A DNA stretch of 63,489 nt, filler included, from Octopus bimaculoides (taxonomy: Eukaryota), in NCBI RefSeq assembly GCF_001194135.2. It is 4 parts of 3 records of this genome, joined end to end, with 100 filler letters (N's around TTAATTAATTAA, not from the genome) between each part and the next. Parts side by side here need not be neighbours in the genome. Positions count along the whole stretch, not along the records: positions 1 to 21,633 come from NC_068985.1; 3 more parts are not named here. One strand, 5' to 3'. Below the pieces are notes generated by a model that saw nothing but the letters and a program-made list of their open reading frames with translations, did no database searches and was not told the origin of the DNA. Below, piece after piece: positions 1 through 63,489 of the stretch (position 1 is the stretch's first letter; the number at the start of each line of letters is the position of its first letter). The translations under genes were made by a program, and so were the position numbers.

Positions 1-554
1 TGTGTGTGTGTGTGTGTGTGTGTGTAAAAGTGGAGAGGGGAACAAGAACAGTCATGCAACAAGAGGAAAATGGGAAAGATGAGGAACACAAAAAACCGAA
101 TGGATCGTTTGTGTGGAAGAGGGAAAAAAATTATGCAGAATTTTGGTTTTCAAGGCCACATGTTTAAAGGCAACTGGTGTATCAGGAGATACATTATAGT
201 TCAGAAGAATTAGATTAACAGATTTTGACATGGCGCAGGTGATACGCAGCATAAGGAAGAGGTCAGACAGACACAAGGGAAGATAAATTGATGGGAAAAT
301 ACGAGCAGGAAAGATAGAGAGAAAGAGAGCTAGAGATCTAATCCTCTTATCTAGTGTGTTGGTATGTTGGTATGTTGGTATATCGTTTTCTGCAATATTC
401 TGTAATTTATCAAAAACGTAACCCGGAGGCATGTTTTGTGTATCGAAACATTCACAAGACAGGTGAAGACAGAAACGTGGGGAGATAAGCGAGAGAGAAT
501 GCATATTGATGAGCAAAAGAAATGAATGGGAAAGCGCGGGCGAGTTACAGAGTG

Positions 555-589
<35 letters not shown>

Positions 590-1570
590 TGTATGTATGC
601 ATGCATGAATGTATGTACGTGTATATATATGAATCTATGTATGTCTGTGTATGCTGTATATGCGTGGTATGTGTATGTATATATATATCATTATTAATAA
701 ATCTCAGGGTAGCAAAAAAATTTAGAAATTCTATTTGCTATTTCTTGGTCTAGCGAGAAGAGAAAAAAACTAGTGAATAGACTATATATTATTCATATAA
801 ATACATACAGTGTACATTTAAACACATGAGAGATGTCCATAATAGGACATCCTATTATGGACATCTCTCATGTGTTTAAATGTACACTGTATGTATTTAT
901 ATATATATATATATAATTATATAGATATAATAATANNNNNNNNNNNNNNNNNNNNNNNNNNNNNNNNNNNNNNNNNNNNNNNNNNNNNNNNNNNNNNNNN
1001 NNNNNNNNNNNNNNNNNNNNNNNNNNNNNNNNNNNNNNNNNNNNNNNNNNNNNNNNNNNNNNNNNNNNNNNNNNNNNNNNNNNNNNNNNNNNNNNNNNNN
1101 NNNNNNNNNNNNNNNNNNNNNNNNNNNNNNNNNNNNNNNNNNNNNNNNNNNNNNNNNNNNNNNNNNNNNNNNNNNNNNNNNNNNNNNNNNNNNNNNNNNN
1201 NNNNNNNNNNNNNNNNNNNNNNNNNNNNNNNNNNNNNNNNNNNNNNNNNNNNNNNNNNNNNNNNNNNNNNNNNNNNNNNNNNNNNNNNNNNNNNNNNNNN
1301 NNNNNNNNNNNNNNNNNNNNNNNNNNNNNNNNNNNNNNNNNNNNNNNNNNNNNNNNNNNNNNNNNNNNNNNNNNNNNNNNNNNNNNNNNNNNNNNNNNNN
1401 NNNNNNNNNNNNNNNNNNNNNNNNNNNNNNNNNNNNNNNNNNNNNNNNNNNNNNNNNNNNNNNNNNNNNNNNNNNNNNNNNNNNNNNNNNNNNNNNNNNN
1501 NNNNNNNNNNNNNNNNNNNATACACACACATATACATACATACATGCATACATACATACCTACATACATA

Positions 1571-1930
1571 CATATAAGGAAACTGGAGAGTTTGAACACA
1601 GAAGGAAATCAATTTATTTATATAATAAGCAATTTCATATCGCCTACGTATGTTTCAATTTTTTACCTTCATTCATATTTTGCAATTAAGATTGCATTAT
1701 GCATTTAAAAGATAAAAGGTCTGTAAGCTATTCTCCATCCAGTAGGATGTGAACGAATGTTTGTCAATTTTTGCCCTGAAGAGATTTTTACCTTTTAAAT
1801 GCATAATGCAATTTCAATTGCAAAATATGAATGAAGGTAAGAAATTGAAAAGTACATAGGTGACATGAAATTGACTATTATATAAAATATTGATTTCTTT
1901 CTGTTTAAACTCACCATTTTCATTATATTA
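1571..1930. repeat. Fold-back repeat with ~145-bp imperfect inverted arms
   Basis: 1571-1716 is approximately the reverse complement of 1785-1930. The right arm plus downstream sequence recurs at ~26740-27070. Confidence 0.75.
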
Positions 1931-3529
1931 AATTATTAAAATTCTGTTCTCCTATATCGAATGGATGAAAACATCTATAATGACTACTGTAACTTCATAA
2001 GTGTTAACTCTAATATTAGCACAAATTAATGAAATCTAAAGTCTATTAATTAATATGGAGCTAAACTTTTGTACGCTTGGATAAAATACATCGCAGCGAA
2101 AGAGCAACCTTTTTCCATTTAAAACTTCATATACACACACACGCGCATACAGAAAGAGAGAGGTGGGGAAGAAAAAAATGAAAAGATATAGACTTGAGCA
2201 ATGGGCATGTTATGAGAATGCGAGGGATGCGAAGAGAGAAAGAGATGTACTATAGAAAAGAGACAGAAAAAAGTGAAAAGTAAAACAATAAGAACAAGCT
2301 CAGTTCAACCAGCATTACAACATCGGCAACAATACCGGAGATGTCGACGTGATGCTGCAAAACAAACAACAATAATAGCAACAGAACTGTTGCATCAACT
2401 TTGATAAAATGTTGTTCTTCAGGAATCAACTGAAAGACAGAAAAAGTGGAAAGGAAGGAGGAAGAAATAAGAAGAGTTGGGAAGGGATTTCTATCTCACC
2501 TGTTTTAGGGTAACTGTGGTTGCTAGTAAAACAATGCCTTACGGGTATATATATATATATCTCCCTTATTATCTTTACCTATTTATTAAGGTGTTTTTTT
2601 TAAAAAGAGGGATTAATATAAAGTGGATGTGAGAAGAGATAACACGCACATACACTTGCCTACGCATATGCAGTGACTTTTACATACTTACGAACTCAAA
2701 CTCAACCACACATAAACATGCACATATACACACACGCACTACTGACACATACCTATATACATAATTATATGCACAAATACACATACATACATATGTATAC
2801 ATGCATGCGTACATACATATATATATACATATATATACATATATATATANNNNNNNNNNNNNNNNNNNNNNNNNNNNNNNNNNNNNNNNNNNNNNNNNNN
2901 NNNNNNNNNNNNNNNNNNNNNNNNNNNNNNNNNNNNNNNNNNNNNNNNNNNNNNNNNNNNNNNNNNNNNNNNNNNNNNNNNNNNNNNNNNNNTATATGTA
3001 CATACATACATGCTTACATACTTTGGGGGTCTTCTCGGTAGATTCCGATAGTTTTTAAATTATGACGACACCGGCGTACAAAGTAAGTAACGCTTTTATA
3101 CGAGTCACACTATCACCTGCTTATGAAGGCGTGGTGTTTTATATTCATATATAATTTTACATGCAAAGGTCCACGAAAAAAATGAGTACATGCCTAAGGA
3201 AATAGTATATGAAGTATATTGGTTTGACATGTTTGTTTTAAATTCATTTTGTGATGATAGTTCAGCTGAGAAATGAGGTCCATACAAACTCCCTCACCCG
3301 CCTCACACCACTTTTTTTTTTACCTTCCTCAAATGTGTTTCATGTATGGAATCCTACCAGAGCAGAAATCCAACCAGTTCAAGGAAGATATCATTGGGGA
3401 AATTGCTGTTCAGATGACAGGTTCTACGAAGTGCTAATACAAATCTACTCAAAAATAGGATAATCTTAATAATGTAGTGCAAAAGAGTAATCCAGTTAGT
3501 CTTTCCTACTCATTAATAAACAAGATCCC

Positions 3530-3960
3530 TAAGCTGATGCAGCCGGTCACTGGGGAGCCGCTCTAGAAACTTCCATAGTCAACCGTCGTCACTGGTGTCT
3601 GTTCTCTGTCATGCGTAGTAGGTTCACTGAGTTGTGATTCGTCCAGTCCTTGATGATGTTGCCAAACCAGGATTTTCTCTATGTGCCTCTCTTTTACCCT
3701 CCCTCAACTGTATTCTGAAGAATTGTTTTGGACAGGGAATTGTGGCAGGATACATGACCGTAACCAAGCAAGCTTTTCATATTTTTACCTGCGCAAGAAT
3801 TACTTCCTCTCTGTCAGCATATTTGTTGAGTTGTTACCTGCTACAATTTTGCTTATCCATAAAATGTATCAGTCATCCTTTTGAGTGAATTCTTTGCCCG
3901 GTTCCTCTCTCTCTGTTCCATAATTTAAACTTTACTGATTTACTACGTTCAAACTCAAGA
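3530..3960 (-). mobile_element. Decayed 3' end of an RTE-type LINE
   Basis: Minus-strand frames with stops and shifts read ...LAQVK..KLAW/YGHVSCHNSLSKTILQNTVEGG*KRGT*RKSWFGNIIKDWT..., typical of the RTE ORF C-terminus. Confidence 0.7.
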
Positions 3961-4520
3961 ATCCCATCAGATATTTTTTCTCTATTTTCTTATGCTAGCC
4001 TATCCATTCTGTTATCATAGATGATGTTATAACCCCTCCTTTTCTAAGTGTCAATATGGTAAACAAAGTATAGCTTATTTCTTTCCCCTTCACATGACCC
4101 ACTCTCTCAGACATTTTGCTGTTGGGATTCTTGCATCTAAAGATGCCAGCTAGAGAAACGATTGCTACTCATAACCTTTTGTTTTAGACAAGGAGTACAC
4201 TCTATTTTCAATGTTTTTTATTTCTATTAAATGTCCAACACCAAATTGATGCGACAAGGTTTACGCCACTACAAATAGAACTGACTGATGTATCACATCG
4301 TACTAAGTTACTTAATGACAATGATCAAACAAGCCAGAATAGAGCTACTCACTCATCTTCGACCTGATCCAACAACCAATACCAGCCAGTGGGGGATTCA
4401 CAATATGGTTTGTATTATTCATCCTTCGGATCGCTGAATACAAAGCATGTCTAACGAGACCTCTGTTCGAGTGATTTTCCTGGGTCACCATCTTACCTTT
4501 GTTCTACAATCTGTGAAAAG

Positions 4521-4660
4521 GTTACCCATTAACAGCTGCTTAGACTTAACAATGTGAAACGAAGTGATTTGCTCATCAACACAATACACAGCCAGTCTGG
4601 GAATCGAAATCATGACATCGCGGTCGTGAGTGTTATTCCCTAACCACTAGGCCACACGCC
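4521..4660 (-). mobile_element. tRNA-derived SINE
   Basis: Head GGCGTGTGGCCTAGTGGTTAGGG...TTTCGATTCCC carries A/B-box-like motifs. Confidence 0.7.
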
Positions 4661-5583
4661 ATTTCGAACAGATTTATAGCTGACCAATACTTTGTTTAGT
4701 TAGTTACTCGATCAGTTTCGCATAATACCTGCAATCTAGTGTACCCGACAATCAAATTTGAGAACAGTTTTTAAACATTTTCCATTAGCCCCAGAGAACC
4801 ACCCCGTCTGCACCACCCTATAATCAGTTTTAATGAAACCTATTGATAATGTAGTTCTATGCTTGCTCTTTTAGTTAACAGATTACCAAGTTTATCAGCA
4901 AAATGGTAATTTTTATGTATGAGTATGTATGTATTAATCTATGTGAGTAATTGTGTTGGAGAAAAATGAAGAGATAAAGGAAATGACAGAGAGAGAGAGA
5001 GAAAAAAAACAGAGAGAAACGGAGATGAAATAAGCGATTCAAGCACTGAGAAACAACATATTAAAGAGCGCTATTTAAAGTGTTACCTTAGACGGAGTTA
5101 TATACATTATTTTCTTATTTTTGCTTGGTCGTTCAACAGCCCTAAATTGCAAAATTCTAAGCCAGGTCATGCACGACAACCTCAAATGCGTGCCAAGATT
5201 AGCGGGGCCAAGATTAGCGGGGCCAAGATTAGCGGGGCCAAGATATTATCTATGTCTGCTCGCGGATACACAGCGAGCAAACGCAAGGGGCGAAAGCATG
5301 GTACAAACTACCAGGCTATACTCACCTGCGCATGGTGAGTAATGTTGTCACATTAAGTGAACTTCACCTTACTAATAATTTATTTACATTGCTCGTTAGG
5401 ACATATTTTCACTGTCATTCTCGATGCTTATGAGTAGTATTGAAAAACCAGATATCTTACTCTAGCTTGTTTCTGTACGACTTGACTTTGTAAATGGGAG
5501 TCATTTTGGTGTTTATTATTGATTATTGATATTAAATTTTAGTACGGGCATTGCTGATAGCCATTGATTTTAACATCTAGAAG

Positions 5584-6150
5584 ATAATTTGTCAGTGTTG
5601 ATCATACTCCAACACAGAGACACACACTAAAATTTATGTCGGATCTAGTGAATCCAAATTTAAAATTCGCCTGAAAAACTACAGATCTTTTTTCAGGGTC
5701 CCGGAGAGACGCAATACAACGACACTCGCAGCATACGGATGGCGCCTAAAAGATAATCATACGCCATTTAATATCAGGTGGAAATTACTAGAAACTTGTG
5801 GACCCTATTGCAATGGAACAATACTATGTAAATTGTGCATGGCAGAAAAATATATAATCCTCATGAACTCACATGAGCCAGGAGGCTACCTGGACTCCAG
5901 GACGGAAGCCGTGGGGAGTTGTCCACATTATCGGGAATTTTTACTTCAAAATTGGAAAACCTAGATATCAAGCAAAGGAAGACAACTCACCCGGTATAAT
6001 TTTTTGCGGGGAATATTTCTTCAACTATCACCGACGTTCTTGTGGTTTTTGAAAAATAAAACACTTTGCAGAGGCAACGGCTATCGTTTAGAGAAACTGA
6101 AGATGTATCTAGTTCACGCTAGATATGAAACCAATCGTTTTTCTCTAAAA
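5584..6150 (+). mobile_element. 5'-truncated Penelope-like retroelement: GIY-YIG endonuclease C-terminus plus 3' tail
   Basis: Frame 5584-5964 reads IICQC*SYSNTETHTKIYVGSSESKFKIRLKNYRSFF...IRWKLLETCGPYCNGTILCKLCMAEKYIILM...LDSRTEAVGSCPHYREFLLQNWKT* (GIY/YIG remnants, CxxC...CxH tail). A hammerhead follows. Confidence 0.8.
6090..6146 (+). ncRNA. Minimal type-I hammerhead ribozyme motif
   Basis: Stem I agagaaa/tttctct; core CTGAAGA; stem II (g)tatctag/ctagata(t); GAAA; short stem III AC..GT; cleavage triplet GTT. Confidence 0.75.
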
Positions 6151-6180
6151 CTGTTACTTTACACATACATATATATATAT

Positions 6181-6245
<65 letters not shown>

Positions 6246-6729
6246 NNNNNNNNNNNNNNNNNNNNNNNNNNNNNNNNNNNNNNNNNNNNNNNNNNNNNNN
6301 NNNNNNNNNNNNNNNNNNNNNNNNNNNNNNNNNNNNNNNNNNNNNNNNNNNNNNNNNNNNNNNNNNNNNNNNNNNNNNNNNNNNNNNNNNNNNNNNNNNN
6401 NNNNNNNNNNNNNNNNNNNNNNNNNNNNNNNNNNNNNNNNNNNNNNNNNNNNNNNNNNNNNNNNNNNNNNNNNNNNNNNNNNNNNNNNNNNNNNNNNNNN
6501 NNNNNNNNNNNNNNNNNNNNNNNNNNNNNNNNNNNNNNNNNNNNNNNNNNNNNNNNNNNNNNNNNNNNNNNNNNNNNNNNNNNNNNNNNNNNNNNNNNNN
6601 NNNNNNNNNNNNNNNNNNNNNNNNNNNNNNNNNNNNNNNNNNNNNNNNNNNNNNNNNNNNNNNNNNNNNNNNNNNNNNNNNNNNNNNNNNNNNNNNNNNN
6701 NNNNNNNNNNNNNNNNNTTTTTAAAAATA

Positions 6730-6769
<40 letters not shown>

Positions 6770-6923
6770 CCTTTATCTTTCGCTTGGTTCAGTCAGGAGA
6801 CTACGAACATTCTGGGCCACTGCCTCGAAGAATCTTAGGCGAATGAATTGACCGCCAAGCAGTGGTGGTGGACAAACACACACACGCACACACACACGCA
6901 CACACACACATATACACACACAC

Positions 6924-6961
<38 letters not shown>

Positions 6962-7016
6962 ATAGAGAGAGAGATACATTTATATATATACATATATACA
7001 CACACACACACACACA

Positions 7017-7054
<38 letters not shown>

Positions 7055-7123
7055 TACATGTATATATATACATATATGCACATACATATATACATATATA
7101 TATATACACATACATACCCATAA

Positions 7124-7178
<55 letters not shown>

Positions 7179-7932
7179 AATATATATATATATACATACA
7201 TGTGTACGTATTTGTATATACATGTGTAGGTATTTATATGTATATTTATGCATACATATTTTTAAAAGCGCCATCTACGATAGACAAAAAGGGTACAGAA
7301 CAATTCCTGCCACGGGAACATATTATCTATTTATATTGCTTTATTGCAGTTCGCAATACTAATTATACCAAAATAGCTCCTATAACATCGTTCTCTTAAA
7401 TTAGCACACACAAACCATTTACTGAATAAACTTATAGCATTGCCTCCCATCAATATCAGTGAACGATAATAGAAAACTTCGTTGCCACTGAACTACTAAA
7501 GGACGACCTTCCTCACAATTCTGTAATACAATTCGCTATAATTTCGAAATATACAACAAATTTCTAATATACAACAAATACATACATACATACATACATA
7601 CATGCATACATACATAGAGATAGTGTGTTAGTTTATTTACATATTTATGCATGCATGCATTTATGCATTTATTTCTGTCACTCACTTTTATCGTTCTACG
7701 CGTGTGTGTATAAATATGCATACACACACACACACACACACACACTCACACAAACACACACATACACACACANNNNNNNNNNATATACATATATATATAT
7801 ACATACATATGTGTGTGTGTGTGTGTGAATGTATATATGTTTATGTGAGTATATATGACAGAGAGATTTACTGTCATTTAACTGACAATAAAAATGTTAC
7901 ATAATGCAGACACAAACAAAATATGTACTTAC

Positions 7933-8027
7933 TGCGCATGTGCAGTTTGGCTTAGAAGACAGAGAAGAATCAAAGCCGACCATCCGAAAATAGTCTTCAT
8001 TCCAGTTTGCAAAAAAGTCACTTCCAT
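7933..8027 (-). CDS. First coding exon (signal peptide) of a second secreted-protein gene
   Basis: ATG at 8027 or 8000: (MEVTFLQTG)MKTIFGWSALILLCLLSQTAHA-Q has a basic N-terminus, hydrophobic core and A-H-A cleavage motif. It ends at a consensus donor CA|gtaagt (phase 2). Downstream exons not identified. Confidence 0.72.
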
Positions 8028-8727
8028 ATTTTTAAAAAGTGGGGGAAATATCCGGGCTTTGAGTCCCAGTGGAGGAAAGACCTCCACTTATTCAATAACA
8101 ATCACAGCACCAAAGACAATAGCAAACAGCTGCATCAACAAGAACAATAACAAGAAGAAGATATAATTGAATGCTGCACACGGATATCTGCAGCCGTAGC
8201 AGAAGGTAAAAATACGAAACTGCGAACAGAGGTGTCACTGTATTGGTGACTGTCTCTGTATGTCTGAAGTAAACGGATTAAGATGAGGGAATAGTTCTAA
8301 AGTGCGGTCATCGGCTTAACTTATACAGTCTGGCAAGAACAATAGGGACCTCTTTGCTTTCAGGTATACCGAGCCGACATTAGCCTCAGGACAAAGTCAC
8401 TCAACACGAAAATACGCCTCTTTTTTTACATTTGTTTCGTTGTATTTTGTTCTTAAAATAATTACTATTTATCATATCAAAATAAGTATTTAAAACCCAT
8501 GTTCCTGTAGTTGTGGTTTTTGTTGCTGCATTTTAAATCCATGTTATTGTTGTTTATAAACACATTTTTACTGTTATTATCGCTGTTGCTACTAATTATT
8601 AATATTGCCGTCGTAGGCATCTTCTTAACCGGTGGGGAGAGGGATCTGTCTGTCTCTCTCTTTTATTCTTTTTTGAAGAGGTTTTTCAGGAGAGAGGGAC
8701 ATGGAACATACATATAAATATGTTTCT

Positions 8728-8763
<36 letters not shown>

Positions 8764-8778
8764 CATACGTATACACAC

Positions 8779-8832
<54 letters not shown>

Positions 8833-8904
8833 GTCAAAGCCTTGTGAGTGGATTTCGTAGAGGGAAACTGAAAGAAGCCCGTCGATTATGTGTGTGTGTG
8901 TGTG

Positions 8905-9110
8905 TCTGTGTTTGTCCTTACCACCACCACCAATCTTGGTATGTTCACGTCACCGTAATTTAGTGGTTCAGCAAAGCACACCGACTGAATAAGTACTAGG
9001 CTTACGAAAGTATGTACTGGGGTCTATTCGTTCGACTGAAAATTTCTTCAAAGTGGTGCTCCAGTATGGCCGCAATCTGATGACTGAGACAAGTAAAAGA
9101 TAGAAGATAG
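8905..9110 (+). mobile_element. Dispersed SINE-like repeat family (tgtttgtcc...aataagtactaggctt...ggtgctccagcatggccgca)
   Basis: Related copies by eye at ~6770-6880(-), 12500-12700(+), 20930-21130(-), 21440-21560(-), 54900-55060(+), 60270-60470(-), 61835-61945(+). Confidence 0.75.
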
Positions 9111-10409
9111 ATTCTAAAACCTCAGTGCCAGACATCTGGTAGTGACATAACAGCTGAATCTCCCTGAATTAGACACTGAAGTTCTAACTATTCTTCGTTG
9201 ATAGTGTTATTCGACTGTTATGTCGCTACCAGACGTCTGCCACTGAGGAGCCCACGCAGGGCGAAATCACGTGATTTGGCAGTTTCCGCGGGTGTAGCAG
9301 ACGTTTCTCGTCTCTCAACAATATTTATACGCGTGCTCTTATGTGCCACGTGTCCATATGAGAAGTTCACTCAAGATAAATAACGCAGTATTGTGTGTTC
9401 TAACACAACGTCCACGTTGGATATAAAGATTGCCTGCCTACAAGATTACAAATTTTGAGGAGAGGGTGTTAGTTGATGACATCAACTCCATTACTTGCAT
9501 ATAGTTTATTTTATAGAACGTCGAAAGGATAAAATGACATAGGTGACCTTTGCAGGTTTTGAACTCCCCCACTACCATCTGAGGATATAACAATTCTCCC
9601 AAATCATTGTCCTCCATGAAGCTAATTACTCCATCCTATTATTAGCACAAGGTCTGAAATTAGTGGGAAGGGCGCTAATCGATTACAGTGATCCCATCCC
9701 CCACACCGCCACATTGTGCTTAACTGGTGTTTAGTTTATCGATCCCCGTGAGGATGAAAATCAAACTCGACCTCAGCAGAATTTGAACTCAGAAAGTAAA
9801 TCCAGATGAAATACCACGAAGAATGTTGTCCAACGCGTTAGAATCCCTGCCCGCGCGCCGCTTTTTGAAAAGAGGTAAGAAGTAATGAATAAAAATGAAT
9901 GAGAAAATATAGAAGGAATGAGGATTTAAAAAGTATATCAATAAATGCATGAAACAGCCAAACCCTAACTGGATAAATAGAGACTAGGTAGAATATAAAC
10001 AGTAATTATTGGTTTTTAATATGAGCAATAATTATTAACAACAAAGAGGGAATTAATCTGGTTAGTTTATTCTACATACCGAAATTCAATTATTCCTCCC
10101 CGGAAGTACGTTGAATTGCCCCGAGCTGAAGCATAAACATTTGTTCTGGTTTCGTGTGAAGTCACTAAACAAGACCGAATGTTGACAGTTTGTTGATACA
10201 TTTGAGTGAAATCTGGATGAAAGTAAATCTGTATATGTCAAGTATTTAGAGAACAACACAGTATGTGGTCTCTGTCTAAAGAAGATCAGTTGAGAAGTTG
10301 GGAGAGACAAGCATTGCATTATAATGTCGCCCTCTCAAGAATAAAAGAAAAAGTCGACTTCGCGGAATTTGAACGCTTTATTTTGTGAACGTAAAGAGAC
10401 ATAGCAAGA

Positions 10410-10755
10410 CTGTAAAATTATTTCTCTCGTTTAATTGAGGTTTTTCCCTCTTTCTCAAAGACTGCCATTACTTTCGAGATACATCAAACATTTTGGCTGT
10501 TTTCGTTACGCTAGTGCCTGCCATACGAGCACCAACAATTTGACCTCTTTGAAAGTCCGATAGATCAGTCATTTTAATGAATTTTAATTACCTTTTTCTG
10601 ATGATGTCTGAAAAGAGACAGCAATTTTAGCAAAACATTAAGCAGCCCCAATAGTAAATCAAAATAAAAAAAATCCAGGTTTTGACGGTTTTATAGATAT
10701 TTCAAAATTATGACGCTATGATGCTAGGTGTTTCCATTATTTTGTCCAGCCCCTG
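10410..10755 (-). mobile_element. Tc1-family DNA transposon 5' fragment
   Basis: TA|CAGGGGCTGGACAAAATAATGGAAACACC terminal repeat. ATG at 10572 gives [45 protein letters not shown] (paired-type HTH of a Tc1 transposase). Confidence 0.82.
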
Positions 10756-11184
10756 TATATGCATTTGTAAAGGACCTATTTTAAATGCTGCTAATCGTGT
10801 CAATGGGATGTTGAAAATGGTTAGCAAAAGAAAGGAAACGATAGTATTAAAAAAAGTCTAGCATGCACTTAGCTAAAGTGGGTAAACATACAAAGCAAAT
10901 TCTAATGTAACAATTAGTAATTATAGATGACAGAATTAGATTTCTTTCCAGTGGTTTCATTTGTCGCATCAGTTGATAGCTTCTAAATTCTCGTCGAGTC
11001 GTATCTATATTTTACTCTTACATTTCGAAGTTTTGATCTAATTACAAATTCAAGGTTCTTTTAGTCTATTCGATTCAATTTTGATTGGCTTAAAATACCA
11101 ATTTCATCAATTTCAAATAAAAAAAAATGAAAGTATACGTTAAGCTTGAATTGAAAATTCTCCATTATTATTTTGATAGAGAAG

Positions 11185-11360
11185 ACGGCGAGCTGGCAGA
11201 AACGTTAGCAAGCCGGGCGAACGTCTGCTGCTACGTTCTGAGTTCAAATTCCGCCGAAGTTGACTTTGCCTTTCATCCATTCGGGATCAATAAATTAAGT
11301 ACCAGTTAACTACTGTGGTCGTTGTAATCGACTGTCCTCCTCCCCACAAATTCCAGACTA
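11185..11360 (+). mobile_element. SINE family ggcggcgagctggcagaaacgttagc...gagttcaaattccgccgaggtcgactttgcc
   Basis: Related copies at ~9480-9860(-), 11600-11805(-), 14410-14615(+), 19891-20030(+), 56718-56895(+), 62570-62745(-). B-box-like GAGTTCAAAT. Confidence 0.78.
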
Positions 11361-12430
11361 CAGATCCAAGCCATCACTGAAGCTATAAAGATTTGTAACA
11401 CTTTCGAGAAATTTATCATTGAAGTATGTGTAGATATGCAAGTATATGTTTGAGAAGAAATAAATAAAACAAAGCATACAAAAATATCGCGTTGATGTTG
11501 TTGAAATTATAATGAAGAAGCTTTGGGTCTAGGTTAGAAACCGGCTTTTTCTCTATTGCTAAGAAATCTTGAAATAAAACTGAACAATCGTTTCTACTAC
11601 AGACACAAGGCCTGAAATTTGTGGAGAGCGGGTAAGCGATTTCATCGACCCCGGTGTTTCACTGGTGCTTAATTTATCGACCCCGAAGAGGATGAAAGGC
11701 AAATTCGACCTCGGCGGAACTCGAGCTCAGAACGTAGCGGCAGATGAAATACTACTAAGCATTTCGCCCGACGTGCTAACGATTCTGTCAAACTCGCCGC
11801 CTTAATAAAACTGAATATATGACATACATACATACATACATACATACATACATCCATAAAACAAACATACAAATCTGCGCATACACTAACACCAAATACT
11901 GCACACACACACACACACACATATGCACAAATATCTAGATGATGTTGATAAAAGTTCCAATGAAGGAGCCTTGAATCTATGTTAGAGTCCGGCTCTTTCT
12001 CTATGGACAAGAAATACAGAAATGAAACTGATTGATAACATACATACATACNNNNNNNNNNNNNNNNNNNNNNNNNNNNNNNNNNNNNNNNNNNNNNNNN
12101 NNNNNNNNNNNNNNNNNNNNNNNNNNNNNNNNNNNNNNNNNNNNNNNNNNNNNNNNNNNNNNNNNNNNNNNNNNNNNNNNNNNNNNNNNNNNNNNNNNNN
12201 NNNNNNNNNNNNNNNNNNNNNNNNNNNNNNNNNNNNNNNNNNNNNNNNNNNNNNNNNNNNNNNNNNNNNNNNNNNNNNNNNNNNNNNNNNNNNNNNNNNN
12301 NNNNNNNNNNNNNNNNNNNNNNNNNNNNNNNNNNNNNNNNNNNNNNNNNNNNNNNNNNNNNNNNNNNNNNNNNNNNNNNNNNNNNNNNNNNNNNNNNNNN
12401 NNNNNNNNNNNNNNNNNNNNNNNNNNNNNN

Positions 12431-12482
<52 letters not shown>

Positions 12483-12712
12483 TGAATGTCTTCGTGTCTG
12501 TGTTTGTCCTACACCACCACTTGAGAACTAGTGTTGGTGTGTTTACGTCGGCCTAATTTAGAGGTTTGGCAAAAATGACCAACAGAACAAGTAACAGGCT
12601 TAAAAATAAAAAGTACTAGGGTCGATTCACTCAACTCGAATTCTTCAAGGCAGTGCTCCAGTATGGCTGTAGTGTAGGGAGTGAATCACGTAAAAAATAG
12701 ACCGACTGTCAA

Positions 12713-12783
<71 letters not shown>

Positions 12784-13098
12784 TAACGGGCATTAACTGT
12801 GTAGTAATGCCTCACGCTTCGAGGGACTAAATAAGTCGTGGTATGTTGATTCTTGTTTATTTTTATGTATTTCGACCATACGTGTACTGATGAACAAAAG
12901 AATGCAGGTTACTTCACAGTTTTTTTCTGTATTGATTGAGAAACCAGTGGTTTACCGTTAAGTTAAATGTTTTTAAGAGATTAATTTTGAAAGCTGCATT
13001 CCCTCGCTTTCGGTAAATATGTTGCTTATTTTTTGGTAGTTTTTGACTTATTTAGTCCCTCGAAGCGTGAGGCATTACTACACAGTTAATGCCCTTTA
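12784..13098. mobile_element. MITE with 50-bp perfect terminal inverted repeats
   Basis: 12788-12837 (gggcattaactgtgtagtaatgcctcacgcttcgagggactaaataagtc) is the exact reverse complement of 13045-13094; TA-rich flanks. Confidence 0.85.
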
Positions 13099-13210
13099 TA
13101 TAAATTATATATATTTATGGAAAAAAATGATGAATTTTTTTTCATTATGAGGTTTTTTTCACGCTGACTACTTGATAAATTCTTATAAAGATTTTATCCT
13201 ATATTATATT

Positions 13211-13266
<56 letters not shown>

Positions 13267-13542
13267 ATGCAGACGTGATAGGGATGATGACGATGATGAG
13301 CCAGTCTGGGTGCGTCTTCATGGCTCGAACTACTAGATATAACAGCCTAATTTCTCTTTCATCAATGACACTCATCCACATTTAACACGAGAGGACATAT
13401 TGGGATGAGTTACCCTGCAAAAAGACGGGATAATCGCAACTGGAATATTTGAATATTTGATTACTTGAACGGTTGAAACTAAACAACAATATCTGCAGCA
13501 GAAGCAACAACGACAACAACTCGTTGTGTGGCATAAGAAACG

Positions 13543-13548
13543 TTTATT
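13543..13548 (-). promoter_or_regulatory. Probable polyadenylation signal of the EGF-CBM14 gene
   Basis: AATAAA on the minus strand ~200 nt past the stop codon, followed by a GU-rich stretch (gttgttgtcgttgttg). Confidence 0.55.
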
Positions 13549-13750
13549 TCAATATTTAATACATGAATATTGTAAATATTTCAAGAGGCGAGGTATAATA
13601 TATTATGAATGAAGGTCACTGATGATATATTATGTTTGCAAAATTTCTCTTCTATGTTGCTTTCTGCATCTTTTAAAACTGTGACGAAATATCTTCAGTT
13701 GTAACACACGACTGTGACGGACATGAGAGTAAACTTGTCTGGTTTATCAT

Positions 13751-13938
13751 TCAGCACATAGCACCGTTGTCACAACGAGTTAGAGTCTGGTTCCAGCGGG
13801 TACCATCTGGACACGACATAGAGACCAGGCCTCCGTTGGCACATGTGTAGAAACGTCGGCAACTGTCGTCGTCCTCGTAGAATCCTGGCTGACACTGATA
13901 ACATTTAGTCATATTTGGATAGAAACACATCTCTGTCA
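13751..13938 (-). CDS. Terminal exon encoding CBM14 module 3 and the stop codon
   Basis: Acceptor ctctttaaacag|TG, phase 1. (L)TEMCFYPNMTKCYQCQPGFYEDDDSCRRFYTCANGGLVSMSCPDGTRWNQTLTRCDNGAMC* has the full six-Cys CBM14 spacing (x5, x9, x12) plus two extra Cys. Confidence 0.92.
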
Positions 13939-14945
13939 CTGTTTAAAGAGAAGGGAAGTTATATTAATGAAATTCTTATTAGGACTAACCTTATTTTACA
14001 ACTATCAACACACAAATTGTTAAGTCCTTTTGCGAATAAAACTTTATTAAAGCTTAAATAAGGCCTACAATGGAATATAGATATGGTATTTTTTCAGACA
14101 CTACTGCTAGAAAAACCCGACTAATTTGCGTAAAGTCACATACACACTTGAACTTCCGGTGCGTTGACTTCTATTTTGTTTTTCTACCACTGCTATAATG
14201 GCTTCTGCTCCTCTGAGCTGACTGGATTAATGCCCCTTTACGTAGAAATACCCAAGCCACACATCTACTTTTTTATCATAACCTATGTTGTAACCAAACT
14301 CCACGCTACCCGTTCCTTCCTTCCCTCTCGAATTCTCTTCCTTTTTTTTTTGTTTCTCCTACAAGTGTTGAATTATAAAATTGCGACAGTAATATTCATG
14401 GTGTCAATAAGGCGGCGAGCAGGCAGAATTGTTACTGCCCCAGGAAAGATACTTGCCAACATTTCTTTACGCTCTCAGTTCAAATGCTGGTGGGAGTCAT
14501 TTTTACCTTTCATCGTTTCGGGATCGATAAAATAAGTACCAGTTGAACACTGAGGTCAATGTTATCGATTTATCCCTTAACCCGAAATTGCTAGCCTTGT
14601 ACCAAAATTTGAGACCAATATTAACGGCATCAATCTCTCTGGGTTAAGATGGTGTACAAGGGCACGAGCAAGGTTTCTTCCTTTAGATCCAATAAATGAA
14701 AAATAAAAAGGAAAACTTTTAAACAGTGAGGTTTACATACTGTAGGCAAGTCGTATGCCACAACTCACTTCTGTGACTCCTTTTAAAGTTCGGAACTCAA
14801 ATATGAAGCAAATCATGCTTTGAAATGTGGTGAAAAGAACAGCTACAATGACGATAAAAACAACAATAATTCTAGTGATAAGATGGACAATCTACCGATT
14901 CAAGTTATGTAATTATGATTCGGTGATACTAAATATATTACTCAC

Positions 14946-14981
14946 GTGATACTGGCCTAAATTGCGCTGGAGCTGGTAATA
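14946..14981 (-). CDS. 36-nt Pro-rich linker micro-exon between CBM14 modules 2 and 3
   Basis: Strong acceptor tttctctatttcag|TA and donor C|gtgagt, phase 1-1, (V)LPAPAQFRPVS(L). Confidence 0.7.
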
Positions 14982-15177
14982 CTGAAATAGAGAAAGATCA
15001 TACATGAGAAATCAAAATCTTCTTGAGATAGTGGTATGGACGTATAGTTTAGAATCTGGCATATAACATGCATATACGTAAAATACATACTTAAAACATA
15101 CAAATCTGCACGTACATACATACATACATACATACATACATACATACATACATACATGCATACATACATACATACAA

Positions 15178-15285
15178 AAATAGCCTGTTGTTGGTGTTGA
15201 AATTCCAATGAAGGAATCTTGGATCTAGGTTAGAAACCGGTTCTTTCTCTATTGGAAAGAAATCTTGAAATAAACTGAATAATGA
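15178..15285. repeat. Dispersed ~110-bp repeat (ccctgttgatgttgaaattccaatgaagg...ggttagaaaccgg...aagaaatcttgaaataaaactg) associated with (TACA)n
   Basis: Copies at ~11485-11590, 11935-12035, 15580-15650, 61505-61615, 61700-61815. Confidence 0.8.
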
Positions 15286-16287
15286 CATACATACATAATT
15301 ATTGGGGCGTTAAGATATGTAACACACTGCCTAAATGCCAACCTTTAGAAATTAGGCTTCTCAAAACCAGAAAGGAGAAAGCTAATTCGAAAACTACAGG
15401 TCCAATCCATCACTAGAACTGTAAAAATCAGTAAAACTTTCCAGAAGTTTATCATTCAAATATATATGATCATGTTTAGATATGCAACTATGTACATGAG
15501 AAATGATACATAAAACAAAACATAAAAATCTGCACATATACATACATACATACATACATACATACATACATTCAAACAAAAACACCCTGTTGTTGATAGG
15601 TTAGAAAGCGGCTCTTTCCCCATTGGCAAGAAATCTTGAAATAAACAATGACACACATACATACATACATACATACATACATACATACGTACATCCATAC
15701 ATACATACATACATACAAACATACATACATACATACATACATACATACATACATACATACATACATACATAGAAGCAGCTCCAGCGTTATGAAATCCTTG
15801 CTTTCATGAAAATCTTGCCGTAAGGAAGAGTTCCCTTAGGCAAAACATATTTTCTTATTGATTTCCAAGTTCATTTACCTCCATTTAACTTGAAAGTCAG
15901 TGACAGAATTTAATTCGCGTTACGAATAGATAAGATCATACCAAGGAGTAAGAAACCGATATACGGTAAAGTAACAATTGCTGTGTTGCAATATTGGAAT
16001 TACTAACAAATAATGCAAGAATACTATAACAGAATAGTTTTCATATTTTGTATGATATCTGATGTAGTGAAAATGTTGACGACTGAACATACCACTCGTC
16101 TTCATACTACTAATTTTAGTGAGCCTTAACGTGGCATCAGAAAGAGGTTCGAAATAGTGACACTACTGTCTGTATGCTTCTAGGTTATCAACGATTGACA
16201 GTTGTAAAACCTGAATACAGAAAGAGCAGAGATGACATTGATATATTGAAATGTAATTAACGAAAGAAGGTGGAAGTATTGACTTAC

Positions 16288-16467
16288 CTTCGTGGATACA
16301 AGTTGATATCTCTTTGTTCCACACTGTTCCGTCTGGACATTCTCGCAGAACTAGATTATCGTGCACACACTGGTAAAACTTACGAGGGTCTCCTGTATAT
16401 TCGTAGTATTTGTCAGGTAAACATATGACGCATTCTCCAGTGAAGTTGTCAACGCAGAGGTCGTCCA
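16288..16467 (-). CDS. Exon encoding CBM14 module 2
   Basis: Acceptor tttttacccag|TG and donor G|gtaagt, 180 nt, phase 1-1. (V)DDLCVDNFTGECVICLPDKYYEYTGDPRKFYQCVHDNLVLRECPDGTVWNKEISTCIHE. Confidence 0.92.
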
Positions 16468-16660
16468 CTGGGTAAAAATAGATAGATAGATAAATAGCTA
16501 GATAGCTAGATAGCTAGATAGATAGATAGATAGATAGATGTATTGAGAGATATGTGGGTAGAAAGGTGAGTGATAGGGACCTGTTTAAGCATAAAACGTA
16601 ACAGTCGCTCGCAAGCACATATATAACTTGTACTGCAGTTTCGCTGATTGTTTTATATGC

Positions 16661-16918
16661 TTCCATCTGTTCCCCAAGATGAAAATGCAGCTCAAAGATC
16701 GTTGTTTTAACACCATTTTCGAGATCCAGAGCAAATCGCAGAATGTCCTCGACACGCTAACGGAAAACGACTTCCAGGCCGGATTCCAAAAGTGGCAGGA
16801 ATGTTGGGTCCGGTGTATTGTTGCGCAAGGTGACTATTTCGAAAGAGATTATATTAAAACTTAGGTACATAAATTATTTTTATTAAACATACGTAGTCCT
16901 GTTAATACCACTTAGTAC
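16661..16918 (+). mobile_element. Mariner transposase 3' fragment inside an intron of the CBM14 gene
   Basis: FHLFPKMKMQLKDRCFNTIFEIQSKSQNVLDTLTENDFQAGFQKWQECWVRCIVAQGDYFE is a mariner C-terminus. The DNA resembles 44100-44340. Confidence 0.82.
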
Positions 16919-17338
16919 ATGAATACACACAAAAATGTCTATAATGTATAAACACGTAATAAAATATAAGAAATTAAAATAATGTAAATTTACTACAGGA
17001 AATAAATTATGTAACGTTCATTCGTTTCTACAGTTTATTGGTGATAAACACGATAAGAAACAGTTGCTGCTTCAAATCGGGTGCAGACCACGTACTCACT
17101 TCGCCGTGTTTTTACCACTATTATTCAGCACCTGCTATGGTAATAGGTGCTTCTCAATGTGCAAATAACAGAGTCTGCAAATAACAGTCGCTCACATAAA
17201 TAAGTCAATTTGGGAGAAGGAAAATATTTAAGAAACAGAGAGAAATAGAAGAAAAGTTGTAAGCAATGAAAGTGAAAGAACAAACCCTGATCCGTCCTTC
17301 TCTTTGGTAGAGCTTGCAACAAGATATTTAAGACCTAC

Positions 17339-17401
17339 CTGATACAAGGGTCATGTTCACAGGTTCGGTCCCATTCAGCATCTCAAACTCAATCTTCATA
17401 A
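17339..17401 (-). CDS. 63-nt linker exon between CBM14 modules 1 and 2
   Basis: Acceptor tattttccag|TT and donor G|gtaggt, phase 1-1, open frame (I)MKIEFEMLNGTEPVNMTLVS with two N-glycosylation sequons. Joins both neighbours in frame. Confidence 0.75.
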
Positions 17402-17911
17402 CTGGAAAATAAATACAAATTCAACTGTTAAAGAATGAAAAAATTCCTTGATTAACTGAAATATTTTATGGATTATTGTCGTTGTTGTTTCTTTCGCCTA
17501 AGTTTAGCCCAGATGCAACAGACCAATGGTCAAGACATACCATCTGTCCTGACTTTTTCAAACACAGTACATTATCGTTGCTGTTGTTTCGTCTAAGTTT
17601 AGTTAGAAGGAACATGCGGTCAAAGGTGCCTCATCAATGACTACCCTGTCTTATTGCTGTTGTTGTTTCGGCTAAGTTAACTCAAATGGAACGGACTTAT
17701 GATCAAAGACATCTTATCCGCGACCATCCCGTCATCACCTTTTCAAACAATATATAATTGTTGTTGTTTAACGCCAGGTCAGTCTTAATCCAGTTAACTT
17801 ATGATTTATGATTTAAGTCTTTCCGATAATGACAATTCCGATATTTGACAATTATTTGACAATCATAGGGTATCCAGGGCTTCGTCACCGAATACCTCCT
17901 TCTTCTTTTAA

Positions 17912-18416
17912 CCCTTCGTGGGCCGGTGGGATCTCTTAGGACCCCAGCAAATTTTAAAAGTTATGCAACTTTTACAATTTTATTTAAATAATTTTCTATC
18001 TCATGTCTTTTATTGCCAACAGTTTTTGAATATATATATAAATTTTGAGTTTAAAAATTCCAGTCATATTGATGTTATAGCATAAAATATGCTCATTTGG
18101 GTCCAACTGGACACCATTGGCTTTCTGTGAAATTATGTTCTTTTATTTTCAGATATTCTGATGAACTATAAGTCAATTTTCTTCGTATTTGTAATGTTTT
18201 ATTTTATATTTAGGGCTATATGTATAGTTTACAAAACAATAAAAAATGCTGATTTCTTTCACTAAAAGTTTTTTCCAGTCAATAAATTATAGCTTAATTC
18301 CCCTACTGTCACTCCCATCCTTTACGGATAGTGCGGAAATGTGCAAAACTGAAAAGGGAGTCCTCGGGACCCCAATGGCCTCTTGTGTAATTCCAACCCC
18401 GCCGACACACGAAGGG
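17912..18416. mobile_element. piggyBac-type non-autonomous element (MITE)
   Basis: TTAA|CCCTTCGTGGGCCGG ... CCGACACACGAAGGG|TCAA: 13/15 TIR match and TTAA target site (right copy mutated). Confidence 0.8.
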
Positions 18417-19073
18417 TCAAGAAGATCGATTTGAAGGAGATTTCACTGCAGTTTCTTGCAGGCTACGTGACCTCCTGGATCCTCCTTCGCTGGCTCAAAT
18501 GTATACGGCATGCAGTATAGACACAGGAACTTAAATTTACGACATATACCTATCAAACTGATATAGCGGCGTCACTCGATAGACGAGTGACGCCCCTATT
18601 ATAAATAAGTCTAACAAAAAGAAATTATGTAGTAATCCTGATGTCGAAATATATTTGCGGCAAAGGGTTTATTCAAATTACTATTGTACACGTTTCAATT
18701 ACCTTAGCAATTGAAATATGCGTGTGTGCGTGTTTTGTTTGTGTATGTGTGTGCGTGTGCGTGTGAGAGAGTGAGAGCGTTGTATATATGTGCCCATTTA
18801 TGCGTGTATATGAGTGTGTGTATGCGTCTGTGTGTGCAGGTGTGTGTGTTCCTGTGTATGTGTATGTGTTCATGCGTGCGTGTGTGTGTGTGCTCATTAG
18901 TGTGTGTGTGTGTGTGTGTGTGAGTGAGTGAGAGAGTGTTGTATGCATATACCCGTTTGAGTGTGTATATGAGTGCATGTGTGCGTCTGTGTGTGCATGT
19001 GTGCGTTCATGTGTATGTGTGTTCGTGTGTGTGTATGTGCGTGCGCCTGTGTGTGTGTCTGTGTCTGTGTGTT

Positions 19074-19110
<37 letters not shown>

Positions 19111-19596
19111 TAGATCTAAGTATCACAAGATTGCCAAGAGAACAAATGAAAAATCGTGATAATTTTTTAGCCAGAAATCAGCACTTCGATACTCTCACCC
19201 CGAAACATCCACCTCTACCCCGAAAGCATACCAGTATGAAAGACAGATGAGGACAAATCGTTGTTAGTCCTCATCTGATCATCTGGTAGATCAGCCCCTA
19301 TTTAGCTGATCTATGAATAAAAGTATTTCAAACATGACCGTCCCATCGATTTTCTAAATGATTTTTATTAGTTAGAGGTGGAAATTCAGTATTCATGATC
19401 TTTCAATACCGATCCAAACTTGTTATGTCGATATAATCGATATCCGACCAGAATAAATCCTTAGGTCAATATTTACAGTATGCGCTTACCATAAAGTGAA
19501 CTCCGCTTAAATTTTACCAAAGAGCAGGTGACGCTATGGCAGGTGTCTACTGTAAAGGTCATACAATAAGAAGATTGTGGAATATCCAGTACTCAC

Positions 19597-19773
19597 TGTC
19601 ACCACATTTCCATACTCTTTGGTCCCAAATAGTTCCTGGTGGGCACATAAGGAGATACATAAGTCCATTGGTACATTGATAGAATTGGTTGTCAGCTCCT
19701 GGATCCGGTTGATATTCGCCGTGGTTGCATGGCATGCAGTCGGTTAGATTACGGTCTATCATACACCAGTAGG
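19597..19773 (-). CDS. Exon encoding chitin-binding type-2 (CBM14) module 1
   Basis: Acceptor tttatttcag|CC and donor A|gtgagt, 177 nt, phase 1-1. (P)YWCMIDRNLTDCMPCNHGEYQPDPGADNQFYQCTNGLMYLLMCPPGTIWDQRVWKCGD has the FYQC-x9-CPxGTxW-x-C peritrophin-A signature. Confidence 0.92.
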
Positions 19774-20405
19774 CTGAAATAAAGTTACTGAAATTTACAC
19801 ATTATATACAAGAATGGAAACATTTTAATTACCCAATAAATTCAGTATATTTATATAATATAATATGGTTATTATTATATAGCAGCTTAAAGGCGGTGAG
19901 CTGGCAGAATCGTTAACACGCCAGGCGAAATGCTTAACGGCATTTCGTCCATCTTCATGTTCTGAGTTCAAATGCCAACGAGGTCGACTTTGCCTTTCAT
20001 CATTTCGGGGTCGAGGAAGTAAGTACTGTTACAAATATTCTTTTAAAAAACTTTTCATTTAATTTTTCCAAAATTTAATTGTTTTCCATACTTAGAGTTG
20101 AAAAGTCTCAACAGCTGAAACCGATGCAAACACCCTGAAACTAGTCTGTAGATTCCAGACCAGCAAGAGAAAGCGGCTGACCTCCCCTGTTCGAAGGTTA
20201 TAATGGACACAGGTTCGTGTGTCACATAGCTAGATAGAGGCGATGGTCTCTTGGAGCTGATCAACGGCAGCACTCGGACCTATTTTTTGGACTGCCATGT
20301 TAGCTTGGCGATAACTATTAATATATATATATATAATGGAAGAGGAGCGACATAGAGAGAAAATGGATTAATGCAGATTATTATAGAATGAATAGATATC
20401 CTTAC

Positions 20406-20528
20406 GCCAGCAAGTCGATTCATCGAGGCCTAATTGATGTTTAGATGGACAGTTACAGGAATATGATCCATAAGTATTCCGACACATCTTATTGCAACCA
20501 CCGTTGTTCACTTTACATTCATCAACAT
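20406..20528 (-). CDS. Exon encoding a calcium-binding EGF domain (EGF-CBM14x3 gene)
   Basis: Acceptor cttttcag|AT and donor C|gtaag, 123 nt, phase 1-1. Translates (D)[40 protein letters not shown]: DVDEC start, six Cys and the C-x-N-x4-Y-x-C-x-C hydroxylation consensus. Not in the ORF track. Confidence 0.93.
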
Positions 20529-21600
20529 CTGAAAAGCATAAAAGAAATATACATTAATAACAGCATTAACAGCAGCTTTAGAAGTTCAAGTTGAAAAAGT
20601 TTTCTGAAACAGGCCACAAAACAGTCAGTGCCGAGTTCGTTTTCTCTAAGCAACGTACTTATCTAGATCTTTACATTTACACATGTGTATACTTCTACTT
20701 GCTCAATCAAGAGAATGTGGCATTGCTGAGACATCGGTATTGGTGTGTTATTCTTCATTTTTTGCAGGGTTTTTGTTGTTGTTGTTGTTTGTTTGTTTGT
20801 TTTTCTTTTTTGTTTTGACTTGTTTTATTCATTGAACTGCAGATTCGCTGAGGGAACTGCTCTGGGTGGTTTTAGTCGAACAAATCGTCTCCAGGACTCA
20901 TCTTTAATTTTTCCCTTTTATTTTTCAGTCATTAGACCTAAGCCATGCTGAGGCACCGCTTTGAAGACCTTTTAGTCGAATGAATTCGTCTCGGTACTTT
21001 TATTTTATGGTTAAGCCTGGTACTTGTTTTATCGGACTCCTTAGAGGAACTGCTAAGTTACAAGGACGTAAGCGCACCAACACCCCTTGTCAAGCTGTAG
21101 TGAGGGACAAATACAGGCACAAAGGCACGCACACACATACACACTCACGCAAACACACACACACACACACACTCACACACACACACATACATATACACAT
21201 ACACACGTGTAGATAGATAGATAGATAGGTAGGTAGGTGAGTAAGTAGGTAGGTAGGTTGGTAGATATGTGACGGGCTTCTTTCATTTAACGTGTATCAA
21301 AGCCACTCACAAGGATTTGGTTGGCCCGTGGCTATAATAAAAGACACTTGTCCAAAGTGTCATGCAGAGGGACTGAACCCGGAACCATATAGTTAGGAAG
21401 TAAGCTTCTTACCACACAGCCAACGCCTTCGAGTACGTTGATCTTTTTTCACTGATACTTATTCTATCCGTTTCTTTTGTTGAAGCGCAAATTTACGGGA
21501 TGTAAGCAAACAAATATTGGTTGTCAAGCGGTGTGTCGGTTGACAAATACAGACATAATGACAAACACACAGATATGTGTATGTATGTGTGTATATATAT

Positions 21601-21633
<33 letters not shown>

Positions 21634-22110
21634 NNNNNNNNNNNNNNNNNNNNNNNNNNNNNNNNNNNNNNNNNNNNTTAATTAATTAANNNNNNNNNNN
21701 NNNNNNNNNNNNNNNNNNNNNNNNNNNNNNNNNCGGAAGGCGTTCGTTTTTGGTAAGGTGAGAACTCTGTTTATTTGTATGTGTTTCATAAACAATACTA
21801 TGCTGACATGCGGAGCCTAGATTCATTCTAGTAATCGCGAAATCGGCCGATTCATAGTTGAGTTATTTAAAAGAAAGATGATTTTGTTCTGTTGGTTGTC
21901 TTTCCTCGCATTCGGTACTAAAAAAATGTGTTGTTTTATTTTGAGAAGTCCAGTGTGTGGCATTATTATTCTGTAGTAATGCCCCTTATATAAATATAAA
22001 CGTATAATTATATTCTTGGGAATAGAAATTTCCCTTATGAATTTTTTTACACTCTGGCTTCTTGATAAAAATCTTGTAAAAGAGTTTAATCCCTTTTTGA
22101 ATTTATTAAT

Positions 22111-22144
<34 letters not shown>

Positions 22145-22543
22145 GCGGATACACTTATATAGACACATAATCACTCACAAACTAAAACTCACTCGCTCAC
22201 ACGCACACACACACGCACATGCACACACATGCATTACCTAATACCCTCAGTTTAATGCTTAATAGTCCGATGCTATATTCTGTCAGTTTACTCAAACCAG
22301 AAAGCATTTTCACCATAGAAAGTGTGTAATCCATTTCAGGAAAAATCTCTTAACAATAGTTTCTGAATAATTAAAATTATTCCAATACTCAGAGGTATAT
22401 ATGCACGCCTCTACAACATCTAATATTTTTAATAACTTTTTACCTCTCGTCGGCACACACGCAGACAGACACAGACACACACACACACACACACCACCAC
22501 CGCCGCCCATACATACATATATAAGTATATTATATATATATAT

Positions 22544-22581
<38 letters not shown>

Positions 22582-22603
22582 ATATGTATACATACATGCA
22601 AAT

Positions 22604-22638
<35 letters not shown>

Positions 22639-24087
22639 CATACACACACACACANNNNNNNNNNNNNNNNNNNNNNNNNNNNNNNNNNNNNNNNNNNNNN
22701 NNNNNNNNNNNNNNNNNNNNNNNNNNNNNNNNNNNNNNNNNNNNNNNNNNNNNNNNNNNNNNNNNNNNNNNNNNNNNNNNNNNNNNATATATATATATAT
22801 ATATCTTGTGTTTTTATCTATCGCCTTTAAGATAAGATCATATCAAGAAAGGTCATTCCAATATTCTGCACAGAATTCTTTGAACGTGTGAGGAAGCTGA
22901 AGAGAAAGGCAAAATAATGAGATATAGATAAAGAATTTCCTGTATAGAGTTTATCGATTTTCTTTTATTAAAGTTTCACTTTTCTTATTTTATTCTTCTC
23001 ATTTTATTTCATTGTTCACCAATATTTAGAAAGTCTTAAGTAAATCCGTCTGTCTTCAATGGTGTTTCTATTGGCAGTTACGTAAATCAAACACAGAAAG
23101 CAACTAAAAAAGAGAAAAAAAAAAGATTAGTCTCCTACTTTTATCTGTAATGAAGCAAAAATACGAGTGAAAATAAAGCACATCTGAAAAGGAAGGAAGA
23201 AATGAAAATGCATGTCAAAGCTTATCAGACTCTTAGAATTTCTAGACGTAGCTGTACACTCTCACACACAAGAAAGAAAACTATATTAAAATGTCTGTTA
23301 CAGCCCTGTTGTCTTGTTGTAATGAAATTCTCGAAAGATATCTAAAATAAATGTTTAAAGAAATGAACACAGTCATCAGAGTAGGAAATGCTACTCAGAA
23401 AATATAATGAACAGAGAGAGGTCACGAGGAAATTGCATTGAATACGTTAGATGTTGAGGGAAGGAATATAAAAGCTTTATTTTCTGGACGAATGCAACGC
23501 GGTTTATGGACAAAATAGCAGAGATATGAACAATTTAGATTCATAATATGTTGAGTGAGATTGTATAGAACAACGTGGGTATTAAAGATAGTAGCTTAAT
23601 ATTTCTACATCGTAACAAAATGTTATCTGATGAGCGCTGTTGAGAAAAGCTGAAAGAACTGCAAAATGTATATTTACAGAAAGGTATATATGACCGTAAT
23701 ATGCGGCGATATAAAGATATATTGAGATGAACAGAAAAGGCAAGAAGCACATTTTAATTAATGGAAAATATCCAACAATGAAATTCAATACATATTCAGT
23801 CAACTTCAAATGTGACTTCAAAATACACTTGTTTCACAACTAAGAGATTATAAACATAAGAGAAAGTAAATGTTTATAATATAACGCTGTCATGTATGCA
23901 CTGTCTAAATACATAGGCATTTATATACACACTCGAAGAATAAAATATTGAAAACTAGTTACATAAATCACGCAATAACATTTTAATATACATAAAAATA
24001 CATATCGATCTATCTATTTATCTATCTGTCTATCAGCGAATCTTTATTTACGTGTACATAATTATACATATGAATGTATGTATATCA

Positions 24088-24143
<56 letters not shown>

Positions 24144-24513
24144 GTTTAAATATGTATAAATGTATATCAGCAGATATGAGTATATATACACATATGTATA
24201 TTAATATATCAGCATAAACACACACACACACAGTTGGCAACACATGCTCACACATTTACAAACATATATATATATATATATACACATACACGCGCGCGTT
24301 TGTGTGCTGTTCATGCTTAAATTGACGTGAGGCTTTTCAGAAGTTGGGCAACAACTTTAATCGGTTTATTGTATTTTGAACTTCATTGAAAGAAGACTTG
24401 TCACTCATTTAGTGACAGGCTCTTATCGTGTTGAAAGAAATATCGACAGAAATTATTAATGGCAACACGGAGAGATAGACGATAGACATGCGTATATATA
24501 TATATGCGTGTGT

Positions 24514-24563
<50 letters not shown>

Positions 24564-24583
24564 ACATGTTGATATATATATAC

Positions 24584-24667
<84 letters not shown>

Positions 24668-24905
24668 CTATATCTGAGTATGTTGTAAAAACAATGAAGC
24701 TTTAGCCATATGTACTTTAATTCACTTAAAGCAAACTCGCTATCTGAAAGATATCGTGTGTGGCTTTACGACTAGATTTTGTATAGTGTGATAAAGTTGT
24801 ATAGTGTGATAAAACATCGTGACCGTTGGTCAAGACGTTTAACCGTGAAGAAGGAAGAGACAGATGGACAGACGGACAAACAGAGGGACATAACGCCCAT
24901 TATAC

Positions 24906-24960
<55 letters not shown>

Positions 24961-25028
24961 CTTTATTTAAAAGCAGCAGAAATNNNNNNNNNNACGTTCC
25001 CGTTCATCGGACAGTTTTGTTAGACAAA

Positions 25029-25068
25029 ACTGTCCGATGAACGGGAACGTGAAACTCAGAGTAACGGT
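25029..25068 (+). ncRNA. Hammerhead-like ribozyme motif with a C3-C4 core variant
   Basis: Stem I actgt/acggt; core CCGATGA (canonical CTGATGA); stem II acg-ggaa-cgt; GAAA; stem III ACTC-A-GAGT; triplet GTA. Confidence 0.55.
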
Positions 25069-25172
25069 TTTTTTGTTATATTTCTGCTGCTTTTAAATAA
25101 AGCATATTACTCTACCTCTGGTATTTGAGTACTCTTTTTTCCACCTTGTTGCACATTTCATGTGCTTACTCC

Positions 25173-25210
<38 letters not shown>

Positions 25211-26422
25211 CAGAAACTGGAGATCACTGCACTCTTCCAAACCTCCCAGCTATCACGTCTAGAGTAATGACCACGATTTGCAATAGCTTGAGATTCAAGA
25301 GTAATCCGGGATTTTTGTGTGGAGTTTATCCCGGATTACCCGAAGTAGTCTACCCCACTATTGAGGATTCTATCTATTTATTATTATTTGTTTCTCTATT
25401 TTCAATTATATATCATCTGTTATATCCTTTAATGTTGAAGTATCTCCCCTTGATTGATGTTAACCCCACATGTTCTTGTAATCTCTTTGTGCTGTAACTC
25501 GTCCTTCGATATTGTCCTCCATGTGGCCAATAAAAGAAAGCATATTTTATCATTTATAATATATTTTATGTCATATATACTATTTTATTTTATAGTTCTT
25601 ATTTCCTAACTACACTAGCCAACTTCCACTCCTAAATATTTGACCTCTCCCTTTCCTATTCTTCTTATTCTTATCCATTTCATTTCTTCTAACATTTCTT
25701 CTTGTCTTCTGTATAAATGTGCACACAATGGGTGCGCCAAAGTATTTGTTTACGGTTGACGTAATAAAGTCGCCCTATCTTAATATTAAAAACCCATCCC
25801 GTTAAAGTCAGCATCCACCTACGCTAACCCTCCCTTTTGTCCTCCCTCTCCTTTTCTTTATTCTTTACAACTTCATACGATTCTTCACTCCCAAATATTT
25901 GATCACATTTCTCATTTACTGATCATTTTAATTATACTCAAGCATTTGTTTTCTCTAAGGATTTACTTTTATATGTTGTTTGTTATTTATTTAATTTTTA
26001 TCCTGAACTTCTGACCTCACCACTCATTTCAAATCATATCTTCGTTAGATGACTTGGTATTCAAATTAACCTTCATATAATTAAGGTACCTTCAGCCTGT
26101 TGAGTAGCTAGCAGAGTACCCGTCGTACAGTAATTATTACGCCAGAGAATCTACTATCTAGGAAACATATGTAGTTGGGATTTTATCCGTTTCATTCCCT
26201 GAATTTGCTTTTTTATTCGCATTCATAGCAACTCTAGTTGCTAACCATGAGCAATACATGAATCTTTCAGCTAGTTGAACTTCGACGCCTATAATTTATT
26301 AATGTTCCAGGACAGTTTTTTTAAAACATATCACGGACTACAAGATAATTTTTTAAGTTTCCTACACTTAGATACTTGGATCTTACTATTACACATGCGT
26401 ATACACACACACACACACACAA

Positions 26423-26466
<44 letters not shown>

Positions 26467-26613
26467 ATAATTGATGAGGAAAACGTAAAATGGATTTAGT
26501 ACGAATATTATTTAAGGGTTCGTACCGAATCATTTTCAGTTTCCCACATCAATTATAAATTAAACGAATACTGCAGAACTACTGACGTTGATCCAGTGAC
26601 AATTATACCGTAC

Positions 26614-26679
26614 CTGTGGTTGACACGAGGTAGCCCAAACAGTGAATGTTCTTTAATCGGAATACTATGAAACATAATC
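26614..26679 (-). CDS. Candidate upstream exon of the EGF-CBM14 gene
   Basis: Acceptor ggattttag|GA and donor CAG|gtacgg, 66 nt. Open in phase 1-1 as (G)LCFIVFRLKNIHCLGYLVSTT, supplying the G of the first Asp codon of DVDEC. Also open in phase 2-2, so ambiguous. Confidence 0.4.
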
Positions 26680-28620
26680 CTAAAATCCAAATAATTACTT
26701 ATATACACACACGGAAACACACACACATACAGTGAATTTTTGTCGGTTTTTGCCCTGAAGAGATTTTTACCTTTTAAATGCATAATGCAGTATTAATTGC
26801 AAAATATGAATGAAAGTAAAAAAATGAAAGGTACGTAGACGATATGAGATTTTTATATAAATAAATTGATTTTTTGGTGTTCAAACTCTCCTTTCTCCTT
26901 ATGTTATATTATTAAAATTCTATTCTCCTATATCAAATGGATGAAAACACCTATAACAACTACTAGAACTTCGTTAGTGTTAACAGTAATACTAACACAA
27001 ATTAAGAATTCCAAGTAGATTAATCGGTGTACGCTTACATAAAATACATCGGTGCGTAAGAGCAACATCTTTCCATTCGAAGCTATATATATATATACAT
27101 ACACACATACACACACACACACATATGTATATACATATATATATATATANNNNNNNNNNNNNNNNNNNNNNNNNNNNNNNNNNNNNNNNNNNNNNNNNNN
27201 NNNNNNNNNNNNNNNNNNNNNNNNNNNNNNNNNNNNNNNNNNNNNNNNNNNNNNNNNNNNNNNNNNNNNNNNNNNNNNNNNNNNNNNNNNNNNNNNNNNN
27301 NNNNNNNNNNNNNNNNNNNNNNNNNNNNNNNNNNNNNNNNNNNNNNNNNNNNNNNNNNNNNNNNNNNNNNNNNNNNNNNNNNNNNNNNNNNNNNNNNNNN
27401 NNNNNNNNNNNNNNNNNNNNNNNNNNNNNNNNNNNNNNNNNNNNNNNNNNNNNNNNNNNNNNNNNNNNNNNNNNNNNNNNNNNNNNNNNNNNNNNNNNNN
27501 NNNNNNNNNNNNNNNNNNNNNNNNNNNNNNNNNNNNNNNNNNNNNNNNNNNNNNNNNNNNNNNNNNNNNNNNNNNNNNNNNNNNNNNNNNNNNNNNNNNN
27601 NNNNNNNNNNNNNNNNNNNNNNNNNNNNNNNNNNNNNNNNNNNNNNNNNNNNNNNNNNNNNNNNNNNNNNNNNNNNNNNNNNNNNNNNNNNNNNNNNNNN
27701 NNNNNNNNNNNNNNNNNNNNNNNNNNNNNNNNNNNNNNNNNNNNNNNNNNNNNNNNNNNNNNNNNNNNNNNNNNNNNNNNNNNNNNNNNNNNNNNNNNNN
27801 NNNNNNNNNNNNNNNNNNNNNNNNNNNNNNNNNNNNNNNNNNNNNNNNNNNNNNNNNNNNNNNNNNNNNNNNNNNNNNNNNNNNNNNNNNNNNNNNNNNN
27901 NNNNNNNNNNNNNNNNNNNNNNNNNNNNNNNNNNNNNNNNNNNNNNNNNNNNNNNNNNNNNNNNNNNNNNNNNNNNNNNNNNNNNNNNNNNNNNNNNNNN
28001 NNNNNNNNNNNNNNNNNNNNNNNNNNNNNNNNNNNNNNNNNNNNNNNNNNNNNNNNNNNNNNNNNNNNNNNNNNNNNNNNNNNNNNNNNNNNNNNNNNNN
28101 NNNNNNNATATATATATATATATATATATATACATACGTATGTATATATATGTGCACATAGCATATACATATAGACATACACTTATTCACATGTACATAT
28201 ACACTCTAATTTAAACATCATATCATTCAATTCAGCGTTATGTAATGATTTTTTCTTGCACTCGTTTGGATTTTGTGTTCATTTGTGAAGTTATTTTTTT
28301 CACATTTCCTGAAAAATAAAATACAATTATGTATAGGATATTAACAGATACCAAAATCTTGTTTACGAATGAATTTGTGAAAATAGCCATATTGTAATAT
28401 TTCGCGATTTTGAGTTTCGAACAAAGGTCAGCTAATCAGCATTATTATGATACAAGGTTCTGGGGTGTAATTAACAAACTTTTGCCTATTGAAGGGGATT
28501 TAACTACTTTGGATGGTTACTGTGAGCATAAATTGCATATGAAAAACATTCCGGAAAATGATGCATGCTGCAATCATGCATACATAAATACATAAAGTCA
28601 TGAATATGTGTGTGTATGTG

Positions 28621-28662
<42 letters not shown>

Positions 28663-28708
28663 TGTGTATACTTATATATATGAGTGTGCGTGTATACATA
28701 TATACATA

Positions 28709-28764
<56 letters not shown>

Positions 28765-28899
28765 NNNNNNNNNNNNNNNNNNNNNNNNNNNNNNNNNNNN
28801 NNNNNNNNNNNNNNNNNNNNNTATATTACCAAACGTCCCACCCCATCCATTGAACGGTGTAAGTTCGAGATTGGAGTGGAGTCTAAAATAGTGTAATTC

Positions 28900-29136
28900 C
28901 GCTTCTGTCTATGCTTTTGTCTGTGATCTCTGGCGACTGCAGTAGAAGCATCATTGCGAGAACACCGGAGTTCTACTTGTTGAGTTGTTTGTGATGCTTT
29001 GGCAGTTGAAGTAGAAGCAATGTTGCGACCACTCCGAAGCACACATTGTTCTTCTGTCTCGCTTGCCCGCAAAGAACGCAAAACGGAAGCATCTTTTTGT
29101 TTTTTTGCCAATATGACTCTTGCTTTTTCTAGGCAT
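28900..29136 (-). mobile_element. Probable Helitron Rep/helicase N-terminal fragment
   Basis: One frameshift joins MPRKSKSHIGKKTK to DASVLRSLRASETEEQCVLRSGRN..., resembling invertebrate Helitron ORF starts (recognition from memory). Confidence 0.45.
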
Positions 29137-30164
29137 CCTATAGAAAATCTGTAATTGAATGAATCTTTAAAAATCAATTGAATTTACCTCGTTGCTATTA
29201 GCAAGCACTAAATATGGTATTTGAACACAACAAATTTCCCACAGCACTAAGGCGCATGATTATTTGACATGGTATTGTGAGCATCAAGTGGCACGTGGAT
29301 GCGGACAGTTGTGAATGAGCATTCACATCTATAAGCACTTGTGGACAGAACGTACTTCGAGAAAATCGATATTTTATCAACAAAACGTGCAACTGTGATA
29401 AAATGTAAGTGATCGATGTAAACCCCAGTGCACTGAGAGGTAGCAGAATGTAAAGCGTATTTCTAAGAAATATAACACTAAAGTGCGAAATTTAAATAAA
29501 AATTATGTACAAATCTCTAAAAATGAAAGACAACCAAAACTGGGTTTCCTTTGGGAAAAGGGATGTTAGTATTAAAACTACCTTATATTAATTTGGAAGT
29601 AATGAAAATTCTTCACAAATAAAGTTATTTAAGTCCATGTAACCGGAAATCTTCGAATAATATAGGGTTCGACAATATACGATGTTGACCGATAAAGTAG
29701 CAAACCTTGTGGATGAACAAGATACCAGAAGAGACTGAATAGTGCTTTTTTCAGAATGTAACCGATGAATGTACGATTTTCCTAGATCTTGTTGGATTCT
29801 CTTTCTGTCGTCATCTCTGGTAGATTATACAAAGATTATACAAAGGCGAAACATTTCGCCCCCTCAAAATAAGGGTAGAAGAACATCGCAAAGCTGTGAC
29901 ACGAGGAGATATTGATAAATCGGGTATAGCTGATCATGTATGGAAAAATGGAAACCACCTCCCCCTGTGGGATGAAGTTAAAATAATAGACAGGGAACAA
30001 CACTGGAAAATACGAAAACTAAAAGAAGCAGCACATATGCTAGGACACAACAACCTCCTAAGTAGACCGAGTGCAGATATGAATAGCATATGGGAACCGG
30101 TATTGAGGATGGATAGAAAAATAACAGATTTATAAACCTTAAAATCCACCCCATAATTGCCCAC

Positions 30165-30238
30165 TGGCATATGGCGTAGTGGTTAAGAGCGCGGGCTACT
30201 AACCCCAAGGTTCCGAGTTCGATTCACGGCAGCGACCT
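30165..30238 (+). ncRNA. tRNA-like (Pol III A/B-box) segment within the Penelope tail; not a functional tRNA
   Basis: A box TGGCGTAGTGG 30172-30182 and B box GAGTTCGATTC 30215-30225. Anticodon-like loop CTACTAA, imperfect anticodon and acceptor stems. Confidence 0.72.
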
Positions 30239-30310
30239 GATTAATAATAATAATAATATAATAATAGTAACATCGTTAGGAATGAGAACCCAGGTTCGAA
30301 ATTTCCCCAA

Positions 30311-30357
30311 GACACCTGACGAAGGCTGGAAGGGTATATCAGCCGAAACGTTGTGTT
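30311..30357 (+). ncRNA. Minimal type-I hammerhead ribozyme motif with palindromic stem III
   Basis: Stem I gacac/gtgtt; CTGACGA; stem II ggctg/cagcc; GAAA; palindromic ACGT stem III; triplet GTT. Confidence 0.82.
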
Positions 30358-31149
30358 AACAACAAACAAGATGAGGACAAATATCCGTCGAATGTAAATA
30401 ATGTAAATAATATCATTCAATTATGCTTACTGATAAAAAAATAACTTTAATTTGAAATGTTAATAATAATATTCCTTCTTCGTGAAATGGAATTAAAGAA
30501 TAAACAATCGGCATGTTCGTGTCAAATCAAGTGAGTTACGCAAAAGTCGAAAAATACCGCTCATTTTTTGTTTTATATAAGAAACTGCTAGCTAAAGTTT
30601 CAGATATTTGTCACCCAAATTTCCACGTTCAACTACCGTTTTCTACTGTCAATGGAATTTTGTTGTGAGAAAATATTCACACATTTGATTGATCACCAAT
30701 TAGTGGCATTTATTCGTTGAAGTTAATATTTTATTTCATTTTTAACTTATTCAAAATAATTGTCTTGTCTTCTTATCCCTTTGTGTCAGCATATTTAATA
30801 AATACAGAATGGCATGCCTGGATGCACGTGTTCGAGTACATTTCCTTCTAGAATGATATAGATTTTTACTGCAATCACATGTTCTGTCATGAAATTCGCT
30901 TAGAAAGCTTAATGCACTTAACACTCCGATGCTGACTGGACTAATATAGCAGCTATTCGTTTGTGATTTGCGGAATGATAGCCAATAAACGCTATTAAAA
31001 TCAGATTTTCCATCAAGAACTTGATTAAAAATGGGCAAATCCCACTTTGAAACGAACGATTATAGTATTTAACTGATGTACCCATTCCGACGTATTTTAC
31101 CGGTGTAAAATTTCAGCGCGATCAGTTAAATAATAAGGCTGTTATAATC

Positions 31150-31241
<92 letters not shown>

Positions 31242-31718
31242 NNNNNNNNNNNNNNNNNNNNNNNNNNNNNNNNNNNNNNNNNNNNNNNNNNNNNNNNNNN
31301 NNNNNNNNNNNNNNNNNNNNNNNNNNNNNNNNNNNNNNNNNNNNNNNNNNNNNNNNNNNNNNNNNNNNNNNNNNNNNNNNNNNNNNNNNNNNNNNNNNNN
31401 NNNNNNNNNNNNNNNNNNNNNNNNNNNNNNNNNNNNNNNNNNNNNNNNNNNNNNNNNNNNNNNNNNNNNNNNNNNNNNNNNNNNNNNNNNNNNNNNNNNN
31501 NNNNNNNNNNNNNNNNNNNNNNNNNNNNNNNNNNNNNNNNNNNNNNNNNNNNNNNNNNNNNNNNNNNNNNNNNNNNNNNNNNNNNNNNNNNNNNNNNNNN
31601 NNNNNNNNNNNNNNNNNNNNNNNNNNNNNNNNNNNNNNNNNNNNNNNNNNNNNNNNNNNNNNNNNNNNNNNNNNNNNNNNNNNNNNNNNNNNNNNNNNNN
31701 NNNNNNNNNNNNNNNNNN

Positions 31719-31770
<52 letters not shown>

Positions 31771-33124
31771 CACACACATACACACTCATACGCACACACT
31801 TATCTATAATTACGCGATATTTTGTGCATGTTATACCTCGTCCTTAATGAGGAGGAATTGTGGAAATATTTGAAAATTTATTGAAGGTTAATTTTATCTG
31901 TTCCTAAAAAGTAATGAATTTAATTTGAATTATGCTGTATATATAACTATTAAGAAAACTGACGTTATGAGGTGATACAGACAGTTTTCAAATACAGTAA
32001 TGATATGTATCGACAGAATATTAACCAGATCGCCTAACAAACCTGAACGTTATTGGGAAAATATATTTTATTTCTGTGTAAGATTTCAGTACCTACATTT
32101 CAAAAATGGCTTCTCTATTATTGTGTATCTTTGATGTTTATTTATTCCCTTTGTACATTTACATACGCACACATCTATTGACAAATACATGTAAATTACG
32201 AGACTTCAAAGATCTCAAAAACATGTTGTGTCTTCTTACAGAAAGTAATACGTCTCTTAATAGTCTGGGTTGGAAATTATTCCGTTAAAGTGGTAAGAAT
32301 TATGTCATAAAATTCGACTCAGAATACAGTGTAACTAAGCTTAACGACATCACATGTTTAAATATTTAGATAATCTTCGCTATCCATTGGTATATTGCTT
32401 AGGTTCAGTCATAATAACTGCATTACTTGTGCTATTTTATAATGAAGTTCCACACATTATCATCGAAATCTAGATGATGTGTGTAATTTATAGTTCACTT
32501 GGGAATCTGCCTATAAGATTTATTTGACAGCATAATACAATTGTATGCAAACGCATACGCAACAAAGTGAGACTACGCGACTCCAATAAAGGTTTGGCTT
32601 GCTTACCATGGACAGGAAAGTTTTTCCAACTAATGTTCACTTCGTAGATCCTATCAAACAACGCTCATGCTACACTGTGACCTTTTGCAGCATAACAATT
32701 TTAGTATAAACAAGGTTATAACAGCAGTAACAAATACGGAGACATTTCTTGTATTTTTGTTATGCATAATGCTGTCTTTTTAATATAAGTGGCTGTGTGA
32801 AAATATTTGAATAAATTAATATTACATATACCAAAACAATTTTAATTCGCTCTAGTTAGGTTTAATACAAACGAGGAACTTGTGACATTTATATAGGAGT
32901 AGCAAACACAGTTGTAACATGACTATCTGAGATCATTCACCATAGGCAATCACAATAACACTATTCGAAATTTTATTGTGACTACGTAGTGTCAGCACTA
33001 TATTGTAAACGTGATGTTCGCGATACATTTAGTAGTTCCGTTCAAATACAATCACTTCAGTAGTTTTGAGTAACATTCAACTCTCTCCACCAAAACCGTT
33101 CTTACTACCTGTCTGGTATTTCCT

Positions 33125-33990
33125 CAGCAAAACATGCAACATTAGCAAAAGATCAAATCAGAGCGGGTCCTTAAGAGGTGTCATCGAATTGTCTGGGAGC
33201 TTTGGAAGAATTAGATAGAGCCCTGAAAGACATCCAAGACTGTCAGGCTCCAATGGGGGTTGTAACGTTTCTGTTGTCAGGTGATTTCAAGCAAACTCTT
33301 CCTCTCATTCCGAAAGGCACTAGAGCAGATGAGGTCCAAGCGTGCCTAAATGTATCTACTCTGTGGCGTTCTGTTACGATCCTGAGTCTTATGACTAATA
33401 TGAAGGTTCAACTACACGGTGAAGAAATGTCTGCAAAGTTTGTACAGGACATTTTGACACTTGATGATGGCCAGGTACCTCTCGACGCTGCAGGAGGAAT
33501 GGAAGTGTGACCACTTTTTTCTATTGTTAATTCTGTGGATGAGTTCAAACACAGAGTGCTTCTAAACTTCACAGAAAATTACCAAAACCACAATTGGCTG
33601 TGTGACAGAGCGATATTAGCCCCCAAAACATCATTGTTAATAAAAGAGACCAACAGCTAATGCGTTCTTTTCCTGGCAGTCTTCACACTTAAAGTCTGTT
33701 GATATGATTCTAGATCAAAATGTAGTGGTGAATTATTCTCTATGAGCAGAAATTCCATTTCCGTTCAGAGGACTGCAATTCCCCACTTCGTGACAGTTTT
33801 GCGATATCCATTAACAAATCCCGGGGTCAAACCCTGTCCGTGGCTGGTCTTCTCTTGGAAGAGTCCTGCTTATCGCACGGACAATTGTATGTTGACTACT
33901 CAAGAGTGGGAGGCAAAAGAAACTTCTTTGCATACGTTCCAGAAGGAAAAAAACAAGGAACATTGTTTACAACGAGGTTTTATAATCACA
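33125..33990 (+). mobile_element. Decayed Helitron PIF1-like helicase
   Basis: KTCNISKRSNQ..VLKRCHRIVW / ALEELDRALKDI..LLSGDFKQTLPLIPKGTRADEVQACL..NMKVQLHG / WLCDRAILAP / CLSHGQLYV..SRVG..: PIF1 motifs with stops, shifts and internal deletions. Confidence 0.9.
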
Positions 33991-35399
33991 AGTCAGGAGG
34001 TACGTTATATATATANNNNNNNNNNNNNNNNNNNNNNNNNNNNNNNNNNNNNNNNNNNNNNNNNNNNNNNNNNNNNNNNNNNNNNNNNNNNNNNNNNNNN
34101 NNNNNNNNNNNNNNNNNNNNNNNNNNNNNNNNNNNNNNNNNNNNNNNNNNNNNNNNNNNNNNNNNNNNNNNNNNNNNNNNNNNNNNNNNNNNNNNNNNNN
34201 NNNNNNNNNNNNNNNNNNNNNNNNNNNNNNNNNNNNNNNNNNNNNNNNNNNNNNNNNNNNNNNNNNNNNNNNNNNNNNNNNNNNNNNNNNNNNNNNNNNN
34301 NNNNNNNNNNNNNNNNNNNNNNNNNNNNNNNNNNNNNNNNNNNNNNNNNNNNNNNNNATATATATATATATATATATACACGTATGTATGCATACATATA
34401 TAGACATATATAGGTGTGTTAAGCGTATTCTTATCATATTGTGGTTGTTCTGACGGTGGCAATTCTACCACTAACTGTATAGCTTGAGTGATTCAAATTC
34501 CACTTCAATTAACATGAGTGCAACAATTAAAAACGAATTCATGTATTTAGTGATAAATTATGAGGATTTAACATGTTCTGTATTCTAAAAAACATGACTT
34601 CGTTAAACATATGCAGAATATATAATGAAACATTAAATAGTTCTTTATTTATACTTACGTCGTCTGATATTTTACATTATTTTAAACGTGAATAGATGTA
34701 GGTTTGAAGTAACAGGATATAATAATATTTATTTTGTTTAATGTATTGGAAAATTATCACAGATCGACTTGTTCACCTTCAAATGATGTATTTAATCGAT
34801 GTGCTTCAATTTCCTTTTACAAGACTCAGCAAGTGATAAAATATATTGATAAATTTATAGTTGAAAATTGTAGTTTGTAGAACAGTTTAAATGTCACTAT
34901 GGTATCCAGTTGATACATTATGTGTTCTTTGACTGTCGAGGATTCCTACCTCCTGATTATTACAATTTCTCAATGATTTAAAATATTGTCAACTTGTCCA
35001 TAGTTGTATATTTTGTTTTTGTAGTCTTTTCAATGTTGACACAGTGACTCAATGTCTGTTTTTCAGACAAGAAATTAATATCATGTCTTCCGCGACGTCA
35101 ACATTGCTGCCAATACCTTTTCCGATTTAATGCTAACATTCTTGAATGATTCAGATAGTCTTTCATTCTATCAAACTATTATAATTTTATGTGAATAAAA
35201 GCGTGTCACATTTCTCTCAGAATCATCTTCCTTCAACATAGCATGAGATGTCACAACACTTTCACTTCAACATAAACCTAATTGAGAATTGTGCAAACAG
35301 CTTTTAGAACTCAGTACTCGATAGCTGTTGTCTTAAAACAATTGATCTAGTATTATCTAATGATGCGAATAATTTACTTTTATATGAATTTTCTTGAAA

Positions 35400-36200
35400 A
35401 TTCTTAATCTCCTTTCTCAACGCATCACTTCCACACATTGAATAACTTTTGGAATAACTTCAACGCACCATTTATGTTTTATTTTTCTTCAATTTTTTTA
35501 CTTTCACTCCTCTAAGCCATTATAGAAAATATCTGCGTAATTATCCAAGCGGTCTTACTCTGTTGGTAGATTACTGAAGGTGTATCTTTTGTGCAACAAT
35601 GGCTCATTACTTCTCCATATCATTTTCCGTTTTTAGTACCCAGTATGTTAGCAATTTCAATATTTGTAATTATATATTTGCATTTTGTGCTTCTGGTTAT
35701 ATCGCTACTCGATGTGGTTCCGTTCCAAAAATCTTCTATAATACAGGCCACTTAAGAGTGCATTTTAAATGTTAGCAGGTGTGGATTTCATCGGAATTGC
35801 GGAAAATATTATACGCATCCATTTATCGTATGAGTCTAACTCTTCATCAGTGTACCCAATCAATAATCTCTTGAATTTGACGTTATATTTTTAATCAGAA
35901 CATCTATTCCTCAGTACCGCCACGTCTGTGTGAAGCAGTCAACCTCGAGCAATCGGAAAAGTAACTAGATGCTGAATGACATTCACTCCCTGACGAAATT
36001 GTCCATGTGCTTTGATCCTTAATGCGCATAGGGAGAAAGTAGGGCCAGTCACTCATTACATGCATTCTGCCTTTTGATATGCCAAATATTTCTGGAATTT
36101 CTGCAGAATCCTCAAGCTTATTTGCATCTCAACAGAATGCAGGATCTCTCTGAGGACTCTGTCGTTTACACCAGCACTTGTGCCAAAATGTCCGATTTGT
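35400..36200 (-). mobile_element. Possible very old mariner fossil
   Basis: Fragmentary similarity only: EIPEIFGISKGRMH (HTH-like) and LFQKLFNVWK*CVEKGD (C-terminus-like); many stops. Confidence 0.3.
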
Positions 36201-39200
36201 TTATTCAGATACTTTCTTTATACGGTTATCGATTGTGAGAATTTGGAGTCAAGCGTCCATTACCGGGCGTTACTTAATCTCAACGCGTTACTTCCAATGA
36301 CACAACTAAGAGAACATTCTTATAAATTTACCGAGTATTTCTCAGAATGTTACGGTTGGAGTTGATGTTGTAATAGTGATAGTGTTGCATTTGCTATTGA
36401 TGTAGATGCTACACCTCGTGACTTTATACAATAGACAGGGAAATCGGAGCCGCTAGTAGTCGACGTAGTGATGCTGATTGTCTCCTTCATTCTAAGCCAC
36501 GTTGTTTACACAGCCGACTGCTAGCTGCGCCGATGACGTGAGCATTGATGCTGTTGGTGTTTCCATCGTTGTGGCTGCTTCTTAGATTGTTGTATTTGTT
36601 ACTGATACTCCGTTGGATGCTGTTATTGGGGCTCTGTAAGCAATAGATTTTACTGCTTTACTGTATCTCTCTAAAATTGCTCCTAATTGCAACTTTGGTT
36701 GAAAAGAACGAGAACTCCTCCTCATGGAAAGAAGTACAGGGGAGTATTGCAATGGAAACTCTAATTGTATTATAGTTGACATATTCTCCTGTTAAATCAG
36801 TGCATAAGCCTGATAAAATGGAATTATTCGGTGGGATAAGTTTTCTGCACAATTATTTCTACATTAGGCACAATGCTGAAATCTCTGAAGGAAGGAGATT
36901 AGCAGAGTAAATTAACATTGATACTTGACTATGGCACTAATTTATCGACACCTAGAAAATAGAATGTTGCATTCAACTCTGTGGAATGTAAATTTAGAAC
37001 ATAAATAGATAGGAAAAAAACACCGCACTGTGTATATTTAGACCCTGTATCGATCCTGCTAATGTATTACATTTCTATGGGTTGATACTGTATTATATAT
37101 ACTATGAGAAGAACTTTTTGTTTATGTATTTTGTAACTGAGACAATATGAAAATAGAATAAAACTGAAATCAGTTTTCATGTACTTACAATGACAAGCAT
37201 CGCGAAAAAGCTCAGAACTAAACCTTAAAGGATATCAAATATTACCACATAACGTTATTCACATAATCCTTTATAACTAGGGCAGTTATTATTTCACTCT
37301 ATGTCATTCGTGATCAAAGATATTCCATTTATAATGATTTCCTTAGTAGTTCCTAGTATAATGTAAACAAAACAGCTTTACCTAATGTGTCTTCGATTTT
37401 AAGACATTAACCTACAGGTAGACAATTTAGGTGCACTTTCAAACAGGTCATCTGAGCTCATAGCTTTTTCATTGTTGGTTTATATTAAATAGTATTGCTA
37501 TTTATTACTATAAAATTTAGTTTTCATAGCGAAACATGATGTGTGTTCTGATAAGTCGTTCGAACATCTGAAGCGATTTAAGAAAACTATGATTATGAAT
37601 GGCAAATTTTAAAAAAAATACTTAGTTTGGTTCTAATCCAATTTAGTAACATTGAACCGTAATGACAACAAGACAACACATAAAATAAAATAGCGAAAGT
37701 ATTAGCAAAGACTAGAGAGAAAAACTAATTAATCACTCAATTATCAAGATATTATTATTGTCTAAACCATATCGGCACTTATGATGCTTCGGAGACAGAA
37801 TAAGGAAATTAATTTGATAAGCATTGTTAAATTCGGAATATGGGTGGAGAAGTAATAGAAACTAGCAAAAATGAAATTGATTAATATTTTAATTAAACGC
37901 AGCGAACATCCATTATGTCCTTTGTCGAGACGATTGCTTTTAATATTAAATGGCATAAACATGAGGAAAATCAAGGAACGTTAAATAATGACATTCACTA
38001 TAGCAACATTTTTAAATAGGCAGGATTTTGACACGCAAGAATACCTTTTTATTACATAATCTAGAAGATTATATATTTGTATAGCGAAACACGAATCATT
38101 TCAGTTTCTTAATAACATTCAGTAACATTCAGAATATGAATTGTCTGGCATATGATAATTTAATTCAGCAGATATAACAATAAATGTAAAATATTACCTC
38201 GAATCTATTGTCCACAAGCATCTATTTTGAGATCTTGGAGACATTTCTGACTAATTGCCAGAAGCAGTTATTATCTAATTTCCTGTCCCATTGGAATAAG
38301 AGATCGTCTTTGATGAAGTAAAAACTACGGATGCTATATTGTGGTGGAGATAGATAAGAAGCGCAATGTTCGAATTGATGTAATGACTAATAAGAAATCA
38401 TAATATTATGAAATATATTCAGAGTGTATTTTCTCTGTGTGTCTGCTAGAAATAAAAGCAATGGTGCACTTGTGGTATCTTTGATATATTTCTCTTGTAT
38501 AAGAAAGAGTTTCAATAGAAATAAGTGATCAAAGGCTAAGCTGCTATAGAATGATTGCTTAGAATTATACTAGCACACCTTTGCATGGAAGCGCAATGTT
38601 AAATGTGCAGTTGAAGCTTACATATTATTCGCACGATTCTTTCTCGATAAACCGTTGTTTGATACATTGTGATGGCGGGATGCAGTTAACACTATTTTAT
38701 AAACTCAAGCATATCTACCAGCTGATATAACGCATTCTTCACTTTACTATAATATAAAGACTTCCAAATCCTCACGCAACGACACTGATAACTGTACCAT
38801 CACTTTTATGATACCAATGATACGAATAATATTTCTATAGCTAACACATGAACAGAGATTGAAGAATGTCCTACATTGCGCTGGTGATTGCCAAGTACCA
38901 TAGTATGCATTATAGTCATAAAACACTTAGTCCACAGAATATCATGTATATTCGTCGAAAATGCTCCGATAAATCTATTTCACCCATTACAAAACCAGTC
39001 TTTGTTATATCTGATCTCATTTGTTGATGTACAGATAAAATTGCATCAGAAAGTTAAATTGATTTATTGAGCAAGATAATAATCAACTGTTCAAATAAGG
39101 GCACACAAAGGGCATGTATGATTGGCAGAACTACCAATCAGAATCACATCATAATGGATTCTTTCCATCTGTTTCTAATATAATTCTATTGAATTCATCT

Positions 39201-40532
39201 AACATCAAACAGCTTGTCTGAATTGCTCTAAATTCACTGGACCTCTAAACTTCTCTATATTCCTGTTGCTCGTTTTTGAACAACTACAACAGTTCCGCTT
39301 AACTTTCCATTTCTGCAAAAGCATACACCTCAATATATCCCCACGCAAAAATATCTTCTATTCCTAACAGCTCAAACTATTCACCCATGATAAGTAATTT
39401 ACACATTGATGTTTACGATATTCGTCTCACATCAACGTATTAACATTGAATAATATACATTCTTGCTGAGTTCCAGTAGCAACTAAAATTTATAACAATA
39501 ACGTATATTCCATACACATGATAATTCCAATAAATCGATTATATCCACATGCAAAATATTTCAAATGTATTCATACGCTTCTTGCCTTATAAATAGTAGA
39601 GCGGAATTTATCTGAACATGCTCCTGCTGAATATTTCTCTGTACAAGATGAAGATACTCAAATTCAATATAGTTGTATTTGTCGTTGCGTAGCTTCTATG
39701 CAGGCACGGTGGGTAACTACTTTACTTATTCTTTTTATAAACCTCAGACAAACTAATGAAGTATCTAAGTAATATCAATTTCGAAGATATTTTTAACATT
39801 TTTTTTTTTATAAGTATACATCCAAAGTAAGGATTTGTTTTGATATTCGCCTCCTATCTGTCAGTTTTCAGTGAATCACTGAGAATATCATCTAGACTGC
39901 TTTTATATATTTTGTCTTCAGTATGCGCGTCCCTGATTTAGTTGTAGAGAGGTTTTTACGAGGCCAGCTCCATTTCAGATCGAAATGGACATGAGATTCA
40001 GAATTCAAAGAAATATATAGAAATCATAACATTTCTAAATATGTCGAATCACACGACCATCAAGTACCTTTGCTAATGTTTTTCATGTGTCACCACCAAT
40101 AGCAAACAAGTTTTAACAACACATACGCACCTTCGGGATGAATTACTTTTTTACTCGAAAGGCTGTTTCTTAGTGTTAGTGTAATAGCGTAAATGTAAAA
40201 GGCAACTGAAACTAGATCTATGTATGCTTCTGATGTCGCAGTTGTAGTTTGTTAGAAGGCACCTACGTGTTGAAATTCATAAATGTTTGGAAAAGCTAAG
40301 AGTTGAATAAAGTTTGATGAATTGCAATTAGAAAAATTGCGTGCTTTTTAAAAAGTATTTGGTAACATATATTGGTATGTGTCATGTTTCATAATTAGTT
40401 TGAAGAAATGTGTGTTTGGGTGTATGAGCACGCGCGTGTGCGCGCGTGTGAGTGTGTGTGTGTGTGTGTGTGTGTAGCTATCAATTGGCTGTGTGTGTCT
40501 GTGTGCATATAGACATAAGCGCATGTTTGTAA

Positions 40533-40595
<63 letters not shown>

Positions 40596-40605
40596 NNNNN
40601 NNNNN

Positions 40606-40651
<46 letters not shown>

Positions 40652-40761
40652 AAGAGAGAGAGAGAGAGGCATATAGATATAGATATATATAGAAAAAAAG
40701 TCAAGGTAGAAAATGCAAAAATACTTTTATAAAAAAGATTGTCTGTTTTAGTCGGCATTTA

Positions 40762-40798
<37 letters not shown>

Positions 40799-40927
40799 CA
40801 TATGTATGTATACATCTGCATATGTGTGTGCGCATGTGTTTATACAGAGATGTATGTTTGTACATTAATATATGTGCGTATATATGCGCATATTACTTCA
40901 GTCCTTCTCTGACTGTCTCTGTCTGTC

Positions 40928-40992
<65 letters not shown>

Positions 40993-41348
40993 NNNNNNNN
41001 NNNNNNNNNNNNNNNNNNNNNNNNNNNNNNNNNNNNNNNNNNNNNNNNNNNNNNNNNNNNNNNNNNNNNNNNNNNNNNNNNNNNNNNNNNNNNNNNNNNN
41101 NNNNNNNNNNNNNNNNNNNNNNNNNNNNNNNNNNNNNNNNNNNNNNNNNNNNNNNNNNNNNNNNNNNNNNNNNNNNNNNNNNNNNNNNNNNNNNNNNNNN
41201 NNNNNNNNNNNNNNNNNNNNNNNNNNNNNNNNNNNNNNNNNNNNNNNNNNNNNNNNNNNNNNNNNNNNNNNNNNNNNNNNNNNNNNNNNNNNNNNNNNNN
41301 NNNNNNNNNNNNNNNNNNNNNNNNNNNNNNNNNNNNNNNNNNNNNNNN

Positions 41349-41395
<47 letters not shown>

Positions 41396-41949
41396 CATAC
41401 ACACACATGTACTTGTATGTATGAATATATGTATGTATTCGAACGGCTATTACAAGATTACAAGTAGACAGCAGCAGATGATAATTCATTTAATCTCCTT
41501 ATTTCTAATCCTGTTGCTGTGCAGTCAAGTTCATTCTTTTATGTATTCTATATAATGTGAACATCAGACTTGCTTCATTGTAACATGTAGATAAATGCGT
41601 GGATACTTGCTATTTCGATGAGATTTTCAGTGACTAGATTCCATATTTATTACTAAGTTATTATATTTTCAGCTAACTGGAATGATTAAGGACATAATTT
41701 ATTGTTAGATTTGGTTTGCCAATAATGAACTGTATTATATCGGAGGTTGATAGTTAAGAGATATATTAGAATGGTAAACAAATATATTTTTTAACATGTA
41801 TAAATTGTTCCTTAATACGGACATTTCTGTGGGATCATTTTTTTTTTGTTTGTAAATAGAAATCTATAGTTTCGGGACAGGAAACCTTAATTCGACGGAA
41901 ACTTAGAATTTAGATTTGGAGTGAGTCATGTATTTCCATACGTGATTGA

Positions 41950-42135
41950 TCAATAAGTATCCGGACTGTTGCCATAGTAACGAAGCTAAAGTACACAAAA
42001 TAAAGCCACTTGGCACAGATTGACCTCGAACTCTGCTGTGCATGTGCAATAAGTTTTATCGTCCTAGCTCATATCCACTGTTTACAGCATTGCTTGGAAG
42101 GAAAGTGTCTCGCATGTGAACGTCGCATTGAGCAC
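41950..42135 (+). mobile_element. Mariner-type terminal fragment/MITE
   Basis: aagtatccggactgttgccatagtaacgaagctaaag... resembles mariner TIR/5' UTR sequence (compare 43486 end). Confidence 0.45.
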
Positions 42136-42438
42136 AAGCATAATATGCCGGACATTGTTGTTTAGAGCAAACAAGAATAAGTATGTACCGTCATTGATGT
42201 CAGCAGTCCTGATGTGAAGAAGACTTTGAAAATCAAAATGAAGGAGGACAACTGCTTCGAAACCTTCAGCATCTATATCAAAACTACATTTATAACAATA
42301 ATAATTGGTGGACTTGATTTTGTGAGTAAATGCCTAAATGACGGTCTGGATGAGCTTGGATTTTTAGAAAAAGAAATCGACAAACAATATCACCGCACGT
42401 TACAAATATACAAGACGTTTCTTAAGTTTAAAATGTGA
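42136..42438 (+). mobile_element. 3' end of a non-LTR retrotransposon with restriction-like endonuclease (R4/NeSL/R2-group type)
   Basis: In frame KHNMPDIVV*SKQE*VCTVIDVSSPD...KMKEDN...IIIGGLDFVSKCLNDGLDELGF...YKTFLKFKM*: RPD...D-V-x-x-P...K motif of RLE domains. Confidence 0.72.
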
Positions 42439-42816
42439 CATTATTTTCATTAACTACATTTCAACGATAGAGATTTGTATCTTTGCTAAAAATCAGATCC
42501 CTGGTCAAAGGAAGAATTGAAATAATAAAAACAGATGAGAACATGAATACTTACATTCCTATTTGCATACATATATATATATATATATATANNNNNNNNN
42601 NNNNNNNNNNNNNNNNNNNNNNNNNNNNNNNNNNNNNNNNNNNNNNNNNNNNNNNNNNNNNNNNNNNNNNNNNNNNNNNNNNNNNNNNNNNNNNNNNNNN
42701 NNNNNNNNNNNNNNNNNNNNNNNNNNNNNNNNNNNNNNNNNNNNNNNNNNNNNNNNNNNNNNNNNNNNNNNNNNNNNNNNNNNNNNNNNNNNNNNNNNNN
42801 NNNNNNNNNNNNNNNN

Positions 42817-42857
<41 letters not shown>

Positions 42858-43485
42858 CAGACAGACAGACAGATAAATAGATAAGTAAAGTTAATCGTGA
42901 ACAGCTACCATCCTCCAGGAGACAACAGGATCGCGTGATCGATTTGATTTCGATTGAATTTGCCCGCTCTCAGTCGCGAATACCTGGTCGCCAGAAAGAT
43001 GGCCACAGTCTTCTCCAGCTAGCAATATATTGTTAACAAACCGAGCATCGGTCACTGATTTGCAACAAGCAAAATAGCTATTGTAAAATCTGAATATCAG
43101 ATGACAGAAGTAACTATATTGACAAGCAAAGATTTGTCGTCACATCAACGTAACTGTTCCATGTTACTACTAACCCCAGGCAGATCTTCCGGCAGTTGAT
43201 TATAAGTGCTGCAATGCACCCAGTAGACATACGTTGCCAGCAGGGGAGCGACCCCTACCATACTCCAGTAAACGACAGTGGTTTGATGGCGGATTTGGCT
43301 GAAGAGCATCAGGCACCGTTTGGCGCTAAATTGGAAATCATATCAAACTAACCGGCATTACTTATGCTGACCTAGCAGAGGTAAGTCGATATTATTGATC
43401 ACTGACATACACACACAGACACACAGACACAGACACACACAGACACAGACACAGACACACACACACATACACACACACATATATA

Positions 43486-44342
43486 CGAGGTGGGGTCAAG
43501 AGGTTACCAGATTTGTACCGTAGTGCACCAACAGATCACAGCACTCGATTGCGTGCGCAGTGAGAGGTAGCAGTGACCTTCATGATAGAATGTACCGAGT
43601 GGCGTCGCTGTATTTACTTCGCAAGTTGTGAAAGTTTTGCATTTGTAAACACGTGTATGCAGACGTCTGCGATCGATTTTTATCATGGACAGGAAGTTGG
43701 AACAAAAATTCAACGTGAAAATTTGTGTTAAAGTTAGAAAGTCTGCTAAAGACACAATGAGCATGCTTCGCTCGGCAAGCTTACGGCGACGAGGCAATGG
43801 GTCGTACGCAATGTCGAGAGATATGGGCGCATGACAGAACCGCATTGCACGTGGTCTTGTGCATCAACAATACGTCCCCGAGGGCCAGACCGTCAATCGA
43901 GAGTTCTACTCCGAGGTTTTGAAGTGCTTGAGAGAGGACATTCGGTGAAAGCGACCGCATCTGTGGAGTGTGAAGAATTGGATTCTTCATGTAAACGATG
44001 TACCCTGTCACAGAATTTTCCTCACGCCTGAGTTCCACTCCAAAAACAACATTGTATCGCTCCGCACCCGTCCTATTCGAGAAATTTAGCACCATCTCTT
44101 CCCCAAGATGAATATATAGTTTAAAGGTCGATGTTTAACACCGTTGTCGAGATCAAACAGCGAATCGCAGAAAGTCCTTGACTCATTTACGGTAAACGAC
44201 TTCGAGGCCGGATTATGAAAGTGGGGTGAACTCTGCGACTGCTGTATTGTTGCGCAAGGTGACGAATGAGATGACGTTAAAATGAGGTAAATAATTTATT
44301 TTTAAAACTTATCTAGTTCCGGAATCTTTTAATACCACCTCC
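43486..44342 (+). mobile_element. Internally deleted mariner element with both TIRs and TA target duplications
   Basis: TA|CGAGGTGGGGTCAAG... and ...AATACCACCTCC|TA. Coding remnants MDRKLEQKFNVKICVKVRKSAKDT..YGDEAM and YVPEGQTVNREFYSEVLKCLREDIR*KRPHLW..NWILH. Confidence 0.9.
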
Positions 44343-44717
44343 TATATACATATATAGATATATCACTTATATATATGTAAACATCAAGAACTCCGTCATA
44401 CACATTTGGATACACCCATACAATGATCGTGCGCGCTCAAGATGTATGTATAGATGTACGCTGAATATATGTATGTATACATTTTTGTAAATGTTTTTCG
44501 GCCAGTAGACTACGACTACTATTGATATCATCTGTGCATACAGGTGTATATTAAACAAACATAAGTAAGACAATTTTGGGGTATTAATAAAACAATTACA
44601 AAGTCATGTAACTGCGTATTTGTGTGAGCGTAAACACACACACACATATATATATAACTGGGTGTGGGTGTATGTGCGTATGTATGCATGTATATATGTG
44701 AGCATATATATATGCGC

Positions 44718-44763
<46 letters not shown>

Positions 44764-45151
44764 ATATATATATGTACATTTGCGAGTAAAAATAAATACA
44801 AAAAAAGAAAAAAAGGAGTTTTGTATGATTGTGTATAGAGGAATATATTATTTTGTTTAAAAGAGTTCCAACACTGTCTGTTTTTTATGTTTTATTTATA
44901 TTCCTGCAAAACCAATGTGGGATATAGAATATGGAATATACAATATATAATATAATATACAATATATAATATAAAATAAAAATGGATGGTACTATGAAAT
45001 AAAGTAGTGAATGTCTTATTGAATATATGGAATATGTCTTATTGAATAGATGAAATATTGAGTGTTCAATATAAAGGATTAAATATATAAAGGCGAATAC
45101 GTATTTTCTATACCTTGTGGTATTTCATCAAGGCCGGTATGACAGACTTTG

Positions 45152-45182
<31 letters not shown>

Positions 45183-46334
45183 GTATATATCTAATGAGTG
45201 TGTGATAAGTAGACTGCTTACCAAACACATTGTTCCGGGTTCAGTCCCACTTCATGGCATCTTTTGGGTAGGTGTCTTCTACTAGAGCCTCGGGCCGACC
45301 AAAGACTTGTGAGTGGATTTGGTAGACGGAAATTGAAATAAGACCGTGGTACTGGAGCATGTATACATGAGGCGCATGTATACTAGCGATGTTCCAGCAT
45401 GGCCACGACCTTAGGGCGGAAACGTATAAAATATAAATATATGGATACATTAAATCATAGGTAGATACATATGTGGATACATACACAGAAAAACGCACAC
45501 CCACTCTCACACACACGCGTACACACACATACACACAAAAACACTACATGTAAATGTATATACGTATATATACACACACACACACACACACTCATATATA
45601 TATATATATATATATATATANNNNNNNNNNNNNNNNNNNNNNNNNNNNNNNNNNNNNNNNNNNNNNNNNNNNNNNNNNNNNNNNNNNNNNNNNNNNNNNN
45701 NNNNNNNNNNNNNNNNNNNNNNNNNNNNNNNNNNNNNNNNNNNNNNNNNNNNNNNNNNNNNNNNNNNNNNNNNNNNNNNNNNNNNNNNNNNNNNNNNNNN
45801 NNNNNNNNNNNNNNNNNNNNNNNNNNNNNNNNNNNNNNNNNNNNNNNNNNNNNNNNNNNNNNNNNNNNNNNNNNNNNNNNNNNNNNNNNNNNNNNNNNNN
45901 NNNNNNNNNNNNNNNNNNNNNNNNNNNNNNNNNNNNNNNNNNNNNNNNNNNNNNNNNNNNNNNNNNNNNNNNNNNNNNNNNNNNNNNNNNNNNNNNNNNN
46001 NNNNNNNNNNNNNNNNNNNNNNNNNNNNNNNNNNNNNNNNNNNNNNNNNNNNNNNNNNNNNNNNNNNNNNNNNNNNNNNNNNNNNNNNNNNNNNNNNNNN
46101 NNNNNNNNNNNNNNNNNNNNNNNNNNNNNNNNNNNNNNNNNNNNNNNNNNNNNNNNNNNNNNNNNNNNNNNNNNNNNNNNNNNNNNNNNNNNNNNNNNNN
46201 NNNNNNNNNNNNNNNNNNNNNNNNNNNNNNNNNNNNNNNNNNNNNNNNNNNNNNNNNNNNNNNNNNNNNNNNNNNNNNNNNNNNNNNNNNNNNNNNNNNN
46301 NNNNNNNNNNNNNNNNNNNNNNNNNTGAATTAAC

Positions 46335-46365
<31 letters not shown>

Positions 46366-47012
46366 GTATATGTATACACACACATGCAGAGAGAGGGGGT
46401 AGGGAAAGGAGGAAAGGGGGACAGACTGGCAACGACTGTGAGATGCATACATACATATACACATACACATTTTGACCATTGAAAACTGTTTACTCTAAAG
46501 TCAATATGCTATTTTCTAATACAATCTGCCGCATAGACATTAGAGGGAGGGTCATAACATAGATCAATGTCCTAACCGAATAAAAAGATTGGTTAATATA
46601 GTCTACATGATATTGGATATGTATTCAGGCTTAAGAGCTATCGACCTTTTCCGTATATCAAGTAAGCAACACCACTGAATTTACCATGTCAAATATTAAT
46701 GTAGAATCAATATATCGTTAGTTTTTAAGCTCCGAGGATCCGGGAGGACCAGTACAAATTTGGTGGGAAGTTAAACGTTTCATTTGCCTAAAGAGATATT
46801 ACAATATGGCGTCTCATGTATCGATAATAAAAAATTATATGAATATAAAGAAAAATGTAGATTAAGAGTGAAATTCACACAAGCACACGAACATAAATAC
46901 GCACACACAAACACACACATGTACATACGTAGGCGTGTATGCATAAATATCCGCACAAACCCATACATATTGATATATACATGTATGTATGTGAATATTT
47001 ATATGTGTATGT

Positions 47013-47090
<78 letters not shown>

Positions 47091-49035
47091 GTGTGCGTGT
47101 GTGTGTGTGTGCGTGTGTGCGTGTGTGTGTGTGTGTGCGTGTGTGTGTGCATCTATGTATTTGTTTGCATGTATGTATACGTATGTATGTATAAATGTAT
47201 GCATGTTTATTGACACCTATTGAACTTACACCCTGCTGATGTTTATTTGCTTAATACATATGTAATATACGTCAATATTATAATTGAGAGGGGGAGAAAG
47301 AGGGAGTAAGAGGAGGAGAGAGAGGAGAGAGAGAGAGAAAGTATAAAAAGAGAAAGATACAGAATGAAGAATGGGGAAGGGATAGAACACAAGAGAAAGG
47401 GCGTTTAAATGCGGATTTCGATCGTGATGCGAATCCAAGACAGAAATATAAATGTCCATTAGTTCGAAGCGGTGATAAAATTATATCTTGTCCATGTATG
47501 TATGTCTAGTGTGATTTAAACAAGAAACTACCTAAATGATTGAATAAATATTCAAGGTGTCAGACGAAAATTATATTGGTAAAAGTTCTGCAGCATAATA
47601 TGCTGTTTAAATGTAAAGAAAACTGAGAGGACACCTTGTTTCATATATTTTAAGTAAAGTTAATAATTTGGTCTTGGGCAATCTAAGAAGAGGGACCATT
47701 CTGAAAACTAGCGTTAGCCATGGGACGCAGATCTGTATGTTTTCTCTTGTGTTCTTGTCGAGCAGAAATAGATAACATGAAAACAGATATTAAATATTAG
47801 AAATGATCTAATTATAAATCTCACAGAGAGATGTAAGCAGCAGTGTTACGATAAAGCAGATATATACTGTCAACTTAATGTGACAGTCCCAATAAGGGAA
47901 TCATACTGCTGCTACTTAGCCCTAGGAAGCTGGACCACTTCCTGTCGGCCTTGACACATTTCCTATGTCCTTATATTTGCGAGGAGATATTAAATAGATA
48001 CAGGGAAAATTATGCTCAGACTCACTGATACATCCATGTAAATTTCGAATAAATGAAAGGCTTTTATAATACTCTCAGAATAGACGAGAACAAGCTTACA
48101 TGCAATCTCTGTGTTCTCATATAGGCATATATTTGCGTTATTATCTAAAATACATGTATTTGTGCTTCTGCATAAGTTTGTGAGCGTGAGTGGTTGTGAT
48201 GTGTGTGTGAGTGTGTGGGTGCATGTGTATAGTTATATGAGGTCATGTGTTTGTGCCGTTTATTCCATGTGTATAGTTATATGAGGCTATGGGTTTGTGC
48301 CGTTTTCCAGTACATAAAGATTATTGCTACTGAACTTTGGTCTACATAGAGTTCTCTGATTGAAGGCATTCTAGCTATGGTAATCCCATATTTTACCTAT
48401 GCACTTTTAATGGACAACCATAATGCAATGATTTGCTTGCGATATAAGTTACTGATGTTTGTAGTTGATTGTTTAATATTATTGAGGCACACTCGTTGGC
48501 TTTGATATACGCACACACATACCCACACACACATAGTTCTTCGTTTACTGATTGACATTTGGAACATTATATCCCTAAATATTTGAAGCATTGTTTAATG
48601 TACACCTGCATACACACACATATATACGTCTAGCTGCTATCTGTTTCGGTCTACCAAGTTCATTCACAAGGCTTTGGCCAGCTCAGAGAGAGAGAGAGAG
48701 AGAGAGAAAGAAAGAGAGAGAAACGTGTACCAAATACACACACGTCTCTTAGTCACTCTGTTGCTCCCTCTGTTTCTATTCATTNNNNNNNNNNNNNNNN
48801 NNNNNNNNNNNNNNNNNNNNNNNNNNNNNNNNNNNNNNNNNNNNNNNNNNNNNNNNNNNNNNNNNNNNNNNNNNNNNNNNNNNNNNNNNNNNNNNNNNNN
48901 NNNNNNNNNNNNNNNNNNNNNNNNNNNNNNNNNNNNNNNNNNNNNNNNNNNNNNNNNNNNNNNNNNNNNNNNNNNNNNNNNNNNNNNNNNNNNNNNNNNN
49001 NNNNNNNNNNNNNNNNNNNNNNNNNNNNNNNNNNN

Positions 49036-49066
<31 letters not shown>

Positions 49067-50269
49067 CTTGGCGTTGTTATTTGACGTTGTTGAAAAGCTG
49101 GTCACTGTTTTATACGCAGAACACTCGCCTTTGGCTTCCTAAGGCGATAAAAACTGGCGACAAAATTCTTTCTGTACCAAAAACATGGCGCACCCACGCA
49201 CCCACGCACCCACACAATGTGTGTATCTATCTATGTACATGGGAGTAGAAAAAGAATCTACCGTTAGTTTTTTTTTTATGTATTGTATTTTAGAATCATC
49301 ACACTAGACTCTGCTGTTATGATTCTAAAATACAATAAGCTGTAAGGGACTATGTTTGATATTTTGCAGATGATAAATGTGCGCTGATTATGAATTTTGA
49401 TTGAAGAGATAGGGAATCGAAACAAAAAGATGCAGGGGACCTTTAAAAGTTATGCGGCGGCCCTGTGCGTTTGGTACTTGAGTTGAAAGCATTCCACTGC
49501 AATTGTAATAAAATGAGGTGTTTCTGCGTGTACGAATGGTGTCACTCGCATCCTTCATGCCATTTCATATACTGATGAGATCAGCAGCATAACGAAAGAA
49601 TATCCGATTTGTTACTACTTGTGGAATGAAATGGGGCAAGTGGGAAACATTGCCGGTGGGAATAAAGTCTTCGGATATAGTAGCTCCAATAGCATTGTTA
49701 GAAAGAAATAGCGATGAATTTGTCTCTACCATCTTATTCAAATCACAAACGATTTTGGCTTACGGAATAATATTAAAATTCTCTTCGCTATATCTACCAT
49801 GAATATTGCGTCGCCAACTTGGACTGGAAAAGAAAGCGATGCATTATTGCATGATGGTTACGATTAAAGAAGTAGTGTATTGAGAATTGAAACTATCATC
49901 CTGAGTATCAAGTGAAGGCCCTTTAATTTTTACGTATGTAAAACGGTGAATGTAAGCGTAGCGAATGAAATGTTGACAGTAAGTAAACTGAAAGCTGATT
50001 TAGAGTAGCGGATATGGGCTTGATTTGCACATGGTACTAATAGTAGTCGTCTGAAGTTGTCAGCATGGACACTTCCATAGAAAATACATTGTGTGTTCTA
50101 CGTAGGGTTCACTAATTAACCCAACAATGCTTTATTAATATTCATATAGATTCATTTATTCTATATTTATTTTGTCTTTCCTAGACACATTCACTCATGC
50201 ACATTGAAACACACCCATCGTTTTTCCATACTGCCCTTGTAATATTCACATATCCATTACCATTGTAGC

Positions 50270-50361
50270 TCAGAAACAAATTATTATTAGTAGTAGTAGT
50301 AGTACAATGAAATTAATCGTGTTATTGTTGCGTTTGCTGCTGTTATTGTTCTTGTTCTTGC

Positions 50362-50404
<43 letters not shown>

Positions 50405-50474
50405 GTTGTTGTTGTTGTTGTTCTTCTTCTTCTTCTTCTTCTTCTTCTTTTTCTTCTTCTTCTTCTTCTTATTC

Positions 50475-50523
<49 letters not shown>

Positions 50524-50528
50524 CATCA

Positions 50529-50580
<52 letters not shown>

Positions 50581-50700
50581 TGCTGCTGTCCTTCATTATC
50601 TTAATAATTCTTAATATTGGCAGAGATTATTCTCATTATTAACATTATTAGTAATATTCTTATTATTGCTTTTATTAATATTTTCATTATTATTATTATT
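50270..50700. repeat. Compound trinucleotide microsatellite (TTA/GTT/TTC/TCA/CTG)
   Basis: Directly visible; explains the poly-N/K/L/I ORFs at 50270-50642. Confidence 0.95.
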
Positions 50701-53166
50701 ACGTTTATTTTCATTATTTAATCATTCTTTCGGGATAATTAACACAAGATGTCGATAGTATAAATTAATGCGCATCATTATACTGTATGGAATAACAGAG
50801 CCGATTTTCATTATTAAATCCACACAATGGAGTTAATTATAAACGTTTGATCTTCCACAATCATTAAATGCACAGATTATTAATTTGAAAGTCATATTGA
50901 GGGCCTCAATGTCATCGGTCGTTCGATCTTATTTTCAACATGCACTTTTCTATTTGCGCTATAAATTAAGATGAACTATTGATGAGATTTATATTATTTT
51001 TTCACCTTTATTGTTTCATTGTCCTTTTTTTCCTAAATTTTCTTTTCTTGTTTTTGTAAATCTTTCTGCATGAGGTCTCCTCACGCTAATATCTTCAAGT
51101 TGTAATGAAAATATTAGTATTGGCAAATGTAAGAGCATATCCCGCTGTGTCTTTTACTCAGTAATCTGTAGGAACATAAACCTTCGCAGCATGAATAGCG
51201 TAGTATATCAGAGTAGAGCAGACACGGTTGAAACTGCTTACAGGATATATTGATTGGTTTCCGGTTCCTCTCACATCTAAGCGCGTATGTATCTATATAT
51301 ATGTACATACACACACGCACACGCACACACACACACACACACACAAACACGCACACGCATTCACATGCACGCACAAACAGACACACACCTATGTACATGG
51401 ATATAAAAATGTATTTATGTTGATGCATGTATTCCAATATGCTTGTGTATATGAAAGGTTGTTTTGTATGTTTGCTTGTGTATATATATATACACACACA
51501 CAAACACACACATATGTATATATATATGTCCTCCTGGGGCTAAAAGCAACAGTAACATCCACCCCTAGGGGTCAGCCACACTTAAGTGGCAATATACTAC
51601 ACTTTATCGTGCAGTTACTGTTAATACTTCATTTAGAGAATTAACATTGCTTGTTTTCACCTTTTCGATATCAGTGAAGAATTTCACTGGAAAAGTAGAT
51701 ATAAGATTGCCAGGATTTTGTCTCTCTCACCAAGGGTCAGTGGCTATCGAACGCCGACGAAGGGAAATAACCCTGAAATCCGGATCCGTTCNNNNNNNNN
51801 NNNNNNNNNNNNNNNNNNNNNNNNNNNNNNNNNNNTTAATTAATTAANNNNNNNNNNNNNNNNNNNNNNNNNNNNNNNNNNNNNNNNNNNNATATGTATA
51901 TATATATATACATATACACATACACATATGTATTAATATATATAAGATATCTTAGGCATATATGCGTATGTATTCATTGTACAATGATATATACACTTTA
52001 TTTTATGTTACTTTGTTTTGTTGTTTTTTTCTTACCATTTCTTCATACATAAACTAATAGAGAGAGTTTTGTATGATATACATAGCAATATATATATATA
52101 TATATATTATGTACACGCATATATAGTTTTATATTCATATATATATATATATAATATTCCTTACTAAACACATGTTCTGAATTCCTGAGAGACATATATT
52201 GTGTATTAACGGACTTTCTATCACTTTCTATTAGTCTACATGTCCATCGGCGTGAAATGCGTTTGTGTATGTGTTTGTGTGTCTGTGTGCTTATGCGCAC
52301 TATTATATTGAAAGGATAGGCATATACCGGTACAGACACACCCACACATAAACACACACTTACACACACACACACACACACACACATACAGCACACGCAA
52401 ATCTTAAGTATTCTTCATACTTGTATAAACATATATAAGTACAGACACACACAAATATATATACATATATATATATATATACAGATATAGGGCACGGATT
52501 TGCCAATTAGTTAATAAAATTAATAATTAACAATTTTGCCATGTTGGTGAAGCAACTCATGCTGATCCCTATATGTTTATAATTGCATATATATATATAT
52601 ACGTGCGTGTGTGTGTGTGTGTGTGCGTGCGTGCGTGTATCATGCACAAAAGGAAGATATATATATATATATACTTCCATGCATATATATTTATGTGTGT
52701 GTGTGTGTGTGAGTGTGTGTGTGTGTGTTTGTGTTTGTGTGTTAGTGTGTGTAAAGGCTTTATATATATATGCATGTATAAAGTATATCACGTAAATGGA
52801 TCTCCGTCAGTGTGGTCGATGAATATTCCAATAATTTTATGAGACCCTCTGTACACTTATTGACTTATAGTCAATGAGCGTGTAATAATTTATAGACTCA
52901 TATGTACTCTTTAGATAACACCTTAGATAACACCCGGGTAGAGTTACCGTGACAACACATCAAGATTGGCTATTTCAATAAGAAATAATCTCCAACCGGA
53001 GTTTTTTGAAGAATTTGCTGTTGGAAGTGTTTTGAAATAAAAGTCGGACTTTGATCATTGTCCAAAATAAATTTATTTGCACATGATGCTGTGATGTAGG
53101 ATTGAACATGGAACCATCGTGATTGCATTGTGAATATATGTATATTACACATGGTTGTTTCTGAGT

Positions 53167-53216
<50 letters not shown>

Positions 53217-53626
53217 TCATTCTCTCTCTCTTTATCTATCTGTCTATCTGACTGTCCTTCTGTCTGCTTGCTCAACTTGTCATGTATGTATGTATGTATG
53301 TTTGCATGCATGTACGTATGTGTATGTGTGTATGTATGTATGTATGTATGTATATGTGTATGCATTTGTGTGCATCTTTGTGTTTGTATGAATGCATGTA
53401 TGCGTGTATATTTCTATAGTTCTACATACCCGTCTGTATGTCTGTCTGTCTGTCTGTCCGTCTGCCTGTCTGTCCGTCTGCCTGTCTGTCCGTCTGTCTG
53501 TCTGTCCGTCTGTCTGTCCGTCTGTCTGTCCGTCTGTCTGTCTGCCTCTCTCTCTTTCTCTATCTATCTATCTATCTATCTATCTATCAATGTATGTATG
53601 TATCTGTTTGTCTATTATCTGTCTGT

Positions 53627-53661
<35 letters not shown>

Positions 53662-54727
53662 ACTCTNNNNNNNNNNNNNNNNNNNNNNNNNNNNNNNNNN
53701 NNNNNNNNNNNNNNNNNNNNNNNNNNNNNNNNNNNNNNNNNNNNNNNNNNNNNNNNNNNNNNNNNNNNNNNNNNNNNNNNNNNNNNNNNNNNNNNNNNNN
53801 NNNNNNNNNNNNNNNNNNNNNNNNNNNNNNNNNNNNNNNNNNNNNNNNNNNNNNNNNNNNNNNNNNNNNNNNNNNNNNNNNNNNNNNNNNNNNNNNNNNN
53901 NNNNNNNNNNNNNNNNNNNNNNNNNNNNNNNNNNNNNNNNNNNNNNNNNNNNNNNNNNNNNNNNNNNNNNNNNNNNNNNNNNNNNNNNNNNNNNNNNNNN
54001 NNNNNNNNNNNNNNNNNNNNNNNNNNNNNNNNNNNNNNNNNNNNNNNNNNNNNNNNNNNNNNNNNNNNNNNNNNNNNNNNNNNNNNNNNNNNNNNNNNNN
54101 NNNNNNNNNNNNNNNNNNNNNNNNNNNNNNNNNNNNNNNNNNNNNNNNNNNNNNNNNNNNNNNNNNNNNNNNNNNNNNNNNNNNNNNNNNNNNNNNNNNN
54201 NNNNNNNNNNNNNNNNNNNNNNNNNNNNNNNNNNNNNNNNNNNNNNNNNNNNNNNNNNNNNNNNNNNNNNNNNNNNNNNNNNNNNNNNNNNNNNNNNNNN
54301 NNNNNNNNNNNNNNNNNNNNNNNNNNNNNNNNNNNNNNNNNNNNNNNNNNNNNNNNNNNNNNNNNNNNNNNNNNNNNNNNNNNNNNNNNNNNNNNNNNNN
54401 NNNNNNNNNGCAAACAACAAACTGGACAAGAATGGGCGTGTACGTGTACACATACATACATATATACAATCATACATACATATATACATTTGGTAATCAT
54501 GACACAGAGAGAATTTTATTGCAACTGTATCTATATGTATGTCGTTTCTCTCTATATAGGTGTTTATATATTTGGGTATATATCCATACATATATATATA
54601 AACATGCTTGTTTGTATGCATATGTGTATAATCATATTCAGACATATGCTTATTATGTATGTGTATATATGTATCTGCGTGTATGTATGTACGTGTATAA
54701 ATTTATATATCTGCATAACTCTGTGTG

Positions 54728-54770
<43 letters not shown>

Positions 54771-55055
54771 GTCTGTCCATCTGTATATAAATGTATGTAT
54801 TTATAACTATACATGCATACGTGTGTGTGTGTCTATGTATACATGCCTATGTTCATATATATAGATATACATACATACGTATGTGTGTGAGTGTGTATAT
54901 TTGTTTTCCCCCACCATCGCTGGACAGCTGGTGTTAACGTGTTTACAACGCCGCAAGATAGCGGTTCGGCAAAAGTAAACAACAGAATAAGTCTCAGGCT
55001 TACAAAGAAAAAAATAAATACGGGCTGTAGTCCAATGACTAAAACAAGTAAAAGA

Positions 55056-55114
<59 letters not shown>

Positions 55115-57208
55115 NNNNNNNNNNNNNNNNNNNNNNNNNNNNNNNNNNNNNNNNNNNNNNNNNNNNNNNNNNNNNNNNNNNNNNNNNNNNNNNNNNNNNN
55201 NNNNNNNNNNNNNNNNNNNNNNNNNNNNNNNNNNNNNNNNNNNNNNNNNNNNNNNNNNNNNNNNNNNNNNNNNNNNNNNNNNNNNNNNNNNNNNNNNNNN
55301 NNNNNNNNNNNNNNNNNNNNNNNNNNNNNNNNNNNNNNNNNNNNNNNNNNNNNNNNNNNNNNNNNNNNNNNNNNNNNNNNNNNNNNNNNNNNNNNNNNNN
55401 NNNNNNNNNNNNNNNNNNNNNNNNNNNNNNNNNNNNNNNNNNNNNNNNNNNNNNNNNNNNNNNNNNNNNNNNNNNNNNNNNNNNNNNNNNNNNNNNNNNN
55501 NNNNNNNNNNNNNNNNNNNNNNNNNNNNNNNNNNNNNNNNNNNNNNNNNNNNNNNNNNNNNNNNNNNNNNNNNNNNNNNNNNNNNNNNNNNNNNNNNNNN
55601 NNNNNNNNNNNNNNNNNNNNNNNNNNNNNNNNNNNNNNNNNNNNNNNNNNNNNNNNNNNNNNNNNNNNNNNNNNNNNNNNNNNNNNNNNNNNNNNNNNNN
55701 NNNNNNNNNNNNNNNNNNNNNNNNNNNNNNNNNNNNNNNNNNNNNNNNNNNNNNNNNNNNNNNNNNNNNNNNNNNNNNNNNNNNNNNNNNNNNNNNNNNN
55801 NNNNNNNNNNNNNNNNNNNNNNNNNNNNNNNNNNNNNNNNNNNNNNNNNNNNNNNNNNNNNNNNNNNNNNNNNNNNNNNNNNNNNNNNNNNNNNNNNNNN
55901 NNNNNTATATATATATATATATATATATGTCACTTGTGAATATATGCATATTAAATATGTTTTTGCGTGAATATGCATGCCGGAGTGTAAGGTAGTGTGA
56001 ATAAGAAAGGGCTAGGAAGCGACAGAATGTGGGCAAGTGCGTGTTTTTTTCCTTTATCTGTGTGTGTGTCTGTGTGTGTGTATACTCCGTCGTTGACTTT
56101 CACATTATTGACATGAGATAACTAAGTATAAACTGTAAGTTTCTGCCCCTCTTTTATAGGCATATAGATAAATTTCAGTTCTAATGACTAGGTAAAAGTC
56201 ACTGCTCCGTGTGTTTGTTTATCGCATTTTTTTTTTTTTTTCTGTAGTCAACTTATGACAACATTTATATCTGTTTATACCAGAAAGAAAGAAAAAATCA
56301 TGTCTCTGTGTCTGTGCATAAATCTTTGTTTCCACAACTGTTTATTAAGTTGATTTCGCAGAATCAGCAAAGTAGTAGGGCTTAGGACAAAATACTTAGC
56401 GCTATTTTATTACGAAACCGAAAAGCGTTCAAATCTCAGACTTGGTGAATCATCCTTTAAGAATCGATAGTTTAAGGATCAATCATGTTTGGATTCGTTA
56501 AAATCTACTTTCATCCTTTCTCGAAATAAAAACAATCTTCCATTAGCAGGCAGCCCGGACAAATCAACGCGCTGGACCCTATAGACTTTATTTACAGTCA
56601 ATAAGCTATAGCATAGGGACCCTAGAAATAAGGCTCCTTGAAATAAGGCCCCTATATCTGTAGGTTTTGCAGTGCAAGTGCCCGGTGTACCGATGCCCAA
56701 GGCAGCACTGCCCATTAGCAGAATATTTAGTGTCGGACAAAACTCTAAGTTAGAGCTTCGTTCTTTCGATTTCTGCGTTCAAATCCCGCCGAAGTCAAAA
56801 GGAGTCTTTTATCTTTCTTGGGACGATGAAATAAAGTACCAGTTAAATACTGCGTCAATCTCATTGACTATATCCCATTTCCAGAATTTAAGGGGGTTTT
56901 TTTTTGTCATTTTGCGCGTATGTAAGCAACCTTGTGGTGCCGATCGAAAGCTATTCTGCTTTAATCTTACTTTTGTTCATTGTATGTAAATATGTTTACA
57001 TATGCACACATGTGCGTGTGTGTGTGTGTGTGTTAGGTTGATTGTATCTGCGCATGTGTGAGCGTGTGTGTTAGTGTGTGTGTGTGTGTTTATTGTTGTA
57101 TGTATATCGATATTTGTGTACATGATGCATGGATGCATATTTATGTTTCACACCTCTGCATGAACCTGCCTCTACCTGTCTATCTGTTGATCTGTCCGTC
57201 TGTCTGTG

Positions 57209-57260
<52 letters not shown>

Positions 57261-57422
57261 ATCCCCGCTTTATATATATATATATACTCTGGTTATTATT
57301 ATTTTCTTGTCTACGTTTTGTTTGCAATGCCCTGTACCCAGATATGCACCTATATATACAGGTAGACGTAGGTATGCACATACCTGTACGTATATATGCA
57401 TATACTCATTTATTATTTGTTT

Positions 57423-57535
<113 letters not shown>

Positions 57536-57976
57536 GGATATATGCATATATGCATGTATATGTGCGTGTCTCTTTGTATATGAGTGTGTGCATGTGTTTA
57601 AGCGTATGTTTTGGTGTGCGTGTTTGTACGAGTATGTATGTGTCTGTTAGTGTGTGTATCTGTGTGTATTTTGATGTAAATTAATGTTTATGTTCATGCT
57701 TTACGCCTATGAAGCTATTTAATCGTAGCTGGCCATCACCTGTGTCGGCTTCAAACGTGGACGCACCGACAGGTGAACGAGAGTGCCCTTGGGGCAAGGG
57801 TGCGACAATACTAAACGAGCGTAGCCGTGGTTTGATCTCAGTAAATAAATGCTTAAAGCCCCAAACGTACCACTACTTCAGTTAAGAGCCTACAATTCAG
57901 TTAAAGCGGCCCAGTTTCTCAATGTCATGTCATTAATCTGAATATGTGTGTATGTGTGTATGTGTGTGCGTGTTTT

Positions 57977-58052
<76 letters not shown>

Positions 58053-58143
58053 CTGCGCAAGTATGTGATTGACTATATATCTGTGCGCTTGTGTGCGACA
58101 CACATAGATACATACTTGTACACAAATACACATGCACAGACAT

Positions 58144-58188
<45 letters not shown>

Positions 58189-58283
58189 ACAAACACACAC
58201 ACACATACTCACACGCACACTGACATTTTTAATACGACTAAGTGTTTTCTCGCGTATACATACATACATACATACATACGTTG

Positions 58284-58658
58284 AGGCGCAATGGCCCAGT
58301 GGTTAGGGCAGCGGACTCGCGGTCGTAGGATTACTATTTCGATTCCCAGACTGGGCGTTGTGATTGTTTATTCAGCGAAAACACCTGAAGCTCCACGAGG
58401 CTCCGGCAGGGGATGGTGTCGAACCCTGCTGTACTCTTTCACCACAACTTTCTCTCACTCTTTCTTCCTGTTTCTGTTGTGCCTGTAATTCAAAAGGTCA
58501 GCCTTGTCACACTGTGTCACGCTGAATCTCCTTGAGAGCTACGCTAAGGGTACACATGTCTGTGGAGTGCTCAGCCACCTGCACGTTAATTTCATGTGCA
58601 GGGTATTCCGTTGATCGGATCAACTGGAACGCGCTTCGTCGTAGCCAACGGAGTGCCA
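58284..58658 (+). mobile_element. Near full-length tRNA-derived SINE
   Basis: Head GGCGCAATGGCCCAGTGGTTAGGGCAGCGGACTC...TTTCGATTCCC with A/B boxes, ~370-bp body, flanked by microsatellites. Confidence 0.8.
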
Positions 58659-58708
58659 TGGCATACATATACACGTAAACACAAATTTCTCTCTCTCTCT
58701 CTCTCTCG

Positions 58709-58768
<60 letters not shown>

Positions 58769-58852
58769 AAGAGTGAGAGAGAGAGAGAGAGATGTGTGTG
58801 TGTGTGCATGCCCCTCCTTCTTTTCTTTCTTTTTTCTTTCTCTTTCCTCTTC

Positions 58853-58894
<42 letters not shown>

Positions 58895-59175
58895 ATCCCT
58901 CTCCATTTATATTAGAGTATTGTTTACATATGTCTATACAAATTTTGTGTGTCTGAGTATATCTGTGTGTGCATCTGTCTGTGTGTCTATGTGTAATATA
59001 TTCTGTATGTGTGTGTGTGTGTGTGTCTGTGTGTGTGTGTGTGTGTGTGTGCCTGTGCGTCTATGGCTCAAGTATATTGCATGCAGTTTGGCGCTCATTT
59101 CCATTAGACTGCATGCACACGTGTGTATAATTGTACCACTGACCATATATAAGTATATTGTCTTGAATGTTTGTG

Positions 59176-59325
59176 GGTGTGTGGTAAGAAGCTTGCTTCC
59201 CAACCACATGGTTCCGGGTTCAGCCCCTCTGTGTGGCACCTCGGGCAAGTCTCCTCTACTATAGATTCGAGGCGACTAAAGCCTTGTGAGTGAGTTTAGT
59301 AGACAGGAACTAAAGCCCGTCGTAT
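59176..59325 (+). mobile_element. SINE family gtggtaagaagcttgcttcccaaccacatggttccgggttca...aagccttgtgagtggattt
   Basis: Related copies at ~8835-8890(+), 21270-21428(-), 45198-45350(+), 60565-60720(+); tRNA-like head. Confidence 0.78.
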
Positions 59326-59327
59326 AT

Positions 59328-59376
<49 letters not shown>

Positions 59377-59504
59377 TATATATTTATTTATATACATATA
59401 CATGTGCATTTGTTTGTGCATATGTGTCTGTGTTTACAAACGTGTTAAGGTGCGTATATGTGTGTTCGATTGTATGCAAGTGTGTATAGTTTCAATGTGA
59501 TATA

Positions 59505-59746
59505 CAATGATCCCTCGACTATCGCTAGTGTTACGGTCCAAAAGCAGTACTGTACGGTCCAAAAACAGTACTGTACTGTATATTTCTTCTTAATTATTTT
59601 TTTAAAAACTGTACATTTTTTTTACATTTTAAATGTAAAACAACACCACAGAGGAATCAACGTAAGCTTAAATAATAAACCGTGATAGTGTGAACCGCGA
59701 TAGATGAACCGCGATAGATGAACCGCAATATGGCGAGGTATTACTG
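59505..59746. mobile_element. pogo/Tigger-type MITE
   Basis: TA|CAATGATCCCTCG ... CGAGGTATTACTG|TA imperfect TIRs with internal gaaccgcgata repeats. Confidence 0.68.
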
Positions 59747-59877
59747 TAGTTATGCGCGTGTAACAGCTGAGAGAACCTCCATGTGCATGTGACTTCCATA
59801 TGTATGTGTATATTCTGCTTACATCTTACTGAGAATGTGTGTATATATATATACTTACCACACAGCCACGTTAAGCC

Positions 59878-59908
<31 letters not shown>

Positions 59909-60873
59909 AGGTAACAATTTTAATATGAAAGATCCCTATGGATCACACAGGTTGTAATCCTTTGAAACATATGTAGGAATAAACTTCAAGGAGTTCCTGC
60001 CTTAAAAACAGGAGCTAACCACAGTTATTTTGTGTTCTTTGCTACATTGGTTTCTATTAACCCATTTATTCTATCAGAAGAATTTTTATTCATTAAGATA
60101 GNNNNNNNNNNNNNNNNNNNNNNNNNNNNNNNNNNNNNNNNNNNNTTAATTAATTAANNNNNNNNNNNNNNNNNNNNNNNNNNNNNNNNNNNNNNNNNNN
60201 NTATATATACACACATAGATACATAGATACATGTATATATAAATAAATAAATATATATATGTTCTTTGATTTTTTTTATTTGTTTCAGTCATTTGACTGC
60301 GGTCATGCTGGAGCACCACATGTAGTCGAACTCAGTCGCGCCCAGGACTTATTCTTTGTAAGCCCAGTACTTGTTCCATCGGCATCTTTTGCCGCACCGC
60401 TAAATTACGGGGACGTAAACACACCAACATCGGTTCAGTGATGGTGTGGGGGTCACAAATACAGACACGCAAATACATACATACATATATATTTATAGGT
60501 ATATACATATATATTATATATATACATACATACACACACACACACAGACGCACATATCAGTATAGGCGCACGCTTGGTTGTGTGGTAAATTGTTTGCTTT
60601 CCAGCTACACATTTCTGTGTTCACTCCGACTGTGTAGCACCTTGGGTTTGTGTCTTCTAGCATAGCCCCGGGCCGACCAAAGCCTTGTGAGCGGATTTAG
60701 TAGAGGGAAACCGAAAAGAATTACACTGACAAAGGAATAAAGAGTTGTTTCGTACTTCATTAGCCTACTGCTGTTTCTGCTATACGATGCAATGCACTCA
60801 GAACTGAGTGCTTGAGTTTTCCTCTATAGCTTCATCGGAGCTTCAAACATAGAATAACTATACATACATACAT

Positions 60874-60928
<55 letters not shown>

Positions 60929-61443
60929 NNNNNNNNNNNNNNNNNNNNNNNNNNNNNNNNNNNNNNNNNNNNNNNNNNNNNNNNNNNNNNNNNNNNNNNN
61001 NNNNNNNNNNNNNNNNNNNNNNNNNNNNNNNNNNNNNNNNNNNNNNNNNNNNNNNNNNNNNNNNNNNNNNNNNNNNNNNNNNNNNNNNNNNNNNNNNNNN
61101 NNNNNNNNNNNNNNNNNNNNNNNNNNNNNNNNNNNNNNNNNNNNNNNNNNNNNNNNNNNNNNNNNNNNNNNNNNNNNNNNNNNNNNNNNNNNNNNNNNNN
61201 NNNNNNNNNNNNNNNNNNNNNNNNNNNNNNNNNNNNNNNNNNNNNNNNNNNNNNNNNNNNNNNNNNNNNNNNNNNNNNNNNNNNNNNNNNNNNNNNNNNN
61301 NNNNNNNNNNNNNNNNNNNNNNNNNNNNNNNNNNNNNNNNNNNNNNNNNNNNNNNNNNNNNNNNNNNNNNNNNNNNNNNNNNNNNNNNNNNNNNNNNNNN
61401 NNNNNNNNNNNNNNNNNNNNNNNNNNNNNNNNNNNNNNNNNNN

Positions 61444-61490
<47 letters not shown>

Positions 61491-62759
61491 GATATAAATA
61501 CACACAAAAATACCCTGTTGATGTTGAAATTCCAATAAAAGAGCCTTGGATTTTGGTTAGAAACCGGTTCTTTCTCTATTGGCAAGAAATCTTGAAATAA
61601 AACTGAAGAATGATACACGTACGCACACACACACACACACAGATACATACACATACATATATACATACATACATTCATACATACATACATGCATACATAC
61701 AAAAATACCCTGTTGATGTTGAAATTTCAATGAAGGTGTCTTAGATCTAGGTTAGAAACCGGCTCCTTTTGTATTGGCAAGATATCTTGAAATTAAACCG
61801 GATAATCGTTTCTACGCTAGGCACAAGACTCGAAATAAGTACTAGGCTTACAAAGAATAAGTCCTGGGGTCGATTTGTTCGACTAAAGGCGGTGCTCCAG
61901 CATGGCCGCAGTCAAATGACTGAAACAAGTAAAAGAGAAATAAAAGAGTAAAAGAGGCCGGGCGAAATGCTTAGCGGTATTTCGTCTGTCTTTACGTTCT
62001 GAGTTCAAATTCCTCATGAGAATGAGGAATTCCAGAAGGAGTTTCGTAAGACCCCAGCGGAGACACTTCGGAAAAAAAAAGTTTCAGTAACCGTTGGAAA
62101 ACCGATTGTAGCAGTTACTCGAACAATTCCTAGCGATATCTGAAGAAAGAATTTTCCTTTTCTGATATATTATTATTATATCAGACTATGGATACTTAAA
62201 TTATAACAGCTATTATAGTCCATTGTTGTTATTATAGAGCATTATTGTGCCGTTCATGATGCACTATATTTTACAATGAATAGCTTTTTTACGGGTCAGA
62301 ATATGCCTCAATCGTATTGGAACTGGTGAAATGTTGGTATTTATGGACATCACAGCTAAGTGCTGTCACCTTCAATTCTAATACAATATTAATTTGATTA
62401 TTTATAGAATTTATAACATTTTTACGAGTATCTGAACAGATGTAACCTTAAAATCACTGCAAAAGTACCACTGGATGCTACTTACGACTTTAAAATGACG
62501 TCTCATGCTTTTCAAATTGTGCCAAAATAATCAAGCAAGAACGATTTCCATAAGATATGAAATATATTCTTTTCTACTCTAGGCACAAGGCGTGCTAACG
62601 TTTCTGGGGAGTGGGGCCAGTCGATTAGTATGCAACTGGTACTTAATTTATCGACCCCGGAGGATGAAAGGCAAAGTCGACCTCGGTGGAATTTGAACCC
62701 AGAACGTAAAAACAGACGAAATATTGCTAAGCATTTCGCCCGACGAAGGTTTAGAGATG

Positions 62760-63194
62760 TGGGGGCGCCATGATCTCTAACACAAACCAAGGATCCCCAA
62801 AATTTCCAAAACCATTTCCGGCATATCTGGTTTTATATCAGAGTGACCTTCTCCTAGAGACATGCTTCAACAGAAGCTGAGGAGTGCCTCACTCACAGTG
62901 GTCTTCTAGCACGCTGGACACTACCCCGGAATTTCTGCGTACCCGTGCTATTGCTAGATAGCCGTTGAGCCTGCACTAGGTTCATCCGAAATTTTCAACA
63001 GGTCTNNNNNNNNNNATAGCCGTTGAGCCTGCACTAGGTTCATCCGAAATTTTCAACAGGTCTTTAGCAACCCTCCTCATCAGGGTAGCCTCGTGGGGGT
63101 GCCGGTTTAGTGGCCGACAACCCGACCATGCAACAGGTTGTACTGGATTCCATGTTACCAGTAGCACGTATGAAGGCCTCATAAGTGACCTGAC
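62760..63194 (-). mobile_element. Probable 5' UTR/start of an RTE-type LINE
   Basis: GC-rich structured leader starting directly after (ATGT)n on the minus strand. Assignment is from resemblance to RTE leaders; no RT sequence retained. Confidence 0.45.
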
Positions 63195-63489
63195 ATACAT
63201 ACATACATACATACATACATACATACATACATTACACAAATATACACGCATACGTGTCTGTGTTGAGAATCAACATGGATTTTTGCCGTCTCGCTATAAT
63301 TAATCGTTTGGAATAAGATAGTGACTTCGAAAGACATTCTCTGGTAATACGTTTCATTAAAGTAGCGTAAGTCATAAAACTATAAAGTATTATTGTTATT
63401 ATCTTATAAACACACAACCGTCGACAAATACGTATGCATGTGTGTCCTTATACATAAATACATACATACATATATATGTATATATATAT

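Follow-up and report, generated by a model that had tools for sequence, protein, structure and literature searches.

Does the minus strand between positions 13751 and 20528 of this Octopus bimaculoides window, the whole analysed stretch of 63,489 nucleotides, hold a hidden and complete six-exon gene for a small chitin-binding protein, as the original prediction proposed? The six exons do exist and are conserved, far beyond what chance would produce. The gene, which already has a truncated annotation, is still uncharacterised, so that the gene call is correct but ordinary. Probably these exons form the conserved 3′ portion of a longer secreted, matrix-type gene encoding an array of calcium-binding EGF (cbEGF) modules followed by three CBM14 modules, whose truncated annotation is A0A0L8GFF3. 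The features on which this reading is built are the following.

E1, 20406..20528, minus strand: 123 nt, phase 1-1, one calcium-binding EGF module.
E2, 19597..19773, minus strand: 177 nt, phase 1-1, CBM14/peritrophin-A copy 1, variant form.
E3, 17339..17401, minus strand: 63 nt, phase 1-1, linker (I)MKIEFEMLNGTEPVNMTLVS, 21 residues.
E4, 16288..16467, minus strand: 180 nt, phase 1-1, CBM14 copy 2, same variant form as E2.
E5, 14946..14981, minus strand: 36 nt, phase 1-1, linker (V)LPAPAQFRPVS, 12 residues.
E6, 13751..13938, minus strand: 188 nt, CBM14 copy 3 and the TGA stop at 13753-13751.
AATAAA, 13543..13548, minus strand: likely polyadenylation signal by its motif only, 203 nt past the stop.

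AG precedes each of the six exons, GT follows all except E6, the last, and every boundary is in phase 1, which reproduces the predicted coordinates, lengths, splice sites and phases. Joined, the exons give 767 nt and 255 codons, open up to the stop; the modules run in the order cbEGF, CBM14, linker with sequons, CBM14, short linker, CBM14, stop. The single frame of about 255 residues is borne out by an identical public model and by Argonauta hians, where every exon is conserved. Three of the exons had been said to be absent from the ORF track, and E1, E3 and E5 would indeed not appear in a 60-aa track (the E1 ORF has 47 aa). Under a crude, self-made splice-site weight matrix applied to the frame-compatible AG..GT candidates within each intron, E3 ranks first of 63 and E5 first of 183 in their own introns. 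The 3′ UTR would likely be about 220 nt long, judging from the AATAAA motif.

The orthologous locus of Argonauta hians (L001) provides the comparative evidence. All six exons are colinear there, both micro-exons included, and in blastn they are the sole conserved colinear islands. Lengths, phases, splice sites and stop are retained, with the exception of E3 (60 versus 63 nt). The counterparts lie at 7361-7483 (E1, also 123 nt), 8446-8622 (E2, 177 nt, 84% nucleotide identity), 9260-9319 (E3, an island of 60 nt with AG/GT and the NGT sequon retained), 9912-10091 (E4, 180 nt), 11207-11242 (E5, 36 nt, AG/GT retained) and 12582-12769 (E6, identical stop position). Over the six exons amino-acid identity is 79.5%, every Cys is conserved between the two octopod genera, and the unit is under purifying selection (dN 0.119, dS 1.62, dN/dS about 0.07).

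In an exon-by-exon Pfam scan each domain passes its cutoff alone, confirming the predicted order of one EGF and three CBM14 modules. E1 scores 30.2 bits for EGF_CA (cutoff 27) and 39.1 for FXa_inhibition (cutoff 33.4). Cb-EGF modules (PF07645, PROSITE EGF_CA) are defined by a D-x-D-E-C start, a C-x-N-x4-Y-x-C-x-C Asx-hydroxylation motif and six Cys; E1 contains DVDEC, has six Cys and fits PROSITE-style patterns for both EGF_CA and Asx-hydroxylation. Its best PDB matches are cbEGFs of fibrillin-1 and the LDL-receptor, and its consensus residues suggest that it would bind Ca2+. CBM_14 (PF01607) is found in the whole joined peptide at E=3e-23, and the copies taken alone reach 30.5 (E2), 39.3 (E4) and 43.6 bits (E6) against a cutoff of 22.1. 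A six-frame Pfam scan of window ORFs of at least 35 aa, with low-complexity and N-containing ORFs excluded, found no family besides CBM_14 and EGF. Between the modules, E3 carries NGT and NMT sequons, in keeping with the proposed N-glycosylated linker as a candidate glycosylation site; E5 is a linker as claimed, and with 3 Pro in 12 residues the description “Pro-rich” is generous.

The three CBM14 copies are not alike. The reference pattern is C-x(13-20)-C-x5-C-x9-C-x12-C-x(5-9)-C, with disulphides C1-C3, C2-C6 and C4-C5. E6 has the canonical six Cys (C-x10-C-x5-C-x9-C-x12-C-x5-C), with a first spacing of 10. Copies 1 and 2 (E2 and E4) have neither C2 nor C6, E2 reading C-x8-C-x2-C-x17-C-x9-C-x12-C; since the two Cys are missing together, this amounts to the loss of one entire disulphide. 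All three copies keep the two core disulphides common to all solved CBM14 members as well as the FY-x-C and CP-x-GT-x-W aromatic motifs, and all have an additional C-x7/8-C pair immediately before C1. An AlphaFold model of E6 alone (mean pLDDT 77) predicts the distorted beta-sandwich fold of CBM14. Its top 12 Foldseek matches are all solved CBM14 members (probability 0.51-1.00, with 11 of 12 at 0.93 or above; TM 0.43-0.61), and the neighbours include Der p 23, the CHIT1 CBM14, EHEP, tachycitin, Der f 23, Avr4 and Blo t 12.

Chitin binding by the three CBM14 modules is a plausible inference. It had been stated as established for CBM14 domains, which is too strong: the CBM14 fold occurs in Aplysia EHEP and in Der p 23, which show no chitin-binding activity (bioRxiv 10.1101/2023.06.04.543649). 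The architecture could be as described while the peritrophin-A modules, like those of EHEP or Der p 23, bind another ligand (polyphenol or xenobiotic, mucin glycan, or protein), a reading that is somewhat improbable. EHEP is itself a mollusc protein with three peritrophin-A domains, it and Der p 23 are among the closest solved structures both by sequence and by structure, and the C2-C6 disulphide is absent from copies 1 and 2, as it also appears to be from Der p 23, judged from the alignment. Against a non-chitin ligand stand the full canonical six-Cys pattern of copy 3, the aromatic motifs of all copies, and the several chitin-protein tissues of octopods. Family names also point to chitin: a profile of the three copies matched 1846 proteins, and the 10 looked up are named chitinase, chitin-binding domain protein or balbiani ring protein-like, or have uninformative names, the majority being named as chitin-associated.

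The joined peptide is identical to residues 47-301 of UniRef100_A0A0L8GFF3 (301 aa, Octopus bimaculoides), automatically named “Chitin-binding type-2 domain-containing protein” and the only O. bimaculoides model on record for the locus; no mention of it was found in the literature, and no paper describes the protein. The model follows the same locus and splice choices, E3 included, so the gene is not hidden; it differs in having one more cbEGF (46 residues), encoded past the window edge, for a total of two cbEGF and three CBM14. Nor is the six-exon unit a complete gene. E1 contains no ATG and opens at an acceptor (ttttcag followed by AT); it therefore cannot be the first exon, and the window edge truncates the gene. 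Upstream of E1, window positions 20529-21633 contain no start exon and no signal-peptide exon. A0A0L8GFF3 begins MKTCEDVNEC and has no hydrophobic segment (maximum Kyte-Doolittle 10-residue mean 0.22 versus 2.52 for a real signal peptide). Lacking a signal peptide, the public model is itself 5′-truncated.

Two lengths of protein can be considered. The 301 residues of A0A0L8GFF3 hold exactly two cbEGF and three CBM14, which would suit a stand-alone small secreted protein of some 300-350 residues, short of one upstream signal-peptide exon. This is unlikely: its start, MKTCE, resembles the last residues of another cbEGF exon lying before it (in Argonauta such exons finish with ...KTCE or ...KTCA), and three more Argonauta cbEGF exons lie upstream of that start, within a 1376-residue model. 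In Argonauta, four further cbEGF exons, all phase-1, lie within 5 kb upstream of the E1 orthologue, making at least five in tandem, and the 1376-residue model extends past the end of the fetched locus. Since these exons belong to that model, the 255 residues are best read as the C-terminal end of a longer protein with multiple cbEGFs, which is a likely conclusion. The single EGF head once envisaged thus gives way to at least a pair.

The Argonauta annotation itself raises another question, whether separate transcripts carry the EGF exons and the last CBM14 exons. The orthologue (Ahia01_000154800, GAB1598776.1) is partial and accompanied by the separate upstream model: one model of 1376 residues ends at L001 9483, after E3, and a partial one of 104 residues runs from mid-E4 to E6. 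Two transcripts are nevertheless highly improbable. The second model is flagged partial and begins inside E4, no start codon or signal peptide lies ahead of E4, phase-1 boundaries and a continuous frame run throughout in both species, and both micro-exons, E3 and E5, are conserved together with their flanking splice sites, E5 being joined between E4 and E6 in Argonauta model P0047 as well as in A0A0L8GFF3. The O. bimaculoides model joins all exons. The locus is thus probably a single transcription unit, its junctions supported by the identical public model and the conserved micro-exons, and the split in Argonauta is read as a probable annotation break. That the exons are chance ORFs or a decaying pseudogene found no support and is refuted by the Pfam E-value, by the low dN/dS and by the retention of all Cys, splice sites and stop across two octopod genera.

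The protein can be set beside several known systems. Insect CPAP3/Obstructor proteins consist of a signal peptide and, immediately after it, three canonical six-Cys domains, and are not known to carry an EGF. They are non-catalytic proteins of the chitin matrix with three tandem CBM14 (PMC3504105). Membership is rejected, given the cbEGF ahead of the CBM14s and the two non-canonical copies: this arthropod family contrasts with an octopus protein in which two of three copies are without C2/C6 and all three have the N-terminal Cys pair, and the likeness is confined to the C-terminus. Aplysia kurodai EHEP (PDB 8IN3/8IN6) is a mollusc protein with three peritrophin-A domains like the octopus C-terminus, but it is about 25 kDa, has no EGF and binds phlorotannin in digestive fluid rather than chitin. 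Mollusc Pif, BMSP and LamG3 Pif-like proteins of shell matrix and eggcase are likewise matrix proteins combining ChtBD2/CBM14 with protein-interaction domains, and the Argonauta LamG3 Pif-like protein has three ChtBD2/CBM14 in a row. Their partner domains are VWA and/or laminin-G, whereas the octopus partner is cbEGF. The stop directly after copy 3 leaves no laminin-G domain there, and the window scan found neither VWA nor laminin-G, so the protein does not fall in this group; a VWA domain could lie far upstream. Fibulin, fibrillin, MEGF6, SCUBE and nephronectin arrays share the NGGC-type cbEGF of the octopus EGF exons, and none of those hits with precomputed Pfam domains listed carries CBM14. 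A precedent for a fibrillin-like EGF array with ChtBD2 in a secreted polysaccharide-based matrix is Oikopleura Oik19 (PMC3390340), which differs in being urochordate, with one ChtBD2, C-type lectin domains and a cellulose matrix; the likeness seen is one of shared modules.

Taken with the preferred reading, these parts suggest a mechanism. The protein would be secreted and of extracellular-matrix type. Its N-terminal run of cbEGFs (two or more in octopus, five or more judging by the Argonauta orthologue, preceded by further sequence) may form a Ca2+-stiffened rod that, in the manner of fibrillin and fibulin, engages further matrix proteins, while the three CBM14 modules would give multivalent attachment to chitin. 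It could thereby cross-link chitin to a protein matrix. Octopods possess chitinous tissues (PMC8688392, PMC7396502), and the site would be one of their chitin-protein tissues, such as sucker lining, beak, radula or oesophageal/stomach cuticle.

A second CBM14-rich gene lies nearby. Octopus sinensis LOC118763360 (XP_036358737.1, 1350 aa) has 11 copies of the extended six-Cys form of CBM14 that E2 and E4 represent, and Argonauta Ahia01_000154400 (1315 aa) has seven. These giants differ from the six-exon protein in a long Gly-rich repeat region and in having no EGF. The first exon of their O. bimaculoides counterpart is 5.7 kb downstream, within the window. An octopod-specific “chitin-matrix” neighbourhood might be imagined, made up of this gene and the downstream giant with its roughly 11 copies of the variant, in which the cbEGF/CBM14 protein serves as adaptor from a Ca-dependent fibrillin/fibulin-like network to chitin in sucker lining or gut cuticle, and the extended, N-glycosylated module without C2/C6 is a cephalopod innovation from canonical CBM14 of the copy 3 type; taken as a whole, this scenario is doubtful.

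The main value of the result is quality control: a reading of raw sequence recovered exactly a gene model more than seven years old, micro-exons of 36 and 63 nt included. The findings hold no surprise for the specialist. For studies of cephalopod chitin matrices it is useful that the public model is 5′-truncated, that a lineage-restricted variant accounts for two of the three CBM14 copies, and that a giant paralogue-bearing gene adjoins. The matrix proteins of octopod chitin-protein composites (sucker lining, beak, radula, foregut cuticle) are little known except in squid beak, and this protein, itself uncharacterised, is a candidate for linking octopod chitin to a network of cbEGF proteins.

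Six minus-strand exons between positions 13751 and 20528 join into one peptide of 255 residues. All six were found exactly where the original prediction had placed them:

20528-20406, minus strand, exon E1, 123 nt, calcium-binding EGF (cbEGF) module
19773-19597, minus strand, exon E2, 177 nt, CBM14 copy 1
17401-17339, minus strand, exon E3, 63 nt, linker micro-exon
16467-16288, minus strand, exon E4, 180 nt, CBM14 copy 2
14981-14946, minus strand, exon E5, 36 nt, linker micro-exon
13938-13751, minus strand, exon E6, 188 nt including the TGA stop, CBM14 copy 3

The predicted AG/GT boundaries hold: AG precedes all six exons and GT follows five of them (all except the last), with GTAAG or GTGAG in four of the five donors of E1-E5. 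Every junction is phase 1, as had been claimed, and the 767 nt joined stay open in a single frame up to the stop. An AATAAA lies 203 nt past the E6 stop. In per-exon Pfam scans, E1 alone matches EGF_CA at 30.2 bits (cutoff 27) and FXa_inhibition at 39.1 (33.4), and CBM_14 is matched by E2 (30.5 bits), E4 (39.3), and E6 (43.6; cutoff 22.1). The Pfam check proposed for the whole joined peptide returns CBM_14 at E=3e-23. By pattern match, E1 fits the cbEGF consensus fully, with its DVDEC start plus a 12-residue segment. The statement that three exons are absent from the ORF track also stands: E1 (a 47-aa ORF), E3, and E5 would all fall below a 60-aa ORF threshold.

The gene is not new; its sequence and splice pattern are already public. 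A profile of the E2, E4, and E6 CBM14s, searched against 1.84 billion representative proteins, gave 1846 matches. One is a partial Argonauta hians protein (P0047, GAB1598776.1) containing ...FYQCVHDHLVLQECPERTVWNKNISSCSHE-VLAAPAQSRLVS-LSEMCFYPNLTKCYQ..., the spliced E4, E5, and E6. Its 90% cluster includes P0151, the 301-aa Octopus bimaculoides protein UniRef100_A0A0L8GFF3, named "Chitin-binding type-2 domain-containing protein". The joined six-exon peptide equals residues 47-301 of P0151, identical throughout; all six exons are therefore already publicly annotated, and the description of a hidden gene cannot be kept.

A comparison with other molluscs had been suggested, and it located a six-exon orthologue in Argonauta hians, exon by exon. 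Aligned by blastn to the orthologous Argonauta locus (L001, BAAFZT010000005.1:23895314-23918082), the window's minus strand shows colinear conserved islands only at E1-E6, plus a few SINE fragments. The Argonauta exons measure 123, 177, 60, 180, 36, and 188 nt, with AG/GT throughout, all phase 1, and the stop position unchanged. The two six-exon peptides share 79.5% amino-acid identity, with Nei-Gojobori values of dN 0.119, dS 1.62 (saturated), and dN/dS of about 0.07. Judged by this sequence comparison, E1-E6 are a functional coding unit on which purifying selection acts.

Since E2, E4, and E6 share phase 1, the frame would remain intact even without E3 and E5, so both micro-exons needed a separate test. 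Ranked among the frame-compatible open AG..GT segments of their own introns by a splice-site weight matrix, a crude heuristic, E3 comes first of 63 and E5 first of 183, each 4-5 bits ahead of the next candidates. The Argonauta comparison is much stronger evidence for both.

The claim that these six exons and some 255 residues make up the whole gene fails at the 5' end, where E1 opens at an acceptor without an ATG. No credible first exon or ATG-to-donor signal-peptide exon is present in 20529-21633, the 1.1 kb from E1 to the window edge, which holds SINE-like and microsatellite sequence only. P0151 carries 46 extra N-terminal residues, coded beyond the window, which form one further cbEGF; its start, MKTCEDVNEC, in turn resembles the end of an additional cbEGF exon. 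Inspection of P0151 for a hydrophobic N-terminus found none, yet with its disulphide-rich EGF and CBM14 modules the protein would have to be secreted. Four extra cbEGF exons, phase 1 and about 120 nt each, lie at most 5 kb upstream of E1 in Argonauta:

L001, about 2550-2672, cbEGF exon
L001, about 3433-3552, cbEGF exon
L001, about 5345-5467, cbEGF exon
L001, about 6677-6799, cbEGF exon

The Argonauta orthologue, at L001 1-12769, is split in the annotation. These four exons and E1-E3 belong to one 1376-residue model that ends after E3 and, upstream, extends past the fetched locus; mid-E4 to E6 form a separate 104-residue model, flagged "partial" and beginning inside E4. This split is read as an annotation break. 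The acceptor start, the P0151 extension, and the upstream Argonauta cbEGFs together indicate that the 255 residues are the C-terminal tail of a far longer multi-cbEGF protein. Neither tblastn nor six-frame Pfam scanning (ORFs of at least 35 aa) revealed any EGF or CBM14 exon in the window besides these six-exon gene modules.

The CBM14 modules are a variant of a known fold. The canonical peritrophin-A (CBM14) domain has six cysteines, with disulphides C1-C3, C2-C6, and C4-C5 (bioRxiv 10.1101/2023.06.04.543649, the EHEP structure paper). E6 has all six, spaced C-x10-C-x5-C-x9-C-x12-C-x5-C. C2 and C6, one entire disulphide, are gone from copies 1 and 2 (E2 and E4), which retain the two core bridges common to all solved members. 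All three copies carry an extra C-x7/8-C pair directly ahead of C1, and within its loop an N-x-T sequon (NLT, NFT, NMT) that is kept in Argonauta. With its canonical six cysteines plus the extension, E6 looks from its sequence like an intermediate form. Among the 150 best of the 1846 profile matches, the extended six-Cys form occurs in this protein and three others only: O. sinensis LOC118763360 (11 copies), an Argonauta relative (seven), and one unnamed metagenome protein. The AlphaFold model of E6 has a mean pLDDT of 77, and its 12 best PDB neighbours are Der p 23, the human CHIT1 CBM14, EHEP, tachycitin, Der f 23, Avr4 proteins, and Blo t 12.

A second gene begins on the same strand, 5.7 kb downstream of E6:

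8027-7933, minus strand, first coding exon with ATG at 8027, signal peptide, and donor CA/GTAAGT

Its product, MEVTFLQTGMKTIFGWSALILLCLLSQTAHA(Q), matches at 83-89% identity the signal peptide that starts the O. sinensis LOC118763360 protein (XP_036358737.1; 1350 aa, about 11 extended CBM14 variants, a long Gly-rich repeat), for which at least 50 isoforms are predicted. No later exons of this gene were found in 1-7932. The seven-copy Argonauta relative (P0006, Ahia01_000154400) was dropped as a syntenic neighbour, lying about 120 kb off on the opposite strand; only same-chromosome proximity to the Argonauta orthologue is claimed.

Beyond these EGF and CBM14 exons, a six-frame search (ORFs of at least 35 aa, complex and N-free sequence) found no Pfam families in the window, and there are no Rfam matches in it. 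Microsatellites and SINE-like copies make up the remaining sequence, together with five assembly gaps and a Tc1-like remnant:

11235-11352, 14472-14589, 19959-20026, and 21250-21420, SINE-like copies
11682-11790 / 19902-20010 and 12431-12611 / 21003-21183, SINE-like inverted pairs
936-1519, 2850-2992, 6246-6717, 7773-7782, and 12052-12430, assembly gaps (N runs)
10471-10572, minus strand, short 37-residue peptide followed by stops, transposon-remnant candidate
1617-1717 / 1786-1886, inverted repeat, 101-nt arms, 89% complementary, 68 nt apart

The SINE-like copies are diverged (62-85% identity) and sited in introns and flanks; one occupies most of the interval from E1 to the window edge. They are probably tRNA-derived, and none has an Rfam or tRNA-type match at gathering score. 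The peptide at 10471-10572 resembles the N-terminal helix-turn-helix of Tc1/mariner transposases; given this likeness and the stops after it, it is probably a transposon remnant. Scanned inside a long concatenate, it has no Pfam match at E<=0.01. The 1617-1886 repeat may be a MITE-like hairpin. Apparent 530-nt inverted repeats at 877-1408 / 6246-6775 are an artefact of N runs.

A literature search found no paper naming UniRef100_A0A0L8GFF3 or linking "Octopus bimaculoides" with "chitin-binding type-2", and no other protein among the matches listed combines cbEGF with CBM14. In architecture, Oikopleura Oik19, which combines a fibrillin-like EGF array and a ChtBD2 domain, is the closest analogue described (PMC3390340). 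Membership in CPAP3/Obstructor is ruled out by the EGF modules ahead of the CBM14s, and the Pif/BMSP type by the lack of a laminin-G domain past them. Overall, the original prediction is a correct, detailed gene call on an ordinary, annotated, uncharacterised matrix-protein gene cut by the window edge.

The domain identities are demonstrated; the ligand calls for more caution. The CBM14 modules retain two aromatic motifs, FY-x-C and CP-x-GT-x-W. Of ten profile matches examined by name, some are chitinase-type, others chitin-binding or "balbiani ring protein-like", and the rest hypothetical or unnamed. EHEP, an Aplysia protein of three peritrophin-A domains that ranks among the top neighbours here, does not bind chitin, and neither does Der p 23 (bioRxiv 10.1101/2023.06.04.543649). 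Since both share the fold without this activity, chitin binding by CBM14 is a likelihood rather than a fact, and to call it established was too strong; chitin is a putative ligand here, with the balance about level. Chitinous parts of octopods include the sucker infundibulum lining, beak, and stomach covering (PMC8688392, PMC7396502). The protein is quite probably a cbEGF array ending in three CBM14 modules. On the favoured reading of such a molecule, the cbEGF run would act as a Ca2+-stiffened rod engaging other matrix proteins, and the three C-terminal CBM14 modules would provide a trivalent anchor on chitin.
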